From Mytilus edulis (lineage: Eukaryota): a stretch of 64,000 nucleotides of DNA. Both the position numbers and the translations under genes were made by a program. Positions 1 through 64,000 of this stretch are shown piece after piece. Below the pieces are notes generated by a model. That model searched no databases. It worked only from the letters and a program-made list of their open reading frames with translations, and was not told the DNA's origin. The stretch is from NCBI RefSeq assembly GCF_963676685.1, contig NC_092354.1, positions 37,386,001-37,450,000 of the forward strand, read 5' to 3'. The stretch's first letter is position 1, and each line of letters begins with the position of its first letter.

Positions 1-16
1 GTCATGTACAGAGCTC

Positions 17-238
17 TAAAAAGCGTTGCAAGGGTTCTTGACGTGCAAAAACGTGTAACTATCTTTACACGAGTCATCGAGTTTGATGTTCCAATCAGAC
101 CAGACGACGACGTGTACATTGTACTTGTACAGCGCGTAATGCCAATTGGGACTCCCCACTTTGACCAAGTGATTTTCTGTCGGTTGGAAGTAGACCAGTA
201 GTGACCATACATACACTCCTCATTCATCCTTGTGGGAG
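17..238 (-). mobile_element. Diverged 5' half of the ~430-bp SINE family
   Basis: Reverse complement aligns by eye to the 39388-39600 copy, from the head (tccc-caagg...tatggtcac) through the core (tgcacgt-aagaacccttgcaac). Confidence 0.75.
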
Positions 239-344
239 AGTATGCTATGAGCTAAGGCTATCTGAAAGTCCGAAAAGCGCTGCTACTAAAGTCCGAAAGT
301 CTTTGTTAAATACAGTTGAAGTAATCTAGCCCATCAAAGTTGTC

Positions 345-492
345 TGAATATTTAGGACGAGAACAAATTAACAATTAAAACAAGAGGAATGTTCTGTGAT
401 AGTGGCCGTCTCGGATGAATTTCATTGAGATTTAAACTACCACGGGAACATGAGGATATATTGGGTAGGGACAGAAATTTAACCTTGCGACA
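345..492 (-). mobile_element. Diverged 3' fragment of the same SINE family
   Basis: Contains aggacgagaacaa and gaggatatattgg-tagggacagaaattt, matching the 15909-16312 copy. Confidence 0.65.
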
Positions 493-2434
493 CGCAACTT
501 CCTAGTTAAAATTACCAAGCAGTTAATCATTAAAAATCTATACGCCAGACACGTTTTTTTTTTAAATTTTATTACGGATGTAAAATTATAAAAAGTCTTG
601 TATCATAAATATAAAGTCCTCGAAAGATATTTATTAATGGCAAAATAAATATACACGTAAAATATATCTCATATAAAATGCACGAGTCTTGTGATTTATA
701 TCCAATTCTATTTTTTTACTACAGTCGATTATCATTTATTATGAAGTCTTAATAGCTTCAAAAAGATATTCACGTGCTTTTTCTTTAACTGTGTATAGTT
801 ACCAAAGTCTTTTATTATATAATAACTATAAATCTTCTCGAAAATGACAATATTGAAAAGAACAATAAATAAGAAATTGTAAGCTTGAGACTTGCGATTT
901 ATTTTTGATGGTTGTGTATTTTACCACAATCGATAACTATTTATGACATTCTGAAAATATATATGAATCTTAAAGTTGTTCACATGGTTTTTACTTTTTT
1001 AATTTCAATTACATGTCATAAATGTCAAATACCCTGTTTAATAATGAAAGCCATCACATACATAAATACATTTATTAAAAGTGAGCAAACACGTGTTTCT
1101 ATTATGTAAACAATCACACGTGAGTGTGTGTCCGCATAGTGGTCATCCATTGGTGTTTATGTTTCTAGATAAACCGGTTTGTGTTTTAAAATTTAGATGC
1201 TTGGAACTATGAAATGTCATGCGCATGTACTACCAGTTTGACATTGTTTGGTTGATCATGAATACCTATAAATGCTCATTTCGATTTTTCTATTTTAAAG
1301 GCTGTCGTGTACTACACAGCGGTGTTTCTGGTATCATGATGACATCGGAACTCAATTTTTTGTTTTAATAAAATTATCACAGTAAGCTGCACAAGCTAGC
1401 GAGCAATTCTTATGAAAGAAGTGATATTTTTAAAAATTTTATAAATACTTTATATTCGTTTGAGGTAGCAAATTGATTTTTTCGTGATGTAAAGTACAGC
1501 ATAGGTATCGATAACTTATCAGCATACAAGACTACGGGAAAGTGGACGTTTGAACAGGAAATATTTTATCTGATCCTTGCGTCTGTGATGTCGTACATCA
1601 GTTGTGTACATTGCGAAATAAGACGCTATGGAAATAATATGTCACGAACAATAAATTACTAAATAAACAATAATGAATGGCTGCAAGCAATTTCACATGG
1701 CATTGAAAAAAACCAATCTAAATACAATTAATATATGTATATTTCAGAAGCCAACAAAACCAGTTGCCAAGGTTTTGGTCAATGCCTCCATCTACTCTAA
1801 CATAATCAATACCGGATACCAGGACCACATTACTACAATTATCGATGCAACAACAATAACCATAACCACCATCACTAGTACTAGTCTTTGCAGGCCATGG
1901 TTTCGATGTATATTCTGAAACTGGTCGTTGAAGAGTGGATTTGTTAGTGTAGTTTGAAGAAAGATTACTATATGAAGGAAAATTGTATGCAGATAAACTG
2001 GAATTAAAAAATGTTTAGTGTAAGGATGGTTGATGTGAAGCTGAAAATGAGGTTAAGAATGAGTTTTGGTTAACTGTTGGTTGTGCATAGTTAAAGCTGA
2101 AGTTTTGTGCTTGTGTGCAAGGACAAGCGGTAGCATTAATCAGTTCTGGTGTTAGTTTGGAAGCACTGTTATTTGAGTTAGACATGGTGTTACTGGGCAA
2201 ATTAGGCAAATTGGTTTGTTGAAAATTATTTTCTATTTTGTCAGATTCTGTTGGTGACTCAGCTTTAGTACTGACATTGCTATTCCTCATAGACAGAATA
2301 TTTTCAGTGGCCGCTATTGTGGAATACTAGAACAAACATGATTGTACCGTCTAAGAGAGCATTCTCTACATTAGAGGCTTCCACGATCATTATTTCTTTC
2401 ATTAAAAGAAATATTGTATTTCTACTTTTATTCT

Positions 2435-2650
2435 TTAAGCATTTATTTTAAACCATGTTGGGGCATTGCTGTCAGTGTACATCTTTAATTTATCATGGTG
2501 AAATACTTTCGGTTTGGATTTTGGTGTTACCTGAACCCGGTAAATAACATCATTTAGTTTATGTGTAATAACAAAAGGACCACACCAGTCATTTTGTAAT
2601 TTACGGCTTAAACCTCGCTTTGGTTTTGGGTTATGCAACCACACACATGA
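2435..2650 (-). pseudogene. Ty3/Gypsy integrase C-terminal (GPY/F module) relic
   Basis: Translation WLHNPKPKRGLSRKLQNDWCGPFVITHKLNDVIYRVQ...KVFHHDKLKMY matches the KL..W.GPF.I/H...LK pattern of Gypsy integrase C-termini. No RT or LTR seen. Confidence 0.8.
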
Positions 2651-3218
2651 ACCTACATCATATAATTTATGATAAATCTTATGGTCATATTTTATCTGTT
2701 AACTTAATAGGCCGAAGTTGGGTTCTTTCAGGGATCGTAATCGTTGACGCGCAAAGCATGCCACACTTTCAATTCAATTATATTCAAAATATACTTTGTG
2801 AAAGCAACGCTTAATAACTAGATAGTGACAATCTATTTCCAGAAGTCGAGTTTACCTCATTTTCAGTACTGGTGTAAAATTGCGCGTTCGAAAGATATGA
2901 TCGCGTCTCTAAATCGAATTTGCACCTCCTCTCCATTATACATATAATTGCCAATATCATAAAACAATCAGGAACATGCAAAATATGTTCATGCTGATGA
3001 GGTCAATTTTTAAAACAAAGAAAAATCATATTTTAATCAACAAACATGTTATAATGGCATGTCCAACACAGAAAATAAAGTTACGTACAATGTTATTTAG
3101 TACTGTTTTTTGGCCTAATACAACTAACATTTTAATTTAAAGGATGCACACGAATGCGGCCACCTTCGTTTTTTTTCTTCAAAAACCATCTAAAAAGTGA
3201 CATTTTTACACGAAAACC

Positions 3219-3432
3219 GTGTGGATTTTCTACAAAATTCTTGATTTATTTGCCACAAAGTCCTCTTTTGTTATTAAATACAATGGAACAGTAAAAATAA
3301 TGCTTTGCATCAAGTTTCCCCTTGGAATATGTACTAAATGGTCTTTCTCTATTATTCATTTTATCTGTAATTTTGATACAATTGAAGTTTGAAAAGTTCG
3401 TACCAAAATTGCTACAGAAGGGTACATAAACC
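3219..3432. mobile_element. Single arm of the long-TIR MITE family also found at 37083-37820
   Basis: Near-identical to 37605-37820 and ends ...gaagggtacataaacc|ttaa. Confidence 0.8.
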
Positions 3433-3913
3433 TTAACTAAAAATGCTAGAATTTTGAAGATTTCAGTGATTAAGCTGGACTTAATGGTGCTAGTACACGA
3501 TATATGTTCACTGTATTGTCAAAAAAACAGCTCATATTTATGTAGCAGAAGCATTCTACTGTCCAATAAATAACTAAAAGTTTACAGTTTATCAATTTTG
3601 TAAAACTGCTATATTTTGCGACCAAAAAGAGGTTTTTCCGAACCTACTCCTTTGCACTTTTCAAATAATAATAATTCCGTAAATTGTATGTCTTTCAAGA
3701 TTTGAAAAACAGTTTTCTAAATTCTTCAAACGACGTTTAAGAAGTGGAAAACAACTTATTATAATCTCTTTCCAATTTGCGGATGCGAGTGCTGCTTTAA
3801 GGCGGCACTGACTTGTAATCGAATTTACAAGGATGTCTTTTACGTTTCAATTTTGTGAAAAGTTGAAATAGAATTGCTATCTTCAAAATCCCCACAAAGG
3901 CCACTGGAGAAAC

Positions 3914-4435
3914 GAAATATTTTCTTCTCCAGACCGGCAGTAAAACGCTTACCGGAATGGGGCGTCCGTTGGGCTCTGCGGAATGTATCTAGTTCTCGCA
4001 GTCACGTCCGGTCAGAATGGGGACGTTAAATATGATGCCTCGTGTTGAGAGAGTGCCACGCTCTTTACACGTTAAGAATCCTTGCAACAACTCTTCGAGG
4101 GGTCCGTAGTTGGCCTGTTGTAAGGCAAAAGTTCTGTCTCTACCCAATATACGGGGGGTCTATGTTTTTTTTTTGGAAAAAAAGTTTGTTTCCAGTTTTT
4201 GGAGAAAAAAATAATTTGTTTTTCATTCTGAGAACAAAAAATTGTTTGTTTCACCCTTAGCTGCCACTATATGTTATGCTGAAATTGAAAGAAAGAAATT
4301 GTTTTCGACTTGTAGCCAGATGGCCTCTGTTATTTCTTGACCTACCTATAGTATTTATTGTGAACTTGTTCTCGTCCTGAATATGCATTACATATGTGCC
4401 ACTGAACGTTAAGGAAACAACAATCAATCAATCAA
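3914..4435 (+). mobile_element. SINE copy with an internal replacement at 4153-4315
   Basis: Matches the 39388 copy on both sides of a ~163-bp T/A-rich foreign block and ends in caacaatcaatcaatcaa. Confidence 0.85.
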
Positions 4436-4899
4436 GCTTTTACATCGTTCTACAAATGCCCAATAATTATCATATCTTTGTGTTAATGAAATCCCATTAT
4501 AATATTTCGGAATAAAGGAATTATTTGTAATTTGTTTCTTGTTTATCAAGACGCTTGTTGAAGTTTTTGATTTCAGAGAGATCCCTTTGATCCTCTCCCT
4601 ATAAAAACCTTGGCAAAAATGCAGTAATTCATTTGTGGGAAAAAATTGTCGTCAGATCATGTTTTATCATTATTTTGGTAATAAAAACAGCAATAATTAG
4701 TGAAAGGAAGATGAAATTAATTTCAATGAGGCGTTGTTATTGAATTCTCTTCATGGTGGTGCCATAAACAGGATGTGTACATGTTTTGTTAAATATTTTT
4801 TTGTTTTCGTGCTGAAGTTCTGGTTGTGGAATAATCATCCCATTGCATATGGAACGTTGGAAATGAAATAAAAAAACAACAACATTTAATTAAAAACAA

Positions 4900-5645
4900 G
4901 AGTAAGTACTCCCTTCTGATTGGTTGAATTTGTTTTTCCACAGCAGCTTGGTGTTGTCCTATTTCCAGCACCCAAATGTCCATGGGTCCACAGACTATAT
5001 TGTCTATAGGTAGCATATCTATGACATTTGTTATAATCCTCATCGCCGTTTTGTTGAGCCATAAAATTGTTCCTATAACGGATTGCAACCTCTAAAACGA
5101 GAGCACAAAGCACCACATTACTAAATTCACGAAAAAGAAAACATTTTAAAACTTAACTTCTATAAAAGTAAAACTGGAGAAAGATGATTTTTCAAACAGA
5201 TTATTATGAATTTAATGTTGACATTATTTTTTGTTAAAGAATGGATATAATAAAGAATGAATTTTCACAAAATGACGATAACATGAATTAGTTTACATCC
5301 TCTATATATGGACTCAAGTGGATATTTGACTCATATGCAATCATACCACATCTCTTTATTTCTATATTGATCTCTAGGTAAATAACTAATAGTACTTACT
5401 GGTAAACGTGAATGACAGTTGTTTTGGAGTTATCTGCAACACACCCTCTCTTGCTCTGTGGGCATATCCCTACACAAAACTACATCTACACCAGGTAGGT
5501 TGGTTGTTATTACTTTCCTCAGGGTTGGTCATTAGGCTGTAATGAGGTTCTGTTTAATATGGTGAACATGAGGGATGGCTGTGAACGGCATGCCTCAAGA
5601 AATGTAAGTCTTATGTCCTCTTCTGACAATAGGCTTACACAATGC
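4900..5645 (-). pseudogene. P2X7 cytoplasmic-ballast-like / Kolobok KolX-like two-exon gene relic
   Basis: Exon 1 reads PTWCRCSF(fs)CRDMPTEQERVCC...NCHSRLP followed by a gtaagt donor near 5399. Exon 2 reads VLEVAIRYRNN...NKCHRYATYRQYSLWTHGHLGAGNR..PSCC, fitting the R..AYRQ...W.HG.LG..NR..PSC signature. Frameshifted. Confidence 0.8.
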
Positions 5646-6834
5646 TTAAATTTAATATTTGATCATTATTGTTATAGACAGACTTGGTTTCTACATCTTT
5701 ATGAAATAATAAATAAGTCAATATAACTGTTTGAATTTAATTCAAAACAAAAATATGCCTAAAGAAAAGAAGTTCTATTGACTGATTTTTGTTTGCCCTT
5801 TGTACAGCGGTTATGTTTTTTTTTTGTGTGCAGGACTAGAAAAAATTCAGAACCCCTCCTATCCCAGTTATTGCCTTATGTCCTTGCCATTTTTTAATTC
5901 ATATTCAGAACTATTAAAAAAAAGACGAGATCATACGTAGAGATGGACGGCTAGACATTTTAAATTATCCGATAACACATTTGAATGAAGATGAGTTTGC
6001 CCTACTTCCAGAGACCAAAAACAGTCTGGTTCCCGAGCAGCTCATAAACAAAAAAAGTGGACTGGTAAAAAAGGGTAAAAAAAATAAGGAAATATGATAG
6101 AGACAAAATAAAATGTCTTGCAAAAAAATTTGTGAAGTGGGAAATCGCACTGGGCTACGAACAGAAAGGTTCCTGGTTCTATGATGGTGTAGTGGGGAAC
6201 ATCTCAATGACTGAGTTTTCGACTCTCCTTTGAATCAATTTGCGATTATATTTTTGGGAAACGTCGGAATTGGGCAATAAATGTCTGAGCTTTTTAAAAA
6301 AGTGAAATTTCTCTTTGCTAAATATGTAGATTTTGAAAAAAAAGAGCCGGCTAATGCCGTTACAAGGTAGCGCTAACAGCAGCAAAGTGGAAAGGCAATA
6401 CTGTAAGTTGTTATTACTGTTTAAACAAAACAGACCACCGACTGACCCATGAAGCAGTTGTAGCAATACAGTAGCGCATGCGATTTTTCTTGTTCCGTTA
6501 TTGACACACATGTAAATGTATACATCACGCAAATCCAACCCCCAAATATCCACGTTATCTGTAGTTTCAAAAGAATATGCATGTATCATACCCTTGTATG
6601 TGGAAGACCAAGAAGGAGGGGGTTATTGTATTGTGGTTTGCGCATAAAAAAAAATATGACTCAAACAAAAAAGACATAAACCCCCTTGAAGTGTAATGGT
6701 TATTCCCTAAAACGTACAAGATTGCTTTCCACAGCGACATTAATCATGATTTTGAGACTTACTTATATATTTCAATGAGAAATTAAAAGAAAAAGAAATT
6801 TTAGCGTTAAACAGAATACCTGTAACTGTGTATC

Positions 6835-7200
6835 GCGGGTGTTCCTCGATAACTGTGCCAAATGGGCTCTGTTTTCTACAGGTTTACTTTGGGCACCACC
6901 CCGCTGTCCGCCTCTGCCCCTTTTACGTATTTCTCTTCCTCTACCTCAGGCGCAATCACCCCTTCCTCTTAAATCTTGCTCAATAGGACTATCCTAACTT
7001 TGTGAACGTGATGTACTTCTCGAATGGTCTGAATTCTATAATTTTTATAAATTAAGGTTAGGGAACAGGAATGCACTTCATGTCTTGATTGCCTGGCAAA
7101 TATATATGTCCATTCATTTTTTAGTTTGTATGAAGGTTTTGAAGGTTTAATCTTTTTCCAATCAGAGTCGGGAATCACAGTGGAACATTATACCTTTTTT
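6835..7200 (-). pseudogene. Possible NOF/MULE-like transposase N-terminal relic
   Basis: Translation IPDSDWKKIKPSKPSYKLKNEWTYIF...CSLTL resembles the W..I.P...L...WT..F...C.L pattern as I recall it. Highly degraded. Confidence 0.3.
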
Positions 7201-7789
7201 TCTCAAACAAAATAGTGTGTTCTTCAGAAAGCTTCCGATTCATTGTGATTGTCAACCTGTATTATATGGTAAACATCATGTAGTAAGCTTTTCATTTCTA
7301 GAGTGGTATTGTTTTTGTCGACGCTGTGAAAACTTTCATAAATTCCGTCATTTAATATATTGTCAAGTGTCCTCTTCTTTCTTTTGTGTTTCACTGTCAT
7401 CTAGCTCTTCTTTGTCACTGTTTCCAAATTATTTTCTTCATAGTCTGTTTTAGAATCCATTGGCTTCTTAATATTATTTTTTACAGTCCCCTTGTTATTC
7501 ATCATTTGATTCGCATTTCCGATTGTTCGTTTGGTGTCTGCTTTTAACTCTTTACCATCTTCGTTTATGTATCATACCATTCGTTTTTTCTTCTTTTTGT
7601 CCATTGTAAGTTATATTATTAGTTTTTCGATAAACAGGACTCTGAAAGATTAGTTTTGCCCTTTTTGTGCAAATGTGTTTCATTGGAGATGTGGAGTGTT
7701 CAGTAACCATCCCGTATTACCATATCCCACCAGAGGGCTACATTAGTAGACGAAACATTAGAAATATTTTTCTGTCATTTAGTGTCGTC

Positions 7790-8285
7790 CAGGTCATTTA
7801 TTTGTATTGCAGTCCTGTAATATAATGTTGTTATTTGAATGTTACGTTTAACATTGCAATTAAAGTGCGAGGTTTGGAATGCCACAAAACCAGGATCAAC
7901 CCACCATTTTTTCATGTAAAAATGTCCTGTACCTAGTCAGGAAGATGGCCATTGTTATATTATTGTTCGTTTCTGTGTGTGTTACATTTTAACGTTGTGT
8001 CGTTGTTTTCTCTTATTTTTTAGTGTAAATTCACATTGCGATAAGACGTGTCACGGTACTTATATATCCCAAATTCATGTATTTGGATTTGATGTTATGT
8101 TTGTTATTCTTTTGGAATTTTGTCTGATGCTTGGTCCGTGTCTTTGTGTGTTACATTTCAGTGTTGTGTCGTTGTTCTCCTCTGATATTTAATGCGTTTC
8201 CCTCGGTATTAGTTTGTTACCCCGGTTTTGTTTTTTGTCCATGGATTTGTGAGTTTTAAACAGCGGTATACTACTGTTGCCTTAA
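7790..8285 (+). mobile_element. Helentron-associated non-autonomous element (HINE-like), family 1
   Basis: Internal repeated gtgtgttacattt..gttgtgtcgttg blocks and a terminal hairpin acagcggtatactactgt followed by tgcct. Related copies at 25395 and 27298. Confidence 0.65.
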
Positions 8286-8806
8286 TTCATCCATGTGATA
8301 TGAATATACGAGACTGTAAATAATCCAGGTGATAATATGGGATGTGTTGACCTTTTCTTTGTGCGTTTGGTTTCGATCCTGTATTTTGTAGTTATCAATG
8401 GTATAGTTTCCTCTGTGGCAAATAGTTGGCATTGTCGAAAAAAACGATCCCTCCACAGACACAGCATGATTCACAATCTGAGGTGTTGTGTATTTTGCCA
8501 CTAACAAATGGTGACTGTGCACTTAAATTTAACTCTTTCATGATTGGGATACATAAATTCAGGAATTCAATTCAAGGTTTTTAAAAGTTTAAAAATAAAG
8601 GGACTTGTTGCTCTAAAAGCACACTATTTTGGGAAAAAAATCTCCAATCGGAAAAGATTTCAAAGATTCTGTTGTTATAATGTAAAGAACCACAAACTAG
8701 GTAATTGCTTGGTAATACCGATAAAAGTCATTCAATATATCTGTCATAGCAGGTTGATAAGTGGAAATAAACTCATCATAGACACTAGAACTAAATGTTA
8801 GTTTTT

Positions 8807-9704
8807 TCATGTCTTGTAGCAATTAATTGTGAAATTATTGTCTATTCCATTCATTTCAATGTTCGGATATTCTCCTGAGATATGTCTATACCCTTCAAGG
8901 CCTTCATAGTCTATACCCTTCAAGGCCTTCATAGCTGGAATACTGTAAACCAACTTAATTTCGCGAGCGATTAATTTTCGCGACTTTCGCGAGTAGAAAA
9001 ATAACGCGAAATTAAATCGTCGCGAATATGTATAACTTGTATCTGTCCTTATCAAAACGCATATAGTTAATTAGAAAATCGCGAAATTAAATCCCCGCGA
9101 AGTGAACTAGCTGGGAATAAACGCGAAATATAGTATCTGCGAAAATAAGTTGGTTTACAGTATATTGATAACTGCAGGGCTGTTTCTAACGCTGTTACTG
9201 TATAAGTGAATTCCTGTTCCGGTGGTGTGGTTGTTTCCTCTGGTTGTGATTCTTTTTCCTCCTCGTCACTGCTGATGTATAAATCTTCTCCAAGATCTAT
9301 AGTATTATTGTCGAGATCTGATTTAGCTATAACTCGGAAAGTAGGTGGTTTTTTCCAATCGATTTTCTTCGTAGCCTTCATTGGCGGTTTCCACGGCTTG
9401 ATTTTTTCGGCTAATTCTCGTGGTGTTTTGTCCTCTACAATAAGTCCCTTTGAATTGAATATATTGTGATCTGTTTTCATATGCCTATGTGCCGAGTCCC
9501 TCCTAATAAAGGATTTGTTGCACCAGGAACATGAATAAAGGATTTGTTGCACCAGGAACATGAAAAATTGGTTACTGTCGGTCTGTGGTATGTGTTAAAA
9601 TGTCTTCTTAAACTGCTCACCTTTTTGTAGTTCTTTTGGCATCGGGTACAGTTTAAGGAAAGCGGTTCTTGCGGTTTACGTAGAGTTGTTTTCGTTTAAG
9701 CCAT
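8807..9704 (-). pseudogene. Disrupted ORF encoding two C2H2 zinc fingers (207 aa reconstructed), directly after the Penelope-like ORF
   Basis: Fingers CTRC-QKNYKKVSSLRR-HFNTYH and CSWC-NKSFIRRDSAHR-HMKTDH. The frame is restored by removing MITE 8943-9160 plus TA and the 29-bp (9505-9562) and 25-bp (8884-8933) tandem duplications. One TAA remains at codon 3. Confidence 0.8.
8943..9160. mobile_element. TA-TSD MITE (Tc1/mariner-type target)
   Basis: TIR ctgtaaaccaactta (15 bp perfect, 22 bp with one mismatch), TA on both sides, internal cgcgaa repeats. Confidence 0.9.
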
Positions 9705-11118
9705 TATCTTCTTAAGTTGAGTCCCCACGGCGATAGTTAATATATATGCTTCTTCTGTGCGTAGTCGTGTATTGACGTTGGCAACGGTGGTTTTGATGCC
9801 CGTTATTGTTACGTCGTTGGTATTGTGTCCTTCTGCGATAAAATGCTTCGAAACGGGTTTATGTTCTTTTTTATTTCATGTGCCCGTAAAATCTTTCACA
9901 AATGGTGTTCCCTATTTGACCTATATATTGTTTGTTGCATTTTTTGCATTTGATTATATATATAACGCTGGTGGTTAAGCATGTGATCGGTTCTGTGATT
10001 TTAATTGTTTTTTCGTTTGAGTGGCTTTTTATTTCTGTTGAATGGGTCATCTTTGTGCAGATATGGCAATTCCGGCCGCACGGCCGGTTTCCTTTAGGTA
10101 GCAATACACAGTTAGAAGTTTAGTTTCGCATTATGGCCCCTGTGAATTTTTTAAATGTGAAAGTTTTTGTACAATAAAATTGATTTTTAGATAACTGAAG
10201 AATAATATAGCCTTCTTAGTGGGTTTATATGAACATTTAGATTGATTTTAACATGTTTTAAAGGCCATTTCTATGATTGACAGTCCGTATTTTCCTATCC
10301 GTACCGTTCATAGGTCCATAAATTATTGTAGTGTTTATCGACAAAGATTTTGCGCTCGATCTTTTCAATTCAATTTTATGGAAAAACGAGCAGGAAAGCA
10401 TATGATTTTTTTTGGACCACTTGATAGACATAAACCTATGGATTCAGGAAAGGTATCACTGTAATTCATTGAAATTTTCCTTTAGATCAAATTTTGGAGA
10501 CTTTTGTGACATGTTTACCCCCCTTTTTTGCTATATTTTGTATCTAAGAAATGCAGATTGTTGCCATGGTTACACCTAAAAGGGATTATATTTCACCCTT
10601 ATGACCATTAGAAATCAAATCTATGGAAGATTTTCTTTCTATAAGTATATACATGCATAACACACATATAAAGCCTTCTTTGTTAGACAGGAGGGGAAAG
10701 AGGGTGTTCAAAAATTATGAGTGTCAATTTTAAGTTTTTTTCCTAACTGTGTATTGCTACCTTAGGGATTAACGGCTTTATGTCTGTGTTCACTAATAAT
10801 TGGCGTAGGCTGGTGGTTTCACGTGTGGTTACATCAAATTTCATACGGGACATATGGTATGTTTCTGGTGATCTTTCTAAGATGTCTTTCCGTTGGTTAA
10901 TAATTTTTCTTATTTTAGGGTTGTATGGGTGGTGGGTGATAATGAATTGTACATTTCCTTCTGTGGTTCCCATTCTTGGTGTGAAGAGTTCGTTCCGATC
11001 TTTTTCGTTTGCATTTTTGATAGCCTTTTCTATGATTTCCGGGGGTAGCCTCTTTTTATAAAGTTTTCTTTCATCTTCTGTGTGTGTAACTGGTAATCAT
11101 CTATTGTACTGCATGTGA
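9704..11118 (-). pseudogene. Penelope-like retroelement 3' part: RT thumb/HTH, Cys linker, GIY-YIG endonuclease
   Basis: Motifs in order: KRGYPPEIIEKAI; ITHHPYNPKIRKII; SLRQLLV; PCGRNCHIC; VIYIIKCKKCNKQYIGQ...ERFYGH; PVSKHF...GH; RLRTEEAYI; PWGLNLRR*. Interrupted by the MITE at 10097-10761. Confidence 0.9.
10097..10761. mobile_element. MITE with 3-bp TTA TSD (PIF/Harbinger-type)
   Basis: 19-bp TIR ggtagcaatacacagttag with TTA at 10094-96 and 10762-64. Excision rejoins the Penelope frame as KPLIPK-GNRPC. Confidence 0.88.
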
Positions 11119-11191
11119 CATTTTTTTTGATAATTGTAAAAGATGTTACCTTAAATCGATCAAAATTCTCGTGACTGAATGAGCAGACAAC

Positions 11192-12049
11192 TTAGCTGGC
11201 GTACGATGGTCTGTTTGAAACGAGATCATTCGAAACAGAAGCTATCTGTTTAGCTTCTGGGTAACTAATGTTTTTTTCTGTTTTAATTTTAATAATATTT
11301 TTTTCTTTAAGGTAAACAGGGCAGTCCCTAGACGATGAAAAATGGGATTCACTACAGTTTACGCATTTAGAAGATTCAGAGCTACAGTTTGTTCCCTCGT
11401 GTCCTTCGTCAGAACACTTGAAACATCTCTGCTTACCACGACATTGTTTGCTTCCATGACCAAACTTTTGACAAGTAAAGCATCGAACTGGTTTTGGGAT
11501 AAACATGTCAACTCTGATTCCGAAGCAACCTAAAGTAATAGATGGAGGAGGAGTTGGAGTTCTAAAGGTCACAAGATAAGTATTTAATTTGATTATATTT
11601 CCATTCTTTTTAATTTGAAATCTTATAACATCAGTTACACCTTGGCTTGAAAGTTCCTCACCGATTTCTTCCACGGTAAGGTCACCAAGGTATTGACTTC
11701 TGTCTCGAATGTTCCCCTTACAGCTGTTCAAACTGTTATGAGGAGAGGCAGAAACAGGAACGTTTGATATTGTAGACATTGTAAGTAAATTTGTTGATTG
11801 ACTTTTGTTGGAACATTCAACCAACAAATTAACAGATCTCATTTTTGAAACTTTTTTAACAGTACCAGCAACGCTTTGAATTTGTTTATGAATTACAAAG
11901 GGCGATATTTTTGAAATTGGTTTTTCTTCTGATCCTTTTATTACAATAAATCTGGGCCAACTGTCATCTTCCCGACAGGGCTCTGAATCATCACATTTTC
12001 TTTTCTTATGTATTAAAGCTGATTTAGAGGGTTTGTTTTGTTGTGCCAT
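11192..12049 (-). CDS. LINE (I/Nimb clade) ORF1 gag-like nucleic-acid-binding protein, probably 3'-truncated
   Basis: ATG at 12049 (MAQQNK). Contains WPRFIVI...SPFVIHK and three knuckles CFTCQKFGHGSKQC, CFKCSDEGHEGTNC, CVNCSESHFSSSRDC, ending KIKTEKNISYPEAK...SYAS. No ORF2 follows. Confidence 0.9.
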   Translation of the reverse strand: MAQQNKPSKSALIHKKRKCDDSEPCREDDSWPRFIVIKGSEEKPISKISPFVIHKQIQSVAGTVKKVSKMRSVNLLVECSNKSQSTNLLTMSTISNVPVSASPHNSLNSCKGNIRDRSQYLGDLTVEEIGEELSSQGVTDVIRFQIKKNGNIIKLNTYLVTFRTPTPPPSITLGCFGIRVDMFIPKPVRCFTCQKFGHGSKQCRGKQRCFKCSDEGHEGTNCSSESSKCVNCSESHFSSSRDCPVYLKEKNIIKIKTEKNISYPEAKQIASVSNDLVSNRPSYAS

Positions 12050-12595
12050 ATGAAAGGAGAAAGATTCACCATTCTTGTCATCCACCCACCTCGGAGTGCC
12101 TACAAGGGCGATGCTGTGTTTCCGTGGCGAACCGGGATCAAGTGCTAATGCTAAAAACGAGCTCAAAATATAATGTAGCTGGTCCTCAAAATCAGCACCC
12201 AAGATCCACTGCGGAAAGCACCAGATGTTCCAAGAATAGTATACTCAAGCAGAGCGTATCCATCAAGCGAAAAAGATTGATTGATTGATTGTTGGTTGCT
12301 TTACGCCGCATTAGCACAAAAAGGCTATATCGCGGCGAGAGCTAATTCGAATATTTTTACAATTTAAAGCATATTTTTAAAATAAGACAAAAAGTCCTTC
12401 AATATACTAAAATTCTTGACTAAAGTAAATTGAGTATATACAAATAAAAATCAACAGTAAAATAACGTGATAAAATTAAAATCGATTTAAATATAATAAC
12501 ATTCTATAATAAATTCCAATTTCTTTCCATCAAGCGAAAAAGAAATCGTACCACTTGATTGACCCATGAGCCATCGCCTTCTTCAGTTATCCGAA
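12050..12595 (-). mobile_element. 5' UTR of the LINE, interrupted by the insertion at 12275-12525
   Basis: GC-balanced leader continuous with ORF1. It resumes after the duplicated target tccatcaagcgaaaaaga. Confidence 0.65.
12275..12525 (-). mobile_element. 5'-truncated LINE 3'-UTR copy with (CAAT)n tail and 16-18-bp TSD
   Basis: Near-identical to 17286-17535. Flanked by tccatcaagcgaaaaaga at 12259-12276 and 12526-12543. Confidence 0.92.
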
Positions 12596-12654
12596 ATATA
12601 AATAGCTTAATTTAAAACACATGTGAATATTATGAAAATTGTTACAAGAAAGCT

Positions 12655-14045
12655 TATTGTTGAGGATGCGTATTCAAACTCGAGTCGCTTAGGACAGTAT
12701 TTCAGCATCATGGAGTGATATGTTTATAATGCTCCTGTGTGGCAAAAAGATCTAGTTGACGTATATCCAGTAGAATTAACTTGTCTGTGACGACCTTCTC
12801 TAATGCTGCATATGCTTGGCTGTCTTGCTTCAACCATTTCTTTTTCCTTATATCATCAGGGCTTAGTGGGGGGTGTCCACATTGTGTCACAATCTTCCCT
12901 GGAAAGGTGTGCCTATTCGAAATATGACAAAGCAGGCTTCTTCATGTCTCTTCATCAGAATCACCATCAGCTTGTCGGGAGCAGTACCAAATGTGATTAC
13001 AGATGGAGGGGATCCATGGCTTAACCTCATTTAGCAGCTTCTGTGGCTTTATGACTAAGATCTTCTTCTTAATCGATTTTGACAGATGCCAAACGTCAAA
13101 CTGATGTTTCTTGTTACTGTGGTCTGTTGCCATGGCTTTGTGGATCTCTGTCTGTAACCACGACTCCAACTGTGAGATCTGCAGCCTCAATGCTTGCAAG
13201 GGACCGCTGAAATCTGAAATCCTATGAGTTCCATCCTGTTTGACGATGTGGTCTCAAGAAACCTGAACTAAGCTTAAGTCTGGTATGACGCCGGTGGCTG
13301 AGTCCATGAACGTGTACGTACAGTACTTGGCTGAAAAGCCTGGACTGTCCATCGCCCCCCACGAATGAGCTGTTTACCATGTAGCTGCTGTAGAATGACA
13401 TCTCTTTGCATGGTGTAGTAGCGGTCAATGGCAGGGATGGCGATGTCTTTCTGCAGACTGTAAATTTGGGTTGATCCAATAAACTATAGTGAAAGTTTCG
13501 GCAAAATGAGATAGTCTTGCAAAGGTTTCACTAGAGAGGATAACAGCTGTAGCCACCATCAAATTACCAGCAGGTTTATTGTTGACCAATGGTTGTGACT
13601 CCCACGAAGTTTGGTGACCTTTCATACATAGGAACTTCACTCTCATGGCAGTACCGTTTTAGATGATCTCGTATTCGTCAGCAGCAATCAGTTCTCCACA
13701 GTCTGTGCAAATCACTCGTCCAAACAATGACTTTAGGCAGCTCTCAAACGCAATAACCTTGGGTTCTGTGGTGATGTGTTGCGAGGAGTCTGAAGAGGAT
13801 GACTGATTTGAGTCCCGGGATTCGTCGCTTGGTACATATGATAGATCGCTGTCGGGTTTCTCGGGGCTGGATGTTGGTGTAGGCGTGGGTCTTTCTGAGT
13901 TGAACTAATGAATGCTGTGTCAAGTGGTTGTGTTGAGGAGATAGGGACCTGCAAGTGGTTTGTCATTGATGTTCCGAAATCAGTGTCAGTTTGAAGTTGT
14001 GGAAATGTCTAAACCCCAACTTCAACCATTTAGGGTTTCGACTGT
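12655..14045 (-). pseudogene. Kolobok/Mutator-like DDD/E transposase relic
   Basis: Motifs C..GH...WESQP...AGNL; GDG(fs)MDSPGFSAKYCTYT; VTDR; HQFDVWHLSKSIKKK; WIPSICNHIWYCS; CGHPPL...KKWLK; FCHTGAL*TYHSMMLKYCPKR. Multiple frameshifts. Confidence 0.85.
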
Positions 14046-15169
14046 AAAGAAAATGGGGGATATAAAATAAAATGACCATACTCCTTGGAATTATTTTTCA
14101 TTTCGAAACGTTTAAGTTGACATGCAATATTGGTTTTACCCATTGTTGAAGGCCGTTTGGTGACCCATAGAAGTTAATTTCTATGTCACTTGGTAGAGTC
14201 TGATCAGTTGTCGCATTGGCAATTATACCACATCAATAATCTTAGTTTTTATATATATAATTCAACTTGCAAAGAGCCTTGAGTTTTAGATTTAAACAAA
14301 TATAATACTGATATGCATTACATTTATTCCACACTTCCAATGACGGAAATACTAAAAAAATATAAAGAAACTTAAATAAACCGAATCTATTTCAGTCAAA
14401 TTGTTGAGTACCCCTAAGTTGGATATGAACTCAATTGGTTTTATATATAACAGGATTGCACACTCAGTACCAAGAAAGGAGATTACTTTATCGAATCAGA
14501 AATGCTACTTGTTCTTCATATATCATGGTTCATTCAGCATTTGTAGGCTAGCATTAATTTATATGAGGCATATGACCTATTATATAGTTATGCATGAAGA
14601 TGTCGGGATTTACAGAAGTTAGAAGAATCAAATTCCAATAAAAAAACTTACTGACTATCTACTACCATAAACTCCATGAAATGGCCAATTTACCTGGTGA
14701 AATAACAAAAAAAAAACTAAGAATACTTACCAATACATTGACTATTTCCTTTAGAGCTTTTAGAACATGTCTAGTTTTCTTCTGTGGAATGTTGTTTTCT
14801 GAAATAATTATATCAAAGTAAGTTCTCCCGTCCAGTGGCAAATATTTAATGCTTAATAAAGACCTACAGATTAAATAAATACATAATAAAGAAGTAATGG
14901 GATGTTGCCTTCATTTGACAACATATAAATGCAAGCGAATCAGGGTATCTTTGGGACACATATTCATGTAAATCTTCGAACACAATTCAAAATGTATTCA
15001 CCTCAGAATGATAAAGCTAAAACAGAAATCTCAGGTTATTCAAAAACAAACAGCTGAATTCCCAAAGTATACATACATTTTAATATTGTAATGTATTATA
15101 ATGTTATTTTTATATAATGCATCTTACAATATATTTTTTTTATCTTTTCAGTGCACAGTGTCTGAAAAG

Positions 15170-15545
15170 ACTTTGAACATGATAGAACCAGAAAGCATAG
15201 ATACTGTATATGGTAAAAAAAAATGCTCGTAACAGCAGTTAGTGCAGATGACACCAACAGCACTAAATTGCCACTTTGGGGTACACATACTGACAAACTG
15301 AAGTTGGTCAATCTTACAAAAAAAAAGCAATTTGGTAACAAAATCCTTCAGGTCAGAGTTACAGCTTAACACAACAGGATCTACAACATTTGAAACAATA
15401 GATGAAATAGTCAATGCCAAAGAAGATATTCAGAATGAAAATGAAATACAGATCAAAGGCAAACTGAATTTAGTTCAAATTACTTCCACAAGAAAATGTC
15501 TCTAATGCCACAAAGTGTTTGATACTGAGTATTTTCAAAGTCAAC
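15170..15545 (+). pseudogene. RPA-like OB-fold ssDNA-binding protein relic with C-terminal Zn ribbon
   Basis: Joined across frameshifts: ADDTNSTKLPLWGTH...GQSY..SNLVTKSFRSELQLNTTGSTTFETI...IKGKL...RKCL*CHK. Confidence 0.5.
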
Positions 15546-15908
15546 AATTCATCATGACAATAAGGGACGACAGCAAAAGCTCAATGAAGGATAAAAAACT
15601 TAATTCAAATAGTTTGGGGTGGGGGTGTTAAACTTGCAGCAAGTTTTGTTTATCCTACATTGATTTTACATATATATATATGGGTCAATCAATTTTTTCC
15701 CAAGTTAAGTTAAGAGGCGGGTAGGGGGGTCATTATAAAAACTATCTGAATTAAGTTTTTTTTATCCTACATTGAACTTTTGATGTCGTCCCTAAGATGC
15801 AAGAACTGTAAGAGCAAACATAAAGTTACTGATTTAGCAACAAAGAGACTTGCAAAAATTAAATTAACTGATCTAAATGATCAGATCCATAACATCCTAA
15901 TTTTCCAT

Positions 15909-16312
15909 GATTGATTGTTGGTTGCTTAACGTCCAATGGCAAATATTTCATGCATATTCAGGACGAGAACAAGTTCACAATAAATACAATAGGTAGGTTG
16001 TTGTAATAGAGGCCATCTAGGATGATGGTCGGGGAAATTAGGACTGCCACTGGAAAATGAGGATATATTGGATAGGGACAGAAATTTTGCCTTGTAACAG
16101 GCCACCTACGGACCCCTCAAAGAGTTGTTGCAAGGGTTCTTAACGTGCAAAGAGCGTGGCACTCTCTTTACACGAGGCATCGGATTTAACGTCCCCTTCT
16201 GACGGACGTGACTGCGGACTTGATACATCCCGCACAGCCAAACGGACGCCCCACTTCAGCAAGCGTTTTACTGCCGGTCGGGAGAAGACCAAGTGACCAT
16301 ATTTCTATTCCA
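15909..16312 (-). mobile_element. Near full-length SINE copy
   Basis: Highly similar to 39388-39820. Tail gattgattgttggttgcttaacgtcc on the plus strand. Confidence 0.9.
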
Positions 16313-16579
16313 AATAACTGTCAGGCAGAGGTCATTGCAAACATTGATAATTGTATTAGATGGTACTTTAAATCAGTCATTTGATCAAGATAATATTACA
16401 TGTATTGACCATTGCATCTGAAGTAAACTTGAACCAACTAAATTTTCTCAAAAATATTATATTGTTTAGTAAATTGTACCACTTTTAAGATAATTCATTC
16501 TGATGTTACTTTAAATCGACCACATTCCAATGATAGTTGAATAGACTGTAACACAAAACCTGCCAACAGTTTTATTGAC

Positions 16580-16776
16580 TGTGGTCAAGGACAGTTTGGA
16601 AAGAGTTAGATCCAGATGAACATGAGGAGGAATGTGTCATTCCATCTACATGGGTAAATCAAGAAACTAGAAAAGTGAGATGGCCTAAGGGAATAAATAC
16701 CATCAGAGCCATGAATAAACTTCGAAGACCGGAGGAAAAATTGTATCCAGTAATTTGATAACAAAATTATGGACGG
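16580..16776 (+). pseudogene. Transposon accessory gene N-terminal exon (DUF4806/CACTA-associated-like)
   Basis: Translation WSRTVWKE...EEECVIPSTWVNQETRKVRWPKG fits the VIP..W....V.WP pattern. Family assignment from memory. Confidence 0.45.
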
Positions 16777-16811
16777 TAATCAGTTGTTTTCAATCAAAAT
16801 TTTTAAATGTG

Positions 16812-17285
16812 TTTTAACCGGATTTTTGTGACAAAAATGTCGGTTATTAAATTGGGGATGCTCGGCGGGCGGGCGGCAATCAAATGTTGTCCGTGCATTA
16901 ACTCAAGAACCGTTCAACCAAAGCTTTTAAAATTTTAATATGTTGTTACTGATAACTAAATGAAGGTCAAGTTCAATAATGGCCATTTTGACTTTTACCG
17001 TTCAGGAGTTATGGTTCTTGAAAGATTGAAAAATGGCGTTTCCAGTCGTGTCCGTGCATTTACGCATGAACAGTTCTACTAAAGCTTCCCAAATTTCAAT
17101 ATGTTGTTACTGGTGACAAAATGGAGGTCAAGTTCAATAATGACGATTTTGACTTCTACCGTTCAGGAGTTATGGTTCTTGAAAGATTGAAAAATGGCGT
17201 TTCCAGTCGTGTCTGTGCGTTTACACATGAACTGTTCTACCAAAGCTTCCCAAATTTTAATATGTTGTTACTGGTGACAAAATGG
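16812..17285 (+). mobile_element. HINE/DINE-1-like element with ~2.5 internal 161-bp tandem units, truncated at the LINE tail
   Basis: 5' aaccgg...gtcggtt inverted repeat and a (ggcg)n microsatellite. Repeat period is 161 (tccgtgcatt at 16890 and 17051; tccagtcgtg at 17041 and 17202). Confidence 0.8.
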
Positions 17286-19479
17286 ATTGATTGATTGATT
17301 GTTGGTTGCTTTACGCCGCATTAACACAAAAAGGCTATATCGCGGCGAGAGCTAATTCGACTATTTTTACAATTTAAAGCATATTTTTAAAATAAGACCC
17401 CAATATACTAAAATTCTTGACTAAAGCAAATTGAGTATATACAAATAAAAATCAACAGTAAAATAACGTGATAAAAATTAAAATCGATTTAAATATAATA
17501 ACTATTTTATTTTCTATAATAAATTCCAATTTCTTTTAAAAAAGCAACAATATTTGTAAATGGAACATTATTTAATAAATCATACATATTATTGACATTG
17601 AAATGCTTCTTATGAATATCAGCAAAGTCAATACAATTAATTAAAACATGTTTAATAGTATACTTGCAGTTGCAAGGAACACATTGTGGTTCATCTTCAT
17701 TTTTTAAAAGATACTCGTGTGTTATTCTAGTATGACCAATACGGCATCTAGTAATAACACACTGATCTTTTCTGCAGCTTTATTATTAAAAGGTTTGCCC
17801 AAATTAGGTTTAATTTCATGCAATTTATTATCATCTTTTTTACTCCATTTATTTTTCAATATATTAAAAACATATTCCCTAATATTAGATTTAAAATCAG
17901 TATATGGTTTATCACAGTTCGATAGAGGGTCACCCAGGGCGTTCTTTGCCTCAAGGTCTACAGCTGTGTTTCCAAGGATTCCAACATGACTCGGAACCCA
18001 TAAAAATATTATTTCTTTCAGAAGAATTTTTAAATTCCTCATTACATATAAAATTTTCAGGATTGTTGGGTTTTTAATTTTAGTGTTTCGTATAGCTTGT
18101 AAACATGAAAGTGAATCCGAACATATAATAAATTTGGATTTATCTGAAGAAGCAATAAATTTCAAAGCCAAAATTATTGCTTCTGCTTCAGCAGTAAAGA
18201 TGGATGCATCAGATGGCAAACGGAGGGTTGCAACTCTGTCCCTGAAGACAGCAGCAGATGCAACTATATCACCATCTTTTGATCCATCAGTATAGACAGT
18301 TGAAAAATCTAGATAATCGGCTTTAATTTCAGCATAGTGTTGCTGAATTAAAAGAGGATTTGTTTTATTTTTATTGTGTTCACGGAGATCAAATATCATT
18401 TTTGGTTTGGGAAGTTCCCATGGAGGACATTTGCAAGTTTGAACTTGAGCAACAGATTTTAAATCAAAAGAAGCTAAATGTGGTTTTAAACGTAAACCTA
18501 ACGGAGGAATTTTATTTTCATGTTTTGCAAAAATATCTTCATAAATCGGATTAAAAACACAGCTGTAGGCAGGATTATCTGAATGGGCTTTTAGTTTGAC
18601 AGCATATTGAAGTCCAAGCTTCAAACGTCTGTCAGTGAGTGAGTGCTCATCAGCCTCTACATACAGACTCTCAACTGGTGAGGTTTTAAATGCGCCAAGA
18701 CAGAGACGCAAACCTTGGTGATGCACAGCATCGAGAATCTGTATGTAGGACTTCCTTGCAGAGCCATACACTATAGAGCCATAATCTAGTTTCGATCTAA
18801 CAAGAGATCTATATAAATTGAGTAAAATGTTGCGATCAGCACCCCAATCAGTGCTGCCGACAACTTTTAAAATATCTAAAGCTTTTAAACATCTCGCTTT
18901 TAATATTTTGATATGGGGTAGAAAGGTTAACTTTTTATCGAAAAGTAGACCAAGAAATTTGGTTTCATCAACCATTTTAATTGGGTTGCCGTACAAAGTT
19001 AGTTCTGGATCAAGATGCAATTTTCTTTTGTTACAAAAATGCATCCCGACCGTTTTTGAAGTGGAAAATTTAAAACCATTTTCCGAGGCCCATTTTTCAA
19101 TTCTTCCAAGACATAATTGTAATTGTCTTTCAATGTTATTCATATTTTTGCCTCTGTAACATATTAAAAAATCATCAACGTACAATGAACCTTCAATATT
19201 ACTTTTTAAAACTTCAACAATGCTGTTGATTTTAAGACTAAATAATGTTACAGATAAAATACTGCCCTGAGGGACACCCATCTTTTGATCATAAAGATCA
19301 GACATGGTCGAATTAACTCTAACATTAAATTGTCTGTTAGAGAGAAAATTAGAAATAAAATTAGGCATATTGCCTTTCAACCCCATATCAAATAGATCTT
19401 TTAAAATACCATATTTCCATGCAGTATCATAGGCCTTCTCAAGGTCGAAAAAGACCGACACCACATGGTTAATTTGCAA
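17286..19479 (-). mobile_element. 5'-truncated I/Nimb-clade LINE: RT, RNase H, C-terminal Zn finger, 3' UTR, (CAAT)n tail
   Basis: RT motifs FFDLEKAYD, GVPQGSILS, LYVDDF, KFLG. RNase H motifs YTDGSK, AEAEAI, SDSLS, WVPSHVGILGN. After a frameshift near 17780: RCRIGH...CVPCNCKYTIKHVLINC, stop at 17507. Confidence 0.95.
17722..19479 (-). CDS. LINE ORF2 fragment (reverse transcriptase + RNase H)
   Basis: 585-codon open stretch carrying the RT and RNase H motifs. The endonuclease and RT N-terminus are missing. Confidence 0.9.
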   Translation of the reverse strand: MQINHVVSVFFDLEKAYDTAWKYGILKDLFDMGLKGNMPNFISNFLSNRQFNVRVNSTMSDLYDQKMGVPQGSILSVTLFSLKINSIVEVLKSNIEGSLYVDDFLICYRGKNMNNIERQLQLCLGRIEKWASENGFKFSTSKTVGMHFCNKRKLHLDPELTLYGNPIKMVDETKFLGLLFDKKLTFLPHIKILKARCLKALDILKVVGSTDWGADRNILLNLYRSLVRSKLDYGSIVYGSARKSYIQILDAVHHQGLRLCLGAFKTSPVESLYVEADEHSLTDRRLKLGLQYAVKLKAHSDNPAYSCVFNPIYEDIFAKHENKIPPLGLRLKPHLASFDLKSVAQVQTCKCPPWELPKPKMIFDLREHNKNKTNPLLIQQHYAEIKADYLDFSTVYTDGSKDGDIVASAAVFRDRVATLRLPSDASIFTAEAEAIILALKFIASSDKSKFIICSDSLSCLQAIRNTKIKNPTILKILYVMRNLKILLKEIIFLWVPSHVGILGNTAVDLEAKNALGDPLSNCDKPYTDFKSNIREYVFNILKNKWSKKDDNKLHEIKPNLGKPFNNKAAEKISVLLLDAVLVILE

Positions 19480-20210
19480 ATTGAATATTTGGAAACTACT
19501 TGAGATTCAATGGCAAAATTGCCACACTTTTTAGAAAAGTAGTGTTTGAAAATGTCAGAAACAGGTGAAGTTGAGTATCATTTTGGACCTCTAGCCCGGG
19601 AAAACATTGAACATTTGTTAGGAAACCATAAAAGACAAATGAAGGAAACACCACAGAAAGGGAAGAGAAAGAAAAAAATGCTAAGGCTTATACTTCATCT
19701 AAATAAATGCATATGATGATGAGAATTGTTGAGTCTATGAAACTGACATTATTAAAATACAATGCTTATTTGTAATGAAGAATTTTTTTTTCAATTTAAA
19801 GGACGTGCAATAATCTAGTGTACATTTTGGACAAAATCATATTTCATAAAAGTAAATGCAAAATTCTTGTATATATTTCAGACAAAACCAGTTTTTCTCG
19901 AAGTTAAATGTTTAATTCGTGTGCAAGTTTTATACAAAATATCAGCAGCAAATTCGAACTGATATTAGAAAATAAATAATTATTTCATTTTCTGTAACAT
20001 TTTTCTCTTTTTCTTTTCTGTGTTTCAGTTCTCACTGAAGTTATTATGTATGTTTGTGTTTTCTATACCTGCACTTTAAGATTCATGTCTTTAGTGTAAA
20101 GATTTTCAGCAACTTTTTATCACAAATAAATGGTATGTTTGTCAGTAAATATATTTTTGTAAAGCCTTGATGATATTTTCTTAAAAGATATATTTATATA
20201 TGATCTTTTT

Positions 20211-21053
20211 AACTAGATGCTCTAAAGAGCCTGTGTCGCTCTCCTTGGTCTATTTGAATATTAAACAAGGACGCATATGGATTCATGACAAAATTGTGTT
20301 TTGGTGATGGTGATGTGTTTGTACATCTTAATTTCGTGAACATTCTAGTTGCTTACAATTATCTCTATCTATATTTAACTTAGCCCAGTAGTTTCAGAGA
20401 CGAAGAATTTTGTAAAAGATTACTAAGATTTACGAAAAAATTGTTAAAATTTGACTATAAAGGGCAATAACTCCTAAAGGAGTCAACTGACAATTTCCAT
20501 CATGTTGACTTCTTTATAGATCTTACTTTGCCAACATTTATTGTATTTTAAAGATTATCTCTATCTATAATAATATTCAACATAATAACCAAATCAGCAA
20601 AATTTCCTTCAAATTACCAGTTCAGAGGCAGCAACCAAACAACGGGTTGTTGATTCATCTGAAAATTTCAGGGCAGATATATTTTGACCTGATAAACAAT
20701 TTTACTTTTGTTTGATTTGCGTTTAAAAATGCTTTGGTTTTTGAGTTATAAATCCAAAAACTGAATTTTACCCCTATGTTCTTTTTTAAGCTGTGGCGGC
20801 CATCTTGGTTGGTTGACCGGGTCACGCCACACATTTTCTAAACTAGATACCCAATTGATAGTTGTGGCCAAGTTTGGTTTAATTTCAGAGAAGATTTTAG
20901 TAAAAGATTACTAAAATTTACGAAACATTGTTAAAAATTTACTATAAAGGGCAATAACTCCTAAAGGGGTCAATTGACCATTTCGGTCATGATGACTTTT
21001 TGTAAATCTTACTTTGCTTGACATTATTGCTGTTCACAGTTTATCTCTATCTA
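20211..21053 (-). mobile_element. HINE-like element, family 2
   Basis: Terminal aactag..gctctaaagagc hairpin and internal duplicated blocks. Reverse-complement match to 43348-44117; direct match to 57289-57618. Confidence 0.8.
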
Positions 21054-23025
21054 TGAATATGAGGCAGGCATAACCTGTGAATAGGAACGAAGTCTGAATG
21101 CATTATTTGTTTTAATTCAATCATGTTGATAAAAGAAACCGAAATACCGTACGTAACGTTCCCGATTTTGGTTCTGTTGTTAGCTGTGACGTTCTTTAAG
21201 GTATGACGTCATATTCGATGTAAACAAAAGAAACGCTTTCATCAGGAAAACGTTTTTTTCATATCAAACAATTATTAAAATTGAATTTGTATTGAGATTC
21301 AATCTTATATTTTACTAGACTGATAAATGTTTCTATGGAAATGATGCCAGCATATAGCTTCTTAATAGATATAGGAAAGTGCCAATGATACAACACATCA
21401 TCCAAGTCACAATTTATTAAAGTAAACCATTATAGGTCGCGGTCCGGTTTTCAACACGGCGCCTATGCTCAAAAGTGCATTTGTTAGTTAATTGATGAAA
21501 ATAACACAAAGGCGCTTCGGGACCGTATATTGTCCCTTAAGATAACAAAAATTCGTAAATGTATGGCTATTACAAAATCAATCGTTTCTGTAGCAACATT
21601 CGCCCAATTACATTTGGGATTGGCAGTGTATATATCATGCATATGCATATGGGAATATGGGTCACGAACATTGATCGAAACTTTGTACTCACATTGCTTT
21701 TATGCAAAGGTAAGACTATATCTGACGATTTTGACAGAATCATGACGGTATTTACGCTCCAGATAGCATTTGCACTTAAAAACTGTGTTTGCTTTGAACA
21801 AACGCTGTCCTGCGCCGAACTTGTTCTTATAAAGAGGGAAGTGTCTGGTAATGCTTATACGCGTACTGAATCCGCATATGATGACTAAGAAATTGATTCA
21901 TGTCCCTATTTAATGAATACTTAAGCTAGTGTGTGTCGCTTTTAAAAAGTTATATAAGGACCATGATTGATTTTGAGTTACAACATTAGAAAATTGGCAT
22001 TGCATTGTATAATCTTTCACCCTTCCCTTAAAAATTTAATGAGTTAACATTTTTTTACCAGGATTATCCCACTTAAAAAATGTTCATTCACCAAACTGAC
22101 TTTGTTTTACACTCAATTTTTTTTTTAAACCTCGCATTCGTCTCGGGTGACTATTTTTATGTTATAACTCCTCTGTTTAGAATTTGCAAATACACAATAA
22201 TTATTTATCTATAACTAGATACTAATTCTTACAAAATACACAACCTCTAAGATGCAAAATTAAAAACACTGTTTCAGTGCTTGAATTTTGTTTTATTCAA
22301 AGAAAAAAAATTATTGAAACTATTTGATTAACTGGTGATTTATAGTTAAGAAAATAATTCTGTAGTATACTTTAGTTAAAAAACTATATACAATAAGAAA
22401 GTTTATGGATGTGAAAAGGACAAGGCCACATCTTCTTTAGCTATGTCTTAAATGGAAAAAAATCAGAAGGTTCCAAATCAACGCCATTTTGTAATGGCAG
22501 CTTTTCATAAAAGTCGTCGAATTTGCCGTTTTAACATCATTTATAGAATATGCTTATGATCGAATTGTTTTTGTAGCATTCTATTGAATAAATATCAGAA
22601 TATGTCTCCTTTTTGTCCTTGTGGTTGAAATATTGATATTTTTAGGTCTGATCTTTGACCACATTTTTCAAAATTGTGACCAGTCTGGATTTTTACGACC
22701 CAACTTTTCTTATTGTACACGTTTTCCTCTTTCCATCGATATATAATTTAGGTGTGTGTTCTTCCGGACCATTAAAGTTTTAAAAAATGACCTCTGGTTG
22801 CAATACTAAAAGGATGGTGCAACCCGTAGGAGCATGGATCTGGAGAAAATGAAGGCAGTATTATTCAGTTTAGACTAGTTTAAATTCAGTGACAAGGCTA
22901 ACCACGAAATAGTAAGGAAAACAGGGGAACAGGAGGAACCTGTACAGAAACCTGTAGAAGAGTCACTTCCTACTCCAAAGGAGCCTGCAGCCGCTCAGGA
23001 GGGAGCAGTCAAGGGAGTCGACCCT

Positions 23026-23625
23026 ATGGCTTTCAAGAAGGTCATTCCAGATGCTTGGAAGGGGGAGGAGCACCTGGCATGGACAGGACCATTCAGTGGG
23101 TTCAAGGAAAGAACCTGGAGACTTAGTGACAGGGATGTCGCGTGTCCTGTCCTAGACTGTTCGGTGATAACAAGGCACTTGAGAGAGCATGCCCTAGCTG
23201 ACCACTTGTCAGGGATGTTTAGAAGTAAGTTCTCCCAACAGATCTTGCAGGACAGAGAGTTCCAACATTTCAGAGGCCAGATGGTCATTCTCATTGCCAG
23301 ATGGTTGACGGGGAGAGAGGATGTTACTGCTACTGATTTTGTATTATGGCTCCAGCGACATGCCTGTATCCCAGAAGGAGTTGATATGCCCCCGCTCAGG
23401 GCTGTCTGTTCAGCCATGAAATTGCCACAGCGTAGGGTGTATACAATCCACCCATTCAACAGTTCAGTGGTTGTTCTGTATTGGAAGGTTATGTTATCCC
23501 TTCTTAGACACCTCAGCCAGGCAAACCGAATTGCCATTGCCATGGTTGAATACACAGTTGTGGCAGAGCCCGTCGTGGCTCAGTCCACAACCAGGGTGTC
23601 ATTGCCGGAGACAAGCTCTAGCTAA
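23026..23625 (+). CDS. Intronless ORF with a CPVLDC...H...H Zn-finger-like motif, probably TE-derived
   Basis: 199-aa ORF in a visibly less AT-rich island, with motifs CPVLDC..TRHLREHALADHL and HPFNS..VLYWKVMLSLLRHL. It resembles, from memory, the region preceding TatD nuclease domains in molluscan repeat-borne proteins. Confidence 0.5.
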   Translation: MAFKKVIPDAWKGEEHLAWTGPFSGFKERTWRLSDRDVACPVLDCSVITRHLREHALADHLSGMFRSKFSQQILQDREFQHFRGQMVILIARWLTGREDVTATDFVLWLQRHACIPEGVDMPPLRAVCSAMKLPQRRVYTIHPFNSSVVVLYWKVMLSLLRHLSQANRIAIAMVEYTVVAEPVVAQSTTRVSLPETSSS

Positions 23626-24294
23626 TGGGTGTAATTTTGCAATAAAGATATATATTAACATCGTATTCAACTTTTTCTCATTTGGAATACGACTAATTCA
23701 ATATTGCCTGCAATATCACAAACCAAAAAAACAACACTAGAATGACAAAGAAAAAAATGACTGACAGGAGTAACTGTATTGATTTTTCTGTTTAAATAAT
23801 ATATATAAATTCACCATAGTTTTTATTCCATATAGCCTTCCAGAATTTTAAATTTATAAAAAGTTTATAGTTCAGTAAACAAGTCATCCATTACAATTTC
23901 CAATTAAACGCCCTCCTACTGCTTCTATTGCGTTTATATTGTCCTATACATTAATGTATATGGTTTAGGGTGGGGATCTCTTCGGTTTCTAAGTTCTCAA
24001 ACAGGCTTCCTTCAAAGTCAGCCACAGTAAGTATTTAATGAAAAGTTCATATTAAAACCAAAATATAGACAGTTATGAACAGACATTTTGATGCTGTAGA
24101 TAAGAATCAAGGATGTGGCATAGTAGTGACATCTATCCACTGAAGTCAAATGTTTGTGATTAAGTGAAATCTAACAATTTTATAAGGCCTAAATACATTT
24201 TAAAAATTACAGACCAGTTTTACAAGTACTTTTGATTCTACAATCAGGTGTATATGAACTGACCATAATTTTTCTTACTCTATTTGTACTTTCC

Positions 24295-24665
24295 GGAGTT
24301 TTGGAAAGATAAATTGGTATTTAAATTTGGCAATGCAAGAAAAAGAATAGATTAAAAACACACTGAGGTGATATCAAGAAGCATTTAAAATCCCCAACCA
24401 CAAACTGAGGATTCAAGTGTGTTTGATTGGGGGTTGGCAAGATTTCTGCAACCATTACCAGTGTCTGAAGATTCTATATCCTAGCAAGCCAATATACAAC
24501 TGGTAGAAAAGGGAACATAAAAAGTCAATTTCAGACATTGATATAAGCAACATCAACACTAAAATGAACCTGACATTCTCCTACAGAAGGAAACAAATAG
24601 TTGAGGATAAAGTTGGAGTCAAGGAACTGCTAGACATGTTCCCCTGGCTATAATCTCGTCAAGAG
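24295..24665 (+). pseudogene. SAMD3-like / CACTA accessory protein relic
   Basis: Translation FWKDKLVFKFGNARKR...DWGLARFL..P.SED..S...MNLTFSYRRKQI...ELLDMFPWL across frameshifts. Confidence 0.55.
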
Positions 24666-25394
24666 GTATTACTGTAAATTCAGAAATTACTGCGTGTTTT
24701 TTTTTATTTTAGCAGTTTTTGCCATTTTCATGATTTAAAACCAAAATTTGATTTTAATACGACCAATCTGACATCTCTGACCTGCAAGACAATCGTAAGG
24801 ATAACTTGACGTGGTCAACCTCCGTAGATATGATTTAATCCCGTTTTTTTTTTGTTTTTTATTGAAAAGGGGGCTGGCATTTGTACCATACACATTTTCC
24901 TAAGACCTGAACCAGATCTTGCATCTGAAAGGGTGAGAGATCTATCCCTAAACCAGATAATTGGTAATAGAGATATACCCTTAGGATGCTAAAGGAGAAA
25001 CAAGTTTAATAACTTATCCCACAGATGATTCTTCTAGAGCTATTGTTTTTGAGATGAATCATTTTCGAGGATTTTCTATCAGTCAGTTTCTTAAATTTTC
25101 TCCGCCTCTTCAACGTCAATTATTTTCAAAACACTACATTATGATAAAATAATGTATATCTGACATGCATGTAATTGAAAGACAGTATATAAAGATGTCG
25201 TATTTTTAATCACCAGATGTTTTATTCCTTTATCAAATTATCTAGGTAGTCGTTTTAATCATCAGCATATGATATTAATTAACCGTTTCACAGAAGCCGT
25301 TAGGAGTATAATGAAAATGAATATATCTTTCACGAATATATAAAGAGATGAATAATATGTCTCTTCACATGTGTTAACTATTATTCGTATGTGT

Positions 25395-25857
25395 CTTTGT
25401 CAATTGTGTTCTCCTATTTAATAATATTGTATTGTCATTTTAATGTTATATTTCACATGGCCTCAAAATAGGGAGGTTTCGCATGCCACTAAACCAGGTG
25501 CAACCCACATTTTTTTTCCTTTAAAAATGTCCTGTACCAAGTCATCATTTCAGTGTGTGTTACATTTTAACGTTGTGTCGTTTGTTTTCTCTTATTTTCG
25601 AGTGTGGGTTCACATTACCGTAAGACGTGTCACGGTACTTGTCTATTCCAAATTCATGTGTTTGGTATTGATGTTATGTTTGTTGGATTTTGTCTGGTGC
25701 TTGGTCCGTTTCTGTGTGAGTTGCATTTTCATGTGGTGTCGTTGTTCTTTTCTTGTATTTAATGCGTTTCCTTCGGTTTTGGTTTGTTACCCCGATTTTT
25801 TGTTCGTCCATGGGTTTATGAGTTTGTACAGCGGTATACAACTGTTGCCTTTATTTA
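25395..25857 (+). mobile_element. HINE-like element, family 1
   Basis: Aligns to 7790-8285 and ends acagcggtatacaactgttgcctttattt. Confidence 0.7.
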
Positions 25858-26120
25858 TGATTTAATTAACTGGTGTGTTATCAGCATAATTAAAGTTAGA
25901 CGTTTTTTCACAAAAAATATTGACAATAATTTGTAGGTTTTCTTGAAGTTTATTCTTTTTGCTCTATATGAAAAGAAATTTAGTTTATACTTTGATGACA
26001 GTTTTCACCAGTTCGGATGCTTATAATTTATATACTTTTATCATATTCATGAAGTTATAATAATAGTTAAATTTGTTAAACAAAGTTAAAATTGACTGTT
26101 TTAAACTTCTGATTTTGTAG

Positions 26121-26227
26121 ATGTCATCACGACTCGTGAAGTAACAGAACTAGAGGTTTCTGACAAAGCAGCACTCTATTTAAAATGGGCTCCAGACAGA
26201 CAGGGCGGTGTGGGGAGAAAGAAGTAG
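26121..26227 (+). pseudogene. Terminal exon of a DUF4806/BEN-like transposon accessory gene
   Basis: ttttgtag acceptor followed by DVITTREVTELEVSDKAALYLKWAPDRQGGVGRKK*, fitting the LK.APDR.GG.GR C-terminal motif. Confidence 0.5.
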
Positions 26228-26654
26228 ATTTGTTAGATACTATATTCAATAAAACGTAGATGCAATTGGAAGTAAAGTACCTCGTTCAGAGTGCAGACAG
26301 TTAAAACAGAATGTATAGAGGTGTATATTTTGGAAAAGAAAACTGTCAATGTTTACCTTCAATTCAATTATTGTGAGTTATCCAAGATGTTATTATCTAT
26401 TTTTATTACTTGTGTCGATACATAAATTTATTAAAAAAAAAAAATGTTTTGAATTATTCTCTATAATCATTGATTGAACATTAGAATACATGAGTTAGGT
26501 GGACGTCAAGTGCATTTGAGCGTTACATAAGTATTCCTTGGTGAAAATAATTTCAAATTTTCAATTTCTTTATATGTACATATAGAATATTAGGAATCAA
26601 CATTTTAAAAAAACTCCTTAAATAGTTTTTAGTTAGTATGTCATGAGCTGCAGT

Positions 26655-27160
26655 CATCTGTTTGGATAATGGGTTCTTCTATTCCATATTGGGCTGGCAT
26701 AACAGCTGCTAGCCGATCTGGTGGGAACAACCTTAATTTGGATAGGCTAGGAGTACAAGTTAAATGGATAACTAAATCATGAATGAAATGGAAAGATCTG
26801 GATTCATCTTTTAGTGGCCAGCCCCTAATTATTTATTTATACACCTAGGTGCAAATGATTTGAAATTTATGAAATCAAAAGAGCTAAAAGAGAACATCAA
26901 ATGTTCATTTTTGAGAAAGCTTTTTGCACCTGACATCAGAATTATATGGTCAGACTTTTTACCAAGGCCCCATTGGTATGGAACATTAAGGCCAAAGTGA
27001 GTAGAAATACCCAGAAAAAGAGTCAAGTGTGTCGTAAGATCGTTTATAAAGACTGAAGGCCAATATATTTCGAGGTATCCAGCTATCAAAGCACAATTTA
27101 TTTAGACATGACGGCTGCCACCTTTCACAAGTAGGTATTGACATTTTCCTAAAGATAATG
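26655..27160 (+). pseudogene. SGNH/GDSL hydrolase ORF relic of the type carried by Ngaro/DIRS-group retroelements
   Basis: Block [13 protein letters not shown], block III FIHLGANDL, IIWSDFLPRPHW, block V DGCHLSQVGIDIFL. Contains stops and frameshifts. Confidence 0.75.
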
Positions 27161-27297
27161 ACATTAAAATCAAGAAGAAATTCCATGCAACATCGATGGG
27201 ATTGTACCTTTAGAGTATCATACAGAAAAGTAGAAGGCATGGGATTTAAATCAACAAAAGATGGCAGAAATTGGAAACGCTATAACAACTCATTCAT

Positions 27298-27652
27298 CAT
27301 ATATGGCCGTTGTTATATCATAGTTCATTTCTGTGAGTGTAACACTTTAACGTAGTGTTTCCGTTGTCTCATTTCTTTTCTCTTATATTGGAATGTATAT
27401 TCACAATACTATTAGACGTGTGATGGTACTTTTCTTTCCCAAATTCATGTATTTGGTTTTCATGTTATTTTTGTTATTCTCATCGGATTTTGTCTAATGC
27501 TTAGTCCGTTTCTGTGTGTGTTACATTTTAATGTTGTGTCGTTGTTCTAAATTTTATTCGTTTCCCTCAGTTTTAGTCTGTTACCCCAATTTTGATTTTT
27601 GTCCATAGATTTACAAGTTTTGAACAGCGGTATACTACTGCTGCTTTTTATT
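27298..27652 (+). mobile_element. HINE-like element, family 1 (3' part)
   Basis: Aligns to 7945-8285 and ends gaacagcggtatactactgctgc. Confidence 0.7.
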
Positions 27653-28017
27653 CATGTACAATCTTATAACCTGAAAATTTAGAAGTTCGCTCACATTAAT
27701 TCTTTGAAAAATGTGGCACTACAAATAACAAACTCTCTAAAAAAAATGATACAACTACGCACAATAGCCCGCTATTAAAACTTGAAAAGTAATATCACGT
27801 ATCAACGACCGTATACGACGGCAACATTTATATGTAAGAAAAACCTCAAGCAGACAATAAGCAACAATTTTAGTTCAAAATTTGGAAAAATTAAACATTG
27901 ACCAAACTTATGATTGTTTGCAATATGCCAGATAAGTTCGATCTTCGAAAGACTTGATAAAACAAACCACTGGAAAAATCTTTAATATTACCTTTATTAC
28001 ACGAAAATATATTTGAA

Positions 28018-28495
28018 TTGAAGAGAGTTAACGAAAAGAGTTATCAATATCTCATCCAAAAAAAAGATGAAGTTGATGAGATTAAGCGCTTCGGAGATCT
28101 ATTGGAATTTTGCTGTCCAGGTTTATTTTGGGATGCAGAATATAAAATAACTGTACCAAGACAGAAAGAATTGAGGATACCAGCTCGCCTTCCAGATGAG
28201 GATGATGTTAAGATGTTAAAAGAATGGCTGGAAAATAAAATTAAAGAAATTAAAACCAAATTCCAATTTATAACTTCTAATGAATATGCTGAGATTAGAG
28301 ATGTACTTGTATTCAGATTAACAATATTTAATACCCAAAGAGGAGGGGAACCTGCTAGGCTTTTACTATCAGAATGGGATGATGCAGAAAAAGGGGTTTA
28401 GTTTTATCAAGATTCAGCGGAAAAGGTGGCGGACCCTATTGACCAAAAATTATTATGTGAATTAAAGATTGCATACCAAACAGGAAAAAAAGGTT
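28018..28495 (+). pseudogene. Tyrosine recombinase (Crypton-like) fragment
   Basis: RQKELRIPARLPDEDDVKML...RLTIFNTQRGGEPARLLLSEW (first catalytic Arg box), then KIAYQTGK. The H-x-x-R and Tyr boxes are absent. Confidence 0.7.
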
Positions 28496-29744
28496 GTGTC
28501 TCTGTTAATACCTCAGGATTAAGTCCTTTGCTAGGAGACATGTCATTTGAGATGATGTTACTGCATTTGCCTGCATTCTATATATGCCCGGAAAGGACAT
28601 GGGTCGTCAGCCAGAAGGAAATAACAAATTAAAAATAAGTCAACCATTATAGGTTCTCTCGGTTGGGATGAGTTTTTGGAGTTGACCATTATGAAAGAAG
28701 GCTTGGGGCAGCTTTTCAAACAATTTGAGGTAAGTTTTTTTATAAATTAAAATGTGTTTATTTTTTTAGATTAATTGTTGTCAGTTAATGTTACCCTTTA
28801 TTTGTGTTTGCATTTACACAACCATTCACATTTTGAGTAGTTGCAAACAATTTTTATTAAGGAACAACAGCTGCAACAGCTTCAAACTCAGCCACCTCAA
28901 GTTCACCAACCCTTCAAGAGCTTATGCCACCGCCACCTCCTTATCCGGAACAACCCATTAGAGTCCTTGGATCGTCTAACAACAAGAGACCAAGCACGTT
29001 ACCACGTTGTGGACAACCTAGCAAAAAAAACAAAAGGGGAAGAAAACTTCGATCCCATGGAATTTTTCAACCAATTAATGTGACATTTATAGACTACTTG
29101 ATAGTTCGTTTCACAGTAGTTCATTATAGTAGAAATAAACCAAATTCAATATATATAATTTATTTTTTTCATACATATCAACAGTACACATTACAACACT
29201 TTTGTACAAATGGAATTTTATAATGTCTATACGCAGAACTTTGTACTATTTTTTTTCAAAAAACGTTTGTCATCGAAACTGCAGTCCAGTGGCTAGACCG
29301 CAAGTATTTATGTATCCGGTATCTTATTTATTTTAAACATGTGCTATATGAATATGTCAGGATTTTCCCGTAGTTGTAATCTTGCACGTGTTGTACTGTA
29401 TAATGCATCCAAGTTATAATAGAATATCAATAAAATGTAGTATCTTTACAAAGTCTGGATTAATTATGTTCCTAATGGAACCACAGTTGTCCCAAAGTTA
29501 TGACCAAAGGTGCCACGCAATATTTCGTGGAGGGACCCGACTTCGATCAACCAAACGCAGTGTACTGAATGAATTTTAAGTATAATTTAAGAATTGCCAG
29601 AAGGATTATGGCCGAAAAAGCAGACGTTTCAACCAACAAACAAAGAGCTAATTATCATAACATATTTTTGATGTAATCTGTAGATTAACAATTGCATCAC
29701 TATTTAATATTTTTGTTATTTATGTACAACGTTTCATTTCTCTC

Positions 29745-30095
29745 GGAGAGAGCCCATGAAAGCATCTGAAAAAAGATCCCTAATTTGTTTCTGATCTCAA
29801 ATTTGGTAAAGGAAAGAAAGTCCACAGATATCAATACTTAGACAAAGATTAGTTTTCTCCTTAACGATTTTGTTCAACATGTTTAGAAGAGTCTGATTAT
29901 AGCTTTCACATTTGCCGGTTGATTATAAGCTTTTTTTAATAAGTTTGTATCCATACATGTCATATATAACACCAAATAACTTGGAATGAAATTCACCATC
30001 AGTATCGCTAATCATTTCCAGTGGTACTCCATGGCGACAAAAAAAAGTATACAAGTTTTCAGCTATTTCAATGGCATTTTTTTTCTCTGTGAGGG
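29745..30095 (-). pseudogene. Retroviral-type integrase core relic (Gypsy/Ginger)
   Basis: Translation KNAIEIAENLYTFFCRHGVPLEMISDTDGEF...STGKCESYNQTLLNMLNK fits the G.P...SD.G.EF and G..ER.N.TL patterns. Confidence 0.75.
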
Positions 30096-31756
30096 AGGAA
30101 CGGGTATTGGTGTCATTTCTTGTTTTGTTGTTTTCTGTTTTGTATTTCTTGATTGACAAAGAATAGAAAAAGAAGGTTAATTAAATACATTATTGTCCTA
30201 CCAACAATACCGAGTTATATGTACTACAGACTTTAAAAGTCAACCTTTATTCACTGTAAGGTTATTTGCCAGCAGATACATCGTTAATGGGTCTTGACAT
30301 AGATCCAACAATAGATGCTTATAGATTGATTATTAGGGAGAAAAACTACCTTTGGGAACATAAAGATGAACATTTTTCTATAGATACACATATTTTGGAT
30401 TTTGACTTAGTTAATTTAATAGAAAGAACATCAGAAAAAAGAGTGTTCCTTTAAAAGACACAGTACTTAAATGACGACATATATATTCCTAATATGAGCT
30501 ACCAAATTCCAGTTTCCCTCAAGAGAGAGACAAATTTGAAGACATCAATCAAACAAAATCCCAATTATAGTATGACGTCCTTATTACGCATTGTAAACAA
30601 AGCCTTGTTCTAATGAGCACAAAATATGTTTGTCACGTGCGCACAAATTTACTGTTTGTATTAAGTTATTTCCACCGTTATCCCATAAAATATATACATT
30701 CAAGTAGCTTACATAAACTTTTATAATATATGTTATACCGAACAACATATATTTATCCTGCTCGTATTTTTTAAACTTATATGAAGTGTAATGTACAGAC
30801 TCCTCGAGGAGGAAACGGGAACAGCTTAACATTTTGACGGTATTTTCATACGCTTCGACCTATACAAATACTGTATTTGTCCTATTAGAATCGAAATAAT
30901 TCCTTCGTGTCATGCTCCATGCTCATTTTAACGCTCTGTAAAATATCGACAAATATAATGCCTACCCATGTTAAAATGAGCATAGTGCATGAATTGCAAA
31001 AGAGATAAGTTATTGTGTGGAAATGTAACCAGAAGGAGAAACACATAATTACTTTGCGATGCACCACTTATTACTCCCGTTATGTATGTGTGTAGATTGA
31101 TATTTATTGGTTCTTGTGTGCATGCATATGCTTGTGAAAGATAATACTTAGTAAACATGATAAATGGAGAATGGGATACATCTAATGCCCCTGATTGCAT
31201 AGATTGTTATAAAGGGGCATAACTCTAGAACAGTCAAAGTCGTTATGCAACCCATATTCAACCTGATCTGTATTCAGTACTTAATATGGTAAAAAGAATT
31301 GTTGTTGAGATTTCTATAATAAAGAGGTATAACCCTTGAAATTTCCCGTAGGAACTCCCTTTACGTCAAAAACTATGCAGTACTATTTTATTCTAAGGTC
31401 AACACAGAACTGTTCTGCATATTTTCAGTATCAAAATGGTTCAAACTTCTCGAGTTTAAACTTTACTTTAATTCTGTACTACCCCTCCCTTCACTTTTGA
31501 TGACCCTCAGAATTAAAATGCCCTATGACTTTGTGTATACATACTGGTTACATTCCCAAGTTATTTCTCAATGAGATAAAACCTAAAGATCATATCTGGG
31601 AACCAGTATTGTAAACAAAACAAAATATCTATGAATATTATATGTCTCCCCAATAGAGGCATGGTTTGTGGATCAGGTATATTATTTTTGTCGGATTGAA
31701 AAGTTTACATTGTGCTTGTTGTGTATATTCAGATAAAATGATTACTGAAGATCACT

Positions 31757-32048
31757 TTTTATACTCCCGCTTTAAAAAAGGGGAGGGGGTATACTGTTTT
31801 ACCTCTGTCTGTCCGTCAGTCCGTCCCATGCATATTTTTCGTCGCATTTTTCTCAGAAACTACAATACAAGGATTTCTGAAATTTGGTTTCAGGGTTTAT
31901 CTTAGTCAGCTATACCGTGTGATGCGTTTTCAGATTCATCACTCGACAACTTCCTGTTTACCGAACACTTGCATATTTTTACACTATTTATATTATCCAC
32001 TTGCGGCGGGGGTATCATCAGTGAGCAGTAGCTCGCAGTTTTACTTGT
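31757..32048 (+). mobile_element. Complete short HINE/DINE-1-like element
   Basis: Inserted in a T-run. 5' atactcccgc with inner ggggtata inverted repeat, GTCC/GTCT microsatellite, 3' gcgggggtat sub-TIR and gtgagcagtagctcgc hairpin. Confidence 0.85.
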
Positions 32049-34899
32049 TTTTCATGGGTATCAATTTTCATGGTTTAATAAAACTTGCATATTCATGAAT
32101 ATTTGGTTGGTTATTTTTAAAAGTCTGCACTTAATCTTATAGAAAGTTTTTAATTTGTTGAACTTTAAAATACATGGTGTTCCTGTACCCATGAAATTTG
32201 GTATCAAACGAAAATTAACATGACCAATGTAATAAAATATGCAAGCATGGCCTCTCCCTTTTTTTATATTTATGGTGTGTCTTGTGTGAACTAATGAGCA
32301 TACTATAAAAAATGCAAAATAAATGCATGGCTGATATTATCCACTTTTCTTTTTTTAATAGCTGAGGCATGGATGAGATTGTCCTGCCAGCTCTAATGGT
32401 CATCTTCCCAATACTGGAAGTAGTATTGTCTGTAATCTTAACACTTGTTATCCGGCATACAATTGTCATGTTGAAAAACGTTGACACTCAGAATACGTCG
32501 AAGTAGCTGCAGCTCGGGGAACGAGGAAGACAGGTTTGGAGTAAAACTTATGAAGGACATAGTAGAGGCTATGGCCTTTAAAAAACTTACACCTGGGACT
32601 TTCAGCAAATACCAAACTGAGGACATGTTAATAAAAACAGATAATGAAGAAGACTAGACTGATCAGAGCCCAGCAGAATTGATGGAAATTTACAAACATG
32701 ATAAAGAACTTGTGGGGTGTCTATTCATTATTAGAAACAAAGCTACAAACAGGTATAAATATGGGGGTTTTGAAGAATGGCTTTAACATGTTTCAGAGTT
32801 CCGAAAATATCCTTTTCCGGAAAATGTTATTTTCCAAAAACAGACGAAGTAGACAACGAAGTTGAACAGCTGACACCAAATAAGTATTAATTTGGGTTTA
32901 TTGCCACACAAAATCTACCAACAACATCTAGCAGTAGAAATATGACTCTCTGTGACTTGCAGAAGAAAAGAATCAATGCCATGCAAATAAATAATTCGGA
33001 AACAGTAAACATTAAAAGGTGAGTCCTTTCAAAAGTATTGGATGTTTAAATTTGTACAAAGTACATAATAATAGCAGCTATATTCTTTTTTTGAATGGAA
33101 GCTTAAATTTTATTAAGATGCTATATTTTTTAACCAGTGCGCAAATGTTTAATATTATCTTATTTGTATGAAGTGTGATATACTTATGTTATTTTATAAT
33201 ATTTACAGAAAGAGGGTAACTGTTTAGCCAGAAGGCCAGAGGAAGAGGAGCAGACGAGGGAGACAAAAAGAGTACGTTTATGGGACCTCTTTAACATAAA
33301 TAAAATTAAAAATATTAATTATAAAAAATAAGATGTGGTATGATTGGTAAATGTTGAGATGCAGGAGAGTTGACGATAGTCGATGAGAGTGACAATGTAA
33401 ATTAAATGGTGTATATGTTTGAACTTGTTTATAATAAATATGTATATCTGAACATGAGTTATAAAGCCAGTGCCTTATAACAGCTCCGTGACACTATTAA
33501 TGATATCAAATGTATTAATGATACTTGGTAAAAAGCACACATTCATCTCATCTTTTTCAATACATGTATACATCCACATCATATACATGCATGCATGTGT
33601 ATTTTTTCATGCAAAAAAACAATACTTCTCTTATTGTTCACAATGATCTTTGAATGCAAAAATATAAATTGTTTACTTGTAATGATAGAACCAGGTTTCC
33701 AATTCCGTCAGTTTTAAGGTATTTGTTCTCTCACTTTGATGATGTTCGTGAATGTGCTGAATTGTGCAATGGTGGCATTAAGCATTGAACTAGCAAATAA
33801 CCTGGTATATGTCATAAAAAAAAGATTAAATAGCAACAACCTTTTTGTTTCTCTTGCAGGCGGTGGTACAAGTAGCTATGATGGTAAAAAGACATCAACA
33901 GAATGCATGCAGAATTATTCCTTCTAAAAGATAAATGTGAGAGTCATGGTTGTTATCAGTCTATGCATACACCCAATCTCCATCCATATATATCCACCAG
34001 CAAAGGCAATTTAGACAAAATTGATCAAACCTATTCATTTTTAAAAAAACAGCCAAAGAACGTAAAGGAGAAAAAGGTGGCATCAACCAAATATGAGGGC
34101 TAAGCAATTCTGGTAATTGGTCTACGAATTATTAATACCACAATGGTTAAAACCAATATTAGTAGAAACTTTACTTTGGGTAACTCAATGGAGAGACATC
34201 AACATGTCCGACTGCCATTTCTAATAAGTATGACAGTCCATGGTATCATGATTTAAAGTTTTTTCTCACCATATTGAGATTTGACGCATTAATGAAGTAA
34301 CTGAACACTTTGACTGTGTAGGTCGACATGCTATAGTCGGATCATGCATCAGATCTACAAAGAGAAAACGCATGCCTGCACCTAAGGTAAAATAATACAT
34401 TAGTCTGCAACCTAAGTGGTTTCAATTTTAAGAATTAAATGTTCCTTTTTGTATTTGTCGTAAAATCGTTGACCGAATAACATATTATGTATAATAGTGT
34501 TCACAAGATAATAACCTTAATTAAAATTATATAAATGTCTAAGATGATTTGAACACGTTAATTAATACATTAAAAGTTTTATTAGATTTTAAATAGAAAT
34601 ACGCACTATTCCAATATACAAACTAGCTTTATTAGGGGTGTGCATCTCTCAAGGTGAAATCGGATGCATGATAACAAAATATTTTTGTAGCTTAATCTAT
34701 ACAAGATATGAGGAAAAGTGTAACATATTGATTGATCTTACATAAAATATGTTTGTAGCTACAACTACATCAAGAAGAAAAAAATCAACACATTTCTAAA
34801 TGTTCAATTAATTGTATGAATTTCAATAAATTAATTTGTATGATTTCAAGATAGTTATGGTTTTGATTTGCTCTAAAATCTTTATTCGTCTGTCTCATT

Positions 34900-35125
34900 G
34901 AATCAATCACATTCAAGAGTTCGTACTAGTGCATCCAATATCTCCCGCTTTTTTTGTCTTCCTTGTGTAACCCAATTTTGCTTTTTTTTAATAATTTGAG
35001 TTGTGACGTTTTCAAAATCATGTCCTGCTTTAACAAGGTGTCTTGTTATTGGGCAGTTTCTATCTTTTGAATGAAACAGTGTTTCTGTGTCACCAACATA
35101 TAGCAAAACGGTAGAACTCTCAGCC
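34900..35125 (-). pseudogene. Second Penelope-type GIY-YIG endonuclease relic
   Basis: Translation LLYVGDT...CPITRHLVKAGHDFENVTTQII...RQKKRE. Confidence 0.6.
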
Positions 35126-36361
35126 CGCATTATCATAAAATAATTTTGATGTGACAAGTAGAGAAGCAATCCCACCATTCTGTATCTGTATCTAATGAAT
35201 TTCTGCCAATATAGGCACACCTCCGTTATATGGTGTAAGAAAAAATCAACACATTTCTTCATTAATTAATAATTTTGTTATTTTATGTATACCGTATACA
35301 TTCTTTTTAGGGAGCGACCAGTTCACTTCACACTATTCCATTATCATCAAGTTCTGTCACAGATTTATAGCAATTCTACAGTTTTATGGTCTTAAATCTA
35401 GTGGTATGGATGTAGGAAAAAAAGTCACAATAGATATTTTGTATGAAATAGTTATATTGCCTGCACATGTATTAATAGGAAAAACATTCCCAATATATTT
35501 GTTCTTATAAAAATGGACATATTTAAATTTAGTTTTTACTCTTTTAGAAAAGATATAAATTGCAACGCATTTAAATTTTAGGGTGTTCATATTTGTGCCC
35601 TTCTGATAACACTTTGTTGTAATAATTAAGCTCTTTCCTCTCCGCGAGGAAATACCTTATTTTTTTTCATCTAGCATTTGTTTGACATGGCCTACCCCCG
35701 TTTCTATTGGAGTTATCTCGACCAAATATGTACCATCGGTAGACCTTTTCATGAAGTATTTTCCGATGAGGCTGTATAGGATTTTATCATCCCCTTAAAA
35801 AGTTATCTCCCTTTTATTGTTTTTTTTTACATGCCCCCCCCCCCCCCTTTTCGTTGTTGAGATTCGGAAGGTGATATTTAAATCTGTCAAACTGTATGGC
35901 AGTCCAACTGAATCGTGTATCTGTTCATTGTCTTTTTACGAGCAGAACGGAGATCTAATCAAGAATTGCAAAACAAGGGTTTTGTTCCAAACAAATGTTT
36001 CCCAATTGTACTTCCAATGTAAATATCTTTAAGACCAGAAACAAAGTACACTTAGGTTGCAATAAAAACAGGACCAGCAAGTTACAGTTTAAAGTTTTAG
36101 AATTTTCAATAGATGTGGTATGATGTCATTTATACCTAGCTCAGAAAAGAAAAATACTACAAAAATTCCAGGTTCGAGGTGAAAAAACAGCTTTAAAACA
36201 GTTTTATAGCTAGCTAATCCTTTCACTTGTATGACAGTCGCATCAAATTCCATTACATTGTCAACGATATATGAACAAAACAAACATACTCAAAGAGTAA
36301 AAATGTCAAAAATAGGGGTACAGAAGTCAATATTGTGATATCATCTTAATATCACTATCAA

Positions 36362-37017
36362 AACAACAAATGTAACGAAGAATCACAAAAAGGCATTCAT
36401 CAAATTTAACATACTCATTTTGCTTTTCTTGCACCACTTAATTTGTGTATGTAAAGTCTACCCGTAAATGAAAGAAGGTTTTCATAGCTGGTGTAAAAAT
36501 GCGCGTTTGAAATTCGCACAGGTAGACATAAAAATAATTTTGTCGTTCAATATATGAAGGTATACATACATGCATAACTATATAAACAACAAATGTTACG
36601 AAGCACAAAAATGCATACATCAAATTTAACATACTCATTTTGCTTTTCTTATACCACTTAATTTATCTATATAAAGTCGTCCCGTAAATGAAAGAAGGTT
36701 TTCATAGCTGGTGTAAAAATGCGCGATTGAAGCTCGTACAGGTAGACATAAAAATAATTTTGTCGTTTAATGTATGAAGGTATACATACATGCATAACTA
36801 TATAAACAACAAATGTAACGAAGAAGCACAAAAAAGCATACATCAAATTTAACATACTCATTTTGCTTTTCTTATACCACTTAATTTATCTATATAAAGT
36901 CTACCCGTAAAGGATAGAAGGTTTTCATTACTGGTGTAAAATTGCGCGTTTGAAATTCGCACAGGTAGACGTAAAAATAATTTTGTCGTTCAAAGTATAA
37001 GGCATACATACATGCAT
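36362..37017. repeat. ~3 tandem units of 220-223 bp (satellite-like array, likely inside a HINE)
   Basis: aacaacaaatgt recurs at 36362, 36585 and 36805, with near-identical units. Confidence 0.9.
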
Positions 37018-37082
37018 GGGCACGTTAAGTTGAAACAACAAACAACAGACTCAACAGTAAATGTAACAGTAAATGTAATTAA

Positions 37083-37820
37083 GGGTTATGTACCCTTCTG
37101 TAGCCATTTTTGTACGAACTTTTCAAACTTCAATTGTATTAAAACTACAGATATAATGAATAATAGAGATAGGCCATTTTGTACATATTACAAGGGGAAA
37201 TTTGATGCAAAACATTATTTTTTGCTGTTCCATTGCATTTAATAGAAAAAGAGGAGTTTATGGCAAATAAATCAAGATTTTTATAGAAAATCCACAGCCT
37301 TTATCCTTGTACTCTCATATTTGGCAATTTGATGACTGATAGATATAGGATTAGTGCATGCAGTGCTAGCATTGATTTCCTTAAAACAAGTTTATAAATG
37401 TAGTTATTGGTTAAGACAAGTATAAATATGGCCAAAATCAAGTACACCTTTTAGGGTGCGCTCGACTTTAGTGACTCAGCACGAGGTGTTTTGGAATTTA
37501 CAGGTTACTTAGAACTTTTTGTAAAAAATAAACACTAGCACATCATAGAAAATCAAGTGAGTAATTTATGTTTCAAATTTTATAACAAAAATCTCTGTAT
37601 TAAAGGATGTGGATTTTCTTTAAAAATCTTGATTTATTTGCCACAAAGTCCTCTTTTTCTATCAAATGCAATGAAACAGTAAAAAAAATGCTTTGCATCA
37701 AGTTTCCCCTTGGAACATGTACTAAATGGCCTATCTCTATTATTTATTATATCTTTAGTTTTGATACAATTGAGGTTTGAAAAATTCGTACAAAAATGGC
37801 TACAGAAGGGTACATAAACC
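37083..37820. mobile_element. Long-TIR (~220 bp) MITE with TTAA TSD and GG...CC ends (Kolobok-type)
   Basis: ttaa|gg-ttatgtacccttctgtagcc ... ggctacagaagggtacataaacc|ttaa. Confidence 0.88.
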
Positions 37821-37990
37821 TTAAAATAATGTGTGGTTCAAAGTATGACGGGATGCATACGTACAGTTTCACTTTAAATGTATAACATAAAAAACAGACT
37901 TAACAGAAAAAGTATTATTATTGAATAAAATAATTTTATCATTCATAGTATGTCAAGATCGGAAGCTCAAATTGGTACAGAACTATTTAA

Positions 37991-38572
37991 GGTTCATGTG
38001 GACCCTATGGCTAAAATGGCCGTATTTTCACCTCAAATGTTACTCTGAGTACAGACAAACCTGCGCATCTGTAAAAAAATTCAGGCATAGCATGCCCTAG
38101 ATAAATGGATTCTAAGAATGTTTTATGTTTTTAAAAAATAAAAACTTACCAGGATTTTGCCGTGCACTTTTTTTCATTCCTCCAGAAGGTGCCAAAATAA
38201 ACAAAGTTGGGAAACAGGTTTGAGAACTTCCCCACAGGTAAAAATTAAAGTGAGCATTTTTACTTGACATGGACAGTAGATGGACAATAGATACCTGACA
38301 ATAATTGTTTTTTTAAACTGTGTACCTGAGTGGACCATATCAAGGTAAACTCAGCTGTTTGTTAATTTTATCATCTTCTGCAGAGACGAAAAAAAGTGTA
38401 CGGCAAAATCCAGTTAAGTTATGAATTTTCTAAATCATATAATGCATTTGAATTCTATTTATCTAGGGCATGCTATGCCTTAAAACTTTTTCAGATGCAC
38501 AGGTTTGCCTGTACTCAGAGAAAATTTTGAGGTGAAAATACGGCCATTTTAGCCATAGGGTCCACATGAACC
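37991..38572. mobile_element. Long-TIR (~185 bp) MITE with TTAA TSD (Kolobok-type)
   Basis: ttaa|ggttcatgtggaccctatggctaaaatggccg ... cggccattttagccatagggtccacatgaacc|ttaa. Confidence 0.92.
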
Positions 38573-38610
38573 TTAATATAGCGAACGTTCATGTAAGGGG
38601 GTTCGATAAG

Positions 38611-39120
38611 GTAAGCGGACAGAAAGTCACAAAACAAAACGCAACAGGACAAAAAAATCACAGGACATAAAGTCACAAATTAGATAGGACAAAAAGTCAC
38701 AAATCATTTTTTTTTTTACAATTGTTCGACTATATAAGAGAAAGATCTTGAAACATTGACTTGTTATTACATAAATTCATTTTAAAGTTAATGAAATATA
38801 TCATTTTACTAGGAAAATGAAGTTTTAATTAATTTTAATGATGCAAAGGACATATTTCTTGGCATCATGAAGCCAATCAGGTGCCAATCTACTTTTGACA
38901 TTTTGTGTTCTTAACAATGATTTGATCATCTTAGATATTTTTTTTGAAAAATGTTGCTTACAATGTTTGTTAATATACAATACTTCAAGAAAACACAAAA
39001 ATGTTTTTGTAAAAATAATCATTTTTTATACAAAGAAAATAATCATAAAAAAAATGAATTGTGACTTTTTGTCCGTGACCTTTTGTCTGTGACTTTTTTC
39101 CTGTGACTTTCTGTCCTACA
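38611..39120. mobile_element. Foldback-like MITE with subterminal ggacaaaaagtcac repeats
   Basis: Repeated ggaca.aaagtcaca at the left end and its reverse complement tgtgacttt.tgtcc at the right end. Confidence 0.75.
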
Positions 39121-39387
39121 TTCTTCGATAACAAACATAATATTAACTCAATGTTTCCTTTCATGTCAAGGTTAATATTTTGGTCTTTTTATGTTCACCA
39201 CGTACATTCCTTTAGGCAGCAACCGTTCGATTTTATTTTTTTTCTTGGAAAAAGGTGGGGGGCTATGGATTTTTTTGAAAAAAAAGTTTCATAATTACAC
39301 GCACTTGGTGACCTTACCTATGATCCATTCATTAGACAATAAAACAATTTTATTAAACTGCACCCATGCTGCTTTTCCCTTTATTTA

Positions 39388-39820
39388 TCCCCAAGGGTGA
39401 CTGTGGTATAGAAATATGGTCACTTGGTCTTCTCCCGACCGGCAGTAAAACGCTTGCCGAAGTGGGGCGTCCGTTTGGCTGTGCGGGATGTATTAAGTTC
39501 GCAGTCACGTCCGGTCAGAAGGGGGACGTTAAATCCGATGCCTCGTGTAAAGAGAATGCCACGCTCTTTGCACGTTAAGAACCCTTGCAACAACTCTCTG
39601 AGGGGTCCGTAGGTGGCCTGTTGCAAGGCTAAATTTCTGTCCCTATCCAATATACCCTCCTTTTCCGGTGGCAGTCCAAATTTCTCCGACCATCATCCCA
39701 GATGGCCTCTATTGTATCAACCTACCTATTGTATTTATTGTGAACTTGTTCTCGTCCTGAATATGCATGAAATATTTGCCACTGGACGTTAAGCAACCAA
39801 CAATCAATCAATCAATCAAT
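39388..39820 (+). mobile_element. Full-length SINE (Meta/MD-domain-like core, I/Nimb-type tail) with 12-bp TSD
   Basis: TSD tccctttattta at 39376-39387 and 39820-39831. Core ggggacgttaaatcc...tgcacgttaagaaccc; tail aagcaaccaa(caat)5. Confidence 0.93.
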
Positions 39821-40919
39821 CCCTTTATTTAGCTGATGGCATAATCCACTCCTCTCCCTCAATTATCAATTGCTTGCAGTATTTCAAGGTGTGTTATGGA
39901 ATTTTACATACTAGTTATATCAAAAGTGCACATATTATATATATATACATATACGTCTGCTTCCGTCAAATTCATCCTAGTCTTTCCAACCGATACCCCC
40001 ATGACGTTTGGCACCTTTTCGAGCAGAAGACAAGTTCTTGGAAGTTATGAGGATGCACAGAACAATACATACTCATAAATATTAGAAAGGCATCGGACTA
40101 AGTTTCGATGTTTGTAGTCTTTGTTTGGGGTGAAACTGGATTTATAACTAGTTGTCCTTGATCATAAGTGATGTCATGATCAATAACTGAGTTCTGCAAT
40201 AAAAGAGCCAAAACGACATACTCGCCCTTATGATTGTTTTATCTTAAATTCTAATTAATATGTAAGGTGATGTCATCGTCAAGGCTAGGCGAGTAGGAAG
40301 GTGTTTGCATGACCTTGTCGATTTGTGACAACTGGGTTCATTGATGCTCATGAAGTTGAAGGAATATTAGCAACTGTATCTTGCACTTTTGTCACTGTTG
40401 TTTTAACTGGTGTTTTTTTTTTAAAGGCAGTGCTTTAAGGCCTGACTTTCAAGTCATGAGGTTCATCTTTCCTTACGCAAATCTTTGCTGGGGGTCATTT
40501 TGCAAGAAATAGATCCGGAAATGTTTAAATTTCTCCTCTACTTTTTGTGGTATGTATTGGTTTTTGTTCCTTTCATTTACATTGGGAAATAAAGAAACGA
40601 TCAGTGTGTATTGTTCGTTTTAAAAATCTGTTTATTAATGTGTCTTTTGCATTATAAGCAGTCAATCTGATTACAAACTATCATTATTCGAATTCCGTGT
40701 GGAAAGAGGTCCGTTCAATTTCGAGTACTATTTGCGATCTAAAGATATTTTAAAATCATTTCACTCGTTGATATAACATGATATTATAATTAAAAGTCGA
40801 CTGACCGTGAATTATATTGCATAATATACAATTTAAAGTATTTCTGTACGTGAAGCCGTATGACGTTATAGTTATTTCGGTCTCAGTTATGTAAAATATG
40901 AAATTATCGTTCCTGAATA

Positions 40920-41530
40920 GGGTTCCACTAATTAAAGACAAGAAGCGTCAAAAAGTGATAAGAAGCGACAATAAAATTAAAATAGCGATAAGAAGCGACA
41001 ATATAATTAATTTAACGAGAAGAAGCGTCAAGAAGACTATATAGCGACTATACATAAATAAAAAAAATGTCATTGCAACAACTTGTTCCCCATAGATATT
41101 AAAAAAAACATGCATTATTTTTTATTATAGGGGCGGTTATAAAACATTTTTTATATTACTGTACATTGATAGATAAAAATATGTTTTTATTAAGAAGAAA
41201 GGGATTAGTTTTTATTAGATATAAAAAAAAATATATTTTATGCACACGCTAAAAATTGGACATCAAAACAAAAAAATTTCAATTTCCTTTTAATGAATTT
41301 ATTGAATCAAAACCATGCAATATCATTTCCTTTCTATTACAGTGAAATTCTTCTTTTTCATAGGGACATATTTGATAGGTGTAGCTTCACCCTATCACAT
41401 CAAATGAGAATAGCCTCGTGAGAGAATTACGATTCGCTTGTCCCTTGTTAGTTATTGTCGCTTCGTCACTAAATTAAACTTCTTGTCGCTGTTTGTCTCT
41501 AAAATTCTTCTTGTCTCTTATTAGTGAGAC
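40920..41530. mobile_element. MITE with imperfect TIRs and aagaagcgac subterminal repeats
   Basis: Left end ggttccactaattaaagacaagaag versus the reverse complement of the right end, ggtctcactaataagagacaagaag. Confidence 0.7.
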
Positions 41531-41588
41531 CAGTCAGTTCCGTCCTTAACTTCCGTTTTTGCACTGCAAAACAATCACACAATTAACG

Positions 41589-42590
41589 ATGCCTAGTCCT
41601 TGTTGGTGTGTACCTGAGTGTCATTTAAGAGGAGGACTTGCATTTCTAAATGACTTAATAAAAAGGAAAAGTTAGATCAACGCCATGGCTCAAACGTAGA
41701 TTGTCATGTGCGATGCAATCGTAGAACCCATATCAATCAGCTGTTGTTTGCAAGGCACATTTTACTGAAAACGACTACGTTCAGGAAACTATTCATGGTA
41801 AAACTTTATTTTCTTTAAGAAATATATACTGTTATTTATATAATCGCCATGCAAGTAAACCAAAGTCTGTTTGCAACCGCAATTATCGTCTTAGAATAAA
41901 AAGGGGGGTGAATTCAAGACGTCATAACTTTTGGGATTACGATTCAATATCATCTGATTGACATTTTTTGGTTAATACTACAATTGTATGGTTTTTCTAC
42001 AAGAGCTATATTATACTGATAATTATTTTAGCAGTAATTATGTAAATTTCGGTTGTAATGACAAGAATTCATGAGCTATGCCTCGGGCTTTCTTGAAAAA
42101 TATCAATGACAATGTAAACAGGAACAAAACATTGACATGAATGATGCTCTCCACCTATGTTATAGTTATTTAGGTATGTGTGTTGCACAAGTCTTTCACA
42201 AGTTTCGAAAAAGCTTATGTTATAAAACTTTTTTCAGGGCACATACCCACTTTATAGAGACTTGTCTACTGCCATGCATTCCCATCCTATTTTCATGCAC
42301 CATTTGTAAGCAAGAGACTGAATGGTTTACAAAATTAAAAATCAGGACGGTGTCCCGTTAAACCAAAAGAACTAAACTGGATGAATATTGTAGGAGAAAT
42401 CTAGAGGAAAGTTTTGATTTGTGAAATTGGTTTTCCTGAACAGATGTACATTCATCCTGCAGGAAAGATTTATAACTGTCCACCACCAACTGACGAGCTA
42501 ATGTTGAGCTTCACAGATGGAATTACTCAAACACCATAAATGCCTATGTTTTCAGCACAGATTTCACAAATCATGACACAGCTGTGCATT
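41589..42590 (+). pseudogene. THAP-domain transposase relic (ISL2EU/Harbinger-like), two exons
   Basis: MPSPCWCVPEC...AF...INA...VVCKAHFTENDY followed by a gt donor near 41798. A later exon DFTNHDTAVHF-YT is split by the HINE at 42589. Confidence 0.6.
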
Positions 42591-42886
42591 TTTATGCCCC
42601 ACCTACGATAGTAGGGGGGCATTATGTTTTCTGGTCTGTGCGTCCGTTCGTCTGTTCGTCCGTTCGTCCGTCCGTCTGTCCCTCTTCAGGTTAAAGTTTT
42701 TGGTCAAGGTAGTTTTTGATGAAGTTGAAGTCCAATCGACTTCAAACTTGGTACACATGTTCCCTATGATATGATCTTTTTAATTTTAATGCCAAATTAG
42801 AGCTTTTACCCCAATGTCACGGTCCACTGAACATGGAAAATGATAGTGCGAGTGGGGCATTCGTGTACTGGGGACACATTCTTGTT
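42589..42886 (+). mobile_element. Complete HINE/DINE-1-like element
   Basis: T-run insertion, atgcccc...ggggcat 5' inverted repeat, (GTCC/GTTC)n, 3' gtggggcat sub-TIR and gtgt...acac hairpin. Confidence 0.87.
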
Positions 42887-43347
42887 TATACCTGATAAGA
42901 GTCGAAAACTAAATATTATTTTTATATAAATAAACATATATTGTGTCATTTTAGAACTTATATTTTTCCAAAGGATGCATGAATGAAAGTAGTGAAATTC
43001 ATTTTGCTTTGATATATAGATTTGAATTACAATTGTTCATGTTATTGTAATGCATATAAAAATAAGGAGATGTGGCACAATGTAAATATATGATATTCTG
43101 TGAGTTTATCAAACTAAAGGGGATAAGAAATGGGTATAAGCAGTTACAGGACTGTACTACTGTACAATCTCCAACAATGAGAAAAACTCATACTGCAAAG
43201 AGAATTTCATATTTACAAGTAAGTTTTGTTTTTGCATTGAATAATTTTCTTCTATTGTCTTAAAAGCAAATATGGGAAGTGGTTAAAATGCTAATGAGAC
43301 AGCTTTTATGGCCACCAGATGTCATTGTTACCTTGATTAAAAACTCC

Positions 43348-44117
43348 TTTATAGCTCACAAGACCTGACTCATCACTTGGTTTCGTCGTCTATAAACTTT
43401 TACAAAAAATCTTCTCTGAAACTACTGTGCCTAATTTAACCAAACTTAGCCAAAATCATCATTGCGGTATCTAATTTAAAAAATGTGTGGTTAGACCCGG
43501 TCAACCAACCGAGATGGCCACTATGGCCAAAAATAGAACATACAGGTAAAATGTAGATTTTGGCTTATAACTCTGAAACCAAAGCATATAGAGCAAATCT
43601 GACATAGGGTGAAATTGTCTCTTCAGTGAAGATCTATCTGCCCAGGAATTTTCAGACAAATCTGACAACCCGTTGATGGATTGCTGCCCCCAAATTAGTA
43701 ATTTGAAGGAAATTTTGCAGAGTTTGGTTATTATCTTAAATATTATTATAGATAGAGATAAACTGTAAACAGCAATAATGTTCTGCAAAGTAAGATCTAC
43801 AAATAAGTCAATATGACCAAAATTTTAAGTTGACCCCTTAAAGAGTTATTGCCCTTTATAGTCAATTTTTAACAATTTTCATAATTTTTTGTATTTTTTG
43901 TTACCGGTAATTTTTAAAAAATATTTTCAACTGTAAATACTGGGCCATGTTTATTATAGATAGAGATAATTGTAGCACCAAGAATGTTCAGTAAAGAAAG
44001 ATCTTCAAACACATCCCCATCATCAAAAACACAATTTTGTCATTTTATATGTGTCCGTGTTTAATATGCACATAGACCGTCCAAGGTGAGTGACACAGGC
44101 TCTTGAGAGTCTCTAGG
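43348..44117 (+). mobile_element. HINE-like element, family 2
   Basis: Starts tagctcac and ends ccaaggtgagtgacacaggctcttgagagtctctag. Homologous to 20211-21053. Confidence 0.8.
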
Positions 44118-46749
44118 TCATTAATACAGGTAGATAACTTTATCATGTTTATACTGAAAAATAATTTTGCTTGGAGGGAGAATTTAAAAAAAGTTCTGTC
44201 TTCAAAAGAGTTGACATGTTACTATGTACATTTACATTAACCATTATGTTACTTGATGTTCTAGCAATACACACAGAACGGAGACTAGTCAATCTTTGTG
44301 AATTATTTTTCATAGGATAGGAGTAATTGAATATGTGTATATAATCAATAATTAAAAATAGTTTTATTTACATTAAAAAGGAAAAGTTCTTATGTCTTAA
44401 AAATGCATTTCATGGCGAGGTACAGAAAATATACTGTAAACAGTAGACTATAGATATAGGTGAACTAGGTAAAAGAGAACTCTAAATCTTAAATATTACA
44501 AACAACCTCTGTTCTATGGAAGATAATGATATAACTGGACTAGAAATACACACAACCTGTAATTAACTGCCTTTACAGCGCTTTCGCGCTTTGATTGTAT
44601 TTCCTCATTTGTCTGATTTTATTAATTATCCTCTTCAGACAGTTGATTTATTTAGGAATCTTCTGTCTCTTATTTATAACGGTCTCATTTCTGATTAGTT
44701 ATATTTATACTGTTGCGTTGTGCTTTGTATGGTTATCTAACTCTGAATCAAGTATGTTCAAGTTATAATAGTTCTGATGAAAAACAAAGTCAATATTATG
44801 AAATTCGAAGTTAAAAATTTTTTTTTGCCAATTTGTCTCAATCAGTTCTTCTTCCACATAAAGGAACAGTTGAACTCCATTCTGTAATATTATCAAAGGT
44901 TTTCATATTCAATGAATTTGTTATTGAATCACTGTAACAGGTTTGACAATTTCCAACCGCAGGCTCACTTTTAACGTGTACTTTATCTTGAGTATTAATA
45001 TTCAAAACAAAAATGATGCGGTTACTAACTTTTTCAAGAGTAGATCGTCTCTAAATTCAAACCGGGCTAGCTTATCATACTTGTCTATGTAATCGTCTAA
45101 AGTTCCTGGCTGAAGGAAATCAATTTCACCACATTTTTTTTCATTTTAACAAATACGAAGATATAAGAAGAATGTAGTCCTAAAAAATAACACCCTCTTC
45201 AATTTGGATATAAATGTTTATAGCCTTTAGATATCCACCAACCCCTGTACAATCAAGACAGATAAGTTTATGAATCTTCGTATTACCAGGGAAAATGTCT
45301 GGTATTAGAGTTTCTAAAAGTTCGGTATTAGTGACGTTTCCTTGCCTTTACAGATATTGCCTCATTGGTCTCATCAATTCGTTTTCTTTTTGTTCTTGCA
45401 AGTATTGCTTCTTTTGAGGTCTCTTTTTAATAATATTTTCATAAGTTCCTCTTCTGTCTTGAAAAATGAAATTTTGCGAAAATGATGCTTGAATAAGCAT
45501 ATTTTTCCTACCACCTTTAAAAAAGTCATTCTTATAATCAACACATAAGGTCTATCACAGACTCTAGAAATGATGTGAAGTATCGACCCATTTTTCTAAC
45601 GGGCTCGTCACTTTGTCATTCAGACAGATACCGTTATATTACCACTACCAAAGCTCTCATTAACTACTACCTGTTCTTGTGTAACCTCGGGCATTGCCGG
45701 CAGCTTCCGCCTTTAATTGTATGGTGGTGCATATGTGATTGGGATGCCTTCAAAGACACGTTTCATCATATCTCCATAGCCACAGGTTTTGATAACTGTA
45801 CTCCCATTCCTCATAAGGATGGGGTGTCCACTGGCTCATATATTTGTTCTTTTTGTAATTTAGTGGCAAACTTCTGTAAATTTTTCACAATTTTGATTTT
45901 TGAAGTGCATTTATTTTACATTTTTTCCTGATGTTTATTTTCCTATTTTCTCTTCTCGCCTAGTTTTCACTCCTCCTCTTTACTCTCTATAGCTGAAAAA
46001 TGTAAATATAAACTAATGAAATTACAAAAATATACTGTAAAATCTAGGAATGAAAAAAAAAAACAACCAAAAAACATTTTTTTAATTCTGTTTGTGTATT
46101 TTATGTTATTAGTTAGTCATTTAAGGTGTTACCCAAAACTTTCAGTAAAATTAATTTGACTGGTTTGATTTTCTTAAAATTTTGAAAAAGTATTGGCTTC
46201 CACCCTTTAACAAAAATTTTGAACCAACCAGTTATCAGAAAAATTACACTGGTTATATAGCAGTTTGACAAACACCAATTTTGTCCATTTCTCTATTTCC
46301 TGTGGTGGGTTGTTATCATCCAAACAGTATGGTGTCACTCTTATTTACGGCAATTAATCCAAATACTAAACTGCCTTTTGTATGATTTCAATTTTCATAA
46401 ATTGATTATCATCTCTTAATTTCGCCATGTAGTTATCCCAGCTATTCCACCAATTGAATGGCTCTGTTCCGCAATAACAAATCCGGGGGTAATTCCGTAT
46501 ACGTTCCGAAATTAGTATTCCGGTATAACTTCCGGGGCGTTCAACATCATCAGCAGCTAAGATGAACGCAGCATCCTCAACTATGTTCACGAAGAAAAAA
46601 AGGTAAGGCAGACATGAATAGCGTTATCTTACTTTAAGATTTATATTTGATATGTGATATGAGTGCCAAAGGCAACTAGAAGCCCAAATGCAAAATGACA
46701 TGTTTTTTTTTAAAACTTTTTAAGCGTAACCGTACGTAGAAATTATTAT

Positions 46750-46950
46750 AAATTAAGGAATGTATCTCCCTCATGCAAAGCTCCGATTCCTTTCACGGAT
46801 TTGGCTATACTTTTTGGATCTTTTGAATTGCTCTTCATCTTTTATATATACTTTGGATTGCAAATATTTTGGCCACGAGCATCACTGAAGAGACATGTAT
46901 TGTCGAAATGCGCATCTGGTGCAAGAAAAATTGGTATCGTTAATTTTATT
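46750..46950 (+). mobile_element. Partial non-LTR retrozyme / Penelope pseudo-LTR-like repeat carrying the hammerhead
   Basis: Non-coding block around the ribozyme. Boundaries are approximate and only one hammerhead is seen. Confidence 0.5.
46879..46922 (+). ncRNA. Minimal type-I hammerhead ribozyme
   Basis: gcatca-CTGAAGA-gaca(tgtat)tgtc-GAAA-tgcgca-TC-tggtgc. Stem I is 6 bp, stem II 4 bp, stem III palindromic. Predicted cleavage after C46916. Confidence 0.88.
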
Positions 46951-47259
46951 GTGTTAGTCAGTTACTGGCAGTAAAACTGCACTTTAGTCAAGTGCTATAA
47001 ATTGGGATGCCAACTTTTCTGCTAAAATGACAGAACTTTCAATCTATTGTGTACCTATCTGAACACATTTGACCCCCTCCCCCTCCCCCCCTCCAAAAAA
47101 AAGAAAGTAAGTTATATTAATACAATGAACAAAAAATTGATCAAAAATTATTTTAAAATTCTAACTGTCTGACAACATATCCAATTATATTACATTGATT
47201 GCTTAGAAATAAAATAATAAAATGACCTTTTTTATCATGTTTATTTTTATATTTTTCAG

Positions 47260-48080
47260 CACTGGAAAGAAATATTGTTGTGTCCCAGGATGCAGTCATA
47301 CATCTGACAAGATAGGACCAGATGGAACAAAATTTATACTTCACCGTATTCCCATGTCAGAAAAAAAGCCCATATTAAAAAACTGTGGATTCAGAGACTT
47401 AAAAATGTGAGGGCAAACTTAATTGTTAATGACAGTACAAGAGTTTGTAGTGCTCATTTTAAAGGACCATTTACACATGAATCAATTCCAACTATCTTTC
47501 CTTCTAAGCCAATGAAGAAGGTGACTACAAGTCGTCCACTTTTTAGAAAAGAAGTCCATTCAGAAAATACAAATACTGACACAGCGGAGTTAGACGAACA
47601 TGAAAATATAAAAATACCAAACATTAGTATCATGAAGGATCTTAATATTGCCTCTGACATTGACAAAGTAAATACGTGTTCATTCAGGACAAGCTGTACA
47701 CAAACTGAAATTACTACATTTACAACCAATGCAAGTACATGTACAACAACAGACAATATTGAGACAGATATCAAGATCCATTCTGTGAGTGTAGGCATTC
47801 AGACAGACTTGCCACAAATAACAATTGAAAATGTGAAACATGATAATGCCAAAGTGAGATTTTACACTGGATTTGTTAATTTTAGTGGGTTTTTTAATGT
47901 TCCTTTCAGTACTACTTAAACATGGAGCAGATAAGCTGAATTATTGGGAAGGAGAATCCCGATCCATGGATGAAAAATCCTACCAACAAGAATGAATCTT
48001 AAAACCAGGAAGAAAACGCTTTTTAAGACAAATAATGAATTCTTTATGGTAATGATGCGATTGCGACTAGGACTTCTACA
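47260..48080 (+). pseudogene. THAP + HTH N-terminal half of an ISL2EU/Harbinger-type transposase
   Basis: KYCCVPGC...HRIP...(fs)LWIQRL...TRVCSAHF...IPTIFP, then VRFYTGF, LNYWEG, GRKR, EFFMVMMRLRLGL. The DDE core is missing. Confidence 0.85.
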
Positions 48081-48847
48081 GCTGATATTTTTAGTATTTT
48101 AGGTCAGTATAATAATTATTTACATACATACATAATAGTAAAACAACATTATAAACATGATGCATAAATGGAAAACAATGATAATATGAATGAATAAGTT
48201 AATTAACAGGACGTAACAGTATAAAGAGGTGCATGTCAAAATCATTACAGTTGAACAGACGTGCTGGGCCTCATTAATCCGCTGCGATGACGGTTTACCT
48301 TTAGATGATCAACGACTTACTACTTTTGATGATTATTGATAATTGCGGACCATAGAGCTCAATTTACTCCCATTGAAAAACCATCGAAACAGCGCTCTCA
48401 AATAGGTGCGCTACGTTTCTTTCGTTTTCCTTCTTTTAAAATTTTAAGGGCATGGGACAATGTATATCAATCGAAAGCTGACATATTTTTCTTTAACCTT
48501 CCATAGTTATTTACCTTCGGAAATCTCATTTAACGTCCACATTCATCAAATTATTTCTTTTTAGCTAAGCTCCGCATTTTCGTAGGCCATTTTTGAATCA
48601 AACGAGATATCGGAGTTTGTACCACGTGATTCGTCTTCCTTTGATTTCAGGGGGACGGAACTCTACTAAACATACTTCCGGTTTATTACATTACGTTAGA
48701 AACTTTAAGTTTGACAATAAATTTCGATATTTTCGCAGAAACATTTGTGTTTTGAACCGAATTATAGTTGACAGATAGTCGCATTGATTGGTATCTTCAT
48801 CTGGAACAAGTGAAATTTGATAAGTTTGTTGTTGAAAATTGCAAAAT

Positions 48848-49016
48848 TTTTGTCTCTATCCAATAAACCCTCATTTTCCAGACGCAGTCTAAATTTCTCC
48901 GACCATCATCCTCTATTATAAAAACCTACTTATTGTATTTATTGTTAATTTGTTCTCGTCCTGAATATGCATTATATATTTGCCACTGGACGTTAAGTAA
49001 CCAACAATCGATCAAT
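48848..49016 (+). mobile_element. 5'-truncated SINE copy (3' end)
   Basis: ccgaccatcatcc...gttctcgtcctgaatatgc...ttgccactggacgttaagtaaccaacaatcgatcaat. Confidence 0.85.
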
Positions 49017-49039
49017 TTTAAAAAGTTAATTTGTGAGCA

Positions 49040-49370
49040 GTTTGTAACCGATCCATCATCAAAGATGGCCGCCAGCGGGGGACTTAGTTTAACATAGGAC
49101 CCTATGGGAAATGCATACAAATGTCTTCTTCTAGAGAACCACTGAATGGAATGAAACCAAACATGGCATGAATGTTCATTATGAGGTGCTGACCAAGCGT
49201 TGTTACTTTGTAACCAATCCCTCATTCAAGATGGCCGCCAGCGGGGGACTAAGTTTAACATAGGACCCTATTGGAAATGCATCATGCTGACTTACTTTAA
49301 AAAATCTTCTCCTTTGAAACTGCTGTATCAATAGCAGCCAAACTTAGGCTAAATGAGTTTCAGAGTATTT
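49040..49370. repeat. HINE-type internal tandem repeat fragment (166-bp period)
   Basis: atggccgccagcgggggact occurs at 49065 and 49231. Confidence 0.7.
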
Positions 49371-49451
49371 TTTGCTATCAATAATTTCTAAATTTACAAT
49401 GACTTTACTATTTGTATGCACTGTTTTAAGATAATAAATATATGCATTACT

Positions 49452-49587
49452 TCACCAATTAGATGATTCTGATGAGAGTTGGCATCGGGAAGAAATAAGA
49501 CAATCTTCAAATCTTTCTTTACATGATTGAAATTAGCCGCTTTAAGGTTGGATGCACATTTTTTTCTCCTGTAAGTGGCCATCAACC
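49452..49587 (-). pseudogene. Possible CaRF-like/MULE-associated exon relic
   Basis: cag acceptor ... KIVLFLPDANSHQNHLIGE|gtaat, fitting LP....H.NH..G. Family assignment from memory. Confidence 0.3.
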
Positions 49588-49637
49588 TGTAACATTGGAT
49601 CAGTTTTTAATATTGATATAATTGAATAATAACGATA

Positions 49638-49890
49638 TAAAAAAGATGTGGTATGATTGCCAATGAGACAACTATCCACAAAAGACCTAAAATGACACAA
49701 ACATTAACAACTATAGGTCACCGTACGGCTTTCAACAATGAGCAAAGCCCATACCGCATAGTCAGCTATAAAAAGCCCCGATAAGACAATTTAAAACAAT
49801 TCAAACGAGAAAACCAACGGCCCTATTTAAGAAAAAAAATGAACGAAAAACAAATACTGATTTACAGGCTCCTGACTCAGGACATATACA
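49638..49890 (+). repeat. Abundant dispersed repeat beginning aagatgtggtatgattgccaatgagacaact
   Basis: Partial or decayed copies in both orientations near 5330, 14130-14235, 21365-21470, 33330, 36110, 54835, 58370 and 62815. Confidence 0.8.
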
Positions 49891-50270
49891 CATTTTTTGT
49901 CATAATAGGGCAATGGACATTATTGCTATACATGTATTTTTCAAAGTTACTACAAAGTGAACTTTACTTATTATATCCCTACCTTTATTTCTATGGATTG
50001 GAAAAGAAAATGTAAAACAAGAATGTGTCTAAAGTACACAAATGCCCCACTTGCACTATCAAGTTTTTATCTGCTCGTCACTAACAAGTCTAATGTAGAC
50101 GCTAGTCTCGTGTATATTAAATTATAAGCCTTGTCATTTCTGACAGCTAATCGTAATAATTGATAGAGGTAAAGTGTTTAGAGACGGCCTTTGAAGAAAT
50201 GATTCCATTTTGATGATTTTGTATCTAAGATTAAATTATTTACATTGGTTACAGTTCGGCAGAAGCCTTA

Positions 50271-51015
50271 TCTATAATACTAAAATTACGAGGTCCAATT
50301 TGTCAGCCGTCATCACGTAAAAACGACGAATCACAGAATTCAACTTTATATATAACTAATATAGTGCAAAGGTGTAGATTAAAAATTACACCAATCCAGG
50401 CCCTTTTGTTTTCCACGTAATTAATATTGCCAATAATTAAGAAGTTCCGGGTCGAGTCCGCTACCGATACCAATAGTATATTCACCTGTTACCTATTACC
50501 TTATCTGTACGTTCCGCATCTGACAGGCGCACCACCAAACGTTGTATTCAGGATTAATATGCTATATACACGGGTCATAACCACAGGGTTGATCCACTAC
50601 TAAATTGTCAAATTGTTACCTATTGTAGTATTTTAATCAGTAAGACTATCTAAGATAACAATACGAATACTAAAAATATGGACTAAAAATAAGGCGTATA
50701 GGTACAGTTTTCAATTTGTTAGTGGGCATGAAGTAAAACAGCGAAGCAAAGAATTCAACTTTATTTATAACTTATATAGGACAATGCTGTTGATTAAAAA
50801 ATACTCCATTCCAGGACCTTTTGTTTTTCAAATAATTAATAGTATTGTTTCAGTTCGACGGGTTCAAACAGAAAGACTTGAAAACAGAGAAAAACTGTGT
50901 ATCTTATAATCGGCATGACTTTATCAGATGACAATACTAATACTAAAATAAGACTTGCGCATAGTTATATACTTTAATTCAGTCACTGACCCGTGATATC
51001 ACGGGTGTGTTCTAG
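50271..51015 (+). mobile_element. Non-autonomous Helitron (745 bp)
   Basis: A|TC 5' end, 18-bp palindrome acccgtgatatcacgggt (50989-51006), CTAG|T 3' end. Internal ~110-bp imperfect duplication. Confidence 0.93.
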
Positions 51016-52049
51016 TTTTATATATTTGTATATACTTTAATAAAACATAGAAAAGAGTAGGATGTTTCGCGGGTAAACGTTGGGTCAGATCTAATGTAAA
51101 GGGGTGTTCCTTAGGAAACTCAGATACGAGTATCGAGACACTTTGGTAGAACACCCCTCCTTCAATAATTGTACGGCTACCATTGGGTATACAAGCAGGA
51201 GAGAATCATAGCTTAAGGTCGATTGTCGTAAAGTCTTCAGAGACATACGACCAAGGTACGGTACGTTTATAGTTGAGATCGCTGTAATTATGTATTAGAT
51301 ATTGTGATATTACTAAGAGTAATAAAGAACAGGTTGATGTATGTTAGAATTACGGACTTGTACGTATACAAGTGGAACCGTTTTGTACCTTATAGGACAA
51401 GTGTGAGTCTGTGTGACCACCTTGTAAAGTACATATTTGTACCAACGGAACAAAGACAAATGTGTAAACTTGTAGGGTACATTATTGTACCAGGAGGACA
51501 AGTTTGTTCCTGACCCAGGACAAATTTGTACCAGTGTATTTCTTTGAGTAGAATAGTTTATAGATAGATTATTAAAGATTGCAAAGAGCAGTTGTACATA
51601 TTTTGGTTCATTGACATTAGTATTTGAAAAAAGATTATTTGTTATATGTTTTGTAAATAGAGAGCAATTTTGGATCAAGTTTGCTGTACTATCAAAATTA
51701 TAATTAAATTACATTGTTTTTTTTTATTGTACTGGCCTTGTTGGCACACGCTTGCGACACTTTTAATTTAAACAATCCAGAGTGTCACGTGTCTTTCAAT
51801 TGTTTTTTTAACGCACTACTGATTTCTTTAATATCAAATTCTCGTTCTTGAAAAAAAGATGGAGAAAAAACCACGCGGTGATGTGGAAGTTAGCATTGAG
51901 GAACAAATGCTCATTCTTAGAGCTATGCCAAATATAATCGAACTGACAAGCTGTATATGTGGACGTCTTAAAGGATTCACAAAAACTGCCTGACAGGTTT
52001 GTGTTAACAAAAAAAGAATCAGTTGCATTTTTCCAAAGATCCATTTTTT

Positions 52050-52079
52050 AGGGGAAGGGGGGGGGGGGGGGGGGGGGGG
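52050..52079 (+). repeat. Poly-G tract (G-quadruplex capable)
   Basis: ggggaa followed by an uninterrupted G run of more than 20 nt. Confidence 0.9.
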
Positions 52080-53359
52080 TAACTGAATTTTACTTATTTA
52101 CGTTCATGACAAGTATTATAGCTCTTATCCTGGTTAAAAACCCGATGCAACATTCACGTAAACATATCAATTGTTTAGTTATTTCTTTTTATAATGACAG
52201 TCTGACATTTAACGAATATGGTGACAGTACCTATTTTAAAGATGAATTCAACAACTTGTATCATGCTGATTTTGTAGGCACTGGAATGGCCTATTTGTTA
52301 CATTCTATGATTGTCAGTTCAGATGTATTCCTGACTGAAGAAATTATACAGAACAGTGCATCAATAAGGATGAGTTCAAATTTATTGGGTAATCTATCAG
52401 TCATGCAGAATGCAAGAATTTTGATTGAAATTCATCCTAATGAAAACATTGAAGACAATAGAAAATGTTAAAATAATTTTTGTGTGCACAGAAAATTCAG
52501 ATAAATGTTAAAAAAAATCTACGGTGATGCAATCGTGTGCCCTCAATTTGAGAAGTGGATTTTATTTCCTTCTGTTACATTAATTTGATATGGCCTAAAT
52601 TACGGGTTGAGTAACCTTAAATATTAATCATATTTACTACAGACAGCTGAAACAAGATGGAGAACATATCATATAATGCCATGGCTTTAAACATTTAGAT
52701 GATTTTGAAAACATTTTCTTAAATTCATTTATAACGTGTATCACGTGTACATTTTTCAGGATATTAAATTGGAACTGCCTTGGAGCAACTGTAGAAAACA
52801 AAATATTCGTGAACTAGCAATTTAGCTGAATTTTTATGAAATGATATAATGTTTATTGCTTAAGGGGGCTCACGGGTTTAAATTGTCGCGCCCACTGCGC
52901 ATAGTAAGGGTATCCAAGACAGAAACCGGCCAGTTGTCACAACAATTCATACATTATTATTTAGCGTATTAAATATATTTTTGAACTAATTAAACAATTG
53001 TTTAATACAATAGATTACATTACGTTTATTAACATTTCTTTTTATCTCTTGAGTTATTTTGTTATTCAATTTTGCACTTCCGGTTTCCGGTTTCATTAAT
53101 ATATAAACAAGGAAGGCAAAAACAAAAGTTGTTGCTGTAGTTACTATTGAGGCGGTTATTGTAGACTAGAAAGGTAAACGAAAACGACGGAATCCGAAGT
53201 ACATTTCGAAGTTTTTATATGTCGTTTTTATGCTGTTTAACCTACGAAATGAACCAGCCAATGTCCTGTGCACCTAAAAGAGGTCGAGAAAATGGAAGTT
53301 AAAATACATCTGAACAACCGTAAACTATATAATGACCAGAATATCGTCTGTTGTAAGAA

Positions 53360-53850
53360 ATGGGTCGAGGGAAGTTGGCATACAATAGACAAATACAGAA
53401 AACTAAAAGAGTAGAAAACGTGGTTTACAACCGACAAATTTTTTTATCACAAACTATTGAAGATGATATAATTGTTGTCCCTGATATTTCTATCCTTATG
53501 TCAGAGAAACCACAACTACTATCTGTTTTGAGCATGTTTTCCATAACGAAATTGTTATAGATTTGGAAGTTAAAGATAACAATGTAGATGTTCACAAACA
53601 TTCCATCAGATCTTGTTGATTTCAGTTATTGCCGTTTCGTAGTAGAACTTGATGTCTTTGCCACACAATTACAACTGTGCACGAAGTGTTGTACTCCTTT
53701 GCACCTGCATAACATAACTCACTTGGAGTCGGACTTATTGGCTTGTCAGGAATTTTGTTTGTTCAGTGTACTGAATGTGGAAATGTTGACCGAATCAAAT
53801 TGGGCAAAACACACTATCGTACTGAAGTGAAGAGAGGAAATGGTATTTTT
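53360..53850 (+). pseudogene. Kolobok/Mutator-like transposase N-terminal Zn-binding region relic
   Basis: RFVVELDVFATQLQLCTKCCTPLHL...GLSGILFVQCTECGNVDRIKLGKTH...GIF. A possible ttaa|ggggg terminus lies upstream at ~52860. Confidence 0.7.
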
Positions 53851-54787
53851 GGGGAAAGACGGCTTCAAGCCGTCAATCCCCAATGGGGTTGACCAGAGTG
53901 ACATTCCCTCACATCATTCATTTTGTTTTTATAGTGTGGAAAACCTCCCAACAAATCTTACTGAGAATGAGGAGAAGAGGAGACACAAATGAATAGATTG
54001 ACTCTAAACACTTTTTTTTACACATTTCCCTTCTGTTTCTCTCGAAATTATCGTATATTGAGCTCTCCTTTACACCATTTACGTTTCTTTTACAATCCGG
54101 AAAAATCAGTATGACGAGATATTCTAAATATATCCAACCTTCATTATATTTTATAGTGACGTCATTGTTGGAATGCCACACTACGTTGAAGCAGGAATAT
54201 CCTTCACTGGTTATTTAAATCATGGCTATCTAAATTGAGGGTAGGGGTCGATTAAAAGTTGTTTTGGACTATGTCCACATATTTTTGTATAAATAAAGAT
54301 TCAGGCATGTAAAGGACACCATAAGTATTTGTTTTGGCTATAAAATACCCCAATGCCTGGGCGGTGCTAGGGGAAGATTTTTACTCTTATGGGTAGTTGT
54401 CTTATGCAGTTTTTTCTAGGCTTTTATGGTGGTTTATCGTTAAGACGGATGGGTTAACTAAAAGTCTGGACAAGCAGTAAAACAACGTCTGGTTCGTTTG
54501 ATCGTATAATCTCAACTCAATATAGTAACATGATACATTATAATAGAACAACGTTAAGATCTGCATCTCCTACAGACTTTATCGTTACTGATACATTATA
54601 CTCGTGCAGAGTCCATGCTTGATAGGCATACAAATCTGTTGGTCCGTGTGCTCAGCGAACCGTATGGCTGTGGCGAGTTTACACCTTTTCCCCGCGCTTT
54701 ACTGGTCCATGTTGCTATTCTCTGAAGGACTTCCACTGCCAACATTATGGTCATCCTTTGGGGAACCAGGTTTACACACAGCCTGAC

Positions 54788-55189
54788 CTACAATATTGAA
54801 AATGTCATAATCACATATTTTTCATATTTAAAAGAAGATGTGGTATGATTTCCAATGAGACCATTCTTTCTCTTTTTATCTTCTGCTGACAGTGTTGTGT
54901 CCTGTGGCTTTGTTGGGGAAGAAAAGTCAAAAATCGTCGGCACTGCGTCTGATTTTAACTGTAACTTTTTCATTTTGTATCCAATTGAAGCTGCAAATAG
55001 CGGATTCACCACAAACTGGTCATTGCTTAAATGATAAGCGCACAATCTAGATGTGTTGGATGGCTGAAAGTTCTTCCGTTTCACTTCGATAGTCCATTGT
55101 TGACGTCGTCTGTCATCTGTCGAAAACTCAAATAATCCTATCCCTTGACCTGACCCAGTTTTGCAGATAAATGCAACACAATACACCAT
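54788..55189 (-). CDS. THAP-domain protein exon (transposon-derived)
   Basis: MVYCVAFIC...FEF..D..RRQQW...SRLCAYHL...LKSDAVPTIF (C2CH signature plus AVPTIF box). A possible terminus ...tgtgatct|ttaa lies upstream at ~55465. Confidence 0.88.
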   Translation of the reverse strand: MVYCVAFICKTGSGQGIGLFEFSTDDRRRQQWTIEVKRKNFQPSNTSRLCAYHLSNDQFVVNPLFAASIGYKMKKLQLKSDAVPTIFDFSSPTKPQDTTLSAEDKKRKNGLIGNHTTSSFKYEKYVIMTFSIL

Positions 55190-55469
55190 CCTAAATATAG
55201 ATTTCAATTCATACACGCTCCATATATTGCAACTTCTAAGGTAAAATGAAAGTCGCCGATAGCACGTATGACGTAGTAGGTAAAGGGAGATCGATCAGGA
55301 GTAAAAAATACGCGGGCAATTCAAATGGGTTTAAAATCGTCTTTTTTCTTATGAATGAAATGGAATATTTAAGATTGAATCCGATTTTTATCTTTTATTT
55401 ATACTTATGGACACATGATAACAAGAAATAATATTATATAAAAAAAATCACTTTCTGTGATCTTTAAAC

Positions 55470-56160
55470 CAGACCTTCAATCCATTTTGACGACGACACT
55501 GCATGATATTTGTAGACCACCAGCATTGATGACAAACAGTCTACATCTTACATCAAAAGATCTAAACATTGGAAAATATGAAATTCTTGGCTGTGAACCC
55601 TTACATGATTTGGCGAACGTTATCCAAAATGTTATTACAGAGTTACCATTTCATATCTCTAATTCATCAGTTCAAAAGTAGTTTTCAAATGTTCAAACGG
55701 CACAATCGGTGACAAAAATCAGATCAAAGGATGCTCGTCTGTTTTTGATTGAATTGGCCCAGTTTACATCAGATTTAAATGGTAATGGAAAGTTAGTTAA
55801 GAAAAGAAGTTAATATTTCTTACGTACCCAGTGAATCAAGAACAACTGAGATGATTTGAAGACATCAGGCTCTTATATTTGATATGGTATGCAGGAATGT
55901 CATTGGAAAACCTTATAAAAAGACATCTAGAAAGTTTTATGACAGTCGTTTTCATAGTGCAGCTGATAAATCGGAGTAATTTAAAATACAGAATTCAATA
56001 ATAAGTAGGCAGGCAAGGCTTTTACCAGAACGACGGAGATCTACATTTTCAGCAGAACTGATCAATAAGCGACCTTCCTTTGTCCAATACCATCTGGAAA
56101 GAATTACAAATTTCATGTTGCAGGGTCAAGATGCCTGGTGGTATTTTGAAAATGGGTATT
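55470..56160 (+). pseudogene. DDE transposase relic, possibly Transib/Chapaev/RAG1-like
   Basis: LHDICRPPAL...YEILGCEPLHDLANVIQNVITELP...IGDKNQIK-DARL...TSRKFYDSRFHS. Contains stops, frameshifts and deletions. Confidence 0.45.
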
Positions 56161-56595
56161 TACTGCTCACTCTAAAAAAAACTGAAGGTGTTTGATGAAA
56201 TGTTGTTATATTTGCTAAATGTATGTGTAAAAGAGTGACCACTTTTTTTATATATCCATGTTTTATTTAAACCAATTTTTATAAATCTAGATCGTCCTTC
56301 AAATCCTTTAATTCACTTTTTTGTCCTTTCTTCGATAACATATCCCAAATTTGAATATCCATTGTCGGTTTAATCACTTTTGATGTAAAACCGGATAATT
56401 TTATCTGCAAAACATTTGACTGGCTCGGATTGCAAAACGGGCTTAATTGTCTAAACTATCAACTTCCTGGCCACTTAATTTTGAGGCTTTTAGAATACCT
56501 CTGTATATGTGGGTCCCATCTAGTAAAACACACTTGGTTTTCCTTTTCCCCTTGTTCATAAATTCTAATTGATCGTGAACGTCTATATTCATGCG

Positions 56596-56683
56596 TCCCC
56601 CAAGGGTGACTGGAGTATAGAAATATGGTCACTTGGTCTTCTCCCGACCGGCAGTAGTAAAATGCTTGCCGAAGTGGGGCATC
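56596..56683 (+). mobile_element. 5' head fragment of the SINE
   Basis: tcccccaagggtgactggagtatagaaatatggtcac...gccgaagtggggc. Confidence 0.85.
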
Positions 56684-56684
56684 T

Positions 56685-57237
56685 TGATTGCATTAAAATG
56701 GCATAAACAAATGCAGCTTTCGGTATCGTTCAATTTTGGTAAAGCAGGATCGTTGTTGAGGTGGAAGCATGGTTAAAAATAGCAATGTAAAGTACTGGTA
56801 ATTTTTCCATCATTTCTTTGATTATTCGAGACCATTCTAGAGATTTTACGCTATTGATATCTTTTTTCATCAGTCCACTTATAAAAAGCAATTTCCTGTT
56901 TCCCATAGTGGAAATTGATGAGTCTTTTTTAAACATAGTTCAGAAATAACTCCATTTCTAAAGTTATCTATCTTCATTAGTGCACCATATATATTTTTGT
57001 CATTTTGAATCACATTGATGAAGATGGATTTCTCTTCCTGGTTTTACTAGTTGTTATTTCTGCTTGATGTTGTAGTCTTTAAAAATTTTGTAACATCTGG
57101 TAGAACTGGATTATATAGTGTATTTCTGTACATGTATACATAGTCATGGTCAGAACCAGTACATGTTCCATTTTTTTGGGGTTGTGTCAAAATTGGTGTA
57201 ATGGTTATACCAGCATAACTATGGTCAGAAAGTCCTG
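56685..57237 (-). pseudogene. Possible Academ/DUF6589-type transposase N-terminal exon relic
   Basis: DHSY/DHDY low-complexity region, then LEWSRIIKEMMEKLPVL...IPKAAFVYAILMQSR. Family assignment from memory. Confidence 0.4.
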
Positions 57238-57288
57238 AAATGAATATAAATACTTATAGTTACTACCATTTTAATTATTTCTGAAGAA

Positions 57289-57618
57289 ACTAGAGCCTCT
57301 CTCACCTTGGTCTATGTGAATATTCAACAAAGGACACAGATGGATTCATGACAAAATTGTGTTTTGGTGATGGTGATGTTTGTAGATCTTACTTTACTGA
57401 TCATACTTGCTGCTTACAAATATCTCTATCTATTATGATTGGCCCAGTAGTTTTAGTGCAAAATGTTAAAGTTTACAAATTTTAGGAAAATTGTTAAAAA
57501 ATTACTATAAAGGGCAATAACTTCTTCGGAGGTCAATTGCTCATTTTGGTTATGTTGACTTATTTTTACTTTGCTGTAAATTATTGCTGTTTACAGTATC
57601 TCTATCTATAATTATATT
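57289..57618 (-). mobile_element. HINE-like family 2 fragment
   Basis: Matches the start of the 20211-21053 copy. Confidence 0.75.
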
Positions 57619-57727
57619 CGCTCTCACCCCATACGGAATTTACTGACCCTGAATATATCATATTAGGTCGAGCTTCGCTCCCACCCCATATGGAATTTAC
57701 TGACCCTGTATATATCATATTAGGTCA
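57617..57727. repeat. 57-bp tandem duplication
   Basis: ttcgctc.caccccata.ggaatttactgaccctg.atatatcatattaggtc at 57617 and 57674. Confidence 0.9.
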
Positions 57728-59867
57728 CTAACACACAATGTTACTTATATTCATCGCCTTATCTTATTTCTTGAGAAGGCTATGCTTTGCTTACTTTGAA
57801 AGGATGAATTTTGGATAACTTTCCTCTAAGAACATTTGGCCACAAACAATAACGTTAAGAAAAGTAATGAAGTCGTTAAAGAACTTATGGGAGTATAGTC
57901 CTTGCACTTGGACTCTACTCTTAAACCGTTACTAGATTTATTTAACACTCCAAGCAGACAAATTATTGTTTTAGGGTCAACAGCTGGTTGTTCTAGCACG
58001 TGTGTGAGATCACGAGGTTCCGGATAAACCAAAAATCAATCTTATCTGAGCCAGAAGTACAGAGGAGTTTTAAGAAGATTAAATAGCCATATTCCTTTCA
58101 TCATTATTTTCACTTCTAACGCTGTTTTCGAGCATTTATTTTAGGCCAGTTCAGAACAAACGGACAACCTTACCGAAAGTTATACAATTGAACTCTGCGG
58201 TAAACATTTCCATTTGTAGTCTTCAAAATCTAAGTTCCAAAAATAGGTGGTGATCCTATGTAAAGGAAGCTTATACGTAGAACGGAAATCTGAACAAGAG
58301 GAACAGTTCGGGGAAAATGAATGAAGAGCAATCAGCGATTAAAATTGGCAGAGTATCATTTTGGTATCTTGTGGAGAGATGTGTCATTGGCAATCATACC
58401 ACAAATCGGTGTTGTGTTAGTGTAACTCATACAAAAACTAAACATTATTACGTTCCCATTGATAAAACTCAATGTTTACATGTAGTTTATATCATGTTTT
58501 GTCTACATGCAGTCGATAGTCGATGTAGGCCTTGTGTAGACAAACATAGAAACTTTTAATTTTCCCATATATATAAAAAATAGAAACGATTCTTTTTTTT
58601 ATAAAATTTATACTTATAACACTTATTTATAAAGTTCTTTCAGAAATGTTTGTCTAATCTTGTTAGTTATAAACACACTTTACGTAGCCTTATTAAACTC
58701 TTATCAAGACTCATCCATCATCATTGCCAAACGCATATTTCATTTGAAAAGGTCTCCCTAAATATACTGGACATACACACTGACAGAAATATTTGCAACT
58801 GGTATTTACCCAAACAACGATTCACTCTAAAATGCATTACTGAAAAAGGGTTAGGTTAATTGTTTGTTTTCTGTAATATCTCCTATCCGTTAAAATAGAA
58901 TTAGAAATATAAAAAAAAAAACATTACCCCCTCCGTTTGCCAAATACTCCTTGGAGAAAAACTACCATTAAAAACAAAAAGAAAAGATAAAAATGTAGTG
59001 ATCATTAACATTGCCATTTTTTTTCTTCGTCTGATTTTTTAGAAGTCTTCGAGGTGCTGTACAGAATGCTGTGAAGTAAATGTTGATAATGTAGAATAAG
59101 ACGTGTTCAGTACAGCATCTACCATTATATAATACTGACGGTCTTCAACAATGATCCAATCAAATATGATTAAACATTTTAAGTAAACACATGTCAGTAA
59201 TTGTCACTTGTTTTTATATTTGTTATGAAGATGTACAAGCATTGTTTCCTTTAATTTATAAGAAGTCTATGATATATGGTATGTCATTTACATGGAGGAT
59301 TTTGAAGTTATAAATTTAGTCATGGTTCATTGATTTTGGAAGTTTTGCATAGCTGATATGGTTGTGTGTATCATACAACTTTACAAATTTAAGACAAACA
59401 TGTATCTCTGTGTCAAACCGTTTATTAAATACTTAGTCCCCTTCGCACACACCATTCAGATAGAACTACTATCCATTTTACAAGTCAGATTTAAAAAAAA
59501 AAAATTTCATTTTACAAGTAAGATTTTTAAAAATTATATATATAACATGCTTCCATGTTTATTCAACTTTACAAACTTATTATTGGTACATTGTATGCAG
59601 TTGATTATAAGTGAAACCAATTAGTAATGCAAAAGTATAAAACAGGTTCTTAATACTAAAGGGTTTAATAAATTTTTATTTCAAAACTTAACTTTTGTTC
59701 TTGATGAATTTGATAAGTCTGATGATATTTAACCAAAAAAGCCTTATCATAAAATGTTGTCCATAGGGTTGTAAATTGGACAACTTTTTTGAGAATTGTA
59801 TTTGTTGTAACCTTAAATCGTCATTTAATCAAGATTATTTCTCAATATGTATTCTAATCGTCTGCAA

Positions 59868-61635
59868 AATGTTGAGAAGTAGAACAGAGAAATTCCAACA
59901 GAAAAAGTCATTTGTTAAGCAATTCAAAGCTCAAGAGTCCAAACGAAATATATTTGTAAGTCATCCTGTTGACGAGCCCACAACAGAAGATCACAACTAC
60001 GTGCATGCCAACACCTATCAAGTTTTTTTCAGACTCAGATCTTGAACTTGGTGCTAGCTGTACCATTGACCGATCTCTAAATAATGACTGGAAGACAGGT
60101 AGACGGGTAGTCGAGCTTTAAGCCTTAGCCTAACATATGTTTTGCACCTCGTGTGATGCTCGACTGCACCTGACCGACATTGAGAGTGAGAGACGATATG
60201 GATTAGGCAGCATACTTTTATACTATTTAACGACGTTAAAACAGGAAAGAGATACAACGGAATATTTGACATCTATTCAAAATTAGCACAAGGTAATAAC
60301 AATGTTTTTTGTACATACATTAATATATTGTAGAAAAAAATGAAATGAAAGGGAACAAGTATGTAATCTTTTGGGTGGGGTGGGCAGGGATTGAACTGAA
60401 GACTGGCAGCTGTAGCCCACAGCTTAAATTGTGTAAGCCAAATATATATTCCTATATAAGAAAAGGAATTTTGGTCTATTCTCACTGATTTTTTTCTCTT
60501 TTCTAATTATTGTCTAGTTCTGAGACTACTACAGTAGTTAACTATGTTAAAGTTTGTTGACAAATTGACAGCGCATTTATATGCCATAATTAATTTATCA
60601 TTGTTCCTTTGATTGACGCAGAGTAGAATACTGAAATACAGTGTATTTGTCTTCAATTTCAAACCCTGATTTCAAAGAGGAAGAAGTCAATTATCTTACA
60701 CTGTTTTGTTATTTTGTTATATGCAATATATCTTGTCCAAGATTACTCTGAAGTCCAACGCCTGTTTAATACAGAATAAATATGTCAATTTGACAATCAT
60801 GATTTTAATAATGAATTGATTTCTCTGCTTAGTGTTGATGCATTTAATGTGATAAAAAATGTGACTGTTCTTGGAAGCAATTGTTCTTTAAAATTAATAT
60901 GTATGCAAAATATAGTAGCCATGGTACACACAGGAATGGGCCCAGTACAAATTAACAACTTGCTTGCAACTTCAAATTTACCACCAGTTGTGCCGTCCAC
61001 TCTTAAGAGGAGAAGGGAACAAAAGATTGATACAACTCTAAAAGATGAAGCAAAACAATCTTGTCTTGAGGCACAAAAGGAAGAAATTAAAAAGGGAAAT
61101 GGAATGGTAAAAAACTTTAAATTCCAAATGGTGAATAAATATACAATATATGTATATTGTTGGAAAATATGAGATTTATTTGTATGAGCTTTTCTCCTGT
61201 TTTGTAGCAAAGAAAACCCATGGACCGGTTACTTACTTGAAAATAGTGATTATCGAAAATTGCACATTAACTCACTACAATATATAAATACCAAAAAATT
61301 CAAAATATGGGGCTGATTCAGGACTTGCTTGATGTTGATCAGGAACAATATTTTGGAAGGTAATTATGTTTTCTCCTTTATTTTCAACAAAGGGAAAATA
61401 TTTTATAATCTGTTTCCAAATCTGCTTCTGTAAAAAGAGCTGTTTTAGAATACAGAAAGACTGCTTTATAGATGGTTGGTAAGGCAACATCAAACAATTC
61501 AAATTTTATTTCTTGCCTAACATGAATTCTTCAGTACAAGTATTTAAGATATGTATCAATTTTTTTTTAAGATGGAAGTAAGCTTTGACGGTGGGTGGCA
61601 GAAAAGGGGTACAGGATGGAATTATAAAAATACAG
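59868..61635 (+). pseudogene. Multi-exon Kolobok/Mutator-like transposase relic
   Basis: Exon with DHNY...WKTGRRVV...RYGLGSILY...GIFDIYSKLAQ|gt (60292). Exon AMVHTGMGPVQINNLLA..NLPP....LKRR...AKQSC. Exon 61572-61635 VSFDGGWQKRGTG carries the first catalytic Asp. Confidence 0.8.
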
Positions 61636-61987
61636 GTGAGAACTTCTCTGTTTATTTTTACCTGTATGAAAAGAAGAAAGATGTGTTATGAATGCTAAAT
61701 TAAGACATATATTCCCTATAAACCAAAACATTTAGATATTAACATATATATGTCCCACCATGGTCTTGAACAATATTGCAAAGCAAGCTCTAATTAAATC
61801 AAATTAAAACAACTAAATTGTATCTTCTTGTGAGACACAATCTCCTTAATTTTTATCTCTATAGAAGTCTGACTTCACTATCCTATTACCTGTCGATATA
61901 TTTATTTTTGGCATTGCACAAGTCATGTCTTCTCTGACTGTTTATGACGTTAAGATACTAAATCCCTGGGATGTGTTTTAGTTGATT

Positions 61988-62588
61988 TTAGTCTCTGATG
62001 TATGATTGTTTTATTAAAATGGCGTAAAAAGATGTTGTAGACATAAAATTATTGAAATCCATTATCTGTTCGTTTCTATATGCTATATAGATTTCTTTCT
62101 TCCGCATTCCAAAAGGCAACCAGACTACTTGTTGACGAGGTGGCCTTTCTCCACGTTGAACAATGTATTCTCCCAACCAATGGATAGCTGCTTGCTTTTG
62201 TTCACTGAAAGACTCTCCCGCTTTCGAGTTTCTTGTTAGGCTACTATTCTGCCATTTTGTTCTGTATCTGTAAAAGCTACTCTTTGTTTTACCATGTCCT
62301 TGTAACCATGTTTGTTGACAAACCACATTCCCATTTATACGAAAAGTAAACCTTTGATTACATGTACTTTCAGATGATGGTTGAAAGTCTTCAAATTTTC
62401 CAGAAAACCACTGTTCCCTTTCTTCCGTGTCTATAGTCCAATATAATGTTCTCAATTTCTCTATAACTTTTCTTTCATAGAATTTTTTAGAAGTACATTT
62501 TCTTTCGCATCCACACTTTTTCGTAGCTTTCTTTAAGGCCAAGGAACCTGCTTTTTGCATTATCATAGTCGTTGTGTTGGTTTTATCT
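61988..62588 (-). pseudogene. Sola-type transposase N-terminal region (truncated)
   Basis: CGCERKC...LRTLYW...EREQW...INGNVVCQQTW...AIHWLGEY...GERPP...WLPFGMRKKEIYIAY...STTSFY. Splice acceptor near 62590. Cut at ~62015 by another repeat. Confidence 0.7.
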
Positions 62589-63001
62589 GAAATGGTAAAA
62601 TGAACCTTTGTTTATAGGTTTATTTTTTTAAAGAACTCATACTAGAAACCATTATTATTTTGAAAATTGATTTGACTTTTGTATAACATTAGTTGCGAAT
62701 GAAATACTTCTAGTGATCTATAACCGGCAATAATAAATTGAAAGATTACACATGTTTGTTATTTTTTTATATGATGCTTACATGTGTTTGAAGAATATAC
62801 AGCCGTTAAATATAAAAAGGAAGAGGTGGTATGATTGTCAATGAGACAACTCTCCACAAGAGACCAAATGACACAGAAATTAACAACTGTAGGACTCTAC
62901 CGTTCGACCTTCAACTGTGAGTAAATACAATCAAGAATACAAATTAATTAACTCTATTGCTTTCCGAGATTGTGGTAATTCTTGGTATAGATACATGTAC
63001 T

Positions 63002-63992
63002 TGTTCCGGACCATATGAGTATTTGGACCATACGCGTATGGTCATGACCATATGCGTATACTCATATGGTCCGACCATACGCGTATGGTCCGACCGTACG
63101 CGTATGGTCGGACCATATGAGTATAATACTCGTTTGGTTATTGGCTGGCCGGACCATATGAGTATTGTGACCATATAGGTATTTGTTTTTAAATTACATT
63201 ATTAAAGTTTTAATAATACAAAAACTTTATCTAAAAAAAACAATGATGGTTAGACGACAATGTATAATTTTTATAATTTAAATACTACGTAAAAATTAAA
63301 TATTGATGCCATAGTTAGTTTTCATCGCTAATTACATTCTTGCATAAAGGCTTGGGGTGACATTTACTTCCACACGGTATCATAGCTTTTTTTGAATTTG
63401 CAAGTCTTGGTTGTGCACGATCCTTTTCATTTACACCTTTTGTTTGCGAGTGAAAAATTAACCTTTTTGTAGCTGCGTACATTGATACCGAGGTCTTGGG
63501 ATATTCCGATATGTCTACGGTGTTTTTAAAAGAAGCTCTAGATCTCAAATATCGTAGCATGACTGCAATACACCATACTCACAAGATAACTTACATACAT
63601 CATGTTACTTTTCAGTGACTTTGTGTAAGATATCATTAAGAAAATTTTGGAAATTATTTTTTTAAGTCGACATATTGCCATTCACTCGTAATAACAAATC
63701 GGTAATGACCACCGGTAATGACCATTGGTATAAAATGTGTTTATTATAGTTTTGAAAAGTAAGTAAAATTAAACAGTGTGAAACTTCTAATTTTTATTTA
63801 GCTAATATCGTTTTATTATAATATTATAATAAATTTACCTAATAAATATATGATAGCGTCTTTTTAATGAACGAGTTTAGAAATATTAAAAGTAAACTGT
63901 AACAGAGTGTTAATTACCCCGACCATATGAGTATATACCCATATGGTCATGACCATACGCGTATGGTCCAAATACTCATATGGTCCGGAACA
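63002..63992. mobile_element. Non-autonomous DNA transposon with TGT...ACA ends and 4-bp TSD (Ginger-like)
   Basis: 53-bp perfect TIR, TACT at 62998-63001 and 63993-63996, TIRs built from palindromic units. Confidence 0.88.
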
Positions 63993-64000
63993 TACTTATT

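Follow-up and report, generated by a model that had tools for sequence, protein, structure and literature searches.

The window analysed, a stretch of 64,000 nt from the genome of Mytilus edulis, carries on its minus strand the remains of a Penelope-like retroelement. The copy is a fossil, dead and 5'-truncated, and intact relatives lie elsewhere in the same genome. Read along the minus strand, it opens with a remnant of the thumb and linker of the RT–GIY-YIG ORF (10762..11117), which is 95% identical to sibling copies, is matched by tblastn to the intact RT-EN protein P0002 and, by indel comparison, is 5'-truncated near 11117 with a 1-nt deletion near 11045. A secondary MITE of ~665 bp lies within the same ORF (10097..10761, no strand assigned), recognised by its inverted repeat and as a 669-nt insertion relative to a sibling, with ~26-nt TIRs and a TAA target duplication. 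This is followed by a Cys linker (CGRNCHIC) and the GIY-YIG endonuclease (9704..10096, minus strand), which ends in SPWGLNLRR-stop, has been disrupted near 9876 and near 9741 by 11-nt deletions, and retains a profile match of E=0.017. An earlier note, made from the letters of the window, had placed a single small frameshifting lesion in this region; damage is indeed present, but comprises the two 11-nt deletions, the 1-nt deletion and the second MITE.

The zinc-finger ORF, the third of the element and hereafter ORF3 (8807..9704, minus strand), is likewise dead in the window copy, with intact homologs in P0001, P0009, P0010, P0014 and P0015. Its start overlaps the preceding stop in a TAATG (9702..9706, minus strand), in which TAA 9706-9704 and ATG 9704-9702 have one A in common, an arrangement kept only within the window family. 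The lesions are a stop at codon 3, two exact tandem duplications, of 29 bp (9505..9562, causing a frameshift) and 25 bp (8884..8933), and a 218-bp MITE with its TA target duplication (8943..9160), none of the three insertions being assigned a strand. Removal of the insertions restores the 624-nt frame that the earlier note had reconstructed, with stops at codon 3 and codon 208 only, and codon 3 is a sense codon, AAA, in both sibling copies. The overlap, duplications, MITE and protein motifs given in that note were all recovered. The proposed end at 8807 was borne out in part, in that a TGA is present at 8809-8807, but the siblings read AGA there and stop three codons later.

Along the minus strand, ORF3 encodes a histone-H3-like N-terminal decapeptide (9675..9704; family reading MAKTKTTPRK, damaged in the window at codons 3 and 8), two C-x2-C-x12-H-x4-H fingers with helix positions -1/2/3/6 of K,S,S,R (finger 1, 9585..9650) and R,D,S,R (finger 2, 9466..9531), the sequence KPWKPP (9382..9399) within a clade motif of invariant alignment columns, P..A....W.PP.E..P.F, and, in the low-confidence C-terminal half, an acidic L..DL..S motif (EDLYISSDEEE, 9256..9288). 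The 3' pLTR and hammerhead have both been lost from this copy.

The reconstructed protein is identical at 161/174 positions to the NCBI Mytilus edulis protein P0014, labelled 'KRAB', and at 115/206 to P0015, which has a C-terminal YEGLE..GEYPN tail in frame; public mussel proteomes wrongly list ORF3 as a host gene, 'KRAB'. The broken window fingers score 23.6 and 23.7, just below the Pfam cut-off of 25.2, and zf-C2H2 is above the cut-off in 4/4 intact zinc-finger ORFs scanned. The ORF3 model has a pLDDT of 85-90 over the fingers. Its best Foldseek rows were CTCF, Tramtrack-type and Kaiso fingers, all with E>0.01, and the ESM Atlas returned generic C2H2 clusters only.

Intact elements and the linkage of ORF3

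Intact relatives in the M. edulis genome have the order pLTR with hammerhead, ORF0, RT–GIY-YIG, 2×C2H2 ORF and pLTR, with a helical ORF0 of ~184 aa, an RT–GIY-YIG protein of 755 aa and a 2×C2H2 ORF of 208–240 aa. Endonuclease-bearing (EN+) Penelope elements have been described as single-ORF; both full-length families here have three ORFs and depart from that canonical layout. One complete young element, C180, has identical 330-bp direct pLTRs plus an inverted 5' copy, and sibling copies of the window element are arranged as a head-to-tail tandem. RVT_1 and GIY-YIG were above the Pfam cut-off in P0002 and P0013, as for a PLE-type RT with a C-terminal GIY-YIG, and the PLE RT signatures DKG and [Y/F]IDD are present, as is the CX2-5CxxC linker between RT and EN that is a Neptune/Nematis trait (CRKNCYLC, CGKKCYLC). 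A type-I minimal hammerhead core, CUGAnGA-helix-GAAAC, was found downstream of the zinc-finger ORF at 12/18 sites, and two of the three sequences folded gave a hammerhead-like structure; an Rfam search of three loci reported no hammerhead, only one chance match to a CRISPR repeat. The model of ORF0 is a long helical hairpin whose best Z of 9.1 falls among unrelated helical proteins, so that no specific fold emerged from model comparison, and the ESM Atlas held nothing for it. By these traits the clade reads as a low-copy, endonuclease-bearing Penelope of Neptune/Nematis type with three ORFs between hammerhead-bearing pLTRs, a label limited by an RT/GIY-YIG tree that holds only elements of the M. 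edulis genome and no named PLE references.

Neptune/Nematis EN+ elements (PMC8557442; fish Neptune, PMC12602865) are alike in the DKG RT, the CX2-5CxxC linker, the C-terminal GIY-YIG, the direct and inverted pLTRs and the minimal hammerhead, and Fundulus Neptune has a separate upstream ORF without a known domain (PMC8557442; PMC12602865). The mussel element differs in its extra ORF, with two C2H2 fingers and an H3-like start, downstream of the endonuclease and inside the pLTR frame, which the available portions of PMC8557442 and PMC12602865 do not describe. Chlamys PLEs, with PHD, SAP and an upstream zf-CCHC ORF as accessories (PMC8557442), and Terminons (PMC6431247) resemble it in having additional ORFs and accessory modules that bind chromatin or DNA. 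They are, in contrast, N-terminal-EN or EN-minus telomeric elements whose accessories, as far as these available texts go, are fused or upstream, with no downstream C2H2 ORF; moreover, the Chlamys PHD is a histone reader, whereas the ORF3 tail is a putative mimic.

At 13 of the 18 insertion sites found in the same genome with the zinc-finger protein, a GIY-YIG end lies directly upstream, the remaining five starting at or within ORF3. Conversely, 13/13 close GIY-YIG matches carry ORF3 and 0/17 distant ones carry a homolog; the association that the earlier note had read from one copy holds across the close endonuclease ends. Selection acts on ORF3 in the same sense: dN/dS was 0.09–0.29 in 6/6 between-family pairs (p<=8e-5), compared with 0.15-0.19 for RT-EN. 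These data make it almost certain that ORF3 is an integral gene of the element, which is under purifying selection and has a start codon of its own, placed within -8/+1 nt of where RT-EN stops. The description of a bicistronic lineage accordingly stands in that a zinc-finger ORF, conserved and under selection, comes immediately after the GIY-YIG stop, but the ORFs number three, not two. The identical pLTRs of the complete element do not contain ORF3, and a position outside the 5' pLTR rules it out as a leader ORF. That it is the leader of the next tandem unit, as the earlier note had allowed, or a captured host zinc-finger gene, neutral or unrelated, is highly improbable: the siblings do form a head-to-tail tandem and gene predictors do label ORF3 'KRAB', but ORF0 is what follows the 5' pLTR, the linkage to GIY-YIG is strict, purifying selection is evident and Pfam reported no KRAB family.

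Outside M. edulis, the M. coruscus gene model P0021 joins GIY-YIG and zinc-finger parts. Scans of metagenomes and prokaryote genomes for the ORF3 context found none (0/58 and 0/31), with one weak generic match among 74. The ORF3 and GIY-YIG trees have too few resolved forks for co-evolution to be read from them; the closest family pairs have matching junction types and GIY-YIG tree positions. A second Penelope lineage, distant from this one, also has three ORFs, including its own downstream 2×C2H2 ORF, which lacks an H3 tail and opens ~205 nt past the RT stop.

The stop-start junction and the route of ORF3 expression

In all 14 junctions compared, the RT-EN stop and ORF3 start are separated by between an 8-nt overlap and a 1-nt gap, thus within ~20 nt, and out of frame. 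The TAATG of the window was not conserved, being family-specific and found in three junctions; the others are ATGGCTAA (three), TAAAATG (three), TAATATG (two), TGAGATG (two) and TAAGATG (one). Since the exact bases vary between families, only stop-start proximity is conserved. UGGGA, the upstream 18S-complementary motif of TURBS-type termination-reinitiation, was found in 0/6 regions of 120 nt upstream of the junction, synonymous sites before the RT-EN stop showed no constraint (0.41-0.47 versus 0.43-0.62), and, as to the downstream RNA structure that SART1-type coupling requires besides UAAUG, six single-sequence junction folds that included 30 nt downstream gave no common fold.

Reinitiation needs a stop-start distance within ~20 nt (PMC10275272), and the mussel junctions share with SART1 UAAUG and the calicivirus TURBS (PMC10275272) a stop and start placed a few nucleotides apart, the window family having UAAUG itself. 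The downstream ORF here is an accessory as opposed to the RT, the geometry differs by family and the upstream UGGGA is absent, in which respects these junctions depart from both systems as the available text of that source presents them. It is somewhat probable that ribosomes terminating on RT-EN reinitiate and so translate ORF3 off element RNA of unit length. The main alternative is a separate short RNA that starts just upstream of the AUG, by an internal promoter or processing, the closeness of stop and start then reflecting compact packing. This would be the less probable route, though a serious one: of ~22 copies, 4 have a 5' end no more than ~70 nt from the AUG (-48, -42, ~0 and ~+18; Poisson p 0.01-0.04, computed after the fact), in the second lineage the RT-bearing arms end at 2892-2894 and one ZF-pLTR copy begins at 2897, and the TURBS motif is missing. 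Against it, the -8/+1 nt spacing has been held over five families while the bases varied, which is what reinitiation requires, and neither a splice joint nor a conserved splice acceptor was seen.

Contigs from 4/4 runs contained no splice joints, bearing in mind that contigs drop rare forms, that the RNA nature of three of these runs is a guess, that contigs cannot show a single transcript and that runs X3 and X4 were interpreted where contig-covered. An intron joining ORF0 to the RT, or a spliced ORF3 mRNA, was rejected given the lack of such joints, and a conserved splice acceptor for ORF3 was likewise discarded, the AG near -40 being missing in the window family. One contig of 4,176 nt closes a 4,146-nt unit upon itself.

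The H3-like N-terminus, the fingers and the candidate function of ORF3

The start of ORF3 reads MA[K/N/R]TKxT[P/K]RK, in which A1, T3, K4, T6, R8 and K9 of H3 are matched in 16–18 of 18 homologs (A1 17, T3 17, K4 17, T6 18, R8 16 and K9 16, against this genome's own H3). The match ends there, positions 10 to 15 agreeing in at most 4/18 each. Position R2 is kept in four tails, the others having Lys (eight, including the window family) or Asn (six), and Q5 in none. The residue after Met is Ala in 17 and Val in one, small residues of the kind that permit Met removal. Among 8,664 distinct Met+9-mers, a score of at least 5/9 against H3 was reached by ORF3 starts (nine) and H3 only, and within-tail residue shuffles gave p<=0.01 for 17/18. 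Ala and Thr are each written with all four of their codons, and the constraint is therefore on the peptide. An H3 gene as a recent source of the tail was rejected, third positions agreeing at 1-3/9 only. A phmmer search of the PDB with the first 25 residues returned 0 matches, and a complex prediction that paired residues 2-31 with a CHD4-like PHD2 of M. edulis plus zinc scored 0.26, the mark being 0.34, a result that counts neither for nor against binding. The H3-like N-terminus had been overlooked in the earlier note.

From the residues and their register, functional H3 mimicry by the ORF3 N-terminus seems probable. Histone mimicry is established in viruses and host factors. Examples are influenza NS1 and host G9a (PMC6028506), and BCL11, SALL, FOG, TSHZ and VRK1 (PMC8166343) are like ORF3 in the free H3-like N-terminus on a C2H2 protein with K4 in register. 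Compared with known mimics, the putative mimic ORF3 is retrotransposon-encoded, its match reaches T6-R8-K9, and R2 is mostly Lys or Asn. No retrotransposon-encoded H3-tail mimic was found in the literature searched; if real, it would add a new means by which transposons interfere with chromatin silencing.

The fingers share a conserved Arg pair, at position -1 of finger 2 (19/19 intact second fingers) and position +6 of finger 1 (17/18 intact first fingers), which is predicted to read GG. In the pLTR region of the window family GCGGT is the top unbiased 5-mer (5 seen versus 0.29 expected), and the code-predicted 6-mer occurs 7 times versus 1.6 in shuffles, with 0/500 shuffles reaching 7. In other families the predicted site is not enriched (C5, 3 versus 3.6) or marginal (C180 and C7, P 0.05 and 0.09). 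An xxGG(T/C) word lies 44-47 nt 5' of the hammerhead in 11/11 aligned copies; 5/6 GCGGT words downstream of the ORF start in a sibling unit, and 16/16 CCGGCG words in the second lineage, fall within the 3' non-coding part. The 3' regions of Penelope elements without zinc fingers have 0-3 such words per 420 nt, near the 4 of C4b. Clean finger-to-base covariation across families was not found, and at the homologous site Asn does not covary with A. TGCGGT is also a host Runx-type word, a rival reading of the GCGGT enrichment, and the TGACGT next to the GG word is CRE-like.

The best reading, to which we give about even weight, is that the ORF3 factor binds the pLTR of its own element, where its free H3-like tail would be available to chromatin readers. 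Met removal would expose Ala2 and so free the tail, and the need for a free tail would explain why ORF3 is never fused to RT-EN, despite the frame differing between families. The two fingers could feasibly, though somewhat doubtfully, bind the xxGG(T/C) words in the element's pLTR promoter, where the tail and the acidic-hydrophobic C-terminal motifs may engage H3K4/K9 readers or writers, with activation or anti-silencing of the promoter appreciably likelier than self-repression. A similar logic is known from Arabidopsis VANC, a sequence-specific anti-silencing protein that a transposon encodes and that targets short words in the transposon's non-coding part; VANC is an unrelated protein of a plant DNA transposon, whereas ORF3 is a C2H2 protein and histone mimic by proposal, its function being inferred.

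Alternatively, ORF3 may be a retrotransposition co-factor, made in cis with RT-EN and kept in the RNP, which it would tether to target DNA or chromatin; the fingers would then supply a DNA-binding module that the short GIY-YIG lacks, and the tail would dock on chromatin readers. The tight stop-start coupling favours co-production, extra DNA-binding domains often tether GIY-YIG modules (PMC8557442), and junction type follows the GIY-YIG tree for the closest family pairs, but the concentration of predicted words in the element's own pLTR makes this rather unlikely. A little less likely still is that the N-terminus is a mere basic nuclear-import and CDK-regulated DNA-binding motif, the pLTR words host Runx/CREB sites, and ORF3 a DNA-binding accessory aimed elsewhere, for example at host genes. 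T-P-R-K/Q, present in 11/18 tails, can be taken for a basic motif or for a CDK site, P7 is common, R2 is mostly replaced, such that 14/18 tails fail the published H3-mimic rule M-Z-R-X-K with Arg at position 2 (PMC8166343), and a CRE-like word adjoining the GG word makes host factors plausible there. Register-exact A1, T3 and T6 at a free N-terminus are, however, unneeded for an NLS, and the match stops abruptly past K9, with a variable-length linker after it.

Returning to a factor that binds its own pLTR, a wider and distinctly tentative proposal is a bivalve-wide Penelope clade with a sequence-specific counter-silencing histone mimic, whose two fingers would read the element's pLTR, whose free tail, resembling H3K4/K9, would decoy or recruit host readers, and which would be made by reinitiation on a three-ORF RNA processed by the ribozyme and possibly circular; two-finger ORFs and own pLTR words would then recur in distant lineages. 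The conserved accessory gene gives direct handles on the transcription, post-ribozyme translation and maintained activity of EN+ Penelope elements, namely young intact copies, six natural junction variants, and a predicted binding word and tail residues that can be mutated.

The zinc-finger ORF and its Penelope elements

The window copy (8807..11118, minus strand) is dead: its 5' end is cut off near 11117, its 3' terminal repeat (pLTR) is missing, and its RT-GIY-YIG ORF (RT-EN) carries further indels and a second MITE. The features that the earlier note had read in its zinc-finger (ZF) ORF were nonetheless present, in that the stop (TAA 9706-9704) and start (ATG 9704-9702) overlap, both tandem duplications (29 and 25 bp) are exact, and the MITE (9160-8943) is flanked by a TA duplication. 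With duplications and MITE left out, the frame measures 624 nt and is stopped only at codons 3 and 208. Codon 3, previously read through as sense, is AAA in two sibling units (identity 90-92%) that stand in tandem at another place on this contig, both of which keep TAATG. The reconstructed protein is identical to P0014, an intact M. edulis homolog labelled 'KRAB' at NCBI, at 161 of 174 positions, and at 115 of 206 to a second intact homolog, P0015, in which this C-terminal tail also lies in frame.

A genome search with another intact homolog, P0001, gave 34 matches, of which 30 were examined at their loci. After exclusion of three poly-finger ORFs of the host that are unrelated, the other 27 correspond to 18 insertion sites, with C13, C139 and C180 (shared flanks) counted as one site and C7 and C300 likewise. 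A GIY-YIG end lies directly upstream of the ZF ORF at 13 of the 18 sites, five start at or within the ZF ORF, and the hammerhead core CUGAnGA...GAAAC is found at 12, 0.8-1.3 kb past the ZF AUG. The converse search with GIY-YIG returned 150 matches; among the 30 examined, the ZF ORF stood at the stop in all 13 close matches (53-100% identity; 10 sites), whereas a homolog was found at none of the 17 distant ones (35-38% identity). Since the sites are related by descent, these counts demonstrate linkage as opposed to independent origins, and the assignment of the ZF ORF to a Penelope lineage stands. One lone copy (L049:5525-6184), with an intact 219-aa ZF ORF and hammerhead, begins at the AUG; the ~10 kb upstream of it contain no RT, and the genome holds no close relative.

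In C180, a young element, identical 330-bp pLTRs with hammerheads flank an ORF0 of 184 aa, an RT-GIY-YIG of 755 aa and a ZF ORF (ORF3) of 240 aa; all three ORFs recur in the C5 element. The extra ORF proposed earlier is thus real, but within a three-ORF rather than bicistronic element; the alternative of a leader ORF of the next tandem unit falls, since the C180 5' pLTR lacks the ZF ORF. ORF0 is 53-55% identical between the C180 and C5 families and is modelled as a helical hairpin with no specific structural match. It is in frame with RT in the C5 family, with one TAA between, and ~130 nt from RT in C180. At the pLTR 3' end, three families share the conserved blocks GGTATCCAC and GG(C/T)GTTGGTTCA (L041:8985-9060, L010:8150-8225, L007:5480-5555), which may form a structured RNA that serves RT or translation as a signal.

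The element carries the motifs of EN+ Penelope-like elements (PLEs) and of Neptune/Nematis, but departs from the one-ORF layout seen in canonical EN+ PLEs. Excerpts of published accounts describe a separate upstream ORF in a fish Neptune (PMC12602865), PHD and SAP as accessory domains of Chlamys PLEs, which also have a CCHC ORF upstream (PMC8557442), and extra ORFs in Terminons (PMC6431247). A downstream C2H2 ORF in a PLE was not found in the literature searched, mostly at title or abstract level, although Repbase, subscription papers and the PMC8557442 supplements could list such ORFs.

Comparison among copies, as the earlier note had suggested, revealed purifying selection on the ZF ORF between families (dN/dS 0.09, 0.14, 0.16, 0.18, 0.29 and 0.29; all p<=8e-5), with RT-EN values of 0.15 and 0.19; five within-family pairs of dead copies gave 0.36-0.74, one significantly. 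A profile of the post-finger part matched 33 proteins at E<=0.001, a few by chance, and named sources among the 20 looked up were M. edulis, M. coruscus and the scallop Argopecten irradians. One match, in a Ca. Thiodiazotropha assembly, is probably host DNA. It is very probable that the architecture is that of a Penelope clade with a real third gene, under selection and not remarked on before.

The stop-start junction and expression

Conservation of TAATG, the absence of which the earlier note had named as refuting, was not borne out, and to the letter the result goes against it: 14 RT-EN/ZF junctions from 13 sites comprise TAATG (3), ATGGCTAA (3), TAAAATG (3), TAATATG (2), TGAGATG (2) and TAAGATG (1). 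The ZF ORF lies in the -1 frame relative to RT-EN in the window family and in the +1 frame in the other families. Only the closeness of stop and start (-8 to +1 nt) is conserved, and it falls inside the ~20-nt window tolerated in viral reinitiation, according to excerpts of PMC10275272.

The ZF ORF might instead be carried by a separate short RNA, for which four of ~22 copy 5' ends, within ~70 nt of the AUG, provide a weak post-hoc signal. The C180 element is present in 19 of 23 runs listed, and contigs of four were compared with it; for three of these, that they are RNA is a guess, and contigs cannot prove a single transcript. No splice joints were seen in these contigs, and in the sole run recorded as RNA a contig spans the RT-EN/ZF junction. 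One run yielded a single 4,176-nt contig representing a 4,146-nt unit closed on itself, as a collapsed tandem would also appear, and another a 3,886-nt contig beginning 2 nt past the inferred hammerhead cut. Circular PLE RNA has been proposed before (excerpts of PMC4209133). A TURBS mechanism is poorly compatible with the junction, UGGGA being missing from the six upstream regions examined and no synonymous constraint being found ahead of the RT-EN stop. Of the 16 differences in one run (X3), 11 are T>C changes that cluster in low-depth contigs (L041:8232-8298 and 8602-8640), a pattern expected of antisense RNA hyper-edited by ADAR, though allelic differences could produce it as well.

The histone-H3-like start and predicted finger targets

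Two fingers are predicted with confidence in the ZF protein model, and the C-terminal half with low confidence. Ahead of these, unexpectedly, the protein opens with a register-exact H3-like start. Comparison of 18 of 21 listed ZF proteins with own-genome H3 (those excluded being the protein of the second lineage, another whose start is shifted and a third without the tail) gave matches at A1 (17), T3 (17), K4 (17), T6 (18), R8 (16) and K9 (16). R2 is kept in four (Lys in 8, Asn in 6), Q5 in none and A7 in one (Pro in 11, Lys in 5), and positions 10-15, where a variable linker starts, match in at most four each. One homolog matches eight of nine H3 positions. When the window and every retrieved locus were scanned, giving 8,664 distinct Met+9-mers, at least five matches occurred only in nine ORF3 starts and H3. 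Synonymous tail codons vary freely and third positions differ from the H3 gene, which places the constraint at the peptide level; the separate ZF start codon would be explained by a free N-terminus. Functional mimicry of H3 is a probable, sequence-based reading, although T-P-R-K can also be read as a CDK site. The published H3-mimic rule, as excerpted from PMC8166343, requires R2, which is present in four of the 18 proteins. No transposon-encoded H3-tail mimic was found in the literature searched, mostly at title or abstract level.

Arg occupies position -1 of finger 2 in 19 of 19 intact fingers and +6 of finger 1 in 17 of 18, which under the C2H2 code predicts a GG core. Within the 3' region of the element itself, the window family (7 vs 1.6), C4b (4 vs 0.9) and a second lineage (25 vs 7.9, in a repeat array) show an excess of the code-predicted 6-mer; the excess is marginal in C180 and C7 and missing in C5. 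In an unbiased count GCGGT was the top 5-mer of the window family, and an xxGG(T/C) word adjoining a CRE-like TGACGT lies 44-47 nt ahead of the hammerhead in all 11 copies aligned. Fourteen ZF-less control loci have 0-3 such words per 420 nt, TGCGGT is also a Runx-type word, and clean covariation of bases 5' of GG with finger residues was not found. Binding of the fingers to the element's own pLTR words is a tentative prediction, somewhat short of an even chance; the full mechanism as proposed is evenly balanced.

A second lineage and neighbouring sequence

The second lineage, a distant control (RT 34.5% identical), is ordered ORF0, RT-EN (868 aa), its own 2xC2H2 ORF ~205 nt past the stop, a CCGGCG array and a hammerhead. 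Its ZF ORF, with finger residues similar to the first clade but no H3 tail or tight coupling, adjoins RT sequence of its family at seven of 13 sites (20 loci examined). ORF0 overlaps the RT-EN frame, which lacks an early Met, by ~255 nt (L086:8027-8914 and L087), and this arrangement suggests a frameshift. Insertions (L086+L087, G000:C3:19663299-19667949; L096-L114) are often head-to-head pairs whose outer ends fall at either the RT stop or the pLTR end, fixed points separated by 1.76 kb; ZF arms are ~76-81% identical and RT-end arms 95-96%, as would be the case with two RNAs in use, or two sites of priming.

Upstream of the window copy lie degenerate transposase-like frames (12700-13900, minus strand), and a 350-aa gag-like ORF with CCHC knuckles (11192-12244, minus strand), assigned by its motifs to an unrelated LINE, directly abuts its cut-off 5' end. 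Downstream lies a P2X7 C-terminal (KolX-like) domain (4886-5152, minus strand; Pfam PF20478 over cut-off), a domain linked to Kolobok in excerpts of PMC9587614, and the window copy probably sits within a DNA transposon of the Kolobok Kol0 type. At NCBI, a gene model for M. edulis (P0016) splices the window copy's dead ZF ORF to this KolX-like frame, most likely as a prediction artefact. Approximately 10 kb from the sibling tandem, broken frames (L006, G000:C11:27918431-27919684, minus strand) resemble a Polinton-type DNA polymerase B, a protein-primed enzyme.
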